A stretch of 64,000 bases of DNA, taken from assembly GCA_021613535.1 (NCBI GenBank), contig CP075493.1, positions 1,302,001 to 1,366,000 on the forward strand, in the 5' to 3' direction. A model generated the notes under the pieces. The model was not told the origin of the DNA and made no database searches. It worked only from the letters and a program-made list of their open reading frames with translations. This document shows positions 1 to 64,000 of the stretch, in pieces. Numbering within the stretch: position 1 is the stretch's first letter; each line of letters starts with the position of its first letter. Source of the stretch: Adineta vaga. Taxonomy: Eukaryota; Animalia; Rotifera. Position numbers and translations under genes: made by a program.

Positions 1-282
1 TAAAGTAAAACAGAATAAATTGAGCTTTTTGTTTTCATCAATATTTTCTTTGATTTTCTTAGTGATTTAAGTGAAATAACTGCGATTATGAAAGAAGACG
101 TACTTGCTGCACTTCAAAATTTGAATATAATTCGTTATCAACAAGGTTCATACGTTCTTTCAGTAACAAAAGATTTATTCGATAGTTATCAAGATAAACG
201 ACGTATTCGCGTTGATTCGAAATGTTTATTTTGGACACCAAAACTATCAACTAAACAAATGAATCAACTTCAAAATAAATAA
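1..282 (+). CDS. KAT5: 3' end of MYST histone acetyltransferase, Tip60/KAT5-like (intron 5-62, last exon 63-282; gene starts before the window)
   Basis: DLSEITAIMKEDVLAALQNLNIIRYQQGSYVL...RIRVDSKCLFWTP matches the MYST C-terminus (Tip60-type IDSKCLHFTP); GT..AG intron at 5-62. Confidence 0.8.
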
Positions 283-670
283 ACAAAAAAAAATTCATTT
301 TATTGTTTATTTTACATATTGTACAGAATATATTATCATTCTGTTAGATGGATGTTTTTCTTGTCTCTGTTTATCTGAATATTGTCTCAGTACATGAATG
401 AAATAAATATTTAATCGTTTTTGAGAGAAAAAAAAGATTAGTTTTATGCTTGAATATTTTCCTAAAGGTGAGTTTTCGACGTCGATCATTATTCCAAAAC
501 CATGTGAGTGCAAATATTTTTAAATAGAGACAATTACTGATTCATTATTTATTCAAAACAAAAGATTGATATTCACCATAGATTATTCGTTTTCTCATTT
601 ACATCATTCATAGTTAAGTTTATATCACCGAAGGTAACTGTTATACAGTACAATTCATCGAATAACCAAT

Positions 671-1459
671 ATGAATTTATGGAAATTCTTATTAATAATA
701 TTTTCTCTGATAATGTTAAGTAATGTTGAATTATCTACAATTGAGATTCAAAAGGATATCACACTAACAATGAAAATTATTAAACTTGAACTTGAAGGTA
801 CAAAAATGATCTTTTAATATCCAACAAGTTTTTTCTAGTAATCAATTAATTAAAATCCAGACATATGTATCAGATACAACAGCGCATATTAATAATATTA
901 AAAAGATTATTCTAAATGCATCTGATGGATTGAAAGTTGCTATCAATGATTTAACAAATACAAGAACTGATTTTGATCCAGTTGCGTCGAATAATATCTT
1001 TGATTTGAATACGAAATATCCATTCAAGATTACAAGATGCATTGGTAAGAAAATTATCTTGTTTTTATTTTGTATTATATTTGTAATATTTTAGATGAAA
1101 TTAAAAGCATATAATACAATTACACAAGAGAAATTGATTGATTTGATGATCTCAGAATCGACTCAATTCAATGAATTGATATATTCTAGTAAAAATCTTT
1201 TGAATATAATGATACACAAGTTTCGGTAGATGTTTTACAGAATAAACTTATAGCTTTGTCTAATTTGATCGATATTCAATGTTATTTTAATAAATTCAAT
1301 TACTCGCCACAATTGTTAAAATTGATTTCAACAGTTATTGAGTCATATGATGGAATCAATATCCCAATAATAGATCTACTTGTTAGAATTCTCAATCAAC
1401 TAAATCAATACCCTGATTGTTTAAATTCTACGGTTGACGTTATCCTACTCACACAATAG
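671..1459 (+). pseudogene. Frameshifted, partly deleted paralog of the secreted helical protein gene at 3683-4603
   Basis: MNLWKFLLIIFSLIM...IQKDITLTMKIIKLELEGTK aligns with IQKKITLTSKIFKLELESTK; 1-bp deletion near 806 followed by an internal deletion; same intron position; ends NQYPDCLNSTVD versus NQCPDCLNTVID. Confidence 0.8.
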
Positions 1460-2097
1460 AAGAAACTTCATTCATAAGATGTTTTTTTGCTGTTGTTTGT
1501 TTTTGTAATTTTAACTAAACATATTTTTGAGAAAAAGATGGAGAATTCTATTCTTATAATGAACGAAGATAGTATGAAAACATTATAGGGAAGAGGTTTT
1601 CAATAGAAGTATATATGTACATGTTGTAACTTTGATCATTTAAAATACCTAATTACTATTTCATTGAATTACAAAATATTTCTGGTTTATTTGTGATTGT
1701 TCATTGAAAACTACTTCGTGAAAATATCTATACTACACTTTGCGACGAAACTTTATATAGAAATTTACATATACGGCGTGTTCATTGTACTTGTATTTGT
1801 GTGTGTGCGTGTGCGTGAAAGAGAGAGAGAAAGTTAAAAGAAACACGTTTCGTTTAGTTTGTATATAAAACAACAAATAATGTTTGGACAACAATCAGCA
1901 GATCAACAAGATTTAAGTGATATTAATACACAAGCATGTTTCATCATTAAATGTTCGTTGAAAAGGATTTTCTTTTCGGATAAGTTTATTAAATGAAAAA
2001 ATGAATGATATTCGTGCAGCTATAAACATTCGAAGATCACTCGGCTTGATGTGGTTTGATTTAGAGACGGCATTAGAAGAATGTAAAAGATTACTTG

Positions 2098-2262
2098 CCC
2101 AGGTGAATCTTGCTCTGTCGAGTTATGCCGGAATCTTTGCCACAGGATTCCGATTATCGGTTCCGACCGAATTCCTATAATTTCTCAGTGTTCTTGTCGG
2201 ATTCCGACGAAATCCGGTGAATTCCGCGTCCGAATCCTACGACAAAGGTTGTTTGACCTGGG
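2098..2262. mobile_element. MITE with CCCAGG...CCTGGG termini
   Basis: GC-rich island with terminal inverted repeat CCCAGGT/ACCTGGG, flanked by TG on both sides. Confidence 0.65.
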
Positions 2263-2400
2263 TGATGCAAAAAATTTAATATAACTCATATTAAAAGTTG
2301 TTTTAGATGAAATTCTAATGTACAGACAAGAAGCAGCACAAGAAAACTGAATGACGAGCAATTTGTATAATTGAAAATGAATGAAATGTATATATTCTTA

Positions 2401-2599
2401 CCCAGGACAATCATTCCGGTGGTTGGAAACGGCGCCTTAAACGACCGCAAACGGTTAGAAAACAGCAATTTACTGCCTTGGTTTTGACCGTATTTCTATA
2501 CATTTCTGAGTTAACGGATTACGGTGGCGTATTAGTGCTGGTTTTCGCCGTTTTCCCATCGTTTAAGGCAGTTTACGACGTCGTTTTCTTCGACCTGGG
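2401..2599. mobile_element. MITE with CCCAGG termini and TA target-site duplication
   Basis: TA-CCCAGG...CCTGGG-TA; a reverse-complement copy lies at 24278-24445. Confidence 0.8.
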
Positions 2600-2890
2600 T
2601 ACTTGATTAATAAATTATTTCAATAGATGTTCTGAGAAATTCATTTATAGGAGCAATTTATGTTTATGGTATTAGATATGATTCACTATTCGATATTGTT
2701 AACTTAACAATGTTAAGTCTTGCTTGATTTTTTCAATGTTAATAGATAAATATGGAATCTATTAATTTGAATTCAAGAAAATAGATTAATCAAGATGAAA
2801 ATGTTTACTTTTACAGTATTTATAGTAGATAAGAGATTTTGATTCACTTGGAAAATGTTGTAATGAGTGAGATTTTTCATTTAATGAACA

Positions 2891-3191
2891 GAATATCCTG
2901 CATTATCAATAAAGTAAGATAAAATTATGTACTTTCTTTCGTTGTTTTTGACAAAGATTTCTTTTTTAGTGATTTAAGTGAAATAACAGCAATTAAAGAA
3001 GAATATGTACTTGCTGCACTTCAAAATTTAAATATTATTCGTTATCAACAAGGTTCACATGTACTTTCAATAATAAAAGATTTATTCGATAGTTATCAAG
3101 ATAAACGACGTATATTCGTATTGATTCAAAATGCTTAGTATGGACACCTAAATTACCGACTAAACCAACAAATCAATTTCCGATCAAATAG
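2891..3191 (+). pseudogene. Duplicated, frameshifted KAT5 3' end
   Basis: EYPALSIN/DLSEITAIKEEYVLAALQNLNIIRYQQGSH closely matches 63-282; 2-nt insertion (cgtATattcgt) near 3112 breaks the frame; no upstream MYST exons recognisable. Confidence 0.85.
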
Positions 3192-3682
3192 AAAATTCTT
3201 TTTTTTCTATCATAAAAAAGAAAACAAGTTTTATTGTTCATTTATATATTGTATAGAATCTTTTTCGTGTACTTTATGTTCAATATTGTCTTGGTATGAA
3301 TGAATGTTTCTCTGATTTTTCTTTTTTGTTTTAAAAAAAAGACAACTTTTTCATGGTCGAATAGTTTTCTAAAGGTATATATTTATCGATTTAGTTTCGA
3401 CATCAATTGTATTTTTGTGAATAATTGAGATATAAGCAAATCTCTTTTTTCCTTCTTCGAGAAACAAATACTCCTACAATCATGTGACTAAATATTTTCT
3501 AACAAAAAAGAAATAAAACATGATTGAAAACAGAGATAGATATACGTTGACTCATTCATTCGAACAAAAGAATAGATTTTTCTATTCATATTCTGATTTA
3601 CGTCATTCATTATTAACTTTACATATTGTATGGTAAGTGCTAAACAGTACAATTGATCGAATAGTTTTCTTCAATAATCACC

Positions 3683-4603
3683 ATGACTCTATGTAAATTA
3701 TTAGTCTTATTATTGGCAATCTATTCTCTTTTACTTGCCATCTCTGTCAGCAATGCTCAATCACCATTAGTTAATATTCAAAAGAAAATCACATTAACAA
3801 GTAAAATTTTTAAACTTGAACTTGAGAGTACAAAAAATGATCTTTTAACAATAATCAATGATCTTGAACAACGAATGGGTATCAATGAAATTACGGATCA
3901 TCTCAAACAATTTCAATCGAATATTAAACAAGTTTTTAATGATTATCAATTAACTCAAATCGATACATCCATGTCCAATGAATTAACTCATATTAACAAT
4001 ATTCAATATATTGTTATGACTGCATCAGAAGGATTAAAAATTGCTCTCAATGAACTGACAAGTACTATTTCAGATTTCGACTTACTTTCATCAGACAATA
4101 TCAATGATATTAATAATAATCTCAAATCTAAATTTCAAAATGCTTTCGTAAGTAGATCTTATGTGTAGTAAAAGCAAAAATACTAAAATTAATTGCGTAT
4201 ATTTTAGATGATATTATTTGCATTTCATACTATGATTAATGAGAAATTAGTTGATTTGGTTTTTGTAGAAGCGATGAAATTCGATGAAATTATGAATGTA
4301 ACTCGACATGCTTTTGAACATGATGATACACAAACATCTTCACAAATTTTACAAAATAAAATCATTGCTTTGAATGATTTAGTTACGATTCAATATTCTT
4401 TTAATCAACTAATGAATTCAATTCGTCCATCAATGTTCAATTTCATGTCAACAACAATGGAAACATATTCGGGACTTCTCGATTCAATAATTCCTTTATT
4501 TTCTGAAATTCTCATTCAGACAAATCAATGTCCGGATTGTTTGAACACTGTAATTGACACTAAATCTGATGATCTGAGTTTACAATCAAATAAATTTCTT
4601 TGA
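3683..4603 (+). CDS. Secreted alpha-helical protein of unknown function (~286 aa; exons 3683-4147 and 4208-4603)
   Basis: Hydrophobic signal peptide MTLCKLLVLLLAIYSLLLAISVSNA; phase-0 GTAAGT..TTTTAG intron; amphipathic helical character; C-terminal CPDC. Confidence 0.75.
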
Positions 4604-4989
4604 TTTCTTTTGTTGTGCGTTATTGTAATCAATAAAAACGTTTCAATATAAATCTTTTTTTCTCCAGAAGATATTTGTTACTCTTGCATTGCGGAGTTTG
4701 TTGTTGAAATAATGGAATTTATTTCAGCTTATTTTATTTTAAAAATTCACACATTTGAATCTATGAGTTACTCATTTTTATTCAGAGAACAGTGTAAAAC
4801 AATCGTGACACGAAAATGCAATATAAATCGTCGCGTAAACTAATGCCCTCTAATGTCGCATTATATCAATGCATTTGATCCAATATTTATCTCTTTCTAT
4901 ATATGATACATGCTCTACATATTTATTCATTGTTCTCTAATTCTTTAACGCTTTCAATCACTTTAAGTCAATTTATTTATCATTTCATC

Positions 4990-6314
<1,325 letters not shown>

Positions 6315-6839
6315 ATATCTTTTGAAAAAGAAAAACAATACGACATGTTGATATTGTATAGAAAGATTATCTCTATTTTGTAAATGTATAATTGATAGAT
6401 TGATCTTAGAAAGATCGTTATGTTTATTAAATAAATAATCATTATGATATATTTGTTTAATTCTATTTTCTATTTCTTCTAGATAATTTCAAACATAGGA
6501 AAAAGTTTAATAGACATCGTAAGCATGACCCGGCAAAATTGGATATTACGCAACGATGAAATTTTCAGTTTGCATAGGCATAGGTTTCACACATTCTCAA
6601 GAAAATCGTCGCTATGAATCATCGAATGATTCAATATCGATTGTCTAAGAGAGACATCTAGAAGATTCTTGAGAATGACGAGAGAAAATGCACATATAAT
6701 ATTGCTTTTTTCTCGTGTTAAGTGAGTATGTCTAAATTTCCTTTATTTGTAATCATTGCTGTCAATCTGATACATATAGAGAAGTTTTTTTTGTAAATTC
6801 TTATTGTAGATTTTGTGATTTTTCTAATTAACAAAAAAA

Positions 6840-8894
6840 ATGCATATTACAGTAGCGAAATTCGGTGGTTCAGAAAATGTTTTAACAGTCGAAATTGCAT
6901 CAGATCTTTCACTGAAAGATTTAAAAGCTGTGATCGAAGCTGAATCTGATTTTGGCATAAAAGCAGATGACATGGGTCTTTATTATGAAGGTACTATCGG
7001 AATGAAACATTTTGATTTTTTGACCAATAAATTTGATTATTCTAGGAAAATTATTGCAAGATGAAAATAAAACACTTGAACAATGTAAATTCAATGATTA
7101 TGATCTTATAACTTGTCAACGATCACGGTGTAAGTTTGTTTTCTAAAAGATTAAAACCTAGAACTGCTCATATTTGATTCGATTTAATCGTGATCTCTAG
7201 TCAACTAAAGTATTTACCCAGACATGATCTTCTCAGTCAGTATGATGTTTATTTGACTCAAACAATTTTGTTTTGTTGACAATCGGATTTAGAAAAGTTT
7301 CATTGAATCAATTAAAAATAATGATTGTATTCTATTTCCAGCTGCTGATGTTTCAAATCACGGAGCAAGTGGCACGGCACGTCGAAATTTGAATCGTATG
7401 TATTTTATAATGAAAAAAATTCCAGTTGAATTTCATTTTCTTATAGCACGTGATCCTCGTCAACTTTTCGAAATGGTTCGTTCCAATCCTGAAATGTTTC
7501 AACAAGTTCGTCAAAATTCTCCTCAATTAGCTGATGCTATTCAACGTGGTGATTATGGTATGAAAAAATCTTCGTCAAACCTCAAAGATCAATCATATTT
7601 GTCTTACTTTAGATACTTTCATGCAACATATCAGTGCTCAATCACCTGAAATGCAACAACAAATGGAACTTCAACGACTTGCTAGTCTTGACCCATTTGA
7701 TCCGGATGTTCAACGACGTATTCATGATATTATTAAGTAAATTCGAAATCGATTATTTATCGAAAGTTTTATTGTTATAAATTTAGTATGCAAAATGTTC
7801 AAGAAAATATGGAACATGCTGTTGAACATGCACCAGAAGTCTTTGGTCATGTTGTTATGCTTTATATTAATTGTAAAGTAAATGGTCATGTTGTGAAAGC
7901 ATTTGTTGATTCCGGTGCTCAAATGACAATAATGAGTCAAGCTTGTGCAGAACGTTGTGGAATTATGCGTCTTGCAGATCGACGTTTCAGTGGTATTGCC
8001 AAAGGCGTTGGTACACAAAAAATTCTCGGTCGAATTCATTTAGGTTTGATTATTTGTCTTTATCAATTTCCCTGTAGATTTAATTTCATTTTAGCTCAAC
8101 TTGAAATTGAAAAACATTATTTTGCTACCTCATTATCTGTCCTAGAAGATCAACCAATGGATATGTTATTAGGACTTGATATGCTTCGACGTCATCAAGT
8201 AATTGAATTTGATTGAATATGTAAATATGTCTTTCAATTCCTTTTTAGTGCGTTCTTGATCTCGATAAAAATGTTCTTCGAATTGCTAATAGTGTTGAAA
8301 CAAGTTTTCTACCTGAATCCGAATTACCATATCATGCAAGATTATCTGGAGGCCAAACGGAAATAGAAGATCACGATTTCGTAAAACCTGGTAAATATTT
8401 TTCATTCTTCTTTTCATCATTTGAACGTATCAGCGCATTTAATTAACTTCAAGCATTCGAGTCGTTTCTATCGCCAATCATTGCGATAAATAACTAGAAA
8501 GTTATATTTATCTTAGAATCTTCAGCACAGCAGACAACAAAGAGAATTCGATGCAAGTAGATATGCTCTCTGTTTGTGATTCTTTTTTCTTTTTCATAAC
8601 CATTTGTTTGTGTAACGTCCGATTTATATTAGTCATTCAGTAGAATTCAATGAAACATTGTGATAACAAATATATTCTTATTTTTTAGCTGATGATCAGC
8701 AACAGCGATCAACAACTACTAGTTCTTCAACATCATCATCTTCCTTTTCAGAAGATGCTATAAAACATATAACAAAAGGTGGATTTACAAGAGAACAAGC
8801 TTTAGAAGAATTAAAAGTAACAAATGGTGATCCTACGAAAGCACTTGTTTCTCTAATGGCAAAATCTTTATCAATGCCGAAACGAAAACGTTAA
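6840..8894 (+). CDS. DDI1: DNA damage-inducible protein 1/2 (UBL, helical domain, retroviral-like aspartic protease, UBA)
   Basis: N-terminal UBL; [35 protein letters not shown]...[11 protein letters not shown]; C-terminal UBA-like [29 protein letters not shown]. Confidence 0.93.
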
Positions 8895-9272
8895 TATATC
8901 AATGATTCTTATGTATATATATACTAAAGATAAAGACTAATACTGTTTTCTTTTCTTCTTATGCTTCAAGCAAATTTTTTGTCAACTAAAAGGGGAATAT
9001 TCCAGAGTCATTCAATCTTATAAAATGAAATTGCATTTTCTTTCATATATCTATTAAATTAGTAAATCGTTTTCTACTGATAAATATGTATTCAGTAACG
9101 AAAGAAGTATTTACGAAAATAATGCAGATGTTTTGTTGATATCGGTTACAGTTATAACCAATTTATGTGATGTTTAAAGATGCGGAAGATTATCATCCTT
9201 CCACTGCAAAATATTCCTAGTTAGGAATGACAGTATTGCTGTTATCATCGATGTGAAACTAGCAAGATGAGG

Positions 9273-9443
9273 AGCTAGCGCCATAGATTCAAACCAATTC
9301 CGACTCCTAAACGGTACATTGCCCATGGTCGGGGACTGCATGAGAGTGTAGCGAACAGCTGTTTGAGCACTATAATTTAGTCTCCAATCTCTAGCAATAT
9401 ATCGTTCATAAGTTGGAACTTGTTTAAATCCATGGTGCTAGCT
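9273..9443. mobile_element. MITE-like element with ~40-bp imperfect terminal inverted repeats
   Basis: Left end AGCTAGCGCCATAGATTCAAACCAATTCC versus reverse complement of right end AGCTAGCACCATGGATTTAAACAAGTTCC. Confidence 0.6.
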
Positions 9444-9969
9444 TTACATCGATATCAGGATAAAGTCCTTTATTCAGCTCGTCTATACAAATTTTTTTAG
9501 ATGATCAAATTAACTGCATCGATTAAAACACAATCAAAAAAAGAAATAAGAATCATTTCTCACCATTTTTGCACGAAATACGCTTGATTTCGTATCATAG
9601 TTGTTACTAATACTAATCCTTTTCCAGGGTAAGTCACATACACGAACATCAAGTACTTTTAAGTACATATATTCGAATGGAAAGATCGATCACTTCCTAC
9701 TTTACACATATCGTTAATATTAAATAAATTTCTTTTTTTTTAGAATTTAATCAATTTAAATGCTTAAAATGTCGCATTTTCAAAACAAGTGACAAAGAAG
9801 AATGGCTGCGCTATATAAACAAGTATCATAACAAGTAAATCGGATATCTGATAAGGTAATATTGTCTCTTAAAATATTTTCTGAATCTTTAAGGACGACG
9901 ACGAAGTTAGTATTAATGGCTTACCACGCTCCAAACTTAAATCATTTTTTTCATCAACAACGACAAGTA

Positions 9970-10238
9970 ACCGGCTTCATTCTAAATCCGCCTAAAACCG
10001 TACTGCGGAACTTGTCGTATACTATCGGCAGATCAGAAAGCTAATTCAGATCCCGCAGCAGGAATTCTCGGGAAAATAACGTTTCCTGTAGAACACAGCT
10101 GTCTTTTCGAGAATAACTCACTTGAGCACTAATGAAAAATTATATTTTGGAAGTTTTTCGGATTCGCAAGTTCCCACCCGTTTCCGGTGGGATACGACCG
10201 GAAGAGCTGTGATTCCGACCCGTACGGTCCGACCTGGG
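9970..10238. mobile_element. Degenerate member of the CCCAGG/CCTGGG MITE family (left end not identifiable)
   Basis: GC-rich; ends ...CCGACCTGGG-TA like the elements ending at 2262 and 2599. Confidence 0.45.
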
Positions 10239-11255
10239 TACTTTCGTTTTAGGATCAATAAACTGATATACAGCAGCAAATGATCGTTCTTCTAAATAAC
10301 TGGTTGGCCAAAAAGATTTTTCATGATCAGTACAAACAGGCCGTCAATCAAATTTTACATTAACAGTTATTTTTTCTATGGACTAAATAAAACGTTTATC
10401 TCTTTGTCTTGGGGTCATAATTGATCAGATTTCGATTATCATTTTAAGTTTAATCATGAATAGGTAGAAATGATATTGATGAAGATGTTCTCAATTATAC
10501 AAGAGTTGTAGAGAATATCGAGGTTATATTTGATTTAGAGATATGAAAATACTTACTGTGTTATAGACTTGTTGACGATAAAATGATTACAAAAACTGTT
10601 TACGTTAAAAGATAGAAGTTGAATAAGCAGGTGATGACTGTGAATATTCTTTAAGATTTTCTCAAATGATATAAAGAAAAAGATCTTTTATATGAGCTTG
10701 GTGGAGAATACATTAGACTAAAAATTATCTTTTTGAGGTCAAAGAAACCTATTCTTTTTCTTATGTATTTATCTACCTACAAAAATGATCAATATATGCT
10801 TTCGGTGCATATATTCGTCATTGAAAGTCACACCATCAAAAATGGTTGCTGAACACACATTTACGAAAAATTTCATTCTTAAGAACTTCAGATGGTTTAT
10901 ATGGATGATACACATCTCATGGATTTTTTTTGTAATAATATTGGTTTCGATGAAGATACTTTCGTTCTGTTCCGCATAGATCACTAGTTTTCAATATGAA
11001 ATATCTATAAATATATTGAGTCGATTGGTGCGCATAGTGGTTACATTCGGTATATATCTGTACATTTGAATAATAGAGAAAAAAAACAGTATGACTATTT
11101 CGTGACCTCTATGGCCACTCTTTTTTATTAGAAAAGTATCATGCGTCAGATATGCACTTCAATGATACATCTGTCTGTTTTCTTTAATCATACGACTAGT
11201 TGCCTGTTCTATATAGCGTACACTCATACTCGTATTCATTAAGATATAGAGAACA

Positions 11256-11980
11256 ATGTCCATATCAATATTCGAAAGAAGTCCTCCTGATGAAATTATT
11301 CTTAATATTTGCCAATATTTATCATGGATGGATATTATGATTGCATTTTATAATCTCAATTCTCGTTTTAATCGAACTGTTAGTAGTTATTTAAAACATG
11401 TGTGCATTGGAAATGATTGTGAATTAAAACAATTTCAATCGGTTTGTTCTCTGCTTCTTTCTCATCGATCATTTTTACTTGATCATATACAAACTTTGGC
11501 AAATAGTAATCAATGAAATGTTTTCTTCTTGAAACATTAACATTGATTGCATCTAATGGTAATGAAATACTTTCATATCTAGGTGTTATCGAAAATGCTG
11601 ATAAAAAGAAGTTTCAATATCTTGTTACACTTTATATTTATGATTCACAGTATACCAGTAATTTCATCGTGCATAGCTTTCGTGGTAACCATAATCAATC
11701 GAATGCTGACAGGTAATAATTACCGTTTAAAATCAGTCATGAAGGACGGTGACTATATGTGTATGTAAGTACTTTGCTTCATTTATGATCTTTAAAAGGA
11801 GTCTTATTGAAATTTACATCTAATTATCGTGAGTGATCTAAAAGATCAAGGATATTGTATTCATAAATATGTGAAAGATTTATTTTATTCTGTAATAGGA
11901 CGACTAATCTTAATCAAATTCAACAACCGTGCGTTAACCTACATACATTATCAGTTTCGTTATTGTCGACATCATGACTA
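11256..11980 (+). pseudogene. F-box domain gene, frameshifted
   Basis: MSISIFERSPPDEIILNICQYLSWMDIMIAFYNLNSRFN is F-box-like; reading frame is broken into several short ORFs. Confidence 0.7.
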
Positions 11981-12128
11981 AAACAATATTTCATCTTTTG
12001 TTTAATTAGTTCGACAATAGAAGGACTGATTTATCAATCTTAATTGTTAAATATTTTATTATTCAGAAAAATTCACTTAATCTTTCTGAGATAAAGTATC
12101 AGATAATCAGTTGAAAAAAGGTTTACAT

Positions 12129-13016
12129 TCAATGAAATGATGATAAACTCGTTTTTTGTTGTTTTTCCCAGATATCAACTCCAGAGAGATAAGTCGTCTG
12201 TGAAACAGGTAATGTATTCAAACGATTATTTTCACTAAGAGAAACAGATTTGTTCTTCTTGCTGTGAGTATCATTGGAACTTGTTTCCGTAGAAAAATAC
12301 GATTGCAATGAAGATCTTGGAAGTAGAAGAAACAAATTTTTGTTATTCATCATATTGGAAGATTTTGAGCTTATATTACAATCAGAAATAGTTTTTAATT
12401 CTTTACGTTGTGATGATGTATTTGTTGACGCAGAAATTTCTGTCATATTTGAAGATCGATGATTGTGCTTCATATATTTTCGACATGATGCCAGAGGACT
12501 TTCATCACTGAATGATGTTGAATAATGACTTGAACGTGATACAGTTGTCATCGGTAATAAGGTATTCTTATTTTTTGAAAATTGTTGATATTCATCTTCA
12601 TATCGAAATGTTCGAGGTCGCGAACGTAAATATTTGTAAACTCCAACTATAACACCACAACAAGCAAGCGAACTAATACTAATAGTACCAAGTAAAAGCC
12701 AATATCTTAAACATTCTGCAAATAATATTTTTCCAACGGTTGTTTCTAAACACTCATCTGTAAAACGATAAATTACAATAGATGTTACAATTGAAAATAT
12801 GAATAACCATAATGAATAAAGAGTTATCCGACATGATGATTGTTGTCGTTTTACTAATTTTTCATTCTGTAATCTTAGACGATCATGCAATGCCCAATAG
12901 TTATATGGATGAGGATGATTTTTTTGTAATAGTAAAGTAGTTGGTCTTTTTAATGGCAGATTATCAGGTGTCATTAAGACGATCGAAGCTGATAAAGAAG
13001 GTACTGATGATCGCAT
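12129..13016 (-). CDS. Two-transmembrane protein with Ser-rich cytoplasmic tail, unknown function (295 aa)
   Basis: Long uninterrupted ORF in AT-rich DNA; two hydrophobic segments flanking a short loop with two Cys. Confidence 0.7.
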   Translation of the reverse strand: MRSSVPSLSASIVLMTPDNLPLKRPTTLLLQKNHPHPYNYWALHDRLRLQNEKLVKRQQSSCRITLYSLWLFIFSIVTSIVIYRFTDECLETTVGKILFAECLRYWLLLGTISISSLACCGVIVGVYKYLRSRPRTFRYEDEYQQFSKNKNTLLPMTTVSRSSHYSTSFSDESPLASCRKYMKHNHRSSNMTEISASTNTSSQRKELKTISDCNISSKSSNMMNNKNLFLLLPRSSLQSYFSTETSSNDTHSKKNKSVSLSENNRLNTLPVSQTTYLSGVDIWEKQQKTSLSSFH

Positions 13017-14654
13017 GAATAATATGTAACAGCACAGTTGGATGATTAATAAGTGTCTGTTAACGTTAATAGCATATGTTCTTTGTCAGTCAAGTTTTAA
13101 TAGAGGAAAAGAGAATTATAAAATATTATCTGTATGAATATTAAGAATAACATATAATCGATACAAATTGATTGAGAATGTGCATTGACAGAATCCATAT
13201 GAAAAAAGATGTGACACCTAATTTTAGTTGATAAAAATTAAGGAGAATATTGATAAGAATGATGCTCAGAAATACAGAGAAATCACAAGAGACAGATTAG
13301 TAAAGCAATTGTATACCAAAAAAAGAACGCCATGTAATTTACAAATAATAATAAATAAAAGTACATGAATCATCTGATATAATCCTAGACATGTACCTGT
13401 ATATTCATTTTTACATTTTAAGTACGTTTCAAGAAAACGTAACGAGTAAATCAACTAGAGTATTTATATAAGAAAATTTCTTTATTTATTGTCCTTGTTC
13501 TTTACACATAAACAATACAATTTGTATGTTCGATCATTAATAATTACCTTGCAATAATTGCCTTCGTTTAAAGTAATAAAGTGCGTTTGTAGGCGAAAGT
13601 CTATCGCTTCCAATAAACACATATTCATTTATGTGGCAATTTCAATAAGAAATACACTAAGATATGAAAAAAATGAAAATAAAATAATAAAATATCTTAT
13701 TCTATAGATTTATTTTTTCTTATCAATGATCTCTTGATTGTATATACATTCATCTGAGACAATTCATTACTATATTTTCATATATTGAAGTCGATATACG
13801 AATCCCGAATGACATTGATATGTTCGACTTTACTATATATTTAGTAATGTACAATTAGGTCATGCTGCTCTAAAGATATCGATTATTTAGTAAATTCGTT
13901 GATAAATTATTAAAAAGCAAGAACATTTTATTATTTATTTTCGATAAATTGAGATACTTTATTGATTGTTTACAATAAATTATTGATTGAGGAGAATCTC
14001 TCTTTGTCTCAATATTTTTTCAGTCAGAGAGTAAATTTTCTAATTTCCTCACAATTGATTATGCTAATCGTCTCTTGCGCATTTCTATAGTATCAATATA
14101 TCTATATATATATATTGAACACACCCGATTAATCTCTTCATTCTAATGCCAGATTAGATATAATCATTCATCATATTCAAAGTATCATTTTCTTTTTCTT
14201 TTGCACATCCACGATCTACTATAAGAATTAGTAGTCTAGTCTTTCTTATTTGTATTGTTCTTCTTCTGAGTGATCGATGATGCGATTAGAAATAGAAATA
14301 AAAAAGAGCAACTGAACATTATCATTCCATTTGAAACTCTAAAGAAGAACAGTTAAGTGGTTTAAATAAAGAATCATAACTGTTGTTTTCCATTAAGTAA
14401 TGATACTTCTGTATTCGTGCATACAATTGATCATTTAATTCGATTAGAAAGATCTATCCTTGAAAAAACTCTACACACATGGAATACGTATGTACATACA
14501 TTTCTTCCATATTGATCAACATAACTTATCTATGTTTTCTACACACACATATATATATGTATATATCATTGGCATTAAAAAAAGGTTATCCGAGCAATTA
14601 TCGACAGACAGTGTTATGTGTTTTACTAGACTCTATCTTTTCAGTACAAGAAAC

Positions 14655-14700
14655 AACAACAAAAAGAAGAAGAAGAAGAAGAAAAAAAGATGAAGAAGAA
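14655..14700. repeat. (AAC)n/(AAG)n microsatellite
   Basis: aacaacaacaaaaagaagaagaagaagaagaaaaaaagatgaagaagaa. Confidence 0.7.
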
Positions 14701-14768
14701 TAAAAGAATATATATGTATGTATATAAGATTATATACAATGATATGTAAAATGGAAAATTAAATCAAA

Positions 14769-15278
14769 CTATCTTATAGAAACAATCATTTGATTTTGCT
14801 CATGTTCGGACGAGGATGTTGGATTAGAAAAATTTCGTTGATGACTTTGCTGTTGCTGTTTAGTATTATTTGCTCTTAGTGAAGATTTTGTTGCACGAAT
14901 AACATTATTTTCTTCACTTGATCGAGAATATTTAATAACAACAAGACTTATTGATAATAAAACGGCACCTGATACAATAAATGTTATACCCAAAACTTTC
15001 ATTGCTTGTCGATTACATTTAATTGCTAAAGATGATATTGATATAATATCAATTGAATCACTGCCTTTATCTGTAGGATTGATTGTACCGCAACCATCGA
15101 AATGAAATATATAAATAAGTAAAATCATACCGAGAAGAATTAATATTGATGAAAGTATGAGCATAACAATTCCACACGGAAAACTACATGCTAGAAAACG
15201 ATAGCAATAGCCACGAACAGTACCATTTTGATGTTGTTTTCTTGTATATGGAGTAAAAGCTCCGACCATTGAATGCAT
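14769..15278 (-). CDS. Small two-transmembrane protein, unknown function (169 aa)
   Basis: TM1 GIVMLILSSILILLGMILLIYIF, loop with two Cys, TM2 VLGITFIVSGAVLLSISLVVI. Confidence 0.7.
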   Translation of the reverse strand: MHSMVGAFTPYTRKQHQNGTVRGYCYRFLACSFPCGIVMLILSSILILLGMILLIYIFHFDGCGTINPTDKGSDSIDIISISSLAIKCNRQAMKVLGITFIVSGAVLLSISLVVIKYSRSSEENNVIRATKSSLRANNTKQQQQSHQRNFSNPTSSSEHEQNQMIVSIR

Positions 15279-18200
15279 TGTTTTCTGTTATTATGTGATA
15301 TTAATGATTTAGGAGACGAACTAAATGGAAATCGTTGAGACGAGCACAAAAAAAAATCGATGTAGAGAGTGATTATCCTTGAAGAAACCAACAGTCAAAT
15401 GGTTCCATCTGCTTCATCTAAAAGAATGAAAGAAATAGACAAAAAAAAGGAACTTCTTTTTTGCGTTCTATACTGAAAAAAAAACATAAGAAATCTCTGC
15501 AAGTTATTTCATGAGCAAGATGATCAATCTGAACCAATAGGTTTGTCTATTCTTATCCCAAAGGTGGGATATCTCAATAATAAATGACATCAAGGCATGT
15601 GCATATATTGAAAGAATCTCATAAATCATTAATATAGATTTCTCAATACTCATTTATTTTCGTACAAATATTTATGTCGAGAAAGATATATCATCATTGT
15701 CATTAGGTAAAAAGCATAATCATATAGTTAGACGATACAGAGAGAGAGAGACAATAGATTACTGTATTTTCAGATATTAACCACAAAATCTCGAACAGTC
15801 TAACAAAGCAAACATCGCAAAACAGCAACAAAAGATAAATACTTACTATAACTATGGAAGGACTGCGATTAGCTTTCAGTTCGGCATACTAACGAAAGAG
15901 ACAAGAAGAAAAAACAGCGAGAAATGATGACGACGATCGGAAACATTTGCGTCAACCGACATGATGACGGAATGTATAGAGGAGGTGTAGAAAGAAGTAG
16001 ACGCCGATATAAACAGATCAATCGATGAAAGAAGAAGAAGAAGAAGAAAGAAAATCATTAACTAAAGAAGAATTTTGTCCATTTCATAGCAAATTAAACA
16101 ACATGATGATGCTCGTTAAAACCTAAAGCATTCTAGCAAACTATCTTAATCATTAGTTCTGCATATATCTGTTTAAATGTTACATATTGACTAGTATAAT
16201 TAGTTCTTTTTTCTTGTCAAGTACTGTATCGAAGAGTATTTTTCTTCTTATTTAGTCGATCTTGTTTTTTCGTCATCATCGTCGTCCTCTTTTTTCTTCT
16301 ATATTTTTTTGATTAACATCAACAGAATCAGAGATCGACAATGCTCAATAGATTGAAGCAAAGAAGCGAACAACTCTGGTTTTGGTACTACAATGTGACA
16401 ATAAATTCATTCATAGAATAGAAAAATAACACGTTCTTCATCTCCGTCATTGTCGATGATGTTGTAGTATATTCTCGTTTGTTTCACTAGATTTTGGTTT
16501 TAAAATAATCGCAAGACAAGAATATATTAATAATAATGAAAAACTCGGAACTAACTCCATTGATTTCTTGAAATAAGAAGAATTTGATTTATTAATTAGA
16601 AATAAATATCTATGGAACCTTTCAAGTTAAAAGCAAAGATGAACAGTTATCTGATTTATTTCTGGATTTGCGTTCGCACTCTATTTCTTTGTCTTTTATA
16701 TCTGTTCGATCAAGCATATTTGTTTATTTGGCTCGTTTTTTCTTAACGAATATCTTTTATCATTTCTTTCTCATCGACAATACAAATCTTCTCTTAATTT
16801 AATTTACTAATACCTGCCATCCGACAAGATTTATATAGAAATTCTTTATCTAAAGACATAAATTAGTTAGTATCATGCAAATGTTATCTAAACAAATGCA
16901 GTGATTAATATGCCATCGTTCGTTATTGTTGATGCTGTTGTTGTTGTTATTGTCGTCAATCTCTAAGAAAATGCAACTATTGATTTGCTCTTTTCATTTC
17001 TCAATGCACTCGAATTACTAATGATGAAAAATATGCACGAATTTTATGATGAATTGATCGAAGAAATGAAGTGTTGATAAATTAATGTAGAAGAAGAGCA
17101 AATAAAACGAAAGAGATTTGATGAAAGATGACAGATTTTAGTTGAGTTTCATCAAAGATCAATGATTTTTTTTTTTCTTATTAATCATTTCCGTTTAAAG
17201 AACGTGACAAATGCTAACAGGTTGATATTTATTGTCAAACATTAATGACATGCATCGATGTAATTATGATGGATTGATGTGAAGAAATCTTTTGCTTTGA
17301 AACATAAAGAGAAAGAAAAAAAAAGAATCTATCTCTACGCTTCATCGTCTTCATTACGAGTATTACTTCTTTATTTTATGTCCTTGAAGAGCATGTCTTT
17401 TCCGATCTTAAATATAATGTAAGACATTGTCTTGCTTTGAAAGTCATATTCTCTCAGAAACATGTTGTTTTTCTCTGACATATTTCATAGATTTGATCTT
17501 CAATACAATATACAGACATATGTCATTTGATTATTTACAATTATTATTGAAAAGAAGAAAAGAAATCTCCATACAAATCACGAAAATTTAGTTTTATACT
17601 TAGAAGAAAAACATACTGTTTCCGTTCTCTTAGAATACTACTTCACTTCAAGTATAATAACTATCAAGAAAGAATATAAATTGACAACAGATAATAAAAT
17701 CTCTAGAATAATAATTTGAAAAGTCTCTATGTTAGTACTATTAGATTCAAAGAAGACTTCGAGGGATATTCCAGAAGTTTGATTTCGAGTATCTCTTAAT
17801 CGATTGTTTGACCTTCATCTCAACTTCTTAAACTAATCGAAAAAGCAGATATGAATATTCAGTTATTGAAGATTCGAACTGAAAATTATATTCGAAATAT
17901 AATTAGTATCTGTCATGATTATAGAATAAGAACTGTCTCGTTAATATCTCATTATCTTCGACAATCATTGTTTTCAACTAATATCGAACGACCAAGAGTA
18001 TGATAGATATAGAGAATCTAATGTTAATCGAATGTCATATGCTGGAAAAGACATTAATTGAAATAATAAACTACATTTCTTCTATCTTGTTTGCCTTTTA
18101 CGATTCAATGGAAAACAAACATATAGTTTAATCAAGGTTACCAACAGTAACATCAACAATATGTTTTCACACGTCTATAATTATAATGATTGGAATTTTA

Positions 18201-20230
18201 TTCTAAACTGTTATTAGTTCTTCTCAGTTATTAACGTAACACGTATCTATGTGATGAAGTTCTAGCGAGAACATTTATTTCTCTATACTAAGTTTCTATG
18301 TTATAGTCAAATGAGAAAAACGATTCATCGTATTTCAATTGTAATTTAATTATTGTTCATTTTGTCGAATTTTTTTATTGAAATAATGAAATATTTATTG
18401 ATATTCTTTCTTCGAGAATCTCTTCTAGAATGTCTAATGTCAATAAAATGATTTTATTCTCTTCTGAGAAGTAAATATGAAAAAAAAATCTCTTCCCGAT
18501 AATGAATCAATATGATGTTCTTTAGACAGATGGCTTCATTCGACTAGATTGTTAATAAAGATTTGAAGAGAAGTCATTATTATAAATGATATTTGAATTA
18601 ATATACCATGTTAGAAAATCAATAGAAATGATTTTCTCGAAATAAATAAAATTGAAATTCTTTTTCTTTTTTTTTTTGTTGATTCTGATCATTTCCGTTA
18701 ATTAGATTTGTAGATTATTGAAAAAATAAATCGTTTATTTGCCTTTATTAATCATATTTGAGTATATACACTTAGCCATGCAAACTTATTTAGTTCCATC
18801 GAGATTGTATCATGAGAAAAGAAATATGATGACACTAGTTCAATCCTATCTTTTCCCTCTCTCTCTTTCTCTTTCGAATCAATAAAAAACGATATAGATC
18901 ACATCGATCATTGGACGATAATTGAAAAATCAAATGAGTGCATAGTTCAAGGTTTATTCTCGGAACAAGGACGTCAGTTACATATTCAACAAAAAATAAA
19001 TCACGAAATAATAGCTCGATCTCTCGATAGTCTCCGAACGTCATTGATATAGTGACGGACGGAGGACGGCAAATGAAAAAAAAAGAAAAAGACGATGTAA
19101 TTATAGAGTAGAGAGAACTGTAACATATATATAAATGTTCATCTGGACATTTTTTTTTCTTCTCTTCTCATGTTAATCTTTTCCGTAGCATACACACTCA
19201 TAAAGTAGGGAATGAAGAAGGAAAAGCATTTTCGATCCCTCTTTTCTCTTCTCTTCTCCTTTTTCTTTTTTGCTCTCATAGAAGAACATATAGTTCAAAT
19301 ATGATTCAATACTTTTTTTTTATGATGTTTGTATCTATGTATAGACTTATTAGGAGAATAGGATCAAATTATGAAAACTAATTTGAATCGTCATCTTCGT
19401 TGAACTCATTTATAATTGTTCCGCCTTATCACTATTGTCGTACTAAGAACTCGATGTCCGGTTTATTTTCATTATGTAAGAAAGAAAGCGGAACAAAGAA
19501 TGACAATCATTATAAGTCTATCAATGAATTGTATTAGTTGTGACAGAACTTGTCGAACTATTCCATTCACTTTGTAACAACTTCTGTTGCTTTCCAACTG
19601 GTCAATCATTCAACTGTGATGAAGACTTATTACTACTAGTTTGTTTATAATGATAATGATATGTTATAGTTCACTCATCTTTAGCATACATCGACGACGA
19701 GATAATAGATAGTGCTGTGCTGGTGTATGTGTGTGTGCTGTAATCACAGACAGATATCAATGTAATCATTAGCTGACAATATTTTACATCATCCTTCTGT
19801 TTTTTTCACAAAATGTACACTGTTTCAGATTAACCATAAGACAAGAAATGCCAACAATGTGGTAAGAAACACCTGTTCAATTGCCTTTATAAGTCATAGA
19901 ACATTCTTCTTCTTCTTTTCTTTTTTCTTTTTTGTTCAGGAAATAGATAGAATATAGTATTTTTCTATGCAGAATGAGTGATGTAATCCAGAAACGAGAA
20001 TGAGAGAGTAAATCAGATCAAGCTACGCTGTATTAGACCTGTCACACTTGATCGATTGATGATCGTTTTTTGCCGACGCACGCAGATTAGCAGAAATTTC
20101 CAATCTCTTTTTTTCTTTCCTTTCTCCTCCTTCTATGATGCAATCAACTGTCATTTGTAACCGATGGTTTCAAATCAGATCAGAATTTCTATTCTAGTTG
20201 ATTCATTAAGCCAATTTGAAAAGTTCTTCA

Positions 20231-22367
20231 ATGGATATACTGGGATTAATACGTCGTTTACCTGAAATCGTTGCATACAATAAATTTGATGACGATTTTT
20301 TTGATCGTTTAAATTATTCACATACTGTAGCAATCTTAACTGTCTTTGCTATTATTGTTACAAATCGACAATTTAGTGAAAATCAAATCAAATGTTGGGT
20401 TCGTATTTTTTTTAATATCATTCGAAAAAATCTTTGTAATCAAATCAAATGAATGTTTTCCTTATAGGTTCCAGCTCAATTTACTGGTAGCTATGAACAA
20501 TATGTCAATCAAATTTGTTTCATAACAAATACATATTCACATGATCTTCATCAACCATTAAAAGATGATTTAGATGTTCGACATGAACATGAATTAAAAT
20601 ATTATCAATGGACACCATTTATTTTATTATTAATGGCAATTTTATTTTATATTCCTCATCAGTTTTGGCGTGGTTTAAGTCTTCGTAGTGGTGTCGATAT
20701 TAAAGATTTAATTGAAGCTGCTCAAACGTATCGTTCAGCTAATATTCGACATGAAGAAAAATTGAAACTATTAGATTATTTAGTCAATTGGTTGAATAGT
20801 TATTGTTCAAATACATATCGTTTAATTACACTTGAACGAAGAAAACGTTCCCTAACACGAAAAGCTCAATTCGTTCGTCTTGGACATCATGTCTTTTTTC
20901 CGATTGGAATCTACACAGGCAATTATTTAATAATTAGTTATGTATTTATTAAATTTCTTTATTTATGCAATTCAATTGGACAAATTATTCTATTAAATGC
21001 GTTATTAGGAAGACAATTTTGGTATTATGGGATTGAAATCATACATAGATATTGGACAAAACAGGTTGGATTACTTTATTCGGGGAATGAATATTTCCCT
21101 AAAGTGGTACGAAACAATGTTTTTTTTTCACAGAAAAGTTTGTTTTGGGGGAAAAGAATCAATCGCTTTTACGGAAAGATATAGAGATATAGTTGTCGAT
21201 AGCAATACTACGATCAATTCTCACGTGTATATTGTAGATGATCCATTAGAGAGATATTCTATCTTCGTTGATGTTAAGTGTCTCAATGCGTTATATCCAT
21301 CAAATGAGAGTGAGAATATATGCTTTATTTAGGTTCTATGTGATTTTACTGTCCGTGAACCCAATCATCCTCGTGAATCTCATCGTTATACTGTTCAATG
21401 TGTTTTACCATTCAATCTTTTTAATCAACAAATTTTCACCTATTTGTACTTTTGGTTATTAATCCTATCATTTTTTAATATTGCATCAATTCTGATCTGG
21501 CTTTATCGTATGTCTCCCTGTACAAGTTTTCATTATCTTGAAAGACGACTTAGTATGCATTTCTTAACACATGAACATTCAAACGAACAAGAATTGCGAC
21601 ATATATTCGTCTATCGATATTTACAAGGTGATGGAACATTCATGTTACGTTTACTTGCTTCTAACGTTAGTGATTTTGTCTGTACAAAAATTATATTAGA
21701 ACTTTATAGAAAATTTCGTACTGCCGTTTTGAATGATAAAATTGGTCGAGAATCATTATTTGAACCGACAACGGAAAAGAAAACTGAAAATGAAGATAAT
21801 CCTACAGATGATGAACATACAGATCAAACGATGACAGCTGATTTTCCACCTTTACCAAATCCTCGTCATGGCAAAATCTTCATCGAACGTGATAGACTTC
21901 GTCATACATTATCGGATACATCAGTAATAAAACTGTCTGAACCACATAGAGCTGTTTCTTTTACTTTACCAACTATTATAAACGATGATGAAATACGTTT
22001 CAGCAATCCTCTAGTTCCACCTTTGAACAAAATTCATCATCCATTAAATGCACAGATTAATTTATCTGATCAATCGATTCCTCAAAATAAAACTGTCGAA
22101 TTTCAAATCGATTCTGAAACAACATCGTTATCGACTCCACCATCAGTGTCAACTCCATCACCTCCAACATCGGCCACTGTGAAAGGTGGTCCGTCACCTT
22201 ATGCAACAACCTATGTAACAACAAAGAAACGAAATGAACATGAATTACCGTATATTGATGATAGTAATTCAAGTAATTCAACTACTGCTCATTTCGCCAA
22301 GACTGCTATTCATCAACAATCACAAACATCATCAAATACTCTTTTTCAACGAAGTCATGATGTATAA
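20231..22367 (+). CDS. Innexin (exons ~20231-20398, 20468-21106, 21333-22367)
   Basis: DDDFFDRLNYSHT, CW/VPAQFTGSYEQYVNQICF, YYQWTPFIL, FPKV/VLCDFTVR, QCVLPFNLFNQQIFTYLYFW, YLQGDGTFMLRLL. Confidence 0.95.
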
Positions 22368-22458
22368 TAATTTCTAAATATTTCCCACACATTGTCTATC
22401 GATTAGATGTTTTGTTATTTTTTTAAATAGAAGTAAATTTAAATGTTTCAGATGACAT

Positions 22459-23300
22459 TCACGTCTTTTCCATATGTCCCCACCATAAACAATATTTTCC
22501 ATCAATCATTTTTGTTGAATAGTTTTCAAAAACTTCTCTTGATCGAATCAGATCCTCCCATTCTTCAATCCATTTCGGACTTGCATTATAAATACATGAT
22601 GAAAATAAATTTCGAGTAGCATCATGAATTTCTGATAATAAATAATACATAGTTGCTTCAAGAGATTTACAAGAATATCTGAATGTAATATGTTGTAATC
22701 TAGGACAAAGATTCACTAATACCTCTAGCATCCCACCAACAAGCTGTAAGAAAACAGGAATAAAGAGGAATTTCATTTGTAAAAAAAAGAGGACAAAGGG
22801 AGGAGCAAAAGAGGAGGAGTGGGTAGCCAGTAATACTTCCATCATTTTCCTTGTATAATCATTTTTAATAGTAAGATTTTTTATTTGATATTAATCGAAA
22901 AGTTTCACTATTTTGTATTGATACTAAGTGTTTTGGAGAATCTTTTATTTGTATCCATGTTAATGTATGAATATTACGTGAATACTGTAATACATAACTA
23001 AGAAATTGAATTCCGAACAAGCATTATTCAGGAATATCTTCGACTAATTTGGGTAATAAAATGTTTTGATTCATGATGATAGATGAGTCATCGGTATGAA
23101 GCTAGCACGACGAAGCTAACACTAAAAAACAAAGATTTACATAGAAATTTTTCTAAAAATGAATTCCCGTGCATAAAAACGAAATCATTAGATCCAAAAT
23201 TTGATTCTGCATCGAATGTTGATACTTTTATACATGAGAAAATGATTGAGAGAATTTCATCTGCAATTTTTTCTTCTAGTACCATTCGATGCAGAGTTGA
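22459..23300 (-). pseudogene. C-terminal remnant of an F-box/LRR-like family gene
   Basis: LVSIQNSETFRLIS and LVNLCPRLQHIT...YSTKMIDGKYCLWW in broken frames; paralogous fragment at ~24500-24700. Confidence 0.55.
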
Positions 23301-24277
23301 ATTCTGAATGAAAATGAATTCGTTTTTATCGACTGAAATTAATTTTTAGAAAAATTCCTATGTGAATCTTTGTTTTTTAGTGTTAGCTTCGTGGTGTTTA
23401 GTTCCCACCAATATTATTAGATTTAATAAACAAAGAAACGGAAAAATAAAATCAATTCTAAAATGAAAGCAATTCAAATTATTTCTTTGAACAAAAAAGA
23501 ACAAAATGAAAGAAAGTATTAAAATATTTATGTAGATTAACATAGCATAGGATTAACGATGATACTATCAGACGCTTCGACTTCGAATTGAATAAGAAAA
23601 AACTTTCAATCTATCCCAAAACTACAATTTCATTTTATATGGTTTCTCTTCGTTTTAATCGTATAAAATTGTCATCTAGTACATATTTGTTATTGTAAAA
23701 ATGTAGAAGAGAAACAAAAGTGATAGGATAACTGAGTGAGTTGCTCAATCAATGTGAAAAGGTCTAATATTTTACAAGTGAATAATTTTTGTCGTCTGGT
23801 GATATCTTATGTTTGAATTATTCGAATGTGAAGAATACGAAGAAGATATTTTCTTATTGATGGATATGGGCAGAGATCTGTTCAAATATAAAAAAGGCTC
23901 GTTCTTAACATTCAGGGAAGAGAATATTACATTTCCTTCGTATTTGTCGTTCCATTATAAGAGAACTCCTTTGTATTTTGATGGGTTTTTATAAAAGTAT
24001 GTATTTTGTTTTTTGTTTATTACAATTGTAGATGAGTCAAAATCCACTAACTAGAAATAATGTTGACGAAATAAGGTAGCTGTTTCTGATTCCCATCAAT
24101 ACTAGACGATTTCTTTATTTAGAATGTTGGACTAAATGGCGATACACGACTACAACAACGTACAGAAAATCACATATATAACATTCATGCTGGATATTTA
24201 GCTGTAATTATCTACAATAATTATTGGTATAACTCTTATACTAATCAACAAGCTGAAAAATTCAATCAGAAAGCTGT

Positions 24278-24445
24278 CCCAGGTCTAAGAAAACGGCGTC
24301 ATAAACTACCTTAAACGATGGGAAAATGGGTACTAATACGCTACCGTAATCCGTCATTCCGGATTACGGTCAAAATTAAGGCAGTAAATTGCCGTTTTCG
24401 GTCGTTTAAGGCGCCGTTTCCGACCACCGAAATGATTGTCCTGAG
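24278..24445. mobile_element. Inverted, internally deleted copy of the 2401-2599 MITE
   Basis: Reverse complement matches caggacaatcattccggtggttggaaacggcgccttaaacgacc and aatttactgcctt. Confidence 0.8.
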
Positions 24446-24499
24446 TTTCTTTGTTGCAAATCATTTGTCAGATAAAAAATAATTTTTATTGTATGCATG

Positions 24500-24700
24500 A
24501 CTTTTTCCTAAATAGATATTTTTGTCAAACAATAAATGATTCTCCTGTATTCTTTCATATAAGACGAATCATCTTTGTTTTCAGTTTCAAATATATATAT
24601 GTTACAATCAACATCTAACATTTGTAAGTTGGCATGGATGTATATTATAGGTTCTTCGCAGAAATTATAGTACTAATACATGACAGTGAAACTTTTCGAT
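24500..24700 (+). pseudogene. Second F-box/LRR-like fragment, truncated by the hAT element
   Basis: gtgaaacttttcgatta is an inverted match to 22892-22908; LAWMYIIGSSQKL..LIHDSETFRL resembles LTWIQIKDSPKHLVSIQNSETFRL. Confidence 0.5.
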
Positions 24701-25995
24701 TAGCGGCGTAACCAGGAATCTAACGGTAATAGGGCTCAACTCCATGCTGTACATCTCCTATCGAAAATAAACGGCACACCTAGTTTTCTCATATTTTACT
24801 ATCTATCTGATCAGATATCCATATCATATCTATGACAATGATGTAGCGCCTAATTCCTATCATATTCTAAGAGTTTCAGACATGTAGCTTGAGAATTAGT
24901 GGCGAAAAGTCGTCTTAATACATCTTCTGTACTTATATAACTTTTTATAAATAACATGATGTTTTCTAGTTTAACTAGGTTTTGGGTTAAATTAATGTTT
25001 GACAAATAGCTACGTGTCTATGAGTTTCTCTTGAGTATTTGCGCAAGAATTTCTTAAACAATAAGCACATAAGGTTAAAGGCGAAATTGAAAAAGTCTAA
25101 TCCATACTCAAAAAATGGTGTAATGAACAGAGCCCGATGGTGATTAATAACAAAAGATTCATAAAGAAACACTGACCCTAGTTAATTTTAAACACTATGT
25201 TAATCCTTCGTAGCAGCCGTGGGGTCCAAGCGGACCCATCACACTTCTATCTTCCAATAAGGCTGCAATTACCTTTTCGATTGGCGATTTTTGATAACTG
25301 TATGTTGGGCAAAACTCGAAAAAATACGTTTGATTTTTTCCTCTATTATCTCCAAGTAATTATAAGACAACAACTGAAGGGATAACATGTGGACAGTCAC
25401 GAATGGTTAAAGTATATATTTGCAAGACTTTTAACAAGGTGCTTGATCTCATTACTCGGCTAATTCATTATCGAAAATGGAAACAAATTCTTCCGAAGAT
25501 AAGAAAGGGAAGAGAACTTTTTATTTTAACACTAGCTGATCGTTTTTATGAACATCTCCAAATTTATCAGTGAGCTTCTCATAGTTGGACGCAACATCAC
25601 GTTCAAAAGTAGCTAAAATATCACTATTCGTTGATTATTAGTCATTCCGTTTCTAATTGTTGTTCTAATCATTTCCATTTTTGAGAACGTTCTTTTCACA
25701 TGTCGTCGATAACGTTCGTATACTTATTAAACTTTTAGTTATTGTAATAAGTGTTTCGAGCAGCTCATATTCAATGCTTTACATATGCATTGGTTTCATT
25801 ACTACGAAGATTTGACTTTTATCGATAGTTGATATTGAAATATAATTACAGTCTTATTAGTAGAAAAGGATTGCACGAGAATGGACGTCTACTTGGTAAA
25901 TTTCATTAAACTTAGGCTTAAAGTTATCAACATCAATATTAAAACTTGGGTGGTAAGGCTAAGTTGTACCTGGCCCTACCTTGGTTACGCCACTG
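24701..25995 (-). mobile_element. Decayed hAT DNA transposon
   Basis: Terminal inverted repeats TAGCGGCGTAACCAGG / CAGTGGCGTAACCAAGG; minus-strand remnant resembling a hAT dimerisation domain (TCE.RTFSKM.MIRTTIRNGMT...FERD) at ~25560-25705; no TSD recognisable. Confidence 0.7.
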
Positions 25996-26039
25996 CTCTT
26001 GTTGGAAAATCTATGTTTCACAGGCTTTTATCTGATATG

Positions 26040-26185
26040 AAGTGTATTACTTACTTTGGTGGAAATGGAGAAGGAGAAGAATCAAAGCAATTTGCTTTGT
26101 CCCAGTAGTGGTTGACCATTTGATTGCAAAGGAACACTTTATGTTGCTGATTATGGAAATCATTGAATTCAACGATCTGATTTTA
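26040..26185 (+). pseudogene. NHL-repeat gene C-terminal remnant
   Basis: GGNGEGEESKQF...FDCKGTLYVADYGNH*IQR. Confidence 0.65.
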
Positions 26186-26329
26186 TTTTTAAATTAAAAA
26201 AGAAAATTTTATTCTAAAATTGTTTTTTTCACGAAGTCATGATGTATAATAATTCATTTCCGTTCGTTGTATCAATCATTGCCTATGAATATTACCGTAT
26301 GTGTATTAGTTTACTAATAACGTTAATCC

Positions 26330-27075
26330 TCTGGATTAGCTGACTCTTTTCTAAAAGAATACTCAATGAAGTCCCTTCGAAGAAACGTCCAAAGCACGTA
26401 AAAGTCATTTAAATCCATATTCTGAAGTATCTAGAAGTGCAGAATCTTCCGTGACACGATCGAGTTTGCGTCCCCGGAGAAATTTGTTCGCAAATGTTTC
26501 GTTTCTGAAAGGTGCCAATTCAAAAAGTTCACGTAGAAATACTACAACAATTTCCCTAAAAAGGTAAAATTTCCTCCTCCCCCGCACGGGGGCGCACACG
26601 GAAGATTCTGCAACTTTGGGAGTATCACTCTCTAAATCAACGTCTAGTCGGTCGGCCACTTAGGACTAGCCGTTGACATGAAGGCCTTCATTGTTTCGTT
26701 TACTTTTGATTCATTTCCAAAATGAATAAGTGAATTTCCTTTGGTCTTCTCTTCAGAAGGAACTGACTTTGTATTACTATAAAAGTTCCAGTTCCTCGAC
26801 CTCGATTACCAATCGTTTTCCGATAATCATCCTTAAGTTTTCATTGATTGATAGATTGCTGCAATTTGATTGAATTAAAACTTCCTTCCTCTCTAATGTT
26901 GAAATCGTATTGGTTAAAATCGTCATGTCAAATGACCCTTAATGGTCGAAACCCCGATCCAAAATAACCTTGCTTCGTCAAGCTATCACGTGAAGAAATC
27001 TGATTGGCTTGGACAAACAAACTTTGACGATTTTTAACCAGCCTATAACCCTTTCTTTCAGAAAAGAGAATTATT
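26330..27075 (-). repeat. Dispersed repeat / probable transposon remnant, related to 55485-56420
   Basis: Shares cttttctgaaagaaagggttata...aaagtttgtttgtccaagccaatcag and taatcgag.tcgaggaa with the 55.5-kb copy in opposite orientation; elevated GC. Confidence 0.55.
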
Positions 27076-27329
27076 CTCTGTCATTTTTTTATGGAAAATA
27101 GACATATCAATATTATTTCAAATATCCAAGAAGAACTGTCATACACTATCTTTTTGTTCATATTCAAATGAGATTTATAAAGATATATATAATTGAATGT
27201 CATGTATACTGATGAACTCTATAGTCTTATTTGATCCATAGATATCGTACACTTTGCAACGAATAGAAAGAAATTGATAGAAGCACACACATTCGATATT
27301 GCATAGTAACTCATTCATCAACGTGATTC

Positions 27330-28215
27330 ATTTTTATTCGTTGGTCAGCACCAACAACAACAGCAACATACAGAGAATTATCGTCACAGTTATTTCTTGT
27401 GAACCAGTATGAATATATGTTCGCAGCCGAAACTGGATCACTAATAGCATTGATTTAATGTTATACACAACGATGGAAAGAAAGAAATTTTCATTCTTAC
27501 CATTGCTGTAACTATTCAACACGGTATAACTTTGATCTTGTTGAATCTCAATCAATTCTGTCAGATAACGTAGGATTGATTGCGACTCGTGCAAGAATAA
27601 TTTTTGGATTGAACTAATTTAATGCAAAGATTTTCGAATAAAAATGGAAGCACGGGCCTTTATTTTTATATCTATGGAATGTAAACCGTACAAGCTTTGT
27701 TTTCGGCGTATCAATACCTATGGCAACATTCGTTACATTAAGATCAAAACCATCAAGCACACGTGTAGTGGAAAAGATTGAAGGCAAACATAACAAAAAG
27801 CTTATTTTATTTTTGTAATTTATCCGAAATAAAATTTTTGCATGTGTTATTAAATGTCTTTTCGAACTGATCTGTCTCTCTTTTTATTGATAATCAATAT
27901 GTTTTCGTCTTTTTGCTCGATCTTAGATCAAGAAAAGAAACGACAGTTAGATGGTTACGGATATACGAGTAAAACAAATGAATTTAAAAAAATGACGATA
28001 TAGTCTTACTAGAATTTCTCATTAAAATCATACAGAATTATGTTTTTATGTCAATATTCCTTCATAGATTGCAGAATTCACGAAATCTTTTAATCAATAT
28101 ATTAGATCACATTGTCAGTCTTGTCTTGTATGGTAATAATAACCATTGCAATTTATTTGATGATGCATCTTACTGCGTGTTGTTGAAATGTTGATCGGAT
28201 GTGAGATCAACTAAA
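27330..28215 (-). pseudogene. Degenerate spliced gene of unknown identity
   Basis: Exon-like pieces with GT/AG boundaries; TRVLDGFDLNVTNVAIGIDTPK...LHESQSILRYLTELIEIQ joined across a frameshift. Confidence 0.3.
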
Positions 28216-28957
28216 AAGGAAAAATAAAAGAGTAGGGAGTTAGTAAATCTCAATAAAACTGAACTCATCGAAAAACAAAAAAAAAATAACAATATGAAGC
28301 AAAAATTGCTTAATTCTTTGAAAAGACCCATATTTTACTTTAACTACACCGATATAAAGAATGTTTAAGCTCTTCAGTTCAACTGAACAATGACACTTCA
28401 GCCACTTGCATTCAGAAAAATTATATTACAGTAACTATCGATAAATCTTTCCATTCTACTGTTCAGGAGAATGTCGCTCCACTTGCATATGAATAATACC
28501 GTGTCATTTATTAAATAGTTTACACATCACAAACGCGTTTCTAAATCACTTTAGAGTTTCACAATCAAATGTATATGAATGTCTGTATTGTTTTGGACAT
28601 TTCATGTACTATAAAAAGAATATGTATTGATTTTTTCTTTATGATGTCTTCTGTTCAGTATCTAACGCCCTCTATTAATACATTTTATTTACTTCGAAAT
28701 ATTAAGAAAAAACGACAGAAATCGAAACTATATTTTACTGACATAAAACACAAATTAGATATTCATCTAAAACTCTAATATCATCTCGTGATGAATCATT
28801 GGATATTGAAGATTGTCTATGTATGTTTTATAGTTAATCATATCATAATATAGCATACCGTCACCGTCTTTTAAAAAATATTCTTGTTCATTGCAAACAG
28901 ATTGTTGTCAATTTTTACGGTTGTTTTTCTAGATATCCTTGAAAAACATCAATAACA

Positions 28958-29819
28958 ATGGCTGGCGAATATGATACAGCAATTACGGTATTCTCTCCTG
29001 ATGGTCGTCTCTTTCAAGTTGAATATGCACAAGAAGCTGTCAAGAAAGGATCAACAGCCGTCGGTGTACGTGGCAAAAATATTGTTGTTCTAGGAGTTGA
29101 AAAAAAAGCTGTTGCTGTTTTACAAGAAGATCGGTAAGACTTTTATTTCAAACGATTCCTTGTTTTTATCTTCAAATTTTTTCAGTACGGTTCGTAAAAT
29201 CTGCGTGCTCGATGATCATGTTGCCATGGCATTTGCTGGTCTTACGGCTGATGCTCGTGTTCTAATGCATCGTGCTCGTATTGAATGTCAATCACATCGA
29301 CTTAATGTTGAAGATCCCGTCACGATCGAATATATTACTCGATACATTGCTGATTTACAACAAAAATATACACAAGGACGTGGTCGTCGTCCATTTGGTT
29401 TATCTACATTAATTGTTGGTTTTGATTATGATGGTACACCACGTCTTTATTCAACAGATCCAAGTGGCACATATCATGAATGGAAAGCCAATGCAATTGG
29501 TCGACAAGCGAAAACGGTTCGAGAATATTTAGAAAAAGCTTACACAGAAACCACTTATGAATCGAATCATGAATCAATTAAACTATGTATTCGAGCATTG
29601 CTTGAAGTTGTACAAAGTGGATCAAAGAATGTCGAAATTGCAGTTATGTTAAGACATAAAGTATTAAAAACACTTAGTGCCGATGAAGTTGAAAAGTATA
29701 TTGCTGAAATTGAAAAAGAAAATGAAATCGAAGCAGAAAAGAAAAAACAAGCAAAACAAATCGGTGGTGGATCAACAACAACTACGGCTTTAACAACACA
29801 AACATCAAGAAAAGATTAG
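28958..29819 (+). CDS. PSMA7: Proteasome subunit alpha type-7 (one intron, ~29134-29185)
   Basis: [35 protein letters not shown]...AGLTADAR...GRRPFGLS. Confidence 0.97.
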
Positions 29820-30089
29820 AAAAAAGAGATCAAAGATCTCGGTGAATAACTTTCTCTTCTTTTTCTTCTTAAACACTTTCTTTTTACGATTATAGTTAAT
29901 TCTTGCGTTTCGTTTGTCTTATGATATTAATACATATAAAACAAGACATATATGATGTTCAAGTAAAACTTCTTCATTTCTAGATAATTGATACTTAAGA
30001 TTTCCATCATCTAACGATTTTTCAAAGAGAAATTAACATTCTAAAATCAAGCTTATATTTTTTTGTAGATGTTTAGTCTAAAATAAATA

Positions 30090-33000
30090 ATGGATGATGT
30101 AATTAATCTTATCGATCATTTGGTAAATGCAAAATATTCCATTGATACAGTGGAATCGATTGCTAATCAATTAAATTTGTCCAGAGATCAGATTTATCGA
30201 ATTTTAAGAGCTGATCGTTACAAAGATTATTTTCAATTCATCAAAAAAACCAATCAAGGAAAAGACAAAATCGCTCTTACACTCGATGTAAGTATCTATG
30301 AAAGAGATATCGAATATATATCATATCGATTCATATGATTCAGCTTTTCTGTTGTACACATTATGCTCAACAATGTAAGAATCAATCCTGTCCATTTTTA
30401 CACTTATGTCCATATAACATTCGGCCAATGCATGGTAAATGTACAAATAAAACTTGTCCATACGATCACGAAGTTTTAAAAAGCAATCATAACAAAAAAC
30501 TCATCAACACACGTGGTTTAAACTTTCTTTCAGACAATCTCCTTTTAAATTTAGCACGTGCTAGTGCTGATCCCGATCGATCGGTACAGATAAATACACA
30601 TCATTAATATTTCAATTCAAAGATCTCTCTTTCAATTCTAGTTTTGGGTATGTACAGATAATGGTAAAAAAGATGGTTGTGCAAAAAAATCTCAATGTGA
30701 TAAATTACATTATTGTTATTTTTCTTTGATCAATGCTTGTACAAAAGTCTACTGTCAACATGTTATTAACGATGCATGTATTGCATATTTTCGACATAAA
30801 GATTTATCAGAACAAGAACATAAAGATATTCTTGAAGCTTTTAAAAAAGTTCTTCGACAACGGTTTGTTATTTAAAAGGATTCACTCTTGTTCATAAGAT
30901 GATTTAATATTTTTAGAAAACCTGATTATATCAGTACAATCAACGTTCCTCCACACCCATCTTGGACTGAATCGATATCAATTAATGAAAAATCACTCCA
31001 TTCTAATAATCATAACAAGTAAATTAAGTTTTAGAATTAAGAATTTCAAATAAAGTTTCGTTTATTCTAGTAAATCACCCATTGTTAATGAACAACCTTC
31101 GACTCCATCGGTTCGTTCAATATTATCAGCATCAGCACCAGAATATAATGCAAAAACTGTGTCCAAATCTGATCTATGTCCACCATCATCAGAACATGAA
31201 CAAGATATTCTTTTGATTGATTCTTTAGATGAACATGAATGGACAGAAGTCGAATGTTGTTTAACACAAGAAATTGGTTATTCCATTAGATTATTAATTT
31301 CTAAAATAATTCTTTCAGAGTATAAAACTTCTCATCGGTATTGTTGTCTCTTTTCAAAACTTATTATTTAAATCTAAATTTCTTGTTTCTAGTCAAACGA
31401 ATTCTTTAAAATCTGTTTATTATTATTGTCCAATAGAAAATATTCATGATATATTCAAATTACTTCGTTGTCAAAATGAACAAAACTTATTGTTGAAACC
31501 ATTAGTTATCTATTCAAATATTCATGATGCACATGAAGCAACTGAATTAAATCTTGAAAATAATCAATTTTGTCTCTTACGTCTACTTGTATTTCAATCG
31601 AATCTTGTTGAGGAAAATCCTGTAGAAATCTAGATCCATCAATGATATCTTTTGATCGAATGTGGATTTATATTTATAATGATCAAGAGATTTCTTAAAA
31701 AAATATAAAAGTTATTTTATCTCATGCATTTTCGTTTTGTACATATGTAGAGATGAATTATTTTTCATTTCTAAAAATAAACATTGATGCAATCCATTTA
31801 GAGATCCAGTTTGTATATATACATATAAAGGTATACTCACATTCATCTTTAAGATTGTTCAACTATTAGTTTTACATGCTGAACACTTGATCCTATGTGT
31901 ATCTTCTATTAATATTAGAATTGATTTTGGAGGTTCTTTTTCTACTTGCAAATAATGATTTGATTGTTCGTTCAATTCTAAATTAAATTTTAAATCATGA
32001 AAAGAAACTTTTAAAAAAGTTTCTTCTTATCATGAAATTCCTGCTGATGATAGTGAAAATCATTATCTAAAAAGGAGTTTTCCAAAAATATTTCGATTTG
32101 ACAAGGTTTAATGATAACAGTTCTGTTGTAAACGAACTGGAAGATAGAATATCTGACCATAAACATCGTGGCTCGCTTGTTGAATTTATTAGAAAGTTTT
32201 TGTCTTTGTCGAACTTATGACTGATATTGAATTTCATTTTTACCCTCTTCTAAATTGTTTTTCTACTTAGGTGATAAAAAATAGTATTTCTCTTTGCAAC
32301 AGCATGTTATAGAAATACACATGAAAGAGCAATTATCAAAATAGAAAAATTGTTAAGAAATGCCATCGTCGTTTTACTCGAACATACGAGTTACGATATC
32401 GTTCTGAATTTAAATAGAATAAATTTCGTTCAACGCATTGAACCAAACGTATCATGAACATCTCTTTTGAAGATTTGACTTTTGAAGTCGTAGATCTTAA
32501 TATATCTGATTGGTGTTTAACTTAATAATTCAAGTCTTCTCTTTATATAAAATGCAGGGAACTAAAAAAGTGGTATCTGAGGACTAAGATTAAGGTCACA
32601 GACACACTATGAAAAAGAAAAGTAAACACGTGATTGGTCAATTCTCTTTTAATTGTATTTTATTGTTTATAGTGTGTCTTAGGCCTAAATTAATGAATAT
32701 TGATTTCCATGCTTTCGATTATGTCGCATTTTCTTCGTTCATCTCTATGTTAATGAACACGGCAGAATAGCTGTTGAAATGTGCGAATGGACTCAACGAC
32801 AAAATAAGATTCATTGACATTTCCTTTTTTGTTCAATAAAAGTTCATCTGTTTCATCCAAGTTTGACGAAAGTCATTATAAATAAACGTCAGATCTGTAT
32901 ATATGTCTACTTGTGAGAGAAACATTGCAGTGAGATCGAAACATGGAACAATCTAATGTTCATTTATTGGATCTACCCGATGAGATATTACTTATGATTC

Positions 33001-35330
33001 TCAAAAAACTAAATAATATCGATGTTCTCTACTTATTATTAAATATTGGTAATGAACAACTGCATAGTATAGCACAAGAGAACGCTTGCAGTGATACTCT
33101 CGAGTTCGCGTTCATTAACAATATTTCTCCAATTGATTAGCGTAAACTTGATCAGTTTTGCATCGATAGACGGAATTTGATTTTTGGCCATTAGAATTCA
33201 GCTAACAGTATTTATCTATTTTTTCAAGAAGTTTTCATAAGTATCATCATTAATTCTTATTTTCAAAATAGAGTAGTTCACCTAAAGTTCGATCATTAAA
33301 ATAGTATCATGATCAATAGATCGTGTTAAGTTATGTTTTATTTAGATGAATCACCTTTTCGGGATATTTTTCAACAACAAATCACAGAACTTAGTCTTGA
33401 TATTAAGGACAGAAATGGTACAAGTTCATCAACGAACTATACTACAAATGTCTATGAACATATCTTGAAATTTTTCAAAAATTTAAAATCATTGACTATT
33501 ATTGAAACATTCAATCCGTCATACCCACGTTTATCACTTTACAAGTTACCACCAACTACTTTCTTCTCTTCAACTCTCACTCATTTATGTATCAGTATGT
33601 ATACATTAGATGATTGTCTTTCTTTACTTGATGGTCGACTCAAACAATTAACTGAACTTATCGTTGAAATAAGTTTGATAAAAGAATCTCCATCAATCAT
33701 CCACACTACCGTAAGTATTAAACAAAAAGATCGATAATCATGTGACAACACTGATTATCAATTTTGTAGGAATTCATTTGAAAACAATTCAATTTTTCAA
33801 CTTTCTCCTACAATTATAAAACGAAATCTATTAAGTTTCCACAATCACCATTGAGAGATAATGTTTAGTTTGAAAAAGAAACACGTTTTAAATATAGAAT
33901 TCATGAATAGATTGTATGCGTCATTGATTTTGATTAATTTCATTAAATGCATATGTTGATAAATATTCCTTGTCGTTTAGGATGATCTACCTAATTTAAA
34001 AAACTTCTCATTAAAATGTTATACCGAAACTAACCAATATGATAATGAAGTTCGATCTCTTCTTCGTCGTATGGGATTTTTGGAGAAACTAACTTTATAT
34101 CTTCATATCAAAGATCGAGCTAATATCATCGACAATACTCATCTTGAAACTGAAATTCTTATTTATCTGCCACGACTTCATTCATTCACTTTTTATATTT
34201 CTACTAGTTGGAATCCTGTTGATTTATTTCTTGATCTACCCAGACAAGATAATCAGAGTATAATCACAAATATTTGGCAACAACCTGTAGCTAATATCGT
34301 ACATTATATTGGTGATGACTATGCTGTGCATCATATCTTGTCACTTCCGTTTACATTCAATCGCCTTGAATATTTTGGCAATATATTTCCTGATACTATA
34401 TTTAATTATGTTACATTTTTATCAGTACAAGATAGAGTTCCATTTAACCATGAATTCTTTGTTCCAGTTGCTCGATCTTTCCCGTCACTGATTACTTTAC
34501 ATGTTACGAATACTGAATTTCCGTCGAGATTTAATTATGATACATACTCAGCTGATAGTGGTCAATTATATTCAATTGCTGAATATCCTTCTCTTTCTTC
34601 ACTTGATTTGAGATTTACAACTCATAATTATGCAGAACAATTTCTAAATGAAACAATGACATTTGTGCCCTGTCTGGTTGAATTAACAATTAGTTATAGA
34701 GATCTGGAAAAAGTAACAAACAACTTTACGAGAGATCAAACACGACGAAATTGTGCAAAGATCAAACGATTAATAACGGTTGGCACATGGGTGGCTTCCA
34801 AAGATTTCTATTTTTATTTTCCTTTGTTATAAATGATGTTCTATTTTGGTTTTTCGAATAAAATCAGTGGTATGAAATCAATTGAAAAAAAGTTAATCAA
34901 TTAATTTCTAAAATAATTCTTTCAGAGTATAAAACTTCTCATTGGTATTGTTGTCTCTTTTCAAAACGTATTATTTAAATCTGATTTTCTTTTCTTTTCT
35001 AGTCAAACGAATTCTTCAGAATCTGTTTATTATTACTGTCCAATAGAAAATATTCATGATATATTCAAATTACTTCGTTGTCAAAATGAACAAAACTTAT
35101 TGTTGAAACCATTAGTTATCTATTCAAATATTCATGATGCACATGAAGCAACTGAATTAAATCTTGAAAATAATCAATTTTGTCTCTTACGTCTACTTGT
35201 ATTTCAATCGAATCTTGTTGAGGAAAATCCTGTAGAAGTCTATGATCCATCAATGATATCTTTTGATCGAATGTGGATTTATATTTATAATGATCAAGAG
35301 ATTTCTTATCATTTCATATGTATAACATGA
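30090..35330 (+). CDS. CCCH zinc-finger protein, PARP12/ZC3HAV1-like, with degenerate ART-like C-terminus; last two exons duplicated (truncated copy ends 31633, full copy ends 35330)
   Basis: CTHYAQQCKNQSCPFLHLCPY, CTNKTCPYDH, CTDNGKKDGC..CDKLHYC; spliced to SVYYYCP...LVIYSNIHDAH...FCLLRLLV...VEVYDP. Confidence 0.6.
31293..31697 (+). repeat. ~405-bp direct repeat, copy 1 (copy 2 at ~34900-35308)
   Basis: Near-identical sequence from attaatttctaaaataattctttcag to gatcaagagatttctta. Confidence 0.95.
32594..32685. mobile_element. Tourist/PIF-Harbinger-like MITE
   Basis: TAA-GGTCACAGACACACTAT...ATAGTGTGTCTTAGGCC-TAA: imperfect terminal inverted repeats with 3-bp TAA duplication. Confidence 0.65.
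32943..34832 (+). pseudogene. F-box/LRR-like gene with premature stop and deletion in exon 1
   Basis: LLDLPDEILLMILKKLNNIDVLY F-box; TAG at 33138; downstream exons (33346-33710, 33981-34832) still open, with family motifs CLSLLDGRLKQL and NFTRDQTRRNCAKIKRL. Confidence 0.75.
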
Positions 35331-35883
35331 CATATTTTTTTAACTTACTAACAAATTGCACATGAAATAGAAGAGTAAAACTGTTGATTGAATAAGTTTA
35401 ATGGAATATGTCATGTTTCTTGAACAATATTAACTGACGTCATTCAAATTTTTAATTAAACTATAGGTTATTTTTGATGAAATCATTCTATTTAAATAAA
35501 CATAAGAAAGGGGAATCTAATTCCATTATCTTCTTAGTTGTGATAAAATTTCATTTAATTAAACGACGTCATTTTCAATCTTTTGAATATTGGCGCCATC
35601 TATCCAGGAACTTCTTGTTCTATTTCATTTCTTTCTTTCGTGGAATATTTTTAATCATCATTTAAGATTGAAATAATCTGAATCATTTTTTGAAAAAAAC
35701 TTCTGAAAAGCGAAAGTTTATTTATTTCGGAATAATTTCAACCAATAGAAGAATTCCGAAAGAAAATCTACCTAATTTTTTTTTTCTTCTCTACTATAGA
35801 TCGACGAGTGTGTGAGTGTGAACGATTGATCGATATTATTTCAAACATCTGTTTATAGTTGATTCACTTACGCAACATTCCTC

Positions 35884-36359
35884 ATGGATTCAACAAACGA
35901 AAATACAACACCAATGGTAAAGAAAACTTTTTTCTAAAAACCATCTAGAATTCAAATGATCTTCGTCTAGGACAATGGCATGACACCAGAAATGAGTGAA
36001 GAAGCCAAATTAAAAGCTAAATATGGTGGTGCACTTCCTCGACAACAAAAATTATTAACAAAAAAATTAATAACAAAAGTAAGAAGATCTTTATTTTATC
36101 TTGAAAATTGATGTTTATTTTGTTTCTTTTCTTCTTCAAGCCAAAATATTTCGATTCTGGTGATTATAATGTCGCTAAAGCTCAAGGTAAATTAGATGCT
36201 AGTAAACCCGATCCAACAACAAAAATAACAAATGATAAACAAGTCCCATCACTAATTGTTCCTGAAACTGTTACTGGACATGAAATTCCAACACCTGAAA
36301 CAGTCATGCCAAGGAAATTATCGTGTGCAGCTACAATGACACCAACATCAGCACAATGA
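35884..36359 (+). CDS. ENSA: Alpha-endosulfine/ARPP19 (3 exons)
   Basis: EEAKLKAKYG...PKYFDSGDYNVAK (Greatwall site); IPTPE...RKLS. Confidence 0.93.
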
Positions 36360-36600
36360 ACCTACCTATACATATCCCAACGAACAAAATTCAAAAAAGA
36401 AAACATTATTTTTTTCGTCGTCGTCGTCTTCTTTTTCTTCTTCTACTTGTAATCTCTTTCATTCGATTTATTTTTTCACTTCACTATCAGCCTTTTTCTT
36501 TCTCTGTATATATGTGAGAGTATTTTCAAAAAGACACACACGTACACAGATTTTTTTTCTTGTCTTTCTAGAAAAACAAAGAATATAATTAATTATCATC

Positions 36601-39291
<2,691 letters not shown>

Positions 39292-39654
39292 AAAGAATCT
39301 GTTGTTTTAAATAAAAAAAAATATTCTTGTTATTTCATTCTTTCCTAAAACTAAATGGCCAGATCACAAATCTTTGAAGAAAAGTTAAAACATTCATTGA
39401 GATTGAAAATAATTCAGTCGTCGCTACTATACATTCGAATATGAAAAAGAACAAAGGACATCTAGATGAATTACTAACATCTAATCATTAACAGTGGTAC
39501 AAAATGGACTATTGCATTCATACTTATCTACACTATTTTCTCTTTTCATATAATAAGTGTGTATATACTTATTGACACGATAAAAAGAAGAAAAAAAACG
39601 CATAATATCTATATACATCATTCTAGCAACGAAATAAACAAATCATCACGTTTT

Positions 39655-40672
39655 ATGGCTGGAGTACTTGTTTTGCTTATACTGTTTGCTCTTGTGTATG
39701 CTCTATGTTATTATCTTTATAAAACTTATATTTATTTTCCATCGATTAAAAATGAACAATTACGAAATCGACGTGTAATTATAACTGGTGCATCACGTGG
39801 CATCGGTGAACAATTAGCTTATGAATATTCACGCTATAATTGTCGTTTAGTTCTTGCAGCACGTAGTATTGATCTATTAAAAAATCAAGTAGCACCAAAA
39901 TGTCGAAGTGCTGGTGCAAGTCAAGTTGAATGTGTCGAATTTGATGCTTCGAAAGAACAAGCGTGTACTGAATTAATTGAAAAAACTGTTGGATTCTATC
40001 AAGGAATTGATATTCTTATTCTTAATCATACAGCATCAGTTTATGAACCATTTTTTAAAAGTGATATTTCAACAAATATTCAAAATATGAAACGACTTTT
40101 TAATACAAATTTTTTTGGATATTTTAATACAAGTTAGGAGAAAAAAAACCTATCGTCGTTTTAATTGTTTTGTTTCCTTTTTATAGCGATGTCTGCTCTT
40201 CCTCATTTAAATCAAAGTGGAACAAATCAATTGCCATCACAAATCATTGCTATCTCATCATTAGCAGGTGCTTGTCCATTACCTCAAACGGCTATTTATG
40301 GTAAAACTAAAATAGTTTCGATAAACTATAAAAGATTTCTTTATTTAAACTACTTTAGGTACAACAAAACATGCTATTCAAGGTTTTTTTTTAAATCTTG
40401 CTCGTGAACTTCGTATATCGGAATTGTATCAGGGTCGTGTTACATCGACTGTTGCTATTCTTGGTTTAATTGGAACTGAAAATGCACTCGATGCAACCAA
40501 TAACAGTCTTCACATGTTCGCAGCAGATGTACAAAAAACAGCTCGAGCAATTTTAGCTGCAGGAATTTATGGACAGAGTCGTTTGTTTTATCCATATTTT
40601 TTTGGATTAATTCCACCACTTTATTATATTTTTACACCGTTATTTGATTTCATGGCACGTTTAGGCAATTGA
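39655..40672 (+). CDS. Membrane-anchored short-chain dehydrogenase/reductase, 11-beta-HSD1-like (3 exons)
   Basis: N-terminal TM; ITGASRGIG; ILNH; spliced YGTTK catalytic motif; LGLIGTENA. Confidence 0.88.
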
Positions 40673-40756
40673 TTATCATAATTTATTAAAAGAATAAAAT
40701 TAAAAAAGAAAGAAATTGTATTTGAAAGAGACACACTCTTATGTTTGACGTTTTAT

Positions 40757-43202
40757 TTATCTAAGACGAGATTTATCGTTGACAATGAAAATATTTTTCG
40801 CTGAACCAACAATCATGTTGGGTCGATTATAATCTGTATCAGCACAATAAACAGCATTTTCAAGATCAGTTATTCCACCAATCATCTATATAAAAATGCA
40901 AAATTTCGATAATATGATTCATTCTTTTCTATTGCATTACTTGTAAAAGCGAATAATCATATATAATCGCTTCATTTTTCTCATTTCCAGCACACATAAT
41001 ATAATCTTTTGGACAAAATTTCGTTGCATAAAGCTACAAAGAAAAGGATATATATATATAATCCATGAAAATTTTCGTAGTTGTTTACCATTGATGTTGC
41101 ACTATTTTGAAAAGCATCTTTAATTAATGCACCTGTTGGAAAATCCCAAAGCTAAATAAGAAAAAAGAAAGAAAGAAAGAACCAATGCTATTATGAATCT
41201 AATCTTCAAATAAACCTGTAATGTCGAATTTTTTCTCCATGATCCTGTTAAAACAATTTGATGATCAGCAACGATATCCAATGCATCACCACATAAATGT
41301 GGTCCGGCAAAATGTTTTTGAGAATGTTGTACACGTTCATCCCAATAATGAACTGTATCATCCCAACCACCTGTTAGAAATAATGTTTCCATACCTGGAT
41401 GGGCACGAATAGCATGTATACGATTTTTATGTCCATCCATTTTTTCTCGACTGTCTCTTAAATTCATTCGCGAATTCAATGATAAAATAAAACAAAGAAA
41501 TAGTTTCGAAAACTTACGATGCTCGTAAATTACTAACTAATTTTTTCGTTGTAAAATCATAACAATTTATTTTACAGTCACTACCTAAATAATCAGTCAA
41601 GAAATAATTGTTGATTTTTCAAGGATTATTTAACTATTTACCGGCAACATATAAACGTGTATGACTGGCATTGAAATCAAGTGCTAATGGCTGGCGATCT
41701 TTTTCATCGAATGTAAAAACACATTGTTGAGTTGGATAATGCCAAACTTTAACATAACCAGCCGTGTCTAAAACAATCAAATCATAAACAAACAATTTTT
41801 TCCTCATTTTGTTTTGTCATACATGTCGCAGCAATCATTTTCTGATGATCAGTTTTTAAATCATCTTTATTTGCATAGAATTTCAGACATGTGACTGGAT
41901 AACCTATGAAATAGTTCAAACAATGATAATTATATGAGAATCTTTTCTTCTTTTGTTTTCATTCAGTATATTACGTCGTGTTTTTGTATCATTATCGGAA
42001 AGTGCATATTGAAATTGACCCGTCTTTGAGTAAATCTATATTAATACAATAAAAAAAGAAGTTATAACCTAGTTAATGGAATTATAAGTATGTTCTTCGC
42101 CGAAAGTCAGATGTCCGATATTCGGCAATTTACATTTTATCGATCGTTTTTGTTTCGATATAAAAACTCGATGTGATTATTGATACTCTAGGCAACATTT
42201 GCTTGTAAAAACAGAATAACTTTTGAAAGAAAAACAATGTACCCATTATAAATGGTACGCTCAAGTAAGAATCGAAAGATTTTTATCTCTAAACTGAATT
42301 GTTCTTATGTCTTCTATTAAAAGTACAATCATAGCTTTATTTTTAAAGGAAATGAAGAAAAAAAAGTTGCTTCCGTTTGAAATGATGTGTAGTGAACTAA
42401 ACGTTCGAAGGGCATCTCTAGTATATTTCATTACATATGAGAACAATCTTCTATCGAAAAAGAAACCAGAGTAAAATTTCGAACTTACTTTAATTGTACC
42501 ATTGCCTAAACCAACAGCAAATACATCTCCTAATGGACTATATTTGCAACAGAGAACATATTCTTCGCAATCACTAAATGAAATTAAACAATAACTTCTC
42601 CTTCTTTTTCGTATTGGTACGAATAAATCAAATACTTACACCACATTTGCTAATTCAAAATCACCTAATATCACATGTTTTGGACGTGTATCAACAACTT
42701 TCGACATTCGACGTGTACGTGTAACAGGTGGTACTCCAAAACCATCACTATTCGTTGCTGTGATTGAGGGACGTCGTCCAGCTAATAGAAATTTGAAATA
42801 AGTATCAAAAATATTTAGATCAAAGTAAAAAAATGGAGAAATATTAGACAAACGCACCGAATGGTTTTTCATCTTTCGTTAAATTAATTGAGGGACGTCG
42901 TCCACCTAATTAATAACAATAATTTAGTAAAAAGAAAACCTAGGAAATATTAAATAAACGCACCGAATGATTTCTCATCCTTAGTCAAAGAGATCGAAGG
43001 ACGTCTTCCACCTAAGAAAGGTTATCATATAGCACTATCATCAAGAAGAAAAACAATGATTCAATAAACGCACCAGCTGATCTATCAGTATCAAGAGCCG
43101 TAATTGAAGGACGTCGTCCACCTAATCAAGGTTATTATAATCAACCATATATAGTTAGGGATAAAAATAAAACGCACCAACTGATCTGGTCGGCGATGTC
43201 AT
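40757..43202 (-). CDS. WD40-repeat protein with N-terminal RRPSI micro-exon repeats (multi-exon)
   Basis: GHKNRIHAIRAHP..LFLTGGWDDTVHYWD; VLTGSWRKNSTLQ; VKVWH; FCCKYSPLGDVFAVGLGNGTIK. Confidence 0.85.
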
Positions 43203-43749
43203 TGTGTTTCAATCTAATTGTCAAAAATCTTCGTCGTTTTCTTCTCGTCTCGTTTCGTTTTCTGTTATTGTTAAAAATGGAATAGAGAAATGTAACTAAT
43301 CAGTCACACGATCATGTTTTACTTTGTTATTCTCTGCTGTTAGGAGAATAAATAAGATTGAATGACTGTGTGAGTGTGTCTGAGAAAGGTGTTGCAAAAA
43401 AAAGCTGTAAGAACGAACAAGAAAAAAAGAGAGAGGTGAAGATCATCAAAACCGTATGGCGACCGAGTGAAAAAAGAAAAAAAAGTTTTGATACAAACAA
43501 AAACTAGACGATGAATGTGATGTGCACAAGTTTCTCTCTCTCTTTCTCTCTCTTTTAATTTTCTCTAATGGAAGAATAAAGTTTTGTTTTAAATACATAT
43601 TGTTGAAAGAAATTGTATTCTTTCTTTTGTCATGAACAAAGTTTACTATAGCAATTGTAAGATATAATTACGACGTGAAAATTTATTTTAACAAAAAAAA
43701 AGTTTTGAAAAGAAAACCTTGAATATGTATTTCATTAATGTTTGCTTTA

Positions 43750-43944
43750 CTTACTCACTAAGGATTCAACAAATTGTGTGCGATCATCAGTTGTAGAGAT
43801 ATAAGAAGATGAAACAGTAGGAGGACGAGTACCCATTTGTGGTTCAGGTTCTGAACCTGAATCTTCATAATCTTCGTCATCGAGATCACTTAAATCATTT
43901 GCATGGGAAACAAAATCACCCAAAACATTGTTATATGTTGACAT
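43750..43944 (-). CDS. Acidic coding exon, possibly an alternative first exon of the WD40 gene
   Basis: MSTYNNVLGDF...DDEDYEDSGSEPEP ends at a GTAAGT donor in phase 1, compatible with the phase-1 micro-exons. Confidence 0.4.
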
Positions 43945-45730
43945 TTTATTTTAATTTTCAAGATGTTGAATGACACAGCTGATTTCTTTCCTGTAGATAG
44001 ACGTCATTTTTGTTCGTAGTCATGGTTCTATCAGCCAAGTAATATTTCTTGGAAGTCGGACATGTCGCTGAATGGTCGAAAGAAAAGAACAATCTTAAAT
44101 GGTTGCTATAGGGTATCATACTTGTGCTGCCCTCAACGTAATATTCTCTTATGAACAAATCAATTCTCATTTCATAGTAAATGAATAAAAGAAAAAAATT
44201 CTTTTTCTTGTAACATGTGTCTATATATGCAGGCCCAATGCAATATTCTTTACATGAGAGATATATGTTCTCAGGCTTTTTTTTTCACTTGAAGAATGAT
44301 TGTTGATGCATATTTACCTGTTTTAAAGGTCAGAGAGAATCTTCTTGTAATAAAAGGAAGTAATTTTCAAAGATAACCTATGTTTAAGAATACATTTAAT
44401 CTGTCGATCAGTTCAGTATTGTTAATAAGGTTCAGTTTTTCAAAATCTATATCGGTAGGTACATGTCACTAGACTAAACAAAAAGTTGTTGTTTCTGGTA
44501 GAATTATTTATTTGCGACGGTACACAAAAACACAAAAAGTAGAGAGTCATTTTTTTTCAAAAGAATAAAGTCAAATTCATGTCTGTAAAATAGATTTTTC
44601 CGTTACAACGTCTTTAGTTTTAATATGTCTTTGGATTGATTGACATAAGTCGATGAAAATTACATTTTTTTTCTCGACATACCTTGTTGAGGACGTGGGT
44701 GACAGTGTGGACGAGGGTGTTGGCTGATTAAAATAAAGTTCTTGATTAAAAAATGTGTTGAATGTAACAAAATCGTGGTACTATTTGTTTTAAGATTGTG
44801 ATGAATCGAATCAATATTGGAATGAACTTATTACACCAATAGGATCATCAAATGAGTACCTATTCAAAATAGATCTTATTTTAAAAATGACACCAACCAT
44901 CTTGAGGGTGTGGATGAGTCATAATGATGATGCATCATCCTTGTCCTCTTCAATATCAATTGAATGTTCGCCATTCTCATAATGGCCTGACTTATCAAAA
45001 ACTACGATGAATAAAACAGTGTTAAATACACGAAGAGCGTGTAATTGTAAGTGTAAGACCTATGCAGTGTTTGGTTAACGTTGCGAAAGCAAACGGTCAC
45101 TATGTGGCTAGATGCTTTGACCTTATGACCGGTAGAAACTGTTCTCTCATTGCATGTTCTATTTTCTCCTATATAAATTAGTGCTCTATGTAAAATAAGC
45201 ACATTTTTGGAGTAATGACATAGTGTATTAAACATCAGATATGAAGATAGTGGTTAACGCTACTAGTCCCGTTTGAGATTGTGATCTCAATAAACTAAAT
45301 AATTTACCAATAACGGGGACCTACTGTACATAATTTCCATTATAATTGGTACTTCGACACTTTTCGTTTCGTTACTTGAACTAAAGATGTATAATCAGAT
45401 TGAGAAAAGATTTTCTCATTTGATTTTAATTCAATGTAGATGTTTCTATGAGAAAATTATAACAAAATAATACATCAATTTTTCAAAAATAAACTTCATC
45501 GCATTCTCTGTGAGAATAACGTTGTGTATAAAGCATAGTAATGAAAAATATCGGATACAATGCATTCTACATCGGTCATCAGGTCAAATGATGCGTTATG
45601 GAATCAAGCTTCCTCTCCTTTTCCTCTATGTCATTGCATCAAGATTAATGTTATTCCATCTTGATTAAGAAAACAGGATATCTAACTGGGATAATATACT
45701 TTTGACCACCAGATTTTCAAAATTTATCTG

Positions 45731-46498
45731 ATGTATCATGCAGATGTACAGAGGCAAGTTAATAGGAGATCGTCGGAGGACGAAGACGATATATGGTATT
45801 GTTTGGCTGTTATATTTTCTTTTATCGATTTAATTCCATTCTTTTGTTTATTACCGTTATCTTCACCGCTATCAAACAAGGCACCTCTTCGTCTAAAATT
45901 CCCTTCACAATATAATCAAACATGGTCTCAACTGTTTGATAATTGTTCATATGAACGAAACTCAAGTGGAAACTATACAATCGTTTGTCATACAGCTATT
46001 GAACCAGTATCAGTTTTCTTCTTAACTGCAGCTTTTGTTCTCGGTCTGGCCCTTCTTTTATTCAATATATTCACAGTGACTCGAAAGCTCACACGAAACG
46101 AACTCATTACTCGAACCGTTATTCATATGATCTACGCTTTGACACTTTTTACAACAGCACTTACCTGTACTCTCGTACGATATGGGTGTTCCAATTGTCA
46201 AGATTTTCTTTTTTGTTCTTGTATACCGATTCCAACAACATTATGTATGGCTTATAATTGGTACGACGATGGTGAACAAATACCTCCACATCGGCAAACA
46301 TCCGTAGAAAATCAATTGTTTCCACTTAGACCTAATACTTCTAATCCTTTATCGATCTATTCTGGAAGGATAGTTTCGAGTCAACAACCTCAATTGTCAT
46401 TATCAATTCCTCGTTCTCTACCAGAAAATAATGCTGATCCTCAATTAGAGAATGAGTATAATGAATGGTTAGAAGCTCAACAACGTCACAATCAGTGA
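45731..46498 (+). CDS. Multi-pass membrane protein of unknown function (255 aa), Cys-rich
   Basis: Intact ORF with three or more hydrophobic segments; AATAAA just downstream. Confidence 0.65.
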   Translation: MYHADVQRQVNRRSSEDEDDIWYCLAVIFSFIDLIPFFCLLPLSSPLSNKAPLRLKFPSQYNQTWSQLFDNCSYERNSSGNYTIVCHTAIEPVSVFFLTAAFVLGLALLLFNIFTVTRKLTRNELITRTVIHMIYALTLFTTALTCTLVRYGCSNCQDFLFCSCIPIPTTLCMAYNWYDDGEQIPPHRQTSVENQLFPLRPNTSNPLSIYSGRIVSSQQPQLSLSIPRSLPENNADPQLENEYNEWLEAQQRHNQ

Positions 46499-46773
46499 AT
46501 TTGTTATTTCAATATTTCAATAAAAATAATAACTTCTAATCTTGAGGGTATGGATAAGGAAGAATACTTCCACCGTTACCCTCGAAGATTTTTGTTCTCG
46601 TTATTCTGTTATTCAGAATGTATTTCGTTTTCTTTTTTCTTCTTTTTTTAGTTGAGCCCAAGAGCAAAGTTAGGCAGGCACGAAACATAACAAAGATGGA
46701 GGTCCGCAATGTACAAATGAGTATAAACTATAAGAGTGACGTTATCTCTCATTCTCATTTATCCATTAATATT

Positions 46774-48413
46774 ATGGTTACTTTCTTCAACGATTTAGCA
46801 GATTTATCCTTGCTAGAAATCTTTTCTTATTTATCTTGTGTAGATGCTTTGTGGGCATTCTCTAATATCAATATTCGTCTAACAAGATTATTGAGCGAAC
46901 GAGGCTTCTATTATCATGTTAATTTATCATATACGCGATATCAGCAGTTCAAAACATTTCTATCATTACTTCGATTCGATGAAATTCAATTACTTTTCAT
47001 TGATGTCACATGGCTTTCCTCTATGAACTTTATATGCATGAGGAAAAAGTTTGACTTTAGTTGAAGACAACATTTGATGATTAACTAACCGTGTTCTATG
47101 GAACAATATTGTAATGAACGTGAGAAGAGAAGTGTCTGTGAGACAATGGTGCAGACTTACTTGGCTCCTTCACGTAACAAGCTGTTCTTTATCTATAAGA
47201 TACACGCTTATATAGACAACGGAGAACGATGGATATCGGTCACGCTTGCATAGACGAGTTACAGGTCATATACAGGCCAGAATATAGCAATATCTCATTA
47301 CACATGCATTTACCTTTGCTAAATCATTCAGTTGGCATTGCTATTGCGAATGACTATTCATTGATCGGCTGACATCTTCTAAAATTATGCCTACTTTAAG
47401 ACGAATCAATTTTGCTCTCTGAATTAATTATACTAATCTCATTGAAATGAAAGATTCAGCACTTTTCATAGACTTTCGTTATATCGATGTTCATTATACT
47501 TTTATTGTCGTTACTCATCCTTAGCGTTCACATGTAAAATTCCTTAACTATGTACCACGTGGTAGTCAATCTCATCCTCATGAAATAATCCATGCAACAT
47601 TGATTTCTGATCTTTGGTTTAATGATGATCAACCATTTACAACTCTGAACTTTCATTCTGATTATTTTGGTGCTAAGCTATTTACTCATATATTTTTTCT
47701 TTTAGACGCGACTACCTAAGCTTCTCTAACATCTCTTCTACACTTTACCATTGGTTTTCGATGAATTTTTCCAATTATATATTCCAGACAGATTTATCAG
47801 TGAATTAGAAACATTTGTGTTTCCTGCAATTAGTAAAAATGATGTTTATCATGTGATTAAATTGAATATGTCAGATAATCTTGCATCATGTGTAACGTTC
47901 ATCTCTCATATAATGTCTCCAAATAACACAGTGGAACTTGATTAATTTCAATGTAATAGACAAATGTCAATGAATTTACCCAATGTTTCTCATCTTAATC
48001 TTATTGATAGTTTGGATTCATTACATTATTCGTCACTTTCATTAAATATTCGATCCATTCAAATTATTCTTCATTATGAGTTTCTTCATTTTGCAACTGA
48101 TGATTGGTCTAGTTTACGTGCACTTTCAACTCTACCATTGTTGAAATCTCTACATATACTTTTATATGGTATGCATATACCTCCGAATAGTAAAAGTTCT
48201 CAGATCATTGCAGAAACAGCATTACTTCTATCGGATTTCTCGTTATGTTTTCGCAAGATCTATTGTCTGAACTCATGTGATATTACTTCAGCATACAACA
48301 AACATTCGTTATTCATCAAACGACTACGGAAACGCATTCTCGCTTTATCATTAGATGGAGAACGATATATTTCTGTTGAAAAAGATGGGTGTGGTCTAAT
48401 CGTATGGTTCTGA
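46774..48413 (+). pseudogene. F-box gene disrupted by an insertion/deletion and stops
   Basis: MVTFFNDLADLSLLEIFSYLSCVDALWAFSNINIRL F-box; frame breaks at 47004; C-terminus EKDGCGLIVWF. Confidence 0.75.
47004..47302. mobile_element. Possible solo-LTR-like insertion
   Basis: ~300-bp non-coding block with TGTCA...TTACA ends and TATA-like motifs, interrupting the F-box frame; no TSD. Confidence 0.35.
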
Positions 48414-49269
48414 TTAAAAGTTGTATTTGAAATATTTTCACGTGCTATGTTTGACAATCGAATTCTGACATATTTGATTATTTACTTAAGAAGTTAAGCT
48501 CAATTTCTCTTCAGATAGCTCTGAATTATCAATGTACTTTGATTTCTTCTCCTGATCGGACGAAGTATCTCACAAGTACTTCTCACCCTTCAAAATCAAT
48601 TGAAACACTTTCGAAAAATCATAAAGATGATTATAGAATTGTGCACAATTCAAGTAAAAAATTACCAGCAATTTGTTGGACATCATTTAGATTTCTTGCT
48701 GGCTTATTAGGAAATAAAATTATGATGTCAATTGCAAAAATAATCGTTTTTCTGTAATAAACATTTGAACATCAAAACATTTTCAACATCAGTTTTCAGT
48801 TCTATCCGAAAACAAAACTATGTCTCGTATATTTATTATATTAAAAAAAGTCAGTGAAATAAATATTGAATGATAGAAAAAAATATTGTTCTGGTACATT
48901 TTTTCAAAGTTTGTATGAAAAATCCAAGTATTACCCTTTTCATAGAATCGAAATACGATTGGCGCATTTTAACCAATCAGATATTGTCTTAATGATCTCA
49001 TAATCATTGATATACAGCAATAATAAACTTTTGAATTGATGAAAAACTTTCGTTTGAATGACATAATAACTGAAATTTTCAAATTTAAATATTCACGAAT
49101 CCACACATACTTTACATGTTGAGGACTTCGAACATCTTCAATGAAAACAGTTTGTTCTGAAGCAATTCTTTCATATATAGATAGAGCTCCAAATGGAATC
49201 AACTAAAATTACTAAAATATTTCTTTTTTTAGAAAAAGTTATTTTTTCCTCCAAAAAATTCCATCTGTA

Positions 49270-50627
49270 ATGTCGTCATCTCGTTCATCAAGTGTTTCGT
49301 CTGCATCCGGCGGATCAATATCATCAAAAACAGCACAAGATGAAAGCATCGCTAGTGATCTTGTTGTTACGAAATATAAAATGGCATCGGAAATAACTCA
49401 ACGTGTTCTACGTGAAGTTATTGATCGTTGTGTTCCAGGTGCATCAATTAAAGATACATGTATTTTCGGTGATAAACGTTTAGATGAAGAAACATCACGT
49501 GTTTACAAAAAAGACAAAGATGTTAAGAAGGGCATCGCATTTCCAACATGTTTATCTATCAATAATTACATTTGTCATTTTAGTCCATTAGTATCTGATC
49601 CAGATATGATATTGAAAGATGATGATGTCGTTAAAATTGATTTAGGTTGTCATATTGATGGATATGTTGCTGTTGTTGCTCATACACTCATTGTTGGTGC
49701 AACACGTGAAAAAAAAGTTACCGGACGACGTGCTGATTGTATTCTTGCTGCATATTATGCTGCTGAAGCTGCTCTTCGTTTAATTAAACCAACAGAAAAT
49801 AATACAGCTGTAACTGAAATTATTGATCGTATTGCCAGTGCTTATCATTGTAAACCTGTTGAAGGTATGAAACAAGAATTTAGATTTCTTGAATATTTAA
49901 GGACAAGTATTTTTTGTTAGGTATGATTTCATATCAAATGACACGTGGTATTATTGATGGAGAAAAGAAAATCTATCAAAACCCAAGTGATATGCAACGT
50001 CGTGAAATTGAAAAACAAGAATTTGCATTACATGAAGTCTATGCTGTTGATGTTTTGGTCTCATCCGGTGAAGGTAAACCACGTGAAACAGATATTCGTA
50101 CAACAGTCTACAAGAAGAAAGAGTTTGTTTATCAACTACGTATGAAATCATCACGTGCATTTTTATCTGAAGTGGAAAAACGTTTTTCATTAATGCCATT
50201 CACATTAAGACATTTCGAAGATGAAAAACGTGCACGTATGGGTGTTATTGAATGTGCAAAACATGATCTTGTTGAACCCTATCCAGTTTATCAAGAAAAA
50301 GAAGGAGAATTTGTTGCTGAATTTAAATTTACACTTCTCTTAATGCCCAGTGGACAAATGAAAATAACCGGTTTACCAATTGATTTAGATTTATATGAAT
50401 CTGAATATAAAATTGATGATAGTGATATTAAGCAATTATTAACAAGTTCAACACAAAAAAAGAAGAAAAATAAGAAGAAGAAGAAAGGAACTGCCGCATC
50501 AGGTGCAACAGCTCTTGACAATGTAGAAGCCGTTGAAGATGACGGTGATGAAGATTTTGAAGATGAACCCGAAAAAGACGCAAAAAAGAAATCAACAAAA
50601 TCAAAGAAAACAAACAAAAAAGCTTAA
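49270..50627 (+). CDS. PA2G4: Proliferation-associated 2G4 / EBP1 (intron 49865-49920)
   Basis: [10 protein letters not shown]...[20 protein letters not shown]...[10 protein letters not shown]; [16 protein letters not shown]; Lys-rich tail. Confidence 0.96.
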
Positions 50628-50908
50628 AATTTTATCAATAAAACTCACTCATCAGTATCCATCATTTGATGAAAAACAAAGAAAAAAAGAAAACAAAACT
50701 TATATTTCTTTTGCTCTTTCTTTTCTTTTCAAAACAAAAACAGTTTCTCATTCATGTTTTTTTACTGATGAGAAGAAATTCTATCTTTGTAGTCTTTCGA
50801 CAATAAAAGAAAACTATTGATTGACATTCAAACATCAAAGAAAAACAATTCAAAACAAAAAAAAATAAGAATATTCATTGTTATTTGTTTGTTTCTAGAC
50901 AATTTTCT

Positions 50909-51467
50909 ATGGATGATCTATTACATGATATCTTTCATTTTGATATTGATACTTATGCCACATTGATTAATGTTCGAGTACAAATTGAATGTCACGGACA
51001 ACGAAATTATTCAGGAAGAGTTTATACTATTGATCCGTTGACACAAAGGTTCGAGTGAAAGAGTTTTAGAATATTCTACAAATTTTATTTCCATTTTTTA
51101 AAGTATTGTTCTCATTGATGATTCATCAAATCGTGTTCATATTGTTCTTCGACCGGATATTATTCAATTGAAAATTCTTGATCGTAATTCATCCGATCAA
51201 TCTTTCAAAGATCCATTTCAACCAACTACCTCTATTTCAATACAAAATGATGAATCGGTTTCTACTCGTCTTGACAATCTGCGTAGTTTTCTTTCATCAA
51301 AACGAATACCATATCAAGAAAAACAAGAAGATAATCAAAGAATTACACTTTTAATTCAAAATGGTCTTGTTCAAATAAATGCTCCATATACATCGGAGAC
51401 AATCATTGGAACAAATGAAATTGTTCTTTCACGAATTAAATTCTTACTTAAACAGATTCTTACTTAA
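50909..51467 (+). CDS. GEMIN6: Gem-associated protein 6 (Sm-like plus C-terminal domain; one intron ~51049-51102)
   Basis: YSGRVYTIDPLTQSIVL; LRSFLSSKRIP; INAPYTSETIIGTNEIVLSRI resembles Gemin6 IDPPY...SNEIILSRV. Confidence 0.8.
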
Positions 51468-51485
51468 CTAATTGATTTTCAGATA

Positions 51486-54400
51486 ATGTTCTCTTTAAAT
51501 AAAAAAATGTTTCTGGCGATATCATCTCAAAGATTATTTTCTCGTTCATCCATTCTTTCGGTATATAAACATAGAATATCTTCAATATCTAGTCATTCAA
51601 ATAATAAACGTCATCGAAGTTCATCACATTCTCATCGAGTGAATTCAAATAGACCAAATAATCAAACGGATACATTACGTCGACTCTTTCAACCGATTGA
51701 TATTAAACCAATGGTTGCAACAGAAAAACTCAATTCATCAACATCGAAAGATTTCGATGCAAATATTGGACAAGAGTTAACTGGTGGAAAAACACTTGAT
51801 CGAAGTAATGACCAATGAAAAAACGAAATAGCATATCAAAGAAAAATCTATTCTTTTTTTTCTTCATTTAGATGCACTTCTTCGTATTATCACAGATTTT
51901 TATCGTCGTGATGAAATCAAAAAATTAGCTTCTGATCAAGGTCTTGATATTCGATTATTTCAAGATGCTTATGTTAGTTTTAGAAAATTTTGTATTCAAT
52001 CAACAGTTTTACCTGTAGATTTACATATTGTTTTAAGTGATATCATTTCTGGATCTGGTACGATTTATTTCTTTAAATTTTCTTCAACGAATTACAATTT
52101 GCTTTTTCTTTCCCAAAGGTCATGCAACGGATATTTTTCCGTATTTTTTACGACATGCACGAGAAATGTTTCCACATTTAACATGTATGGATGATTTAAA
52201 GAAGATAAGTGATCTTCGAGATCCAGCCAATTGGTATCCAGATGCACGAGCTATTCAAAGAAAAGTTATTTTTCATGCTGGTCCAACAAATAGTGGAAAA
52301 GTAGAAAACAATTCACAAATCAACTATATACCTATTTTTTCGAAATTCCTTAGACTTATCATGCACTTCAACGTTATATGAATAGTGAAAGTGGAGTTTA
52401 TTGTGGGCCATTAAAACTATTAGCATCAGAAGTTTTCTATAAAACAAATGCAGCAGTAAAGATATTGACGAATATCTGCATTGAAAAATCTGCTTTTTTT
52501 CTTCAAAATAGGGTACGAAGTGTGATTTAGTGACAGGTGAAGAACGACGGTATGCTGATCCAGAAGGAAAACCAGCTAATCATGTTGCATGTACAGTGGA
52601 AATGACGAATTTAACGACACTTTGTAAGGAATATTTAAGAATGATATCAAATATATAAACTCAATTTTTTTGTATAAATAGATGATGTGGCAGTCATTGA
52701 TGAAATTCAAATGATGCGTGATCCACAACGCGGGTGGGCATGGACACGAGCATTACTTGGTACGTTGACTTTTTTTTGCTTCTTCAAACTGATTCATCGA
52801 ATTGTTCGTTTAGGTATTCAAGCTAAAGAAATACATCTTTGTGGCGAAAGTTCAACAATTAGACTTATTCAAGAATTAATGATAACAACGGGTGATGAAG
52901 TGGAAATTCGAGAATATAAACGATTAACAAAATTAAATTATCAAGAACGAGCATTAGGTAACAAATATATAAATTGATTCTCAGCGATCGAATTCATGAA
53001 TGTATAGATTCATAATATAATATTCGTGGCAGAAGACGATAGAAAGAGAACTATCTAGCTTAACTTACGCTTTGTAGTAATTATTTAGAAACATTTGATA
53101 ATGTCAAACCTGGTGATTGTTTCGTCTGCTTCAGTAAAAATGATATCTTTCATATAACACGTGAATTGGAAAGGCGTGGACATGAAGTTGCCGTTATTTA
53201 TGGTTCATTACCACCAGGTAAATGATCAATTTCATTCTAGATTCTCAATAAAAAATCAATTGTTTCTTTAGGTACAAAGTTGTTACAAGCTCAACGATTC
53301 AATGATCCAAATGATTCATGTAAAATAATGGTGGCAACTGATGCGATCGGAATGGGTTTAAATTTGTATGTTGATTCTTTTCTTGTTTTGTTTTTTTCAA
53401 ATATAATTGATCTATTTGAATCATTTTAGGAGTATAAAACGTATTATATTCTATAGTCTTATGAAACCACAATTGAATGAACAAGGAGAAAAAGAAAAAG
53501 ATACAGTGACAACTTCACAAGCTCTACAAATTGCTGGTCGAGCAGGAAGGTTAGAAAATTTCGTTCAAATTAACATACTTACTGAATGGTATTTCTTTCT
53601 AGATTTGCAAGTGCTTTTCCTGATGGTGAAGTAACGACATTTCGACGTGATGATCTACTTTTATTAAAAGATATTGTTAGTCGACAAGTGGAAACAATCA
53701 AAGTACTAATTTTCATTGAATAAATCACTCTACTATCTCATTTAGCGTGCTGGCCTTCATCCAACTGCTGAACAAATTGAAATGTTTGCGTATCATTTAC
53801 CTAAACATTCACTTTCAAGTTTAATTGTATGTTTTAATCTTAATCAAAGATTCCAATTTCTGAATTGGTTTATTTAGGATATTTTTGTACTTCTATCGCA
53901 ACTAGATGATAGTGTATTTTTTATGTGTAATGTTGAGGATGTGAAATTTCTCGCTGATATTATTGAACATGTTCCATTACCACTCCGTGCTCGTTATACA
54001 TTTTCATGTGCTCCAATTAATAAGAAAATGCCGTTTGTTTGTACAATATTTTTGAAGGTAAGATTTCACTATTCATTTTTGTTTTCAATGAAAAGATTTC
54101 GAATGATTTTTAGTATGCTCGTCAATTTAGTCGAAGTGAACCGACAACATTTGACTGGTTAGCAAAACAAATCAATTGGCCATTTGAAATTCCTAATACA
54201 ATTATGGATTTAGTTCATTTAGAAGAAGTTTTTGATTGTTTAGATCTGTATTTGTGGTTAAGGTAAATAAGGGATATGAAGAACGATTATATTCATATAC
54301 ATTTAATTCTGTTTAGTTTTCGTTTTGCTGATATGTTTCCAGATAAAGAATTAGTTCGAGGAATTCAAGCAGAACTTGATCAAATTATACATGCTGGTGT

Positions 54401-54908
54401 ACAGAATATTGTAAAACTTATTCATCGAACAAATCGTATTGAAGATGCGAAAGATATTGCTGTAACAACAGAGAAAACAGTAGAAGTTGTTGCAGCAATA
54501 AATGAAGAAACCAAAGTCATCGATGGAGCGAAATCTAATGCACCACAAATACGATCAATCATTGGATTAGAAGAAGAGCTCGATGTTGATACAACAAACA
54601 GAACACCTGTTCAGGAAACTAAAACTGAAAAGCAAGCACAATCATTGACGATGAGTACACGTAAAGTTTTACATTCATATTTAAATGCATTAAAAACTCA
54701 AGCAGAAACGCGTGGACATGAATTTAATGAAACAGAAGATCTGATTAAACAATTAATATCAAAAGGTTTACTTAGTCAACGTTCTGTAGATAAACTTGAA
54801 AAACAACTAGCAACATTTAATGATAATGATAAAACGAGTAGTAAAAATCGAGAAACAACAAAAACATTTACAGGTCATGGCACATATAAGAAAGGCAAAA
54901 GAAAATAG
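51486..54908 (+). CDS. SUPV3L1: Mitochondrial ATP-dependent RNA helicase SUV3 (many exons)
   Basis: Presequence-like N-terminus; [24 protein letters not shown]; [23 protein letters not shown]; [11 protein letters not shown]; QIAGRAGR. Confidence 0.96.
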
Positions 54909-55484
54909 TTTTTTTTGTTTTGTTATAATGTTTTGTTTTTTTCTGATAATAAATCAAACTCATTGTAATTGACTTGTATTGGATTTATAAATGATTGAAG
55001 AAGTTTGTTGAACAAACACAATGTAGCAAATGGCATATAATGAATTGATTTGAATGTTGATCTAGGTGATATATGCAAAGGTATCATTGCAGATCTATTT
55101 CTGAATTTATTAAAATAATATAACATGAAGGAAGATCTTAGTAGAAAATGAAACTTTTCTCGTTTTTTTCCTTGAGACAATTCGTATTGTTTTCAGTGGA
55201 ATTAGTGAGATATGTCATGATTTATTAACATAAGAATGAATCTACTTCCAATGATAACTTAATCACGTTCAAAAATATTTGCATTTAGACAAAGGAATTA
55301 TTAAAAAAAACCTTATACATAGAATGAATTAGATACTATAACTATCGCAATTATTCGTGCAGCAAATCATATTGTTCAAAATCATTATCTTTTGAACTTC
55401 GATTGATGATCTCCAAGAAAAAGAAGGTACTTGTCATTTCGAATTTGAACTTTTAGAATTTACTTGATCCCCATATTGAAAGAA

Positions 55485-56420
55485 CGGTTATTCCCTTTTC
55501 TGAAAGAAAGGGTTATACGCTTCTTAAATAGGGTCGTTAAAATGCTTAAAGTTTGTTTGTTTGTCCAAGCCAATCAGGTCAAAGCAGCGTATAAATCGAT
55601 GAAAACTTACCCGATCATCGGACAACGATTCGTCATATGTAATCGAGATCGAGGAATATGAATCTTGGGTTCCTTTCCCAAAAATATTTTTCTATGAACC
55701 ATAATTAATTGATTGTTATTTCTTATTTGTCTAATCCAGTCAGATTGCAGCAATATAAAAATTCATGAAAATTTACTAATAATCATCTTCATATGATTTA
55801 CCCAAAAGTAATCGAAGCCGAGGATTTCAAATCTGATGTTAGCTTTTCATAATTCTAATCAATTATTATAATTATTTCGAAATTGAAAATAACCTGTTAT
55901 TAAGCATAAAAGAAAAAATTCTGACTGTGAATTCTTTAATAAAGCTACTGAGTTCATTGAAGAAATGTTTTTTCAGTAGAAGTTGAGGGTGTGAGTCTGC
56001 AAGGGAGAAAAAGCGGATCCTGGACACCCAAATCCTATCAAACTTTCGGGCCCTCGTGGCTCCCCATAAATCCTGGCATCTCAAAAAAGCTGACTCTCGT
56101 GAATCCTGAAAGATACTCATGGGTTATCATTGGTCATCATGAACTGTGTGATCGCAGGAACTATGAGGATCCAGGATCCGCCTTTTCCCCTTGTGTGGAT
56201 CTATGTATGTGCGTACTCTGTCAAGGAACACTTACATTCACACCTTATTCCTTCCACAGAAAGGAGCGTCATATGGAAAAAAGTTTCTGTGCGCTTTTGT
56301 GCCAGTGTCAAAGGTCAAAAAACCATTTTCTTCAAGACTGTCTTAAACATCGGAAACCGAGAGTAGATTAAGAGTAGGATGATAGATAGGTGGGGTCAAT
56401 GTGAAGGATCAAGGGTTAAA
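55485..56420 (+). repeat. Dispersed repeat / probable transposon remnant, related to 26330-27075
   Basis: Shared 5' segment including a CCAAT box; GC-rich body; ends near GGGTTAA. Confidence 0.5.
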
Positions 56421-57411
56421 AGTTAAAGGCTGCACAAGATCAAAATATTGCTCTACCCTTTAGTACGAGCTAAGTACGCGCTTTCGATAGATATAATACG
56501 AGATTACAATCAGTCGGTCGTTATTTATTCATAAAATCATTAAAACTTTAGTAATATTGAAATAGAAACTATTGATCATTCTAGAGATGATAATTCAATA
56601 AACGAACACATAGGTAGAATCTAACCCGTAGCAGGTTTGAGAAAAATAAAGTAAAGTAAAATTTGTCTAGTTTGAACACTATTGGAATTAATGAAAAAAC
56701 GTAGGGGAATAAGCAAATCATATAAGAACATCTTAGAGCTACGATGGCATAGACATGCAACAGTCTCAGTTAACTCGGTGAGAGTCAGACTCGAACTTAG
56801 TTTATACTTTCATGTGTTTTCTTTTGCTTTTGAGAATATTTGATACACCAGCAATTGTTCATACAAAAAATTTATCTCGCACATCACGATAAGATGAACC
56901 GGCTTTGTTTTCTTCAATTCAATTAATTTTCTTGTTAAGATCTTTAAGGATAGACGTATTTGAAATAAAAATTGCCTTACGTCGAACTAATAGAATGAAA
57001 TTAGTTTATAAGGGTATGGAGCGTGAGCGTGAAAAGTAGAGACTATCGGTATCTACCCTCAAAGATTTCCTTTTCTGATTGAACTTTTGTTGAATATCAC
57101 ATGCAAAAATATCCTTTCTTAAAACGAACTCTTTTGTAAAACTAAAAAATTACTAATGAAAAATACGTATCTTGAGTGTATATTGACACTGATAATCACA
57201 AACGTCAGACGAAACTCCACTCAATACATACGTTAACGCCATCTTTCTGCATAAAAGAACTATTCGCTTTTGTTGAAATCGTCAGATTTCATTATCTTCT
57301 TCAAAAAACAAAAATACAATACTATCAGTAAAGCGAATTTCTTTTCATAACAAACAAAATATATTCAATAGCTTGTATTCTCAACAAACTTTTGTGGAAT
57401 TTAAAGCGAAT

Positions 57412-60400
57412 ATGTACACATTTTCAACATTACCGATTGAACTCGTCTATCGAATTTTGGATCATCTGTCTGGTTTTACACTATTTTGTTCAATGCAAAA
57501 TGTTTGCCAACGTTTTAATCAAATTCTGAACATTTATCATCGATATGAAGTAAGTTTCCAAAGTGCTTTACCTATTTTATCATCTGCTCAAGCACACATG
57601 AGTCTTGCAATATCGAACTTAATCAGTTTACTCAAAGAAAAAACAAATTTCACAATTCCAAAGCAATTTCCACGAGTCAACCAAACAAAACATTGACTCA
57701 TGCCATTAAAACAACCTTTCTTCTCCCTGTTCTTTACTATCTATGCGCATAGAATATACATCTTATTAAACGTGCACTCATGTGCCGCACAACAATAAAT
57801 CCGCAGCATTAAAACATCTTTCTCCTTTCAACCAAATGTCACTATTGCAACTCTTAAACAATTCCACAACTATCTCTGACACCCACCGAACAAAATAAAC
57901 TGAACTGTTTTATATTCTACCCCGACTCCATACGATCTTTCGCAATCCAAATCTAAAAATAACAATCCAAAACCATTCGAAATCAACAAGTATCACTACC
58001 TTCAGTACAGTACTCACTCCACTCATTCGACGATTCGAACATTAACTCACTAATAATCAGACAAGCACTGATTTCTCTTTTCACTCCATGAAACCAGATC
58101 GAACACTTTCACACACTACAGCCACACCTCTTGTATAATCCTATATCTAATTGAAAAACCTTACTCTAAAGTTCCGATTGCTTTACTCACATTGTCGAAA
58201 GGAATACTCTATACATAGACACTCACCGCACTCGATCTCGGGCACAATCAAATCGGCCATCAAGGGGCACAACATATTGGTGATGCCTTGCGAATAAACA
58301 CAGTAATATTCATTCGCTCTTGTCCTAATTGACACATCTATGCTTTCTCTCCTCTATAGACACTCAACACACTAAATCTCGAGAACAATGGAATCGGCGA
58401 TCAAGGAGCACAACATATTGGTGATGCCTTGCGAATAAACACGGTAATATTCATTCGCTCGTGTCCTGATTGACACATCCATGCTCTCTCTCCTCTATAG
58501 ACACTTAACACACTAAATCTCGAGAACAATGGAATCGGCGATCAAGGAGCACAACATATTTGTGGTGCCTTGCGAATAAACACGGTAATATTTATTCGCT
58601 CTTGTCCTAATTGACACATCGATGCTCTCTCTCCTCTATAGACACTGACCACACTAAGTCTGCGATACAATCAAATCGGCGATCAAGGAGCACAACATAT
58701 TGGTGATGCCTTGCGAATAAACACGGTAATATTTATTCGCTCTTGCCCTAATTGACACATCGATGCTCTCTCTCCTCTATAGACACTGACCACACTAAGT
58801 CTGCGATGCAATCAAATCGGCGATCAAGGAGCACAACATATTGGTGATGCCTTGCGAATAAACACAGTAATATTCATTCGCTCTTGTCCTGATTGACACA
58901 TCCATGCTTTCTCTTCTCTATAGACACTTAACACACTAAATCTCGAGAACAATGGAATCGGCGATCAAGGAGCACAACATATTGGTGATGCCTTGCGAAC
59001 AAACACGGTAGTACTCATTTGCTCTTGACCTAATTGACACATCCATACTCTCTCTGCTATGTAGACACTCACCACACTAAATCTGGAGGACAATGAAATC
59101 GGTGATCAAGGAGCACAACATATTGGTGATGCCTTGCGAACAAATACGGTAATATTTATTCGCTCTTGTCCTAATTGACACATCCATGCTCTCTCTCCTC
59201 TATAGACACTGACCACACTAAATCTGAAGAAAAATGAAATCGGTGATCAAGGAGCACAACATATTGGTGATGCCTTGCGAACAAACACGGTAATATTTAT
59301 TCGCTCTTGTCCTAATTGACACATCCATGCTCTCTCTGCTATGTAGACACTCACCACACTAAATCTCCGATACAATCAAATCGACGATCAAGGAGCACAA
59401 CATATTGGTGGTGCCTTGCGAATAAACACGGTAATATTTATTCGCTCTTGTCCTGATTGACACATCCATGCTCTCTCTCCTCTATAGACACTGACCACAC
59501 TAAATCTCGAGATCAATGGAATCGGCGATCAAGGAGCACAACATATTGGTGGTGCCTTGCGAATAAACACGGTAATATTTATTCGCTCTTGTCCTAATTG
59601 ACACATCCATGCTCTCTCTCCTCTATAGACACTGACCACACTAAATCTGCGATACAATCGAATCGGCCATCAAGGAGCACAACATATTGGTGATGCCTTG
59701 CGAGCAAACACGGTAATACTCATTTGCTCTTGTCCTGATTGACACATCCATACTCTCTCTGCTATGTAGACACTCACCACACTAAATCTGGAGGACAATG
59801 AAATCGGTGATCAAGGAGCACAACATATTGGTGATGCCTTGCGAACAAATACGGTAATATTTATTCGCTCTTGTCCTGATTGACACATCCATGCTGTCTC
59901 TCCTCTATAGACACTCAGCACGCTAGATATCGGGGGTAATCAAATCGGCCATCAAGCAGCACAACGTATTGGTGATGCCTTGCGAATAAACACAGTAATA
60001 TTCATTCGCTCTTGTCCTAATTGACACATCTATGCTTTCTCTCCTCTATAGACACTCAACACACTAAATCTCGAGAACAATGGAATCGGCGATCAAGAAG
60101 CACAACATATTGGTGATGCCTTGCGAATAAACACGGTAATATTTATTCGCTCTTGTCCTGATTGACACATCCATGCTCTCTCTCCTCTATAGACACTCAG
60201 CACGCTGGATATCGGGGGTAATCAAATCGGCCATCAAGGAGCACAACATATTGGTGGTGCCTTGCGAATAAACACGGTAATATTCATTCGCTCTTGTCCT
60301 AATTGACACATCCATGCTCTCTCTCCTCTATAGACACTGACCACACTAAATCTGCGTTACAATCAAATCGGCGATCAAGGAGCACAACATATTGGTGATG

Positions 60401-61272
60401 CCTTGCGAATAAACACAGTAATATTTATTCGCTCTTGTCCTAATTGACACATCGATGCTCTCTCTCCTCTATAGACACTGACCACACTAAATCTGCGATA
60501 CAATCGAATCGGCAATCAAGGCGCACAACATATTGGGGATGCCTTGCGAATAAACACTGTAATATTCATTCGCTCTTGTCCTGATTGACACATCCATACT
60601 CTCTCTGCTATGTAGACACTCACCACACTAATTCTGAAGGACAATGAAATCGGTGATCAAGGAGCACAACATATTGGTGATGCCTTGCGAATAAACACGG
60701 TAATATTCATTCGCTCGTGTCCTGATTGACACATCCATGCTCTCTCTCCTCTATAGACACTTAACACACTAAATCTCGAGAACAATGGAATCGGCGATCA
60801 AGAAGCACAACATATTTGTGGTGCCTTGCGAATAAACACGGTAATATTTATTCGCTCTTGTCCTGATTGACACATCCATGCTCTTTCTCCTCTATAGACA
60901 CTCACCACGCTAGATATCGGGGGTAATCAAATCGGCCATCAAGGAGCACAACATATTGGTGATGCCTTGCGAATAAACACGGTAATATTCATTCGCTCTT
61001 GTCCTGATTGACACATCCATGCTCTCTCTCCTCTATAGACACTCACCACACTAAATCTCCGATACAATCCAATCGGCGATCAAGGAGCACAACATATTGG
61101 TGATGCCTTGCGGACAAACACGGTAATACTCATTTGCTCTTGACCTAATTGACACATCCATACTCTCTCTGCTATGTAGACACTCACCACACTAAATCTC
61201 GAGGACAATCAAATTGGTGCTCAAGAAAGAAAGTATCTCCGAAATACTTTTGGAAATAGGTTAACGTTGTAG
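57412..61272 (+). CDS. F-box plus 22 ribonuclease-inhibitor-type LRR protein (exon 1 57412-57549; 21 84-nt exons starting at 58219+141n; last exon 61180-61272), ~664 aa
   Basis: MYTFSTLPIELVYRILDHL F-box ends at a phase-0 GTAAGT donor; each exon encodes TLxxLx[LI]xxNxIGxQGAQHIGDALRxNT; all introns GT-AG and phase 0; no stops or frameshifts seen. Confidence 0.9.
58219..61200 (+). repeat. Tandem repeat, 141-bp unit (84-nt exon plus 57-nt intron), 21 full copies plus a partial copy
   Basis: Exon starts fall at 58219, 58360, 58501 ... 61039, 61180, an exact 141-bp period. Confidence 0.97.
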
Positions 61273-61859
61273 TTGGGATTCGAGGAACATTGTTTTTTAG
61301 TTCTCTTTTCTGGAGAATTGTTTTAGAGGAAACCGATGTGGTGAGGAATGAATACACAGTGTGCTTCGAAGTCGTATTGATCGTACAATAACGTGTTTTG
61401 TTTTATGCTCTTGATTTCCGGCCGTGAGAGATGTGTCTATGATCTAAGTTGTTGATTTGTGTGTGTCCGAGATAGCGAAATCCCATGTTTGAAATGCACT
61501 ATAATTTATTAGTTGAAGTTTGATGGGTATCATATGATATTTTGTGAAAGTGTCTACTCTTAATATAATGTCTTTTGAAAATTTTTCAATAGTGGAAAGG
61601 TTATAAAGAAGAAGGACGACCGTTGATCCGTCTTATGAGCCTTTTAATGGGTCCGCTGCACTTATTCCCATCGCTGATCTATTAGGAACGACTGGGAAAT
61701 TATTTCTTAAACATTCTGTTGTGCGTGAAAACGTAGCAAAATATTCTTTCGAACTTTATTTTGAATATTTCTCATAATAGAGAGTTGGGGTTGACGGCAA
61801 TATAAAGTGGATGACGAGTTTGACAACTTTATTTAGTTGCTTCTTTGATTTGACGTTTG

Positions 61860-63990
61860 ATGTCTAATGATAGAAAAATGTTTTGTATTCGTACATCTTT
61901 CAAGATAAAAAAGAAAGTTTTAGAGAAAGGAGTGTATCTCAGTCTCAACAAACTAATGTTTAGAAACACAAGTTTGGATATACATCGCATCTGGATGCAA
62001 CTTCCGATATATGCGAGCTTCAACGAAAGACGGCGAAATGAATTTGTAAACACAAAGAGTGTTTCATGTTTACATAGTGACCCGTACTTATATTCCCTTC
62101 CTATTCATTATCATTCTGAGAATTACAAGAGTATGATTAATTCGCGAGTGGTAAAGTCGTTCTGTCTTGAGTTTACACATATTTCTTTTTGAATATATTC
62201 ATCATCGGTGTCGATGAAACCGAGTATACTAGATCTATCGAAATTTTTCATGCTATGCATTCAAATAATTACACATGATAATGAACATTTAGTTGTTGAA
62301 TGTACATCCAAAATAGTTTTTTTTTATCTAATATGACGATTTTGTTTATTTGAGAAATCAATGTGAACTGCCTTTCTGAATTCATCGATTGTGATGAACA
62401 TTGTTCTAAAATATACCATCGACGCATGTATCATGACATTTGTTTCATTGAACCAATGGCATATTGATCACTGACTTTTTAACTAGGAATATATTGATGA
62501 AGTATATAATTGTCATATTTACACTGAATGGAAATTTTCTTTCATATAATATTGGTATTTTAACAAAGATGGGATTATATCTGACATGAATTAACAAATA
62601 ATATCTAACATTAGTCGAAAAGAGATAAAAAAATTAAGGATAAACTTTGTTTGGTTTGATTTAATCAATTTTGATTGCAATGCTCTAAATATATTTGTAA
62701 AAAATATCGAATTCATATAATAGTTACCTATAACCTTTGAACAATTTCACAGCATCCAAACAACGAGAATTCAAACGAGTGTTGCATCATAACCAAGATA
62801 AAAATGAAGACATTATCAAACGTAATTCGAAAGACGAGCTTGTGAATTTTAAAATAATCGATTGTGAACGGATATTATCCACTGTCATAATTAGGTAAAT
62901 AACTATTGAATCCATACAAAAAATTCAATAAACTCTTTTTCTTTATTTTTTAATACTTGATGTTTCCAGATAAAAACTTTCTCTTCCATCAGAAAACATA
63001 TACATTTTGACCAAAATTATAGAGTATATGATTGTTCGTTCTTTTTTCAATGTTTTAAATTCTAATGAAAACAAATAATAATGTTGATGTCTTGCGTAGA
63101 AGAAGTTTTTCTTTTCTACTTTCATGGCAAAAGAGATAAAAACTTCCATATTTAGACATGCGAAATGAGAACAAAATTAAAAATGAACATTCCGTAAATC
63201 TCATCTATATTTCTACTCATTTTGTTTCTTATTTATAGACAAGCAGTAATTTATTAGAGCAACTCTATTTTCATTTAATTACCATAAGTGTTCTAATCTT
63301 TTTTGATCATTGTCTTTGAAGGTAATATTTGTTTAAAGCATCATATGATATATGCTTCTCATTATCGTCTTTCGATATATCCCTATTATTTTATTCTTCT
63401 ATAGAATAATGTTGTCTATTGATTTATGTAAATCTAGGTTTACAATAGAAAATCTTCTGGAATACTCGACTGTTTTTTTCGAAACCTATTTAATTCTCAT
63501 TTGATCGTATCTTACGTTAATATTACGAGAAACTATGTTTTATTTCAGATTCTCTCAACATTAAAAATCTATTGTGGAACACTTTCATATTATTTTCCTT
63601 CGACACAATTTGAGATCAATTGCCTCTATACTTTCCGAAATATACACAATACATTATGACTTTCTCATATAGCTGAATGGAATATTTACTCGTTGATAAT
63701 TCAATATATTGTAATCAATTGATTTGTTTATTATCGTGTGTTCCATAATTTCGTTATTTATCAGCAAATTTATTACGTCAATATGATCCTACACAACCAA
63801 ATTTATATGACATGATGTTGATTAATTTGACATATGCATCTTTTAAATTCAAATCCGAAGCAGTTGATATTTTTGAACAATTTTTTATCAATCATTTTCC
63901 TTCTATTGAAATTTTATTCATCGCATCAGATATTAGATGCATGAAAGCCAACTCTGAAAATAAAAAAGGAGTTTTCCAGAACCTTTTTGG
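61860..63990 (+). pseudogene. Degenerate F-box/LRR-like family remnants
   Basis: LYSLP (~62090) and LYTFP (~63625) motifs resembling the LYTLP-type motifs of the other F-box genes here; frames broken. Confidence 0.3.
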
Positions 63991-64000
63991 GGGTTCGGCC

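Follow-up and report, generated by a model that had tools for sequence, protein, structure and literature searches.

A dispersed family of predicted F-box genes in Adineta vaga, a bdelloid rotifer, built from 141-bp exon-plus-intron leucine-rich-repeat cassettes

The window analyzed in this work, a stretch of 64,000 nucleotides of the Adineta vaga genome, contains an intact F-box-LRR gene, the predicted product of which has about 664 residues and is composed of an N-terminal F-box and 22 leucine-rich repeats (LRRs). Its architecture, its copies elsewhere in the genome, and the distribution of its variable positions make it probable that the protein is a substrate receptor of the SCF type, and that the family forms a fast-evolving, recombining repertoire of binding surfaces, likely employed in genetic conflict. 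Each LRR exon has been duplicated as part of a 141-bp cassette that also contains its 57-nt intron. According to the proposal, the protein would act in an SCF-type ubiquitin ligase as the subunit that recognizes substrates, while its relatives in the family would add further, rapidly changing binding surfaces; these would most likely be used in conflict, be it with pathogens, with mobile elements, or with foreign proteins of other kinds.

Gene anatomy, protein domains, and transcripts

The gene and the repeat unit that carries it comprise the following features, given in window coordinates.

57412..57549, + strand: exon 1, with the start codon and the F-box; 46 codons long, with a phase-0 end followed by GTAAGT
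57550..58218, + strand: intron 1, 669 nt, GT..AG; RNA contig joint 57549>58219
58219..61179, + strand: 21 cassettes of 141 bp, each an 84-nt exon plus a 57-nt GT..AG intron
61180..61272, + strand: terminal exon, with LRR 22 (first half only), then a short tail at the C-terminus and the stop codon TAG; LRR_6 match at E=0.005
61273..61376, + strand: 3' untranslated region of at least about 100 nt, from RNA contigs
55488..64000, + strand: dispersed repeat unit carrying the gene; left end at about 55488, extending beyond the window end

The first-pass annotation had described one F-box exon followed by 22 open phase-0 LRR exons on an exact 141-bp period, and this architecture was reproduced by Tandem Repeats Finder, the exon parse, Pfam, and RNA contigs. 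For the array at 58215-61225, Tandem Repeats Finder reported a period of 141, 21.4 copies, 89% matches, and 0% indels, and the parse placed the 22 LRR exon starts at 58219+141k, or at 58219+141(k-1) when exons are counted from one. Each LRR exon is preceded by AG, and GT follows each of the first 21. The 21 full exons measure 84 nt, or 28 codons, and have phase 0-0; an open frame runs through each of the 22 exons, and in-frame stops are present in every 57-nt intron. Intron 1, between the F-box exon and the first LRR exon, has a conserved length in most of the fetched paralogs and is about 92% identical among copies, which is comparable to the non-coding flanks.

Exon 1 is predicted to encode an F-box, a domain of about 45 residues with the motif LPxE..I..L, and reads LPIELVYRILDHL. 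In Pfam searches that were run exon by exon, it matched F-box PF00646 near the threshold (24.2 bits, cut-off 20.5) and scored 23.1 bits against F-box-like PF12937, whose cut-off is 24.3. At the family level, 24 of 27 members match PF12937 (best E 1.4e-8) and 17 of 27 match PF00646. A sequence search of solved structures with the F-box exon and the 27-member family profile returned no match at E up to 1. The LRR exons each match Pfam LRR_6, and the consensus of the 21 full units of 28 residues is TLTTLNLxxNxIGDQGAQHIGDALRINT, in which repeat position 10 is Asn in all 21 units of the array and in 218 of 224 cassettes family-wide. The bdelloid homologue P0091 (residues 1-262) stands in for the protein of this gene in a structure model with a pLDDT of 82.6 (83-98 in the LRR region), with strands at repeat positions 4-6 and helices at 13-25; its F-box part is modelled as three helices at low confidence (pLDDT 43-63). 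The best structural matches of this model, identified with Foldseek, were NOD2, ribonuclease inhibitor (RI), NLRX1, and NLRP3, with E values of about 1e-14 to 1e-12. The 28-29-residue period and the pattern LxxLxLxxN/CxL plus helix are those of RI/NLR-type repeats, and the horseshoe fold is predicted from the homologue. The canonical cysteine-containing LRR of FBXL proteins, in which a repeat has about 26 residues and Cys occupies the asparagine-ladder position, was rejected as a class for these repeats given the period of 28 and the Asn at position 10.

The gene is real and expressed. Assembled RNA contigs from two A. vaga runs contain GT..AG joints at the predicted exon borders: the joint of exon 1 to the first LRR exon (57549>58219) was seen in run X2, and removal of 57-nt introns was seen at 59852>59910 and at 60558>60616, the contig with the latter joint matching exons 17-18 across 137 nt with zero mismatches. 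At the 3' end, RNA contigs cover 61185-61376, and contigs of runs X2 and X9 span 61233-61376. A misassembled array or a pseudogene in decay might be suspected: long near-identical tandem repeats misassemble easily, and the short-read DNA runs contain just 22-39% of the sampled words. However, the period is exact and free of indels, 22 of 22 exons are open with intact splice sites, at least 20 paralogs have the same architecture, the spliced RNA contigs match this copy without mismatch, and dN/dS of the scaffold codons within the array is 0.17-0.30, so that we regard this idea as scarcely credible.

Three RNA contig joints, 57546>59347, 58583>60474, and 58724>61179, skip many cassettes. As the internal exons are all of equal length and phase 0-0, any subset of them would keep the frame, and both observations could be taken to mean that diversity is generated within the individual, either by alternative splicing of the symmetric exons or by somatic recombination of cassettes in analogy to the variable lymphocyte receptors (VLRs) of lampreys. 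However, the long-skip joints prove nothing, because their anchors of just 21-29 nt occur in many cassettes and paralogs and are ambiguous among them; some of the joints carry the CAA codon of a paralog. They were rejected as evidence of exon skipping. Lamprey VLRs resemble the A. vaga gene in that a binding surface is made from LRR cassettes variable in number and sequence, but their assembly is somatic, with donor cassettes being built into a germline gene that is itself incomplete. In A. vaga, the gene as present in the germline is already complete and open and is spliced conventionally, its cassettes are ordinary exons, the arrangement of an incomplete gene flanked by donor cassettes is absent, and no sign of somatic change emerged. 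Diversification within the individual is judged very improbable.

Gene family, carrier repeat, and cassette turnover

A genome-wide search for further arrays, which the first-pass annotation had proposed, yielded at least 368 matches to the cassette and at least 150 to the F-box in A. vaga; 39 of the F-box matches have at least 85% identity. The resulting close copies, at least 39 (about 40), have 1 to 24 cassettes per array, and 30 of 39 lie in the outermost 20% at one or the other end of a chromosome (p=3e-6). The closest copy (on C4) is colinear with the array of this window except for four cassette indels. The nearest relative of 158 of the 224 cassettes lies in their own array, and concerted evolution within arrays is evident from the cassette comparison. 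The genomic copies show that arrays have expanded, contracted, and changed their order in the germline, probably through tandem duplication or unequal crossing-over of cassettes, and the range of cassette numbers and the four indels support the gain and loss of whole cassettes without frameshift, as had been anticipated from the symmetry of the exons. The number of copies, their dispersed carrier repeat near chromosome ends, and the RI/NLR type of the LRRs had escaped the earlier annotation.

All copies examined belong to a dispersed repeat unit, which measures about 8.4 kb in addition to the array and has sharp ends that are common to the copies. At the left end, in about 20 copies on five chromosomes, homology of 90-95% begins at query 2488-2492, corresponding to window 55487-55491, and the position of this end is the same to within two bases. 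Downstream of the array, homology amounts to 92-97% up to window position 64000, and in other copies the right end is located about 5.44 kb past the stop codon (query 440-451 in about 20 copies). Where flanks were compared, at two left ends (those of this window and of the C4 copy) and at three right ends, they bear no relation to one another. The unit resembles a transposable element in being present in many scattered copies whose termini coincide although their surroundings differ. Self-comparison of the composite unit revealed neither terminal inverted nor direct repeats, and transposase or reverse transcriptase genes were not found in the unit, the six flank open reading frames (ORFs) being devoid of Pfam domains and the longest downstream flank ORF measuring 120 aa. 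The 5.4-kb downstream arm has a flat diversity of 0.05-0.15 without a conserved coding block. On visual inspection, the ends do not resemble those of a Helitron.

It may be asked whether the gene is mere cargo of a mobile element, the carrier of about 8.4 kb plus array being what transposes and the protein either serving the element or being a passenger devoid of an organismal role. Some viral F-box proteins send host factors to degradation. The sharp ends common to about 20 copies on different chromosomes and the unrelated left flanks of this copy, which lies about 580 bp after an SUV3 helicase gene, and of the C4 copy agree with this reading, as does the identity of 92-97% over the whole of a unit that has no other long open frame or conserved segment. 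Furthermore, Penelope-mediated mobilization of host genes with introns, among them a member of an LRR family, has been described in A. vaga (Arkhipova et al. 2013, PMC3846280). Against it stand the missing terminal repeats, transposase, reverse transcriptase, and Helitron-like ends, as well as the purifying selection on the scaffold and the intact splice sites in nearly all cassettes, which imply that the protein itself is selected but do not indicate the beneficiary. We consider cargo status unlikely, though the least unlikely of the alternatives; it is compatible with the proposal of an SCF-type repertoire and does not exclude it.

Variable positions and selection

The motifs quoted in the first-pass annotation (DLGHNQ, NLENNG, SLRYNQ, SLRCNQ, NLEDNE, NLKKNE, NLEING, NLRYNR, DIGGNQ, ILKDNE, and NLRYNP) are all present in the array. 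Variation peaks at repeat positions 6, 8, 9, and 11 and is weaker at 3, 4, and 14; positions 14, 22, and 26, which are beyond the set of x positions considered earlier, are variable as well. With x codons defined as repeat codons 3, 4, 6, 8, 9, and 11, 10 of the 12 first and second codon positions segregate; the corresponding figure is 13 of 48 for intron sites (Fisher p=6e-4) and 9 of 44 for scaffold positions (Fisher p=1e-4), in line with the earlier statement that variation is concentrated at the x positions. The accompanying statement that the introns are nearly invariant does not hold, since the 57-nt introns have a diversity of 0.09, with variation at those 13 of 48 sites and two or three subtypes. 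The variable positions correspond to the strand end and the strand-to-helix loop, the strands being at 4-6 in the P0091 model, and are predicted to be ligand-facing, as had been supposed.

Within the array, dN at x codons is 0.43, about four times the intron distance of 0.098, and dS of the other codons is 0.17, ratios that could be inflated by gene conversion homogenizing introns and scaffold. The x-codon excess recurs in all nine arrays tested, namely, this gene and eight others. On a tree of the 224 cassettes, codons 8, 9, and 11 evolve 2.8-4.5 times faster than the introns (p=6e-4, 2e-3, and 1e-4) and also exceed the synonymous rates; this tree used every one of the 141 positions, a choice expected to work against an excess at these codons. 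When positional orthologues from this gene and from its closest copy are compared, dN at the x sites is 0.038, as opposed to 0.027 for introns and 0.048 for synonymous sites, corresponding to a nearly neutral rate (ratio of about 1.2, p=0.68). These comparisons indicate that residues 6, 8, 9, and 11 evolve at or above the neutral rate and that the scaffold residues evolve under purifying selection; change faster than neutral at codons 8, 9, and 11 is supported only at the array and family level. Diversification, as claimed earlier, finds backing in the array-wide and family-wide rates but not in the comparison with the closest copy.

The neutral behavior of the x sites relative to the closest copy and the concerted evolution within arrays would also fit a family of ordinary regulatory F-box proteins, in which relaxed constraint at solvent-exposed sites combines with gene conversion, and neither selection for diversity nor a role in defence is involved. 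Under such a regime, however, a conversion tract would homogenize x codons together with their neighbors in the same 84-nt exon; that x codons differ while sharing an exon with homogenized neighbors implies that selection is needed to maintain the difference. The rates of codons 8, 9, and 11 above those of introns and synonymous sites on the 141-position tree, as well as the recurrence of the excess in all nine arrays, argue in the same direction, and an ordinary regulatory family appears improbable.

Relation to known systems and significance

Similarities exist to the FBXL-type SCF receptors (Skp2, FBXL2/3/5/20, and plant TIR1 and COI1), in which an N-terminal F-box is likewise directly followed by an LRR solenoid; in the A. 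vaga protein, this solenoid would provide the surface to which substrates bind. However, their repeats have 26 residues and contain cysteine, whereas those of the A. vaga gene are of the 28-residue RI/NLR type (LxxLxLxxNxIGdxGA) and form a long, near-homogeneous array with an own exon per repeat and 1 to 24 copies among paralogs. The LRR domains of ribonuclease inhibitor and NLRs share the repeat class and, according to the homologue model, the horseshoe fold, but the A. vaga gene has no NACHT or other nucleotide-binding domain. In RNH1 and the NLRP genes, exon borders coincide with repeat units and one exon corresponds to an A+B repeat pair, whereas in A. vaga one exon corresponds to one repeat.

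Large, young, species-specific F-box families with positive selection, similar to the one described here, exist in Caenorhabditis and plants, and lineage-specific F-box expansions under positive selection were reportedly described by Thomas in 2006. Further points of similarity are that the selection concerns the substrate-binding part and that the genes are located on chromosome arms. In nematodes, however, this part is an FTH/FBA2 domain and not an LRR domain. Nematode families diversify by gene duplication and point change, whereas the A. vaga family does so by exon-cassette arrays. In this literature, immune or conflict roles have been proposed for the positively selected lineage-specific expansions of Caenorhabditis and plants (PMC8120010, PMC8665587), and links of F-box families to mobile elements have been reported (PMC12062965).

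The closest documented example of such cassette-wise evolution that we found is in brown algae. In the LRR-ROCO and NB-ARC-TPR candidate receptors of Ectocarpus, each repeat corresponds to a single exon in phase 0 with a fixed length, loci differ in the number and order of their repeats, the concave face has signs of diversifying selection, and an immune role was proposed from sequence alone (Zambounis et al. 2012, PMC3341825); a follow-up appeared in 2024 (PMC11378527). The A. vaga gene shares the single symmetric fixed-length exon per repeat, the variable repeat number and order, and the concave-face diversification, the latter being neutral relative to the closest copy. However, the Ectocarpus proteins have a ROC-COR GTPase or NB-ARC effector and 72-nt exons, as opposed to an F-box and 84-nt exons in an animal, and in A. 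vaga exon and intron duplicate as a strict 141-bp tandem with uniform 57-nt introns in a gene on a dispersed repeat. The family represents a clean animal case of exon-plus-intron cassette evolution.

The amplification of an intron-containing host-type gene on a dispersed repeat also bears on the copy numbers of bdelloid gene families, which exceed those of their transposons, an observation that Arkhipova et al. 2013 (PMC3846280) described as puzzling. Because the binding faces, as predicted, change no more slowly than expected under neutrality, and because repeat number changes by whole in-frame cassettes, this family of about 40 predicted ubiquitin-ligase adaptors is a concrete, testable candidate for the recognition of non-self or selfish DNA. 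Bdelloid rotifers are ancient asexuals, and the means by which they keep pace with parasites are an open question. A far-reaching extension, which we judge doubtful and a step less probable than cargo status, would be that a mobile gene-carrying unit seeded this asexual genome with dozens of F-box-LRR genes, the recombining cassettes of which form a germline-diversifying recognize-and-degrade repertoire against pathogens or mobile DNA, possibly extended by exon-subset splicing; it would amount to an innate immune arm based on ubiquitin-ligase adaptors instead of NLR/TLR signaling.

No paper on bdelloid F-box-LRR genes was found in the literature, and a rotifer-fungus transcriptome study mentions neither F-box nor LRR genes. 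One family member has been present in GenBank since 2010 as an unnamed LRR protein. Among database proteins, the F-box-LRR family was found mainly in bdelloids, the F-box matches being mostly unspliced ORF fragments, and in further bdelloid proteins LRRs of this type occur in combination with other domains, namely RING/B-box, U-box plus kinase, ADP-ribosyltransferase, and NACHT.

Structure and transcription of the F-box-LRR gene

The gene at window 57412-61272 (window at C1:1302001-1366000), which lies in a 100.8-Mb chromosome-level assembly of the bdelloid rotifer Adineta vaga in six contigs with approximately 30% G+C, is an intact, spliced gene that joins an F-box to 22 leucine-rich repeats (LRRs) of RI type. 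The layout proposed in the first-pass annotation, an F-box exon followed by 22 LRR exons on an exact 141-bp period, was confirmed, and all the residue motifs it listed were found in the array. Tandem Repeats Finder detected one array at 58215-61225, made of 21.4 copies of period 141 that match at 89% and have no indels, and a splice-signal parse placed the 22 LRR exon starts at 58219+141k, with AG before every one. LRR exons 1 to 21 have 84 nt (28 codons, phase 0-0), each followed by a 57-nt GT..AG intron to complete the cassette, and in-frame stops occur inside these introns.

Terminal features of the gene
57412-57549, +, exon 1 (F-box): ATG start, 46 codons, phase 0 end, followed by GTAAGT
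61180-61272, +, terminal exon: TAG at its end

In Pfam, exon 1 matched the F-box at 24.2 bits (cut-off 20.5), and single LRR exons, searched one by one, matched LRR_6. Of the F-box relatives found in databases, 24/27 matched F-box-like and 17/27 matched F-box.

Two runs of the same organism supplied assembled contigs, which were aligned to window 57200-61500. Spliced joints show that the runs, whose RNA nature would otherwise be a guess, contain RNA, and they bear out transcription of the array with the predicted exon borders. The joint 57549>58219 links the F-box exon with LRR exon 1 by removal of 669 nt, and the joints 59852>59910 and 60558>60616 each remove one 57-nt intron, all with GT..AG at the predicted borders. 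The last of these comes from a 159-nt contig that matched exons 17-18 over 137 nt with 0 mismatches. Several further contigs stop at an exon border and then run on into the first bases of an LRR exon, and the terminal exon plus about 100 nt past the stop codon is also covered. Somatic or splicing-level diversification of the receptor is possible in principle but found no support in this analysis. Joints across many cassettes, considered as candidates for exon skipping, were rejected as evidence of it because their anchors of 21-29 nt recur in many cassettes and paralogs.

At the closest copy, on contig C4, the partial NCBI model I4U23_021784 joins an exon of the upstream gene to the F-box exon, which implies a usable AG acceptor 6 nt before the ATG (C4:14587870, L031 ~8071; compare window 57400-57411). 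Real transcripts may therefore begin with an upstream non-coding exon, or trap host exons.

Cassette turnover and the carrier repeat

The proposed search for other 84+57 arrays revealed a large family. For the 141-bp cassette there are at least 368 matches of 89-100% identity, spread over many loci of five contigs out of six, and for the F-box exon at least 150 in the genome, with 39 at ≥85% among the matches listed; of these 39 close copies, 30 sit towards a chromosome end, in the distal 20% on one side or the other (p=3e-6). Twenty paralog loci were retrieved, with arrays of 1 to 24 cassettes, and in 19 of them an F-box exon lies ~850 bp 5' of the first LRR core. Nearly all family cassettes have AG/GT borders and open exons. 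Decaying or interrupted members also exist, since some arrays (the L015 unit at 4256, L016 and L025) contain either a broken cassette, with an in-frame stop and AC where the acceptor should be, or neighbouring cassettes pushed apart by insertions of 0.2-1.3 kb.

The nearest relative of 158/224 cassettes lies in the same array, so expansion is mostly local. Three copies depart from this rule, namely this gene, the C4 copy (14.59 Mb) and a copy at C2:15.72 Mb. Cassette for cassette, the C4 array lines up colinearly with this one, save for 4 cassette indels and a few replacements. The modules are thus cassettes that duplicate and delete in frame, as the first-pass annotation had anticipated.

Homology among copies extends beyond the gene on both sides. 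The left edge is sharp at window 55487-55491 in ~20 copies, with no similarity further left, where ordinary genes are found.

Left-flank neighbours of the carrier repeat
Window 49270-50627, PA2G4-like M24 peptidase-fold gene
Window 52037-54908, SUV3-type RNA helicase gene, split by short introns; the carrier repeat starts ~580 bp later

To the right, copies are 92-97% identical up to the window end. The right end of this copy falls beyond the window, so unit size was taken from other copies (L012 to ~6999), ~20 of which have a sharp edge ~5.44 kb past the stop codon with unrelated flanks beyond; without its array a unit thus measures ~8.4 kb, and this copy, if complete, would measure ~11.2 kb with the array included. 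The carrier repeat opens an alternative, which may compete with the receptor reading or complement it: the F-box-LRR gene may work for a mobile element or only travel with one. The unit showed neither inverted nor direct repeats at its ends, no transposase and no ORFs >120 residues outside the gene, and the flank ORFs tested yielded no Pfam domains; diversity is flat along its downstream arm. In A. vaga, Penelope elements are reported to mobilise intron-containing host genes, one LRR family member included, and families of LRR and other repeat proteins are reported to have expanded specifically in this lineage (Arkhipova et al. 2013, PMC3846280). The downstream arm also holds a tandem repeat of ~70-73 bp (L012 ~4630-4960, equivalent to ~300-620 nt past the window end), and a 120-145-nt segment near the right end (L013:780-900) has at least 15 extra genomic copies of 86-96% identity and resembles a short nested repeat, perhaps of the MITE kind.

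Variation along the cassette and the predicted binding face

Variation had been proposed to concentrate at the x positions (codons 3, 4, 6, 8, 9 and 11), with the helix half and the introns nearly invariant. Among the cassettes of this gene, nucleotide diversity reaches 0.27-0.73 at positions 1 and 2 of codons 6, 8, 9 and 11, and codon 14, outside the x set, also has 0.45 at its first position. It is mostly zero in the helix half, as claimed, whereas the introns proved less uniform, with a diversity of ~0.09 and two or three subtypes that covary with residue 26 of the exon just before. Segregating sites make up 10/12 x-codon first and second positions and 13/48 intron sites (p=6e-4).

Divergence within this gene (Nei-Gojobori sums) and from the C4 copy (15 clear positional orthologous cassettes)
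Within this gene, x codons: dN 0.43
Within this gene, other codons: dS 0.17
Within this gene, introns: distance 0.098
Within this gene, scaffold: dN/dS 0.17-0.30
Against the C4 copy, x codons: dN 0.038
Against the C4 copy, introns: 0.027
Against the C4 copy, synonymous: 0.048
Against the C4 copy, scaffold: dN 0.016

Eight paralogous arrays show the same pattern, with an x-codon dN 1.8-6.2 times the intron distance. When changes were counted by parsimony on a tree joining 224 cassettes of 20 arrays, codons 8, 9 and 11 had a rate per non-synonymous site 2.8-4.5 times that of intron sites (binomial p 6e-4, 2e-3 and 1e-4), even though a bias against variable codons is expected because the tree used all 141 positions; the 22 non-x codons changed at 0.55 of the intron rate. 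The excess over the neutral rate seen within arrays and on the family tree did not extend to the closest copy: in the 15 orthologous cassettes the x-codon rate did not differ from neutral (p=0.68), and scaffold dN fell short of neutral (ratio 0.49, p=0.04). Over the most recent interval, the variable sites are therefore free of constraint but not demonstrably driven. Overall, purifying selection acts on the scaffold, and residues of the predicted binding face change at least as fast as neutral sites.

Structure was modelled on residues 1-262 of P0091, an Adineta steineri homologue with an F-box followed by 28-residue units in the same register (mean pLDDT 82.6; LRR part 83-98). Its strands occupy unit positions 4-6 and its helices 13-25, which places positions 6, 8, 9 and 11 at the strand end and strand-to-helix loop, the parts that form the concave face and its ascending rim in established LRR structures. 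On this homologue model the variable sites accordingly map where the first-pass annotation had put them, except that position 14 is predicted in the first helix turn, beside that rim. The top structural matches, NOD2, ribonuclease inhibitor, NLRX1 and NLRP3, mark the repeats as being of the RI/NLR type and not of the classical FBXL type, whose repeats have 26 residues and contain cysteine. Position 10 is Asn in 218/224 family units.

Proposed working and comparable systems

By analogy with established F-box proteins, the F-box would dock on Skp1-Cul1 and the LRR face would pick proteins for ubiquitination. The evolutionary pattern and comparable systems suggest that the family may take part in conflict of some form, whether the opponents are pathogens, mobile DNA or other foreign proteins. 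The first-pass reading as a diversifying recognise-and-degrade receptor is supported in part, by the architecture, the variable predicted face and the cassette turnover, but faster-than-neutral change was not seen against the closest copy.

The locus varies known kinds of system in a new way, and its interest lies mainly at the family level. The LRR-ROCO genes of Ectocarpus (PMC3341825) also have one LRR per phase-0 exon, of 72 nt instead of 84 nt, and diversifying selection on the concave face. The other close parallel is that of nematode and plant F-box expansions under positive selection (for example PMC8120010, PMC8665587). The literature search found no paper describing the cassette architecture or its selection pattern, and a rotifer-fungus transcriptome study does not mention F-box or LRR genes. 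Bdelloid proteomes contain many unnamed proteins that pair RI-type LRRs with F-box, RING/B-box, U-box plus kinase, ADP-ribosyltransferase, NACHT and other domains, which suggests a more general system that couples LRRs to effector domains, although some multi-domain models may be gene-prediction fusions. One family member, ADD91459.1, is a GenBank entry dating from ~2010 and labelled "leucine rich repeat containing protein", and its gene model reads through intron 1.
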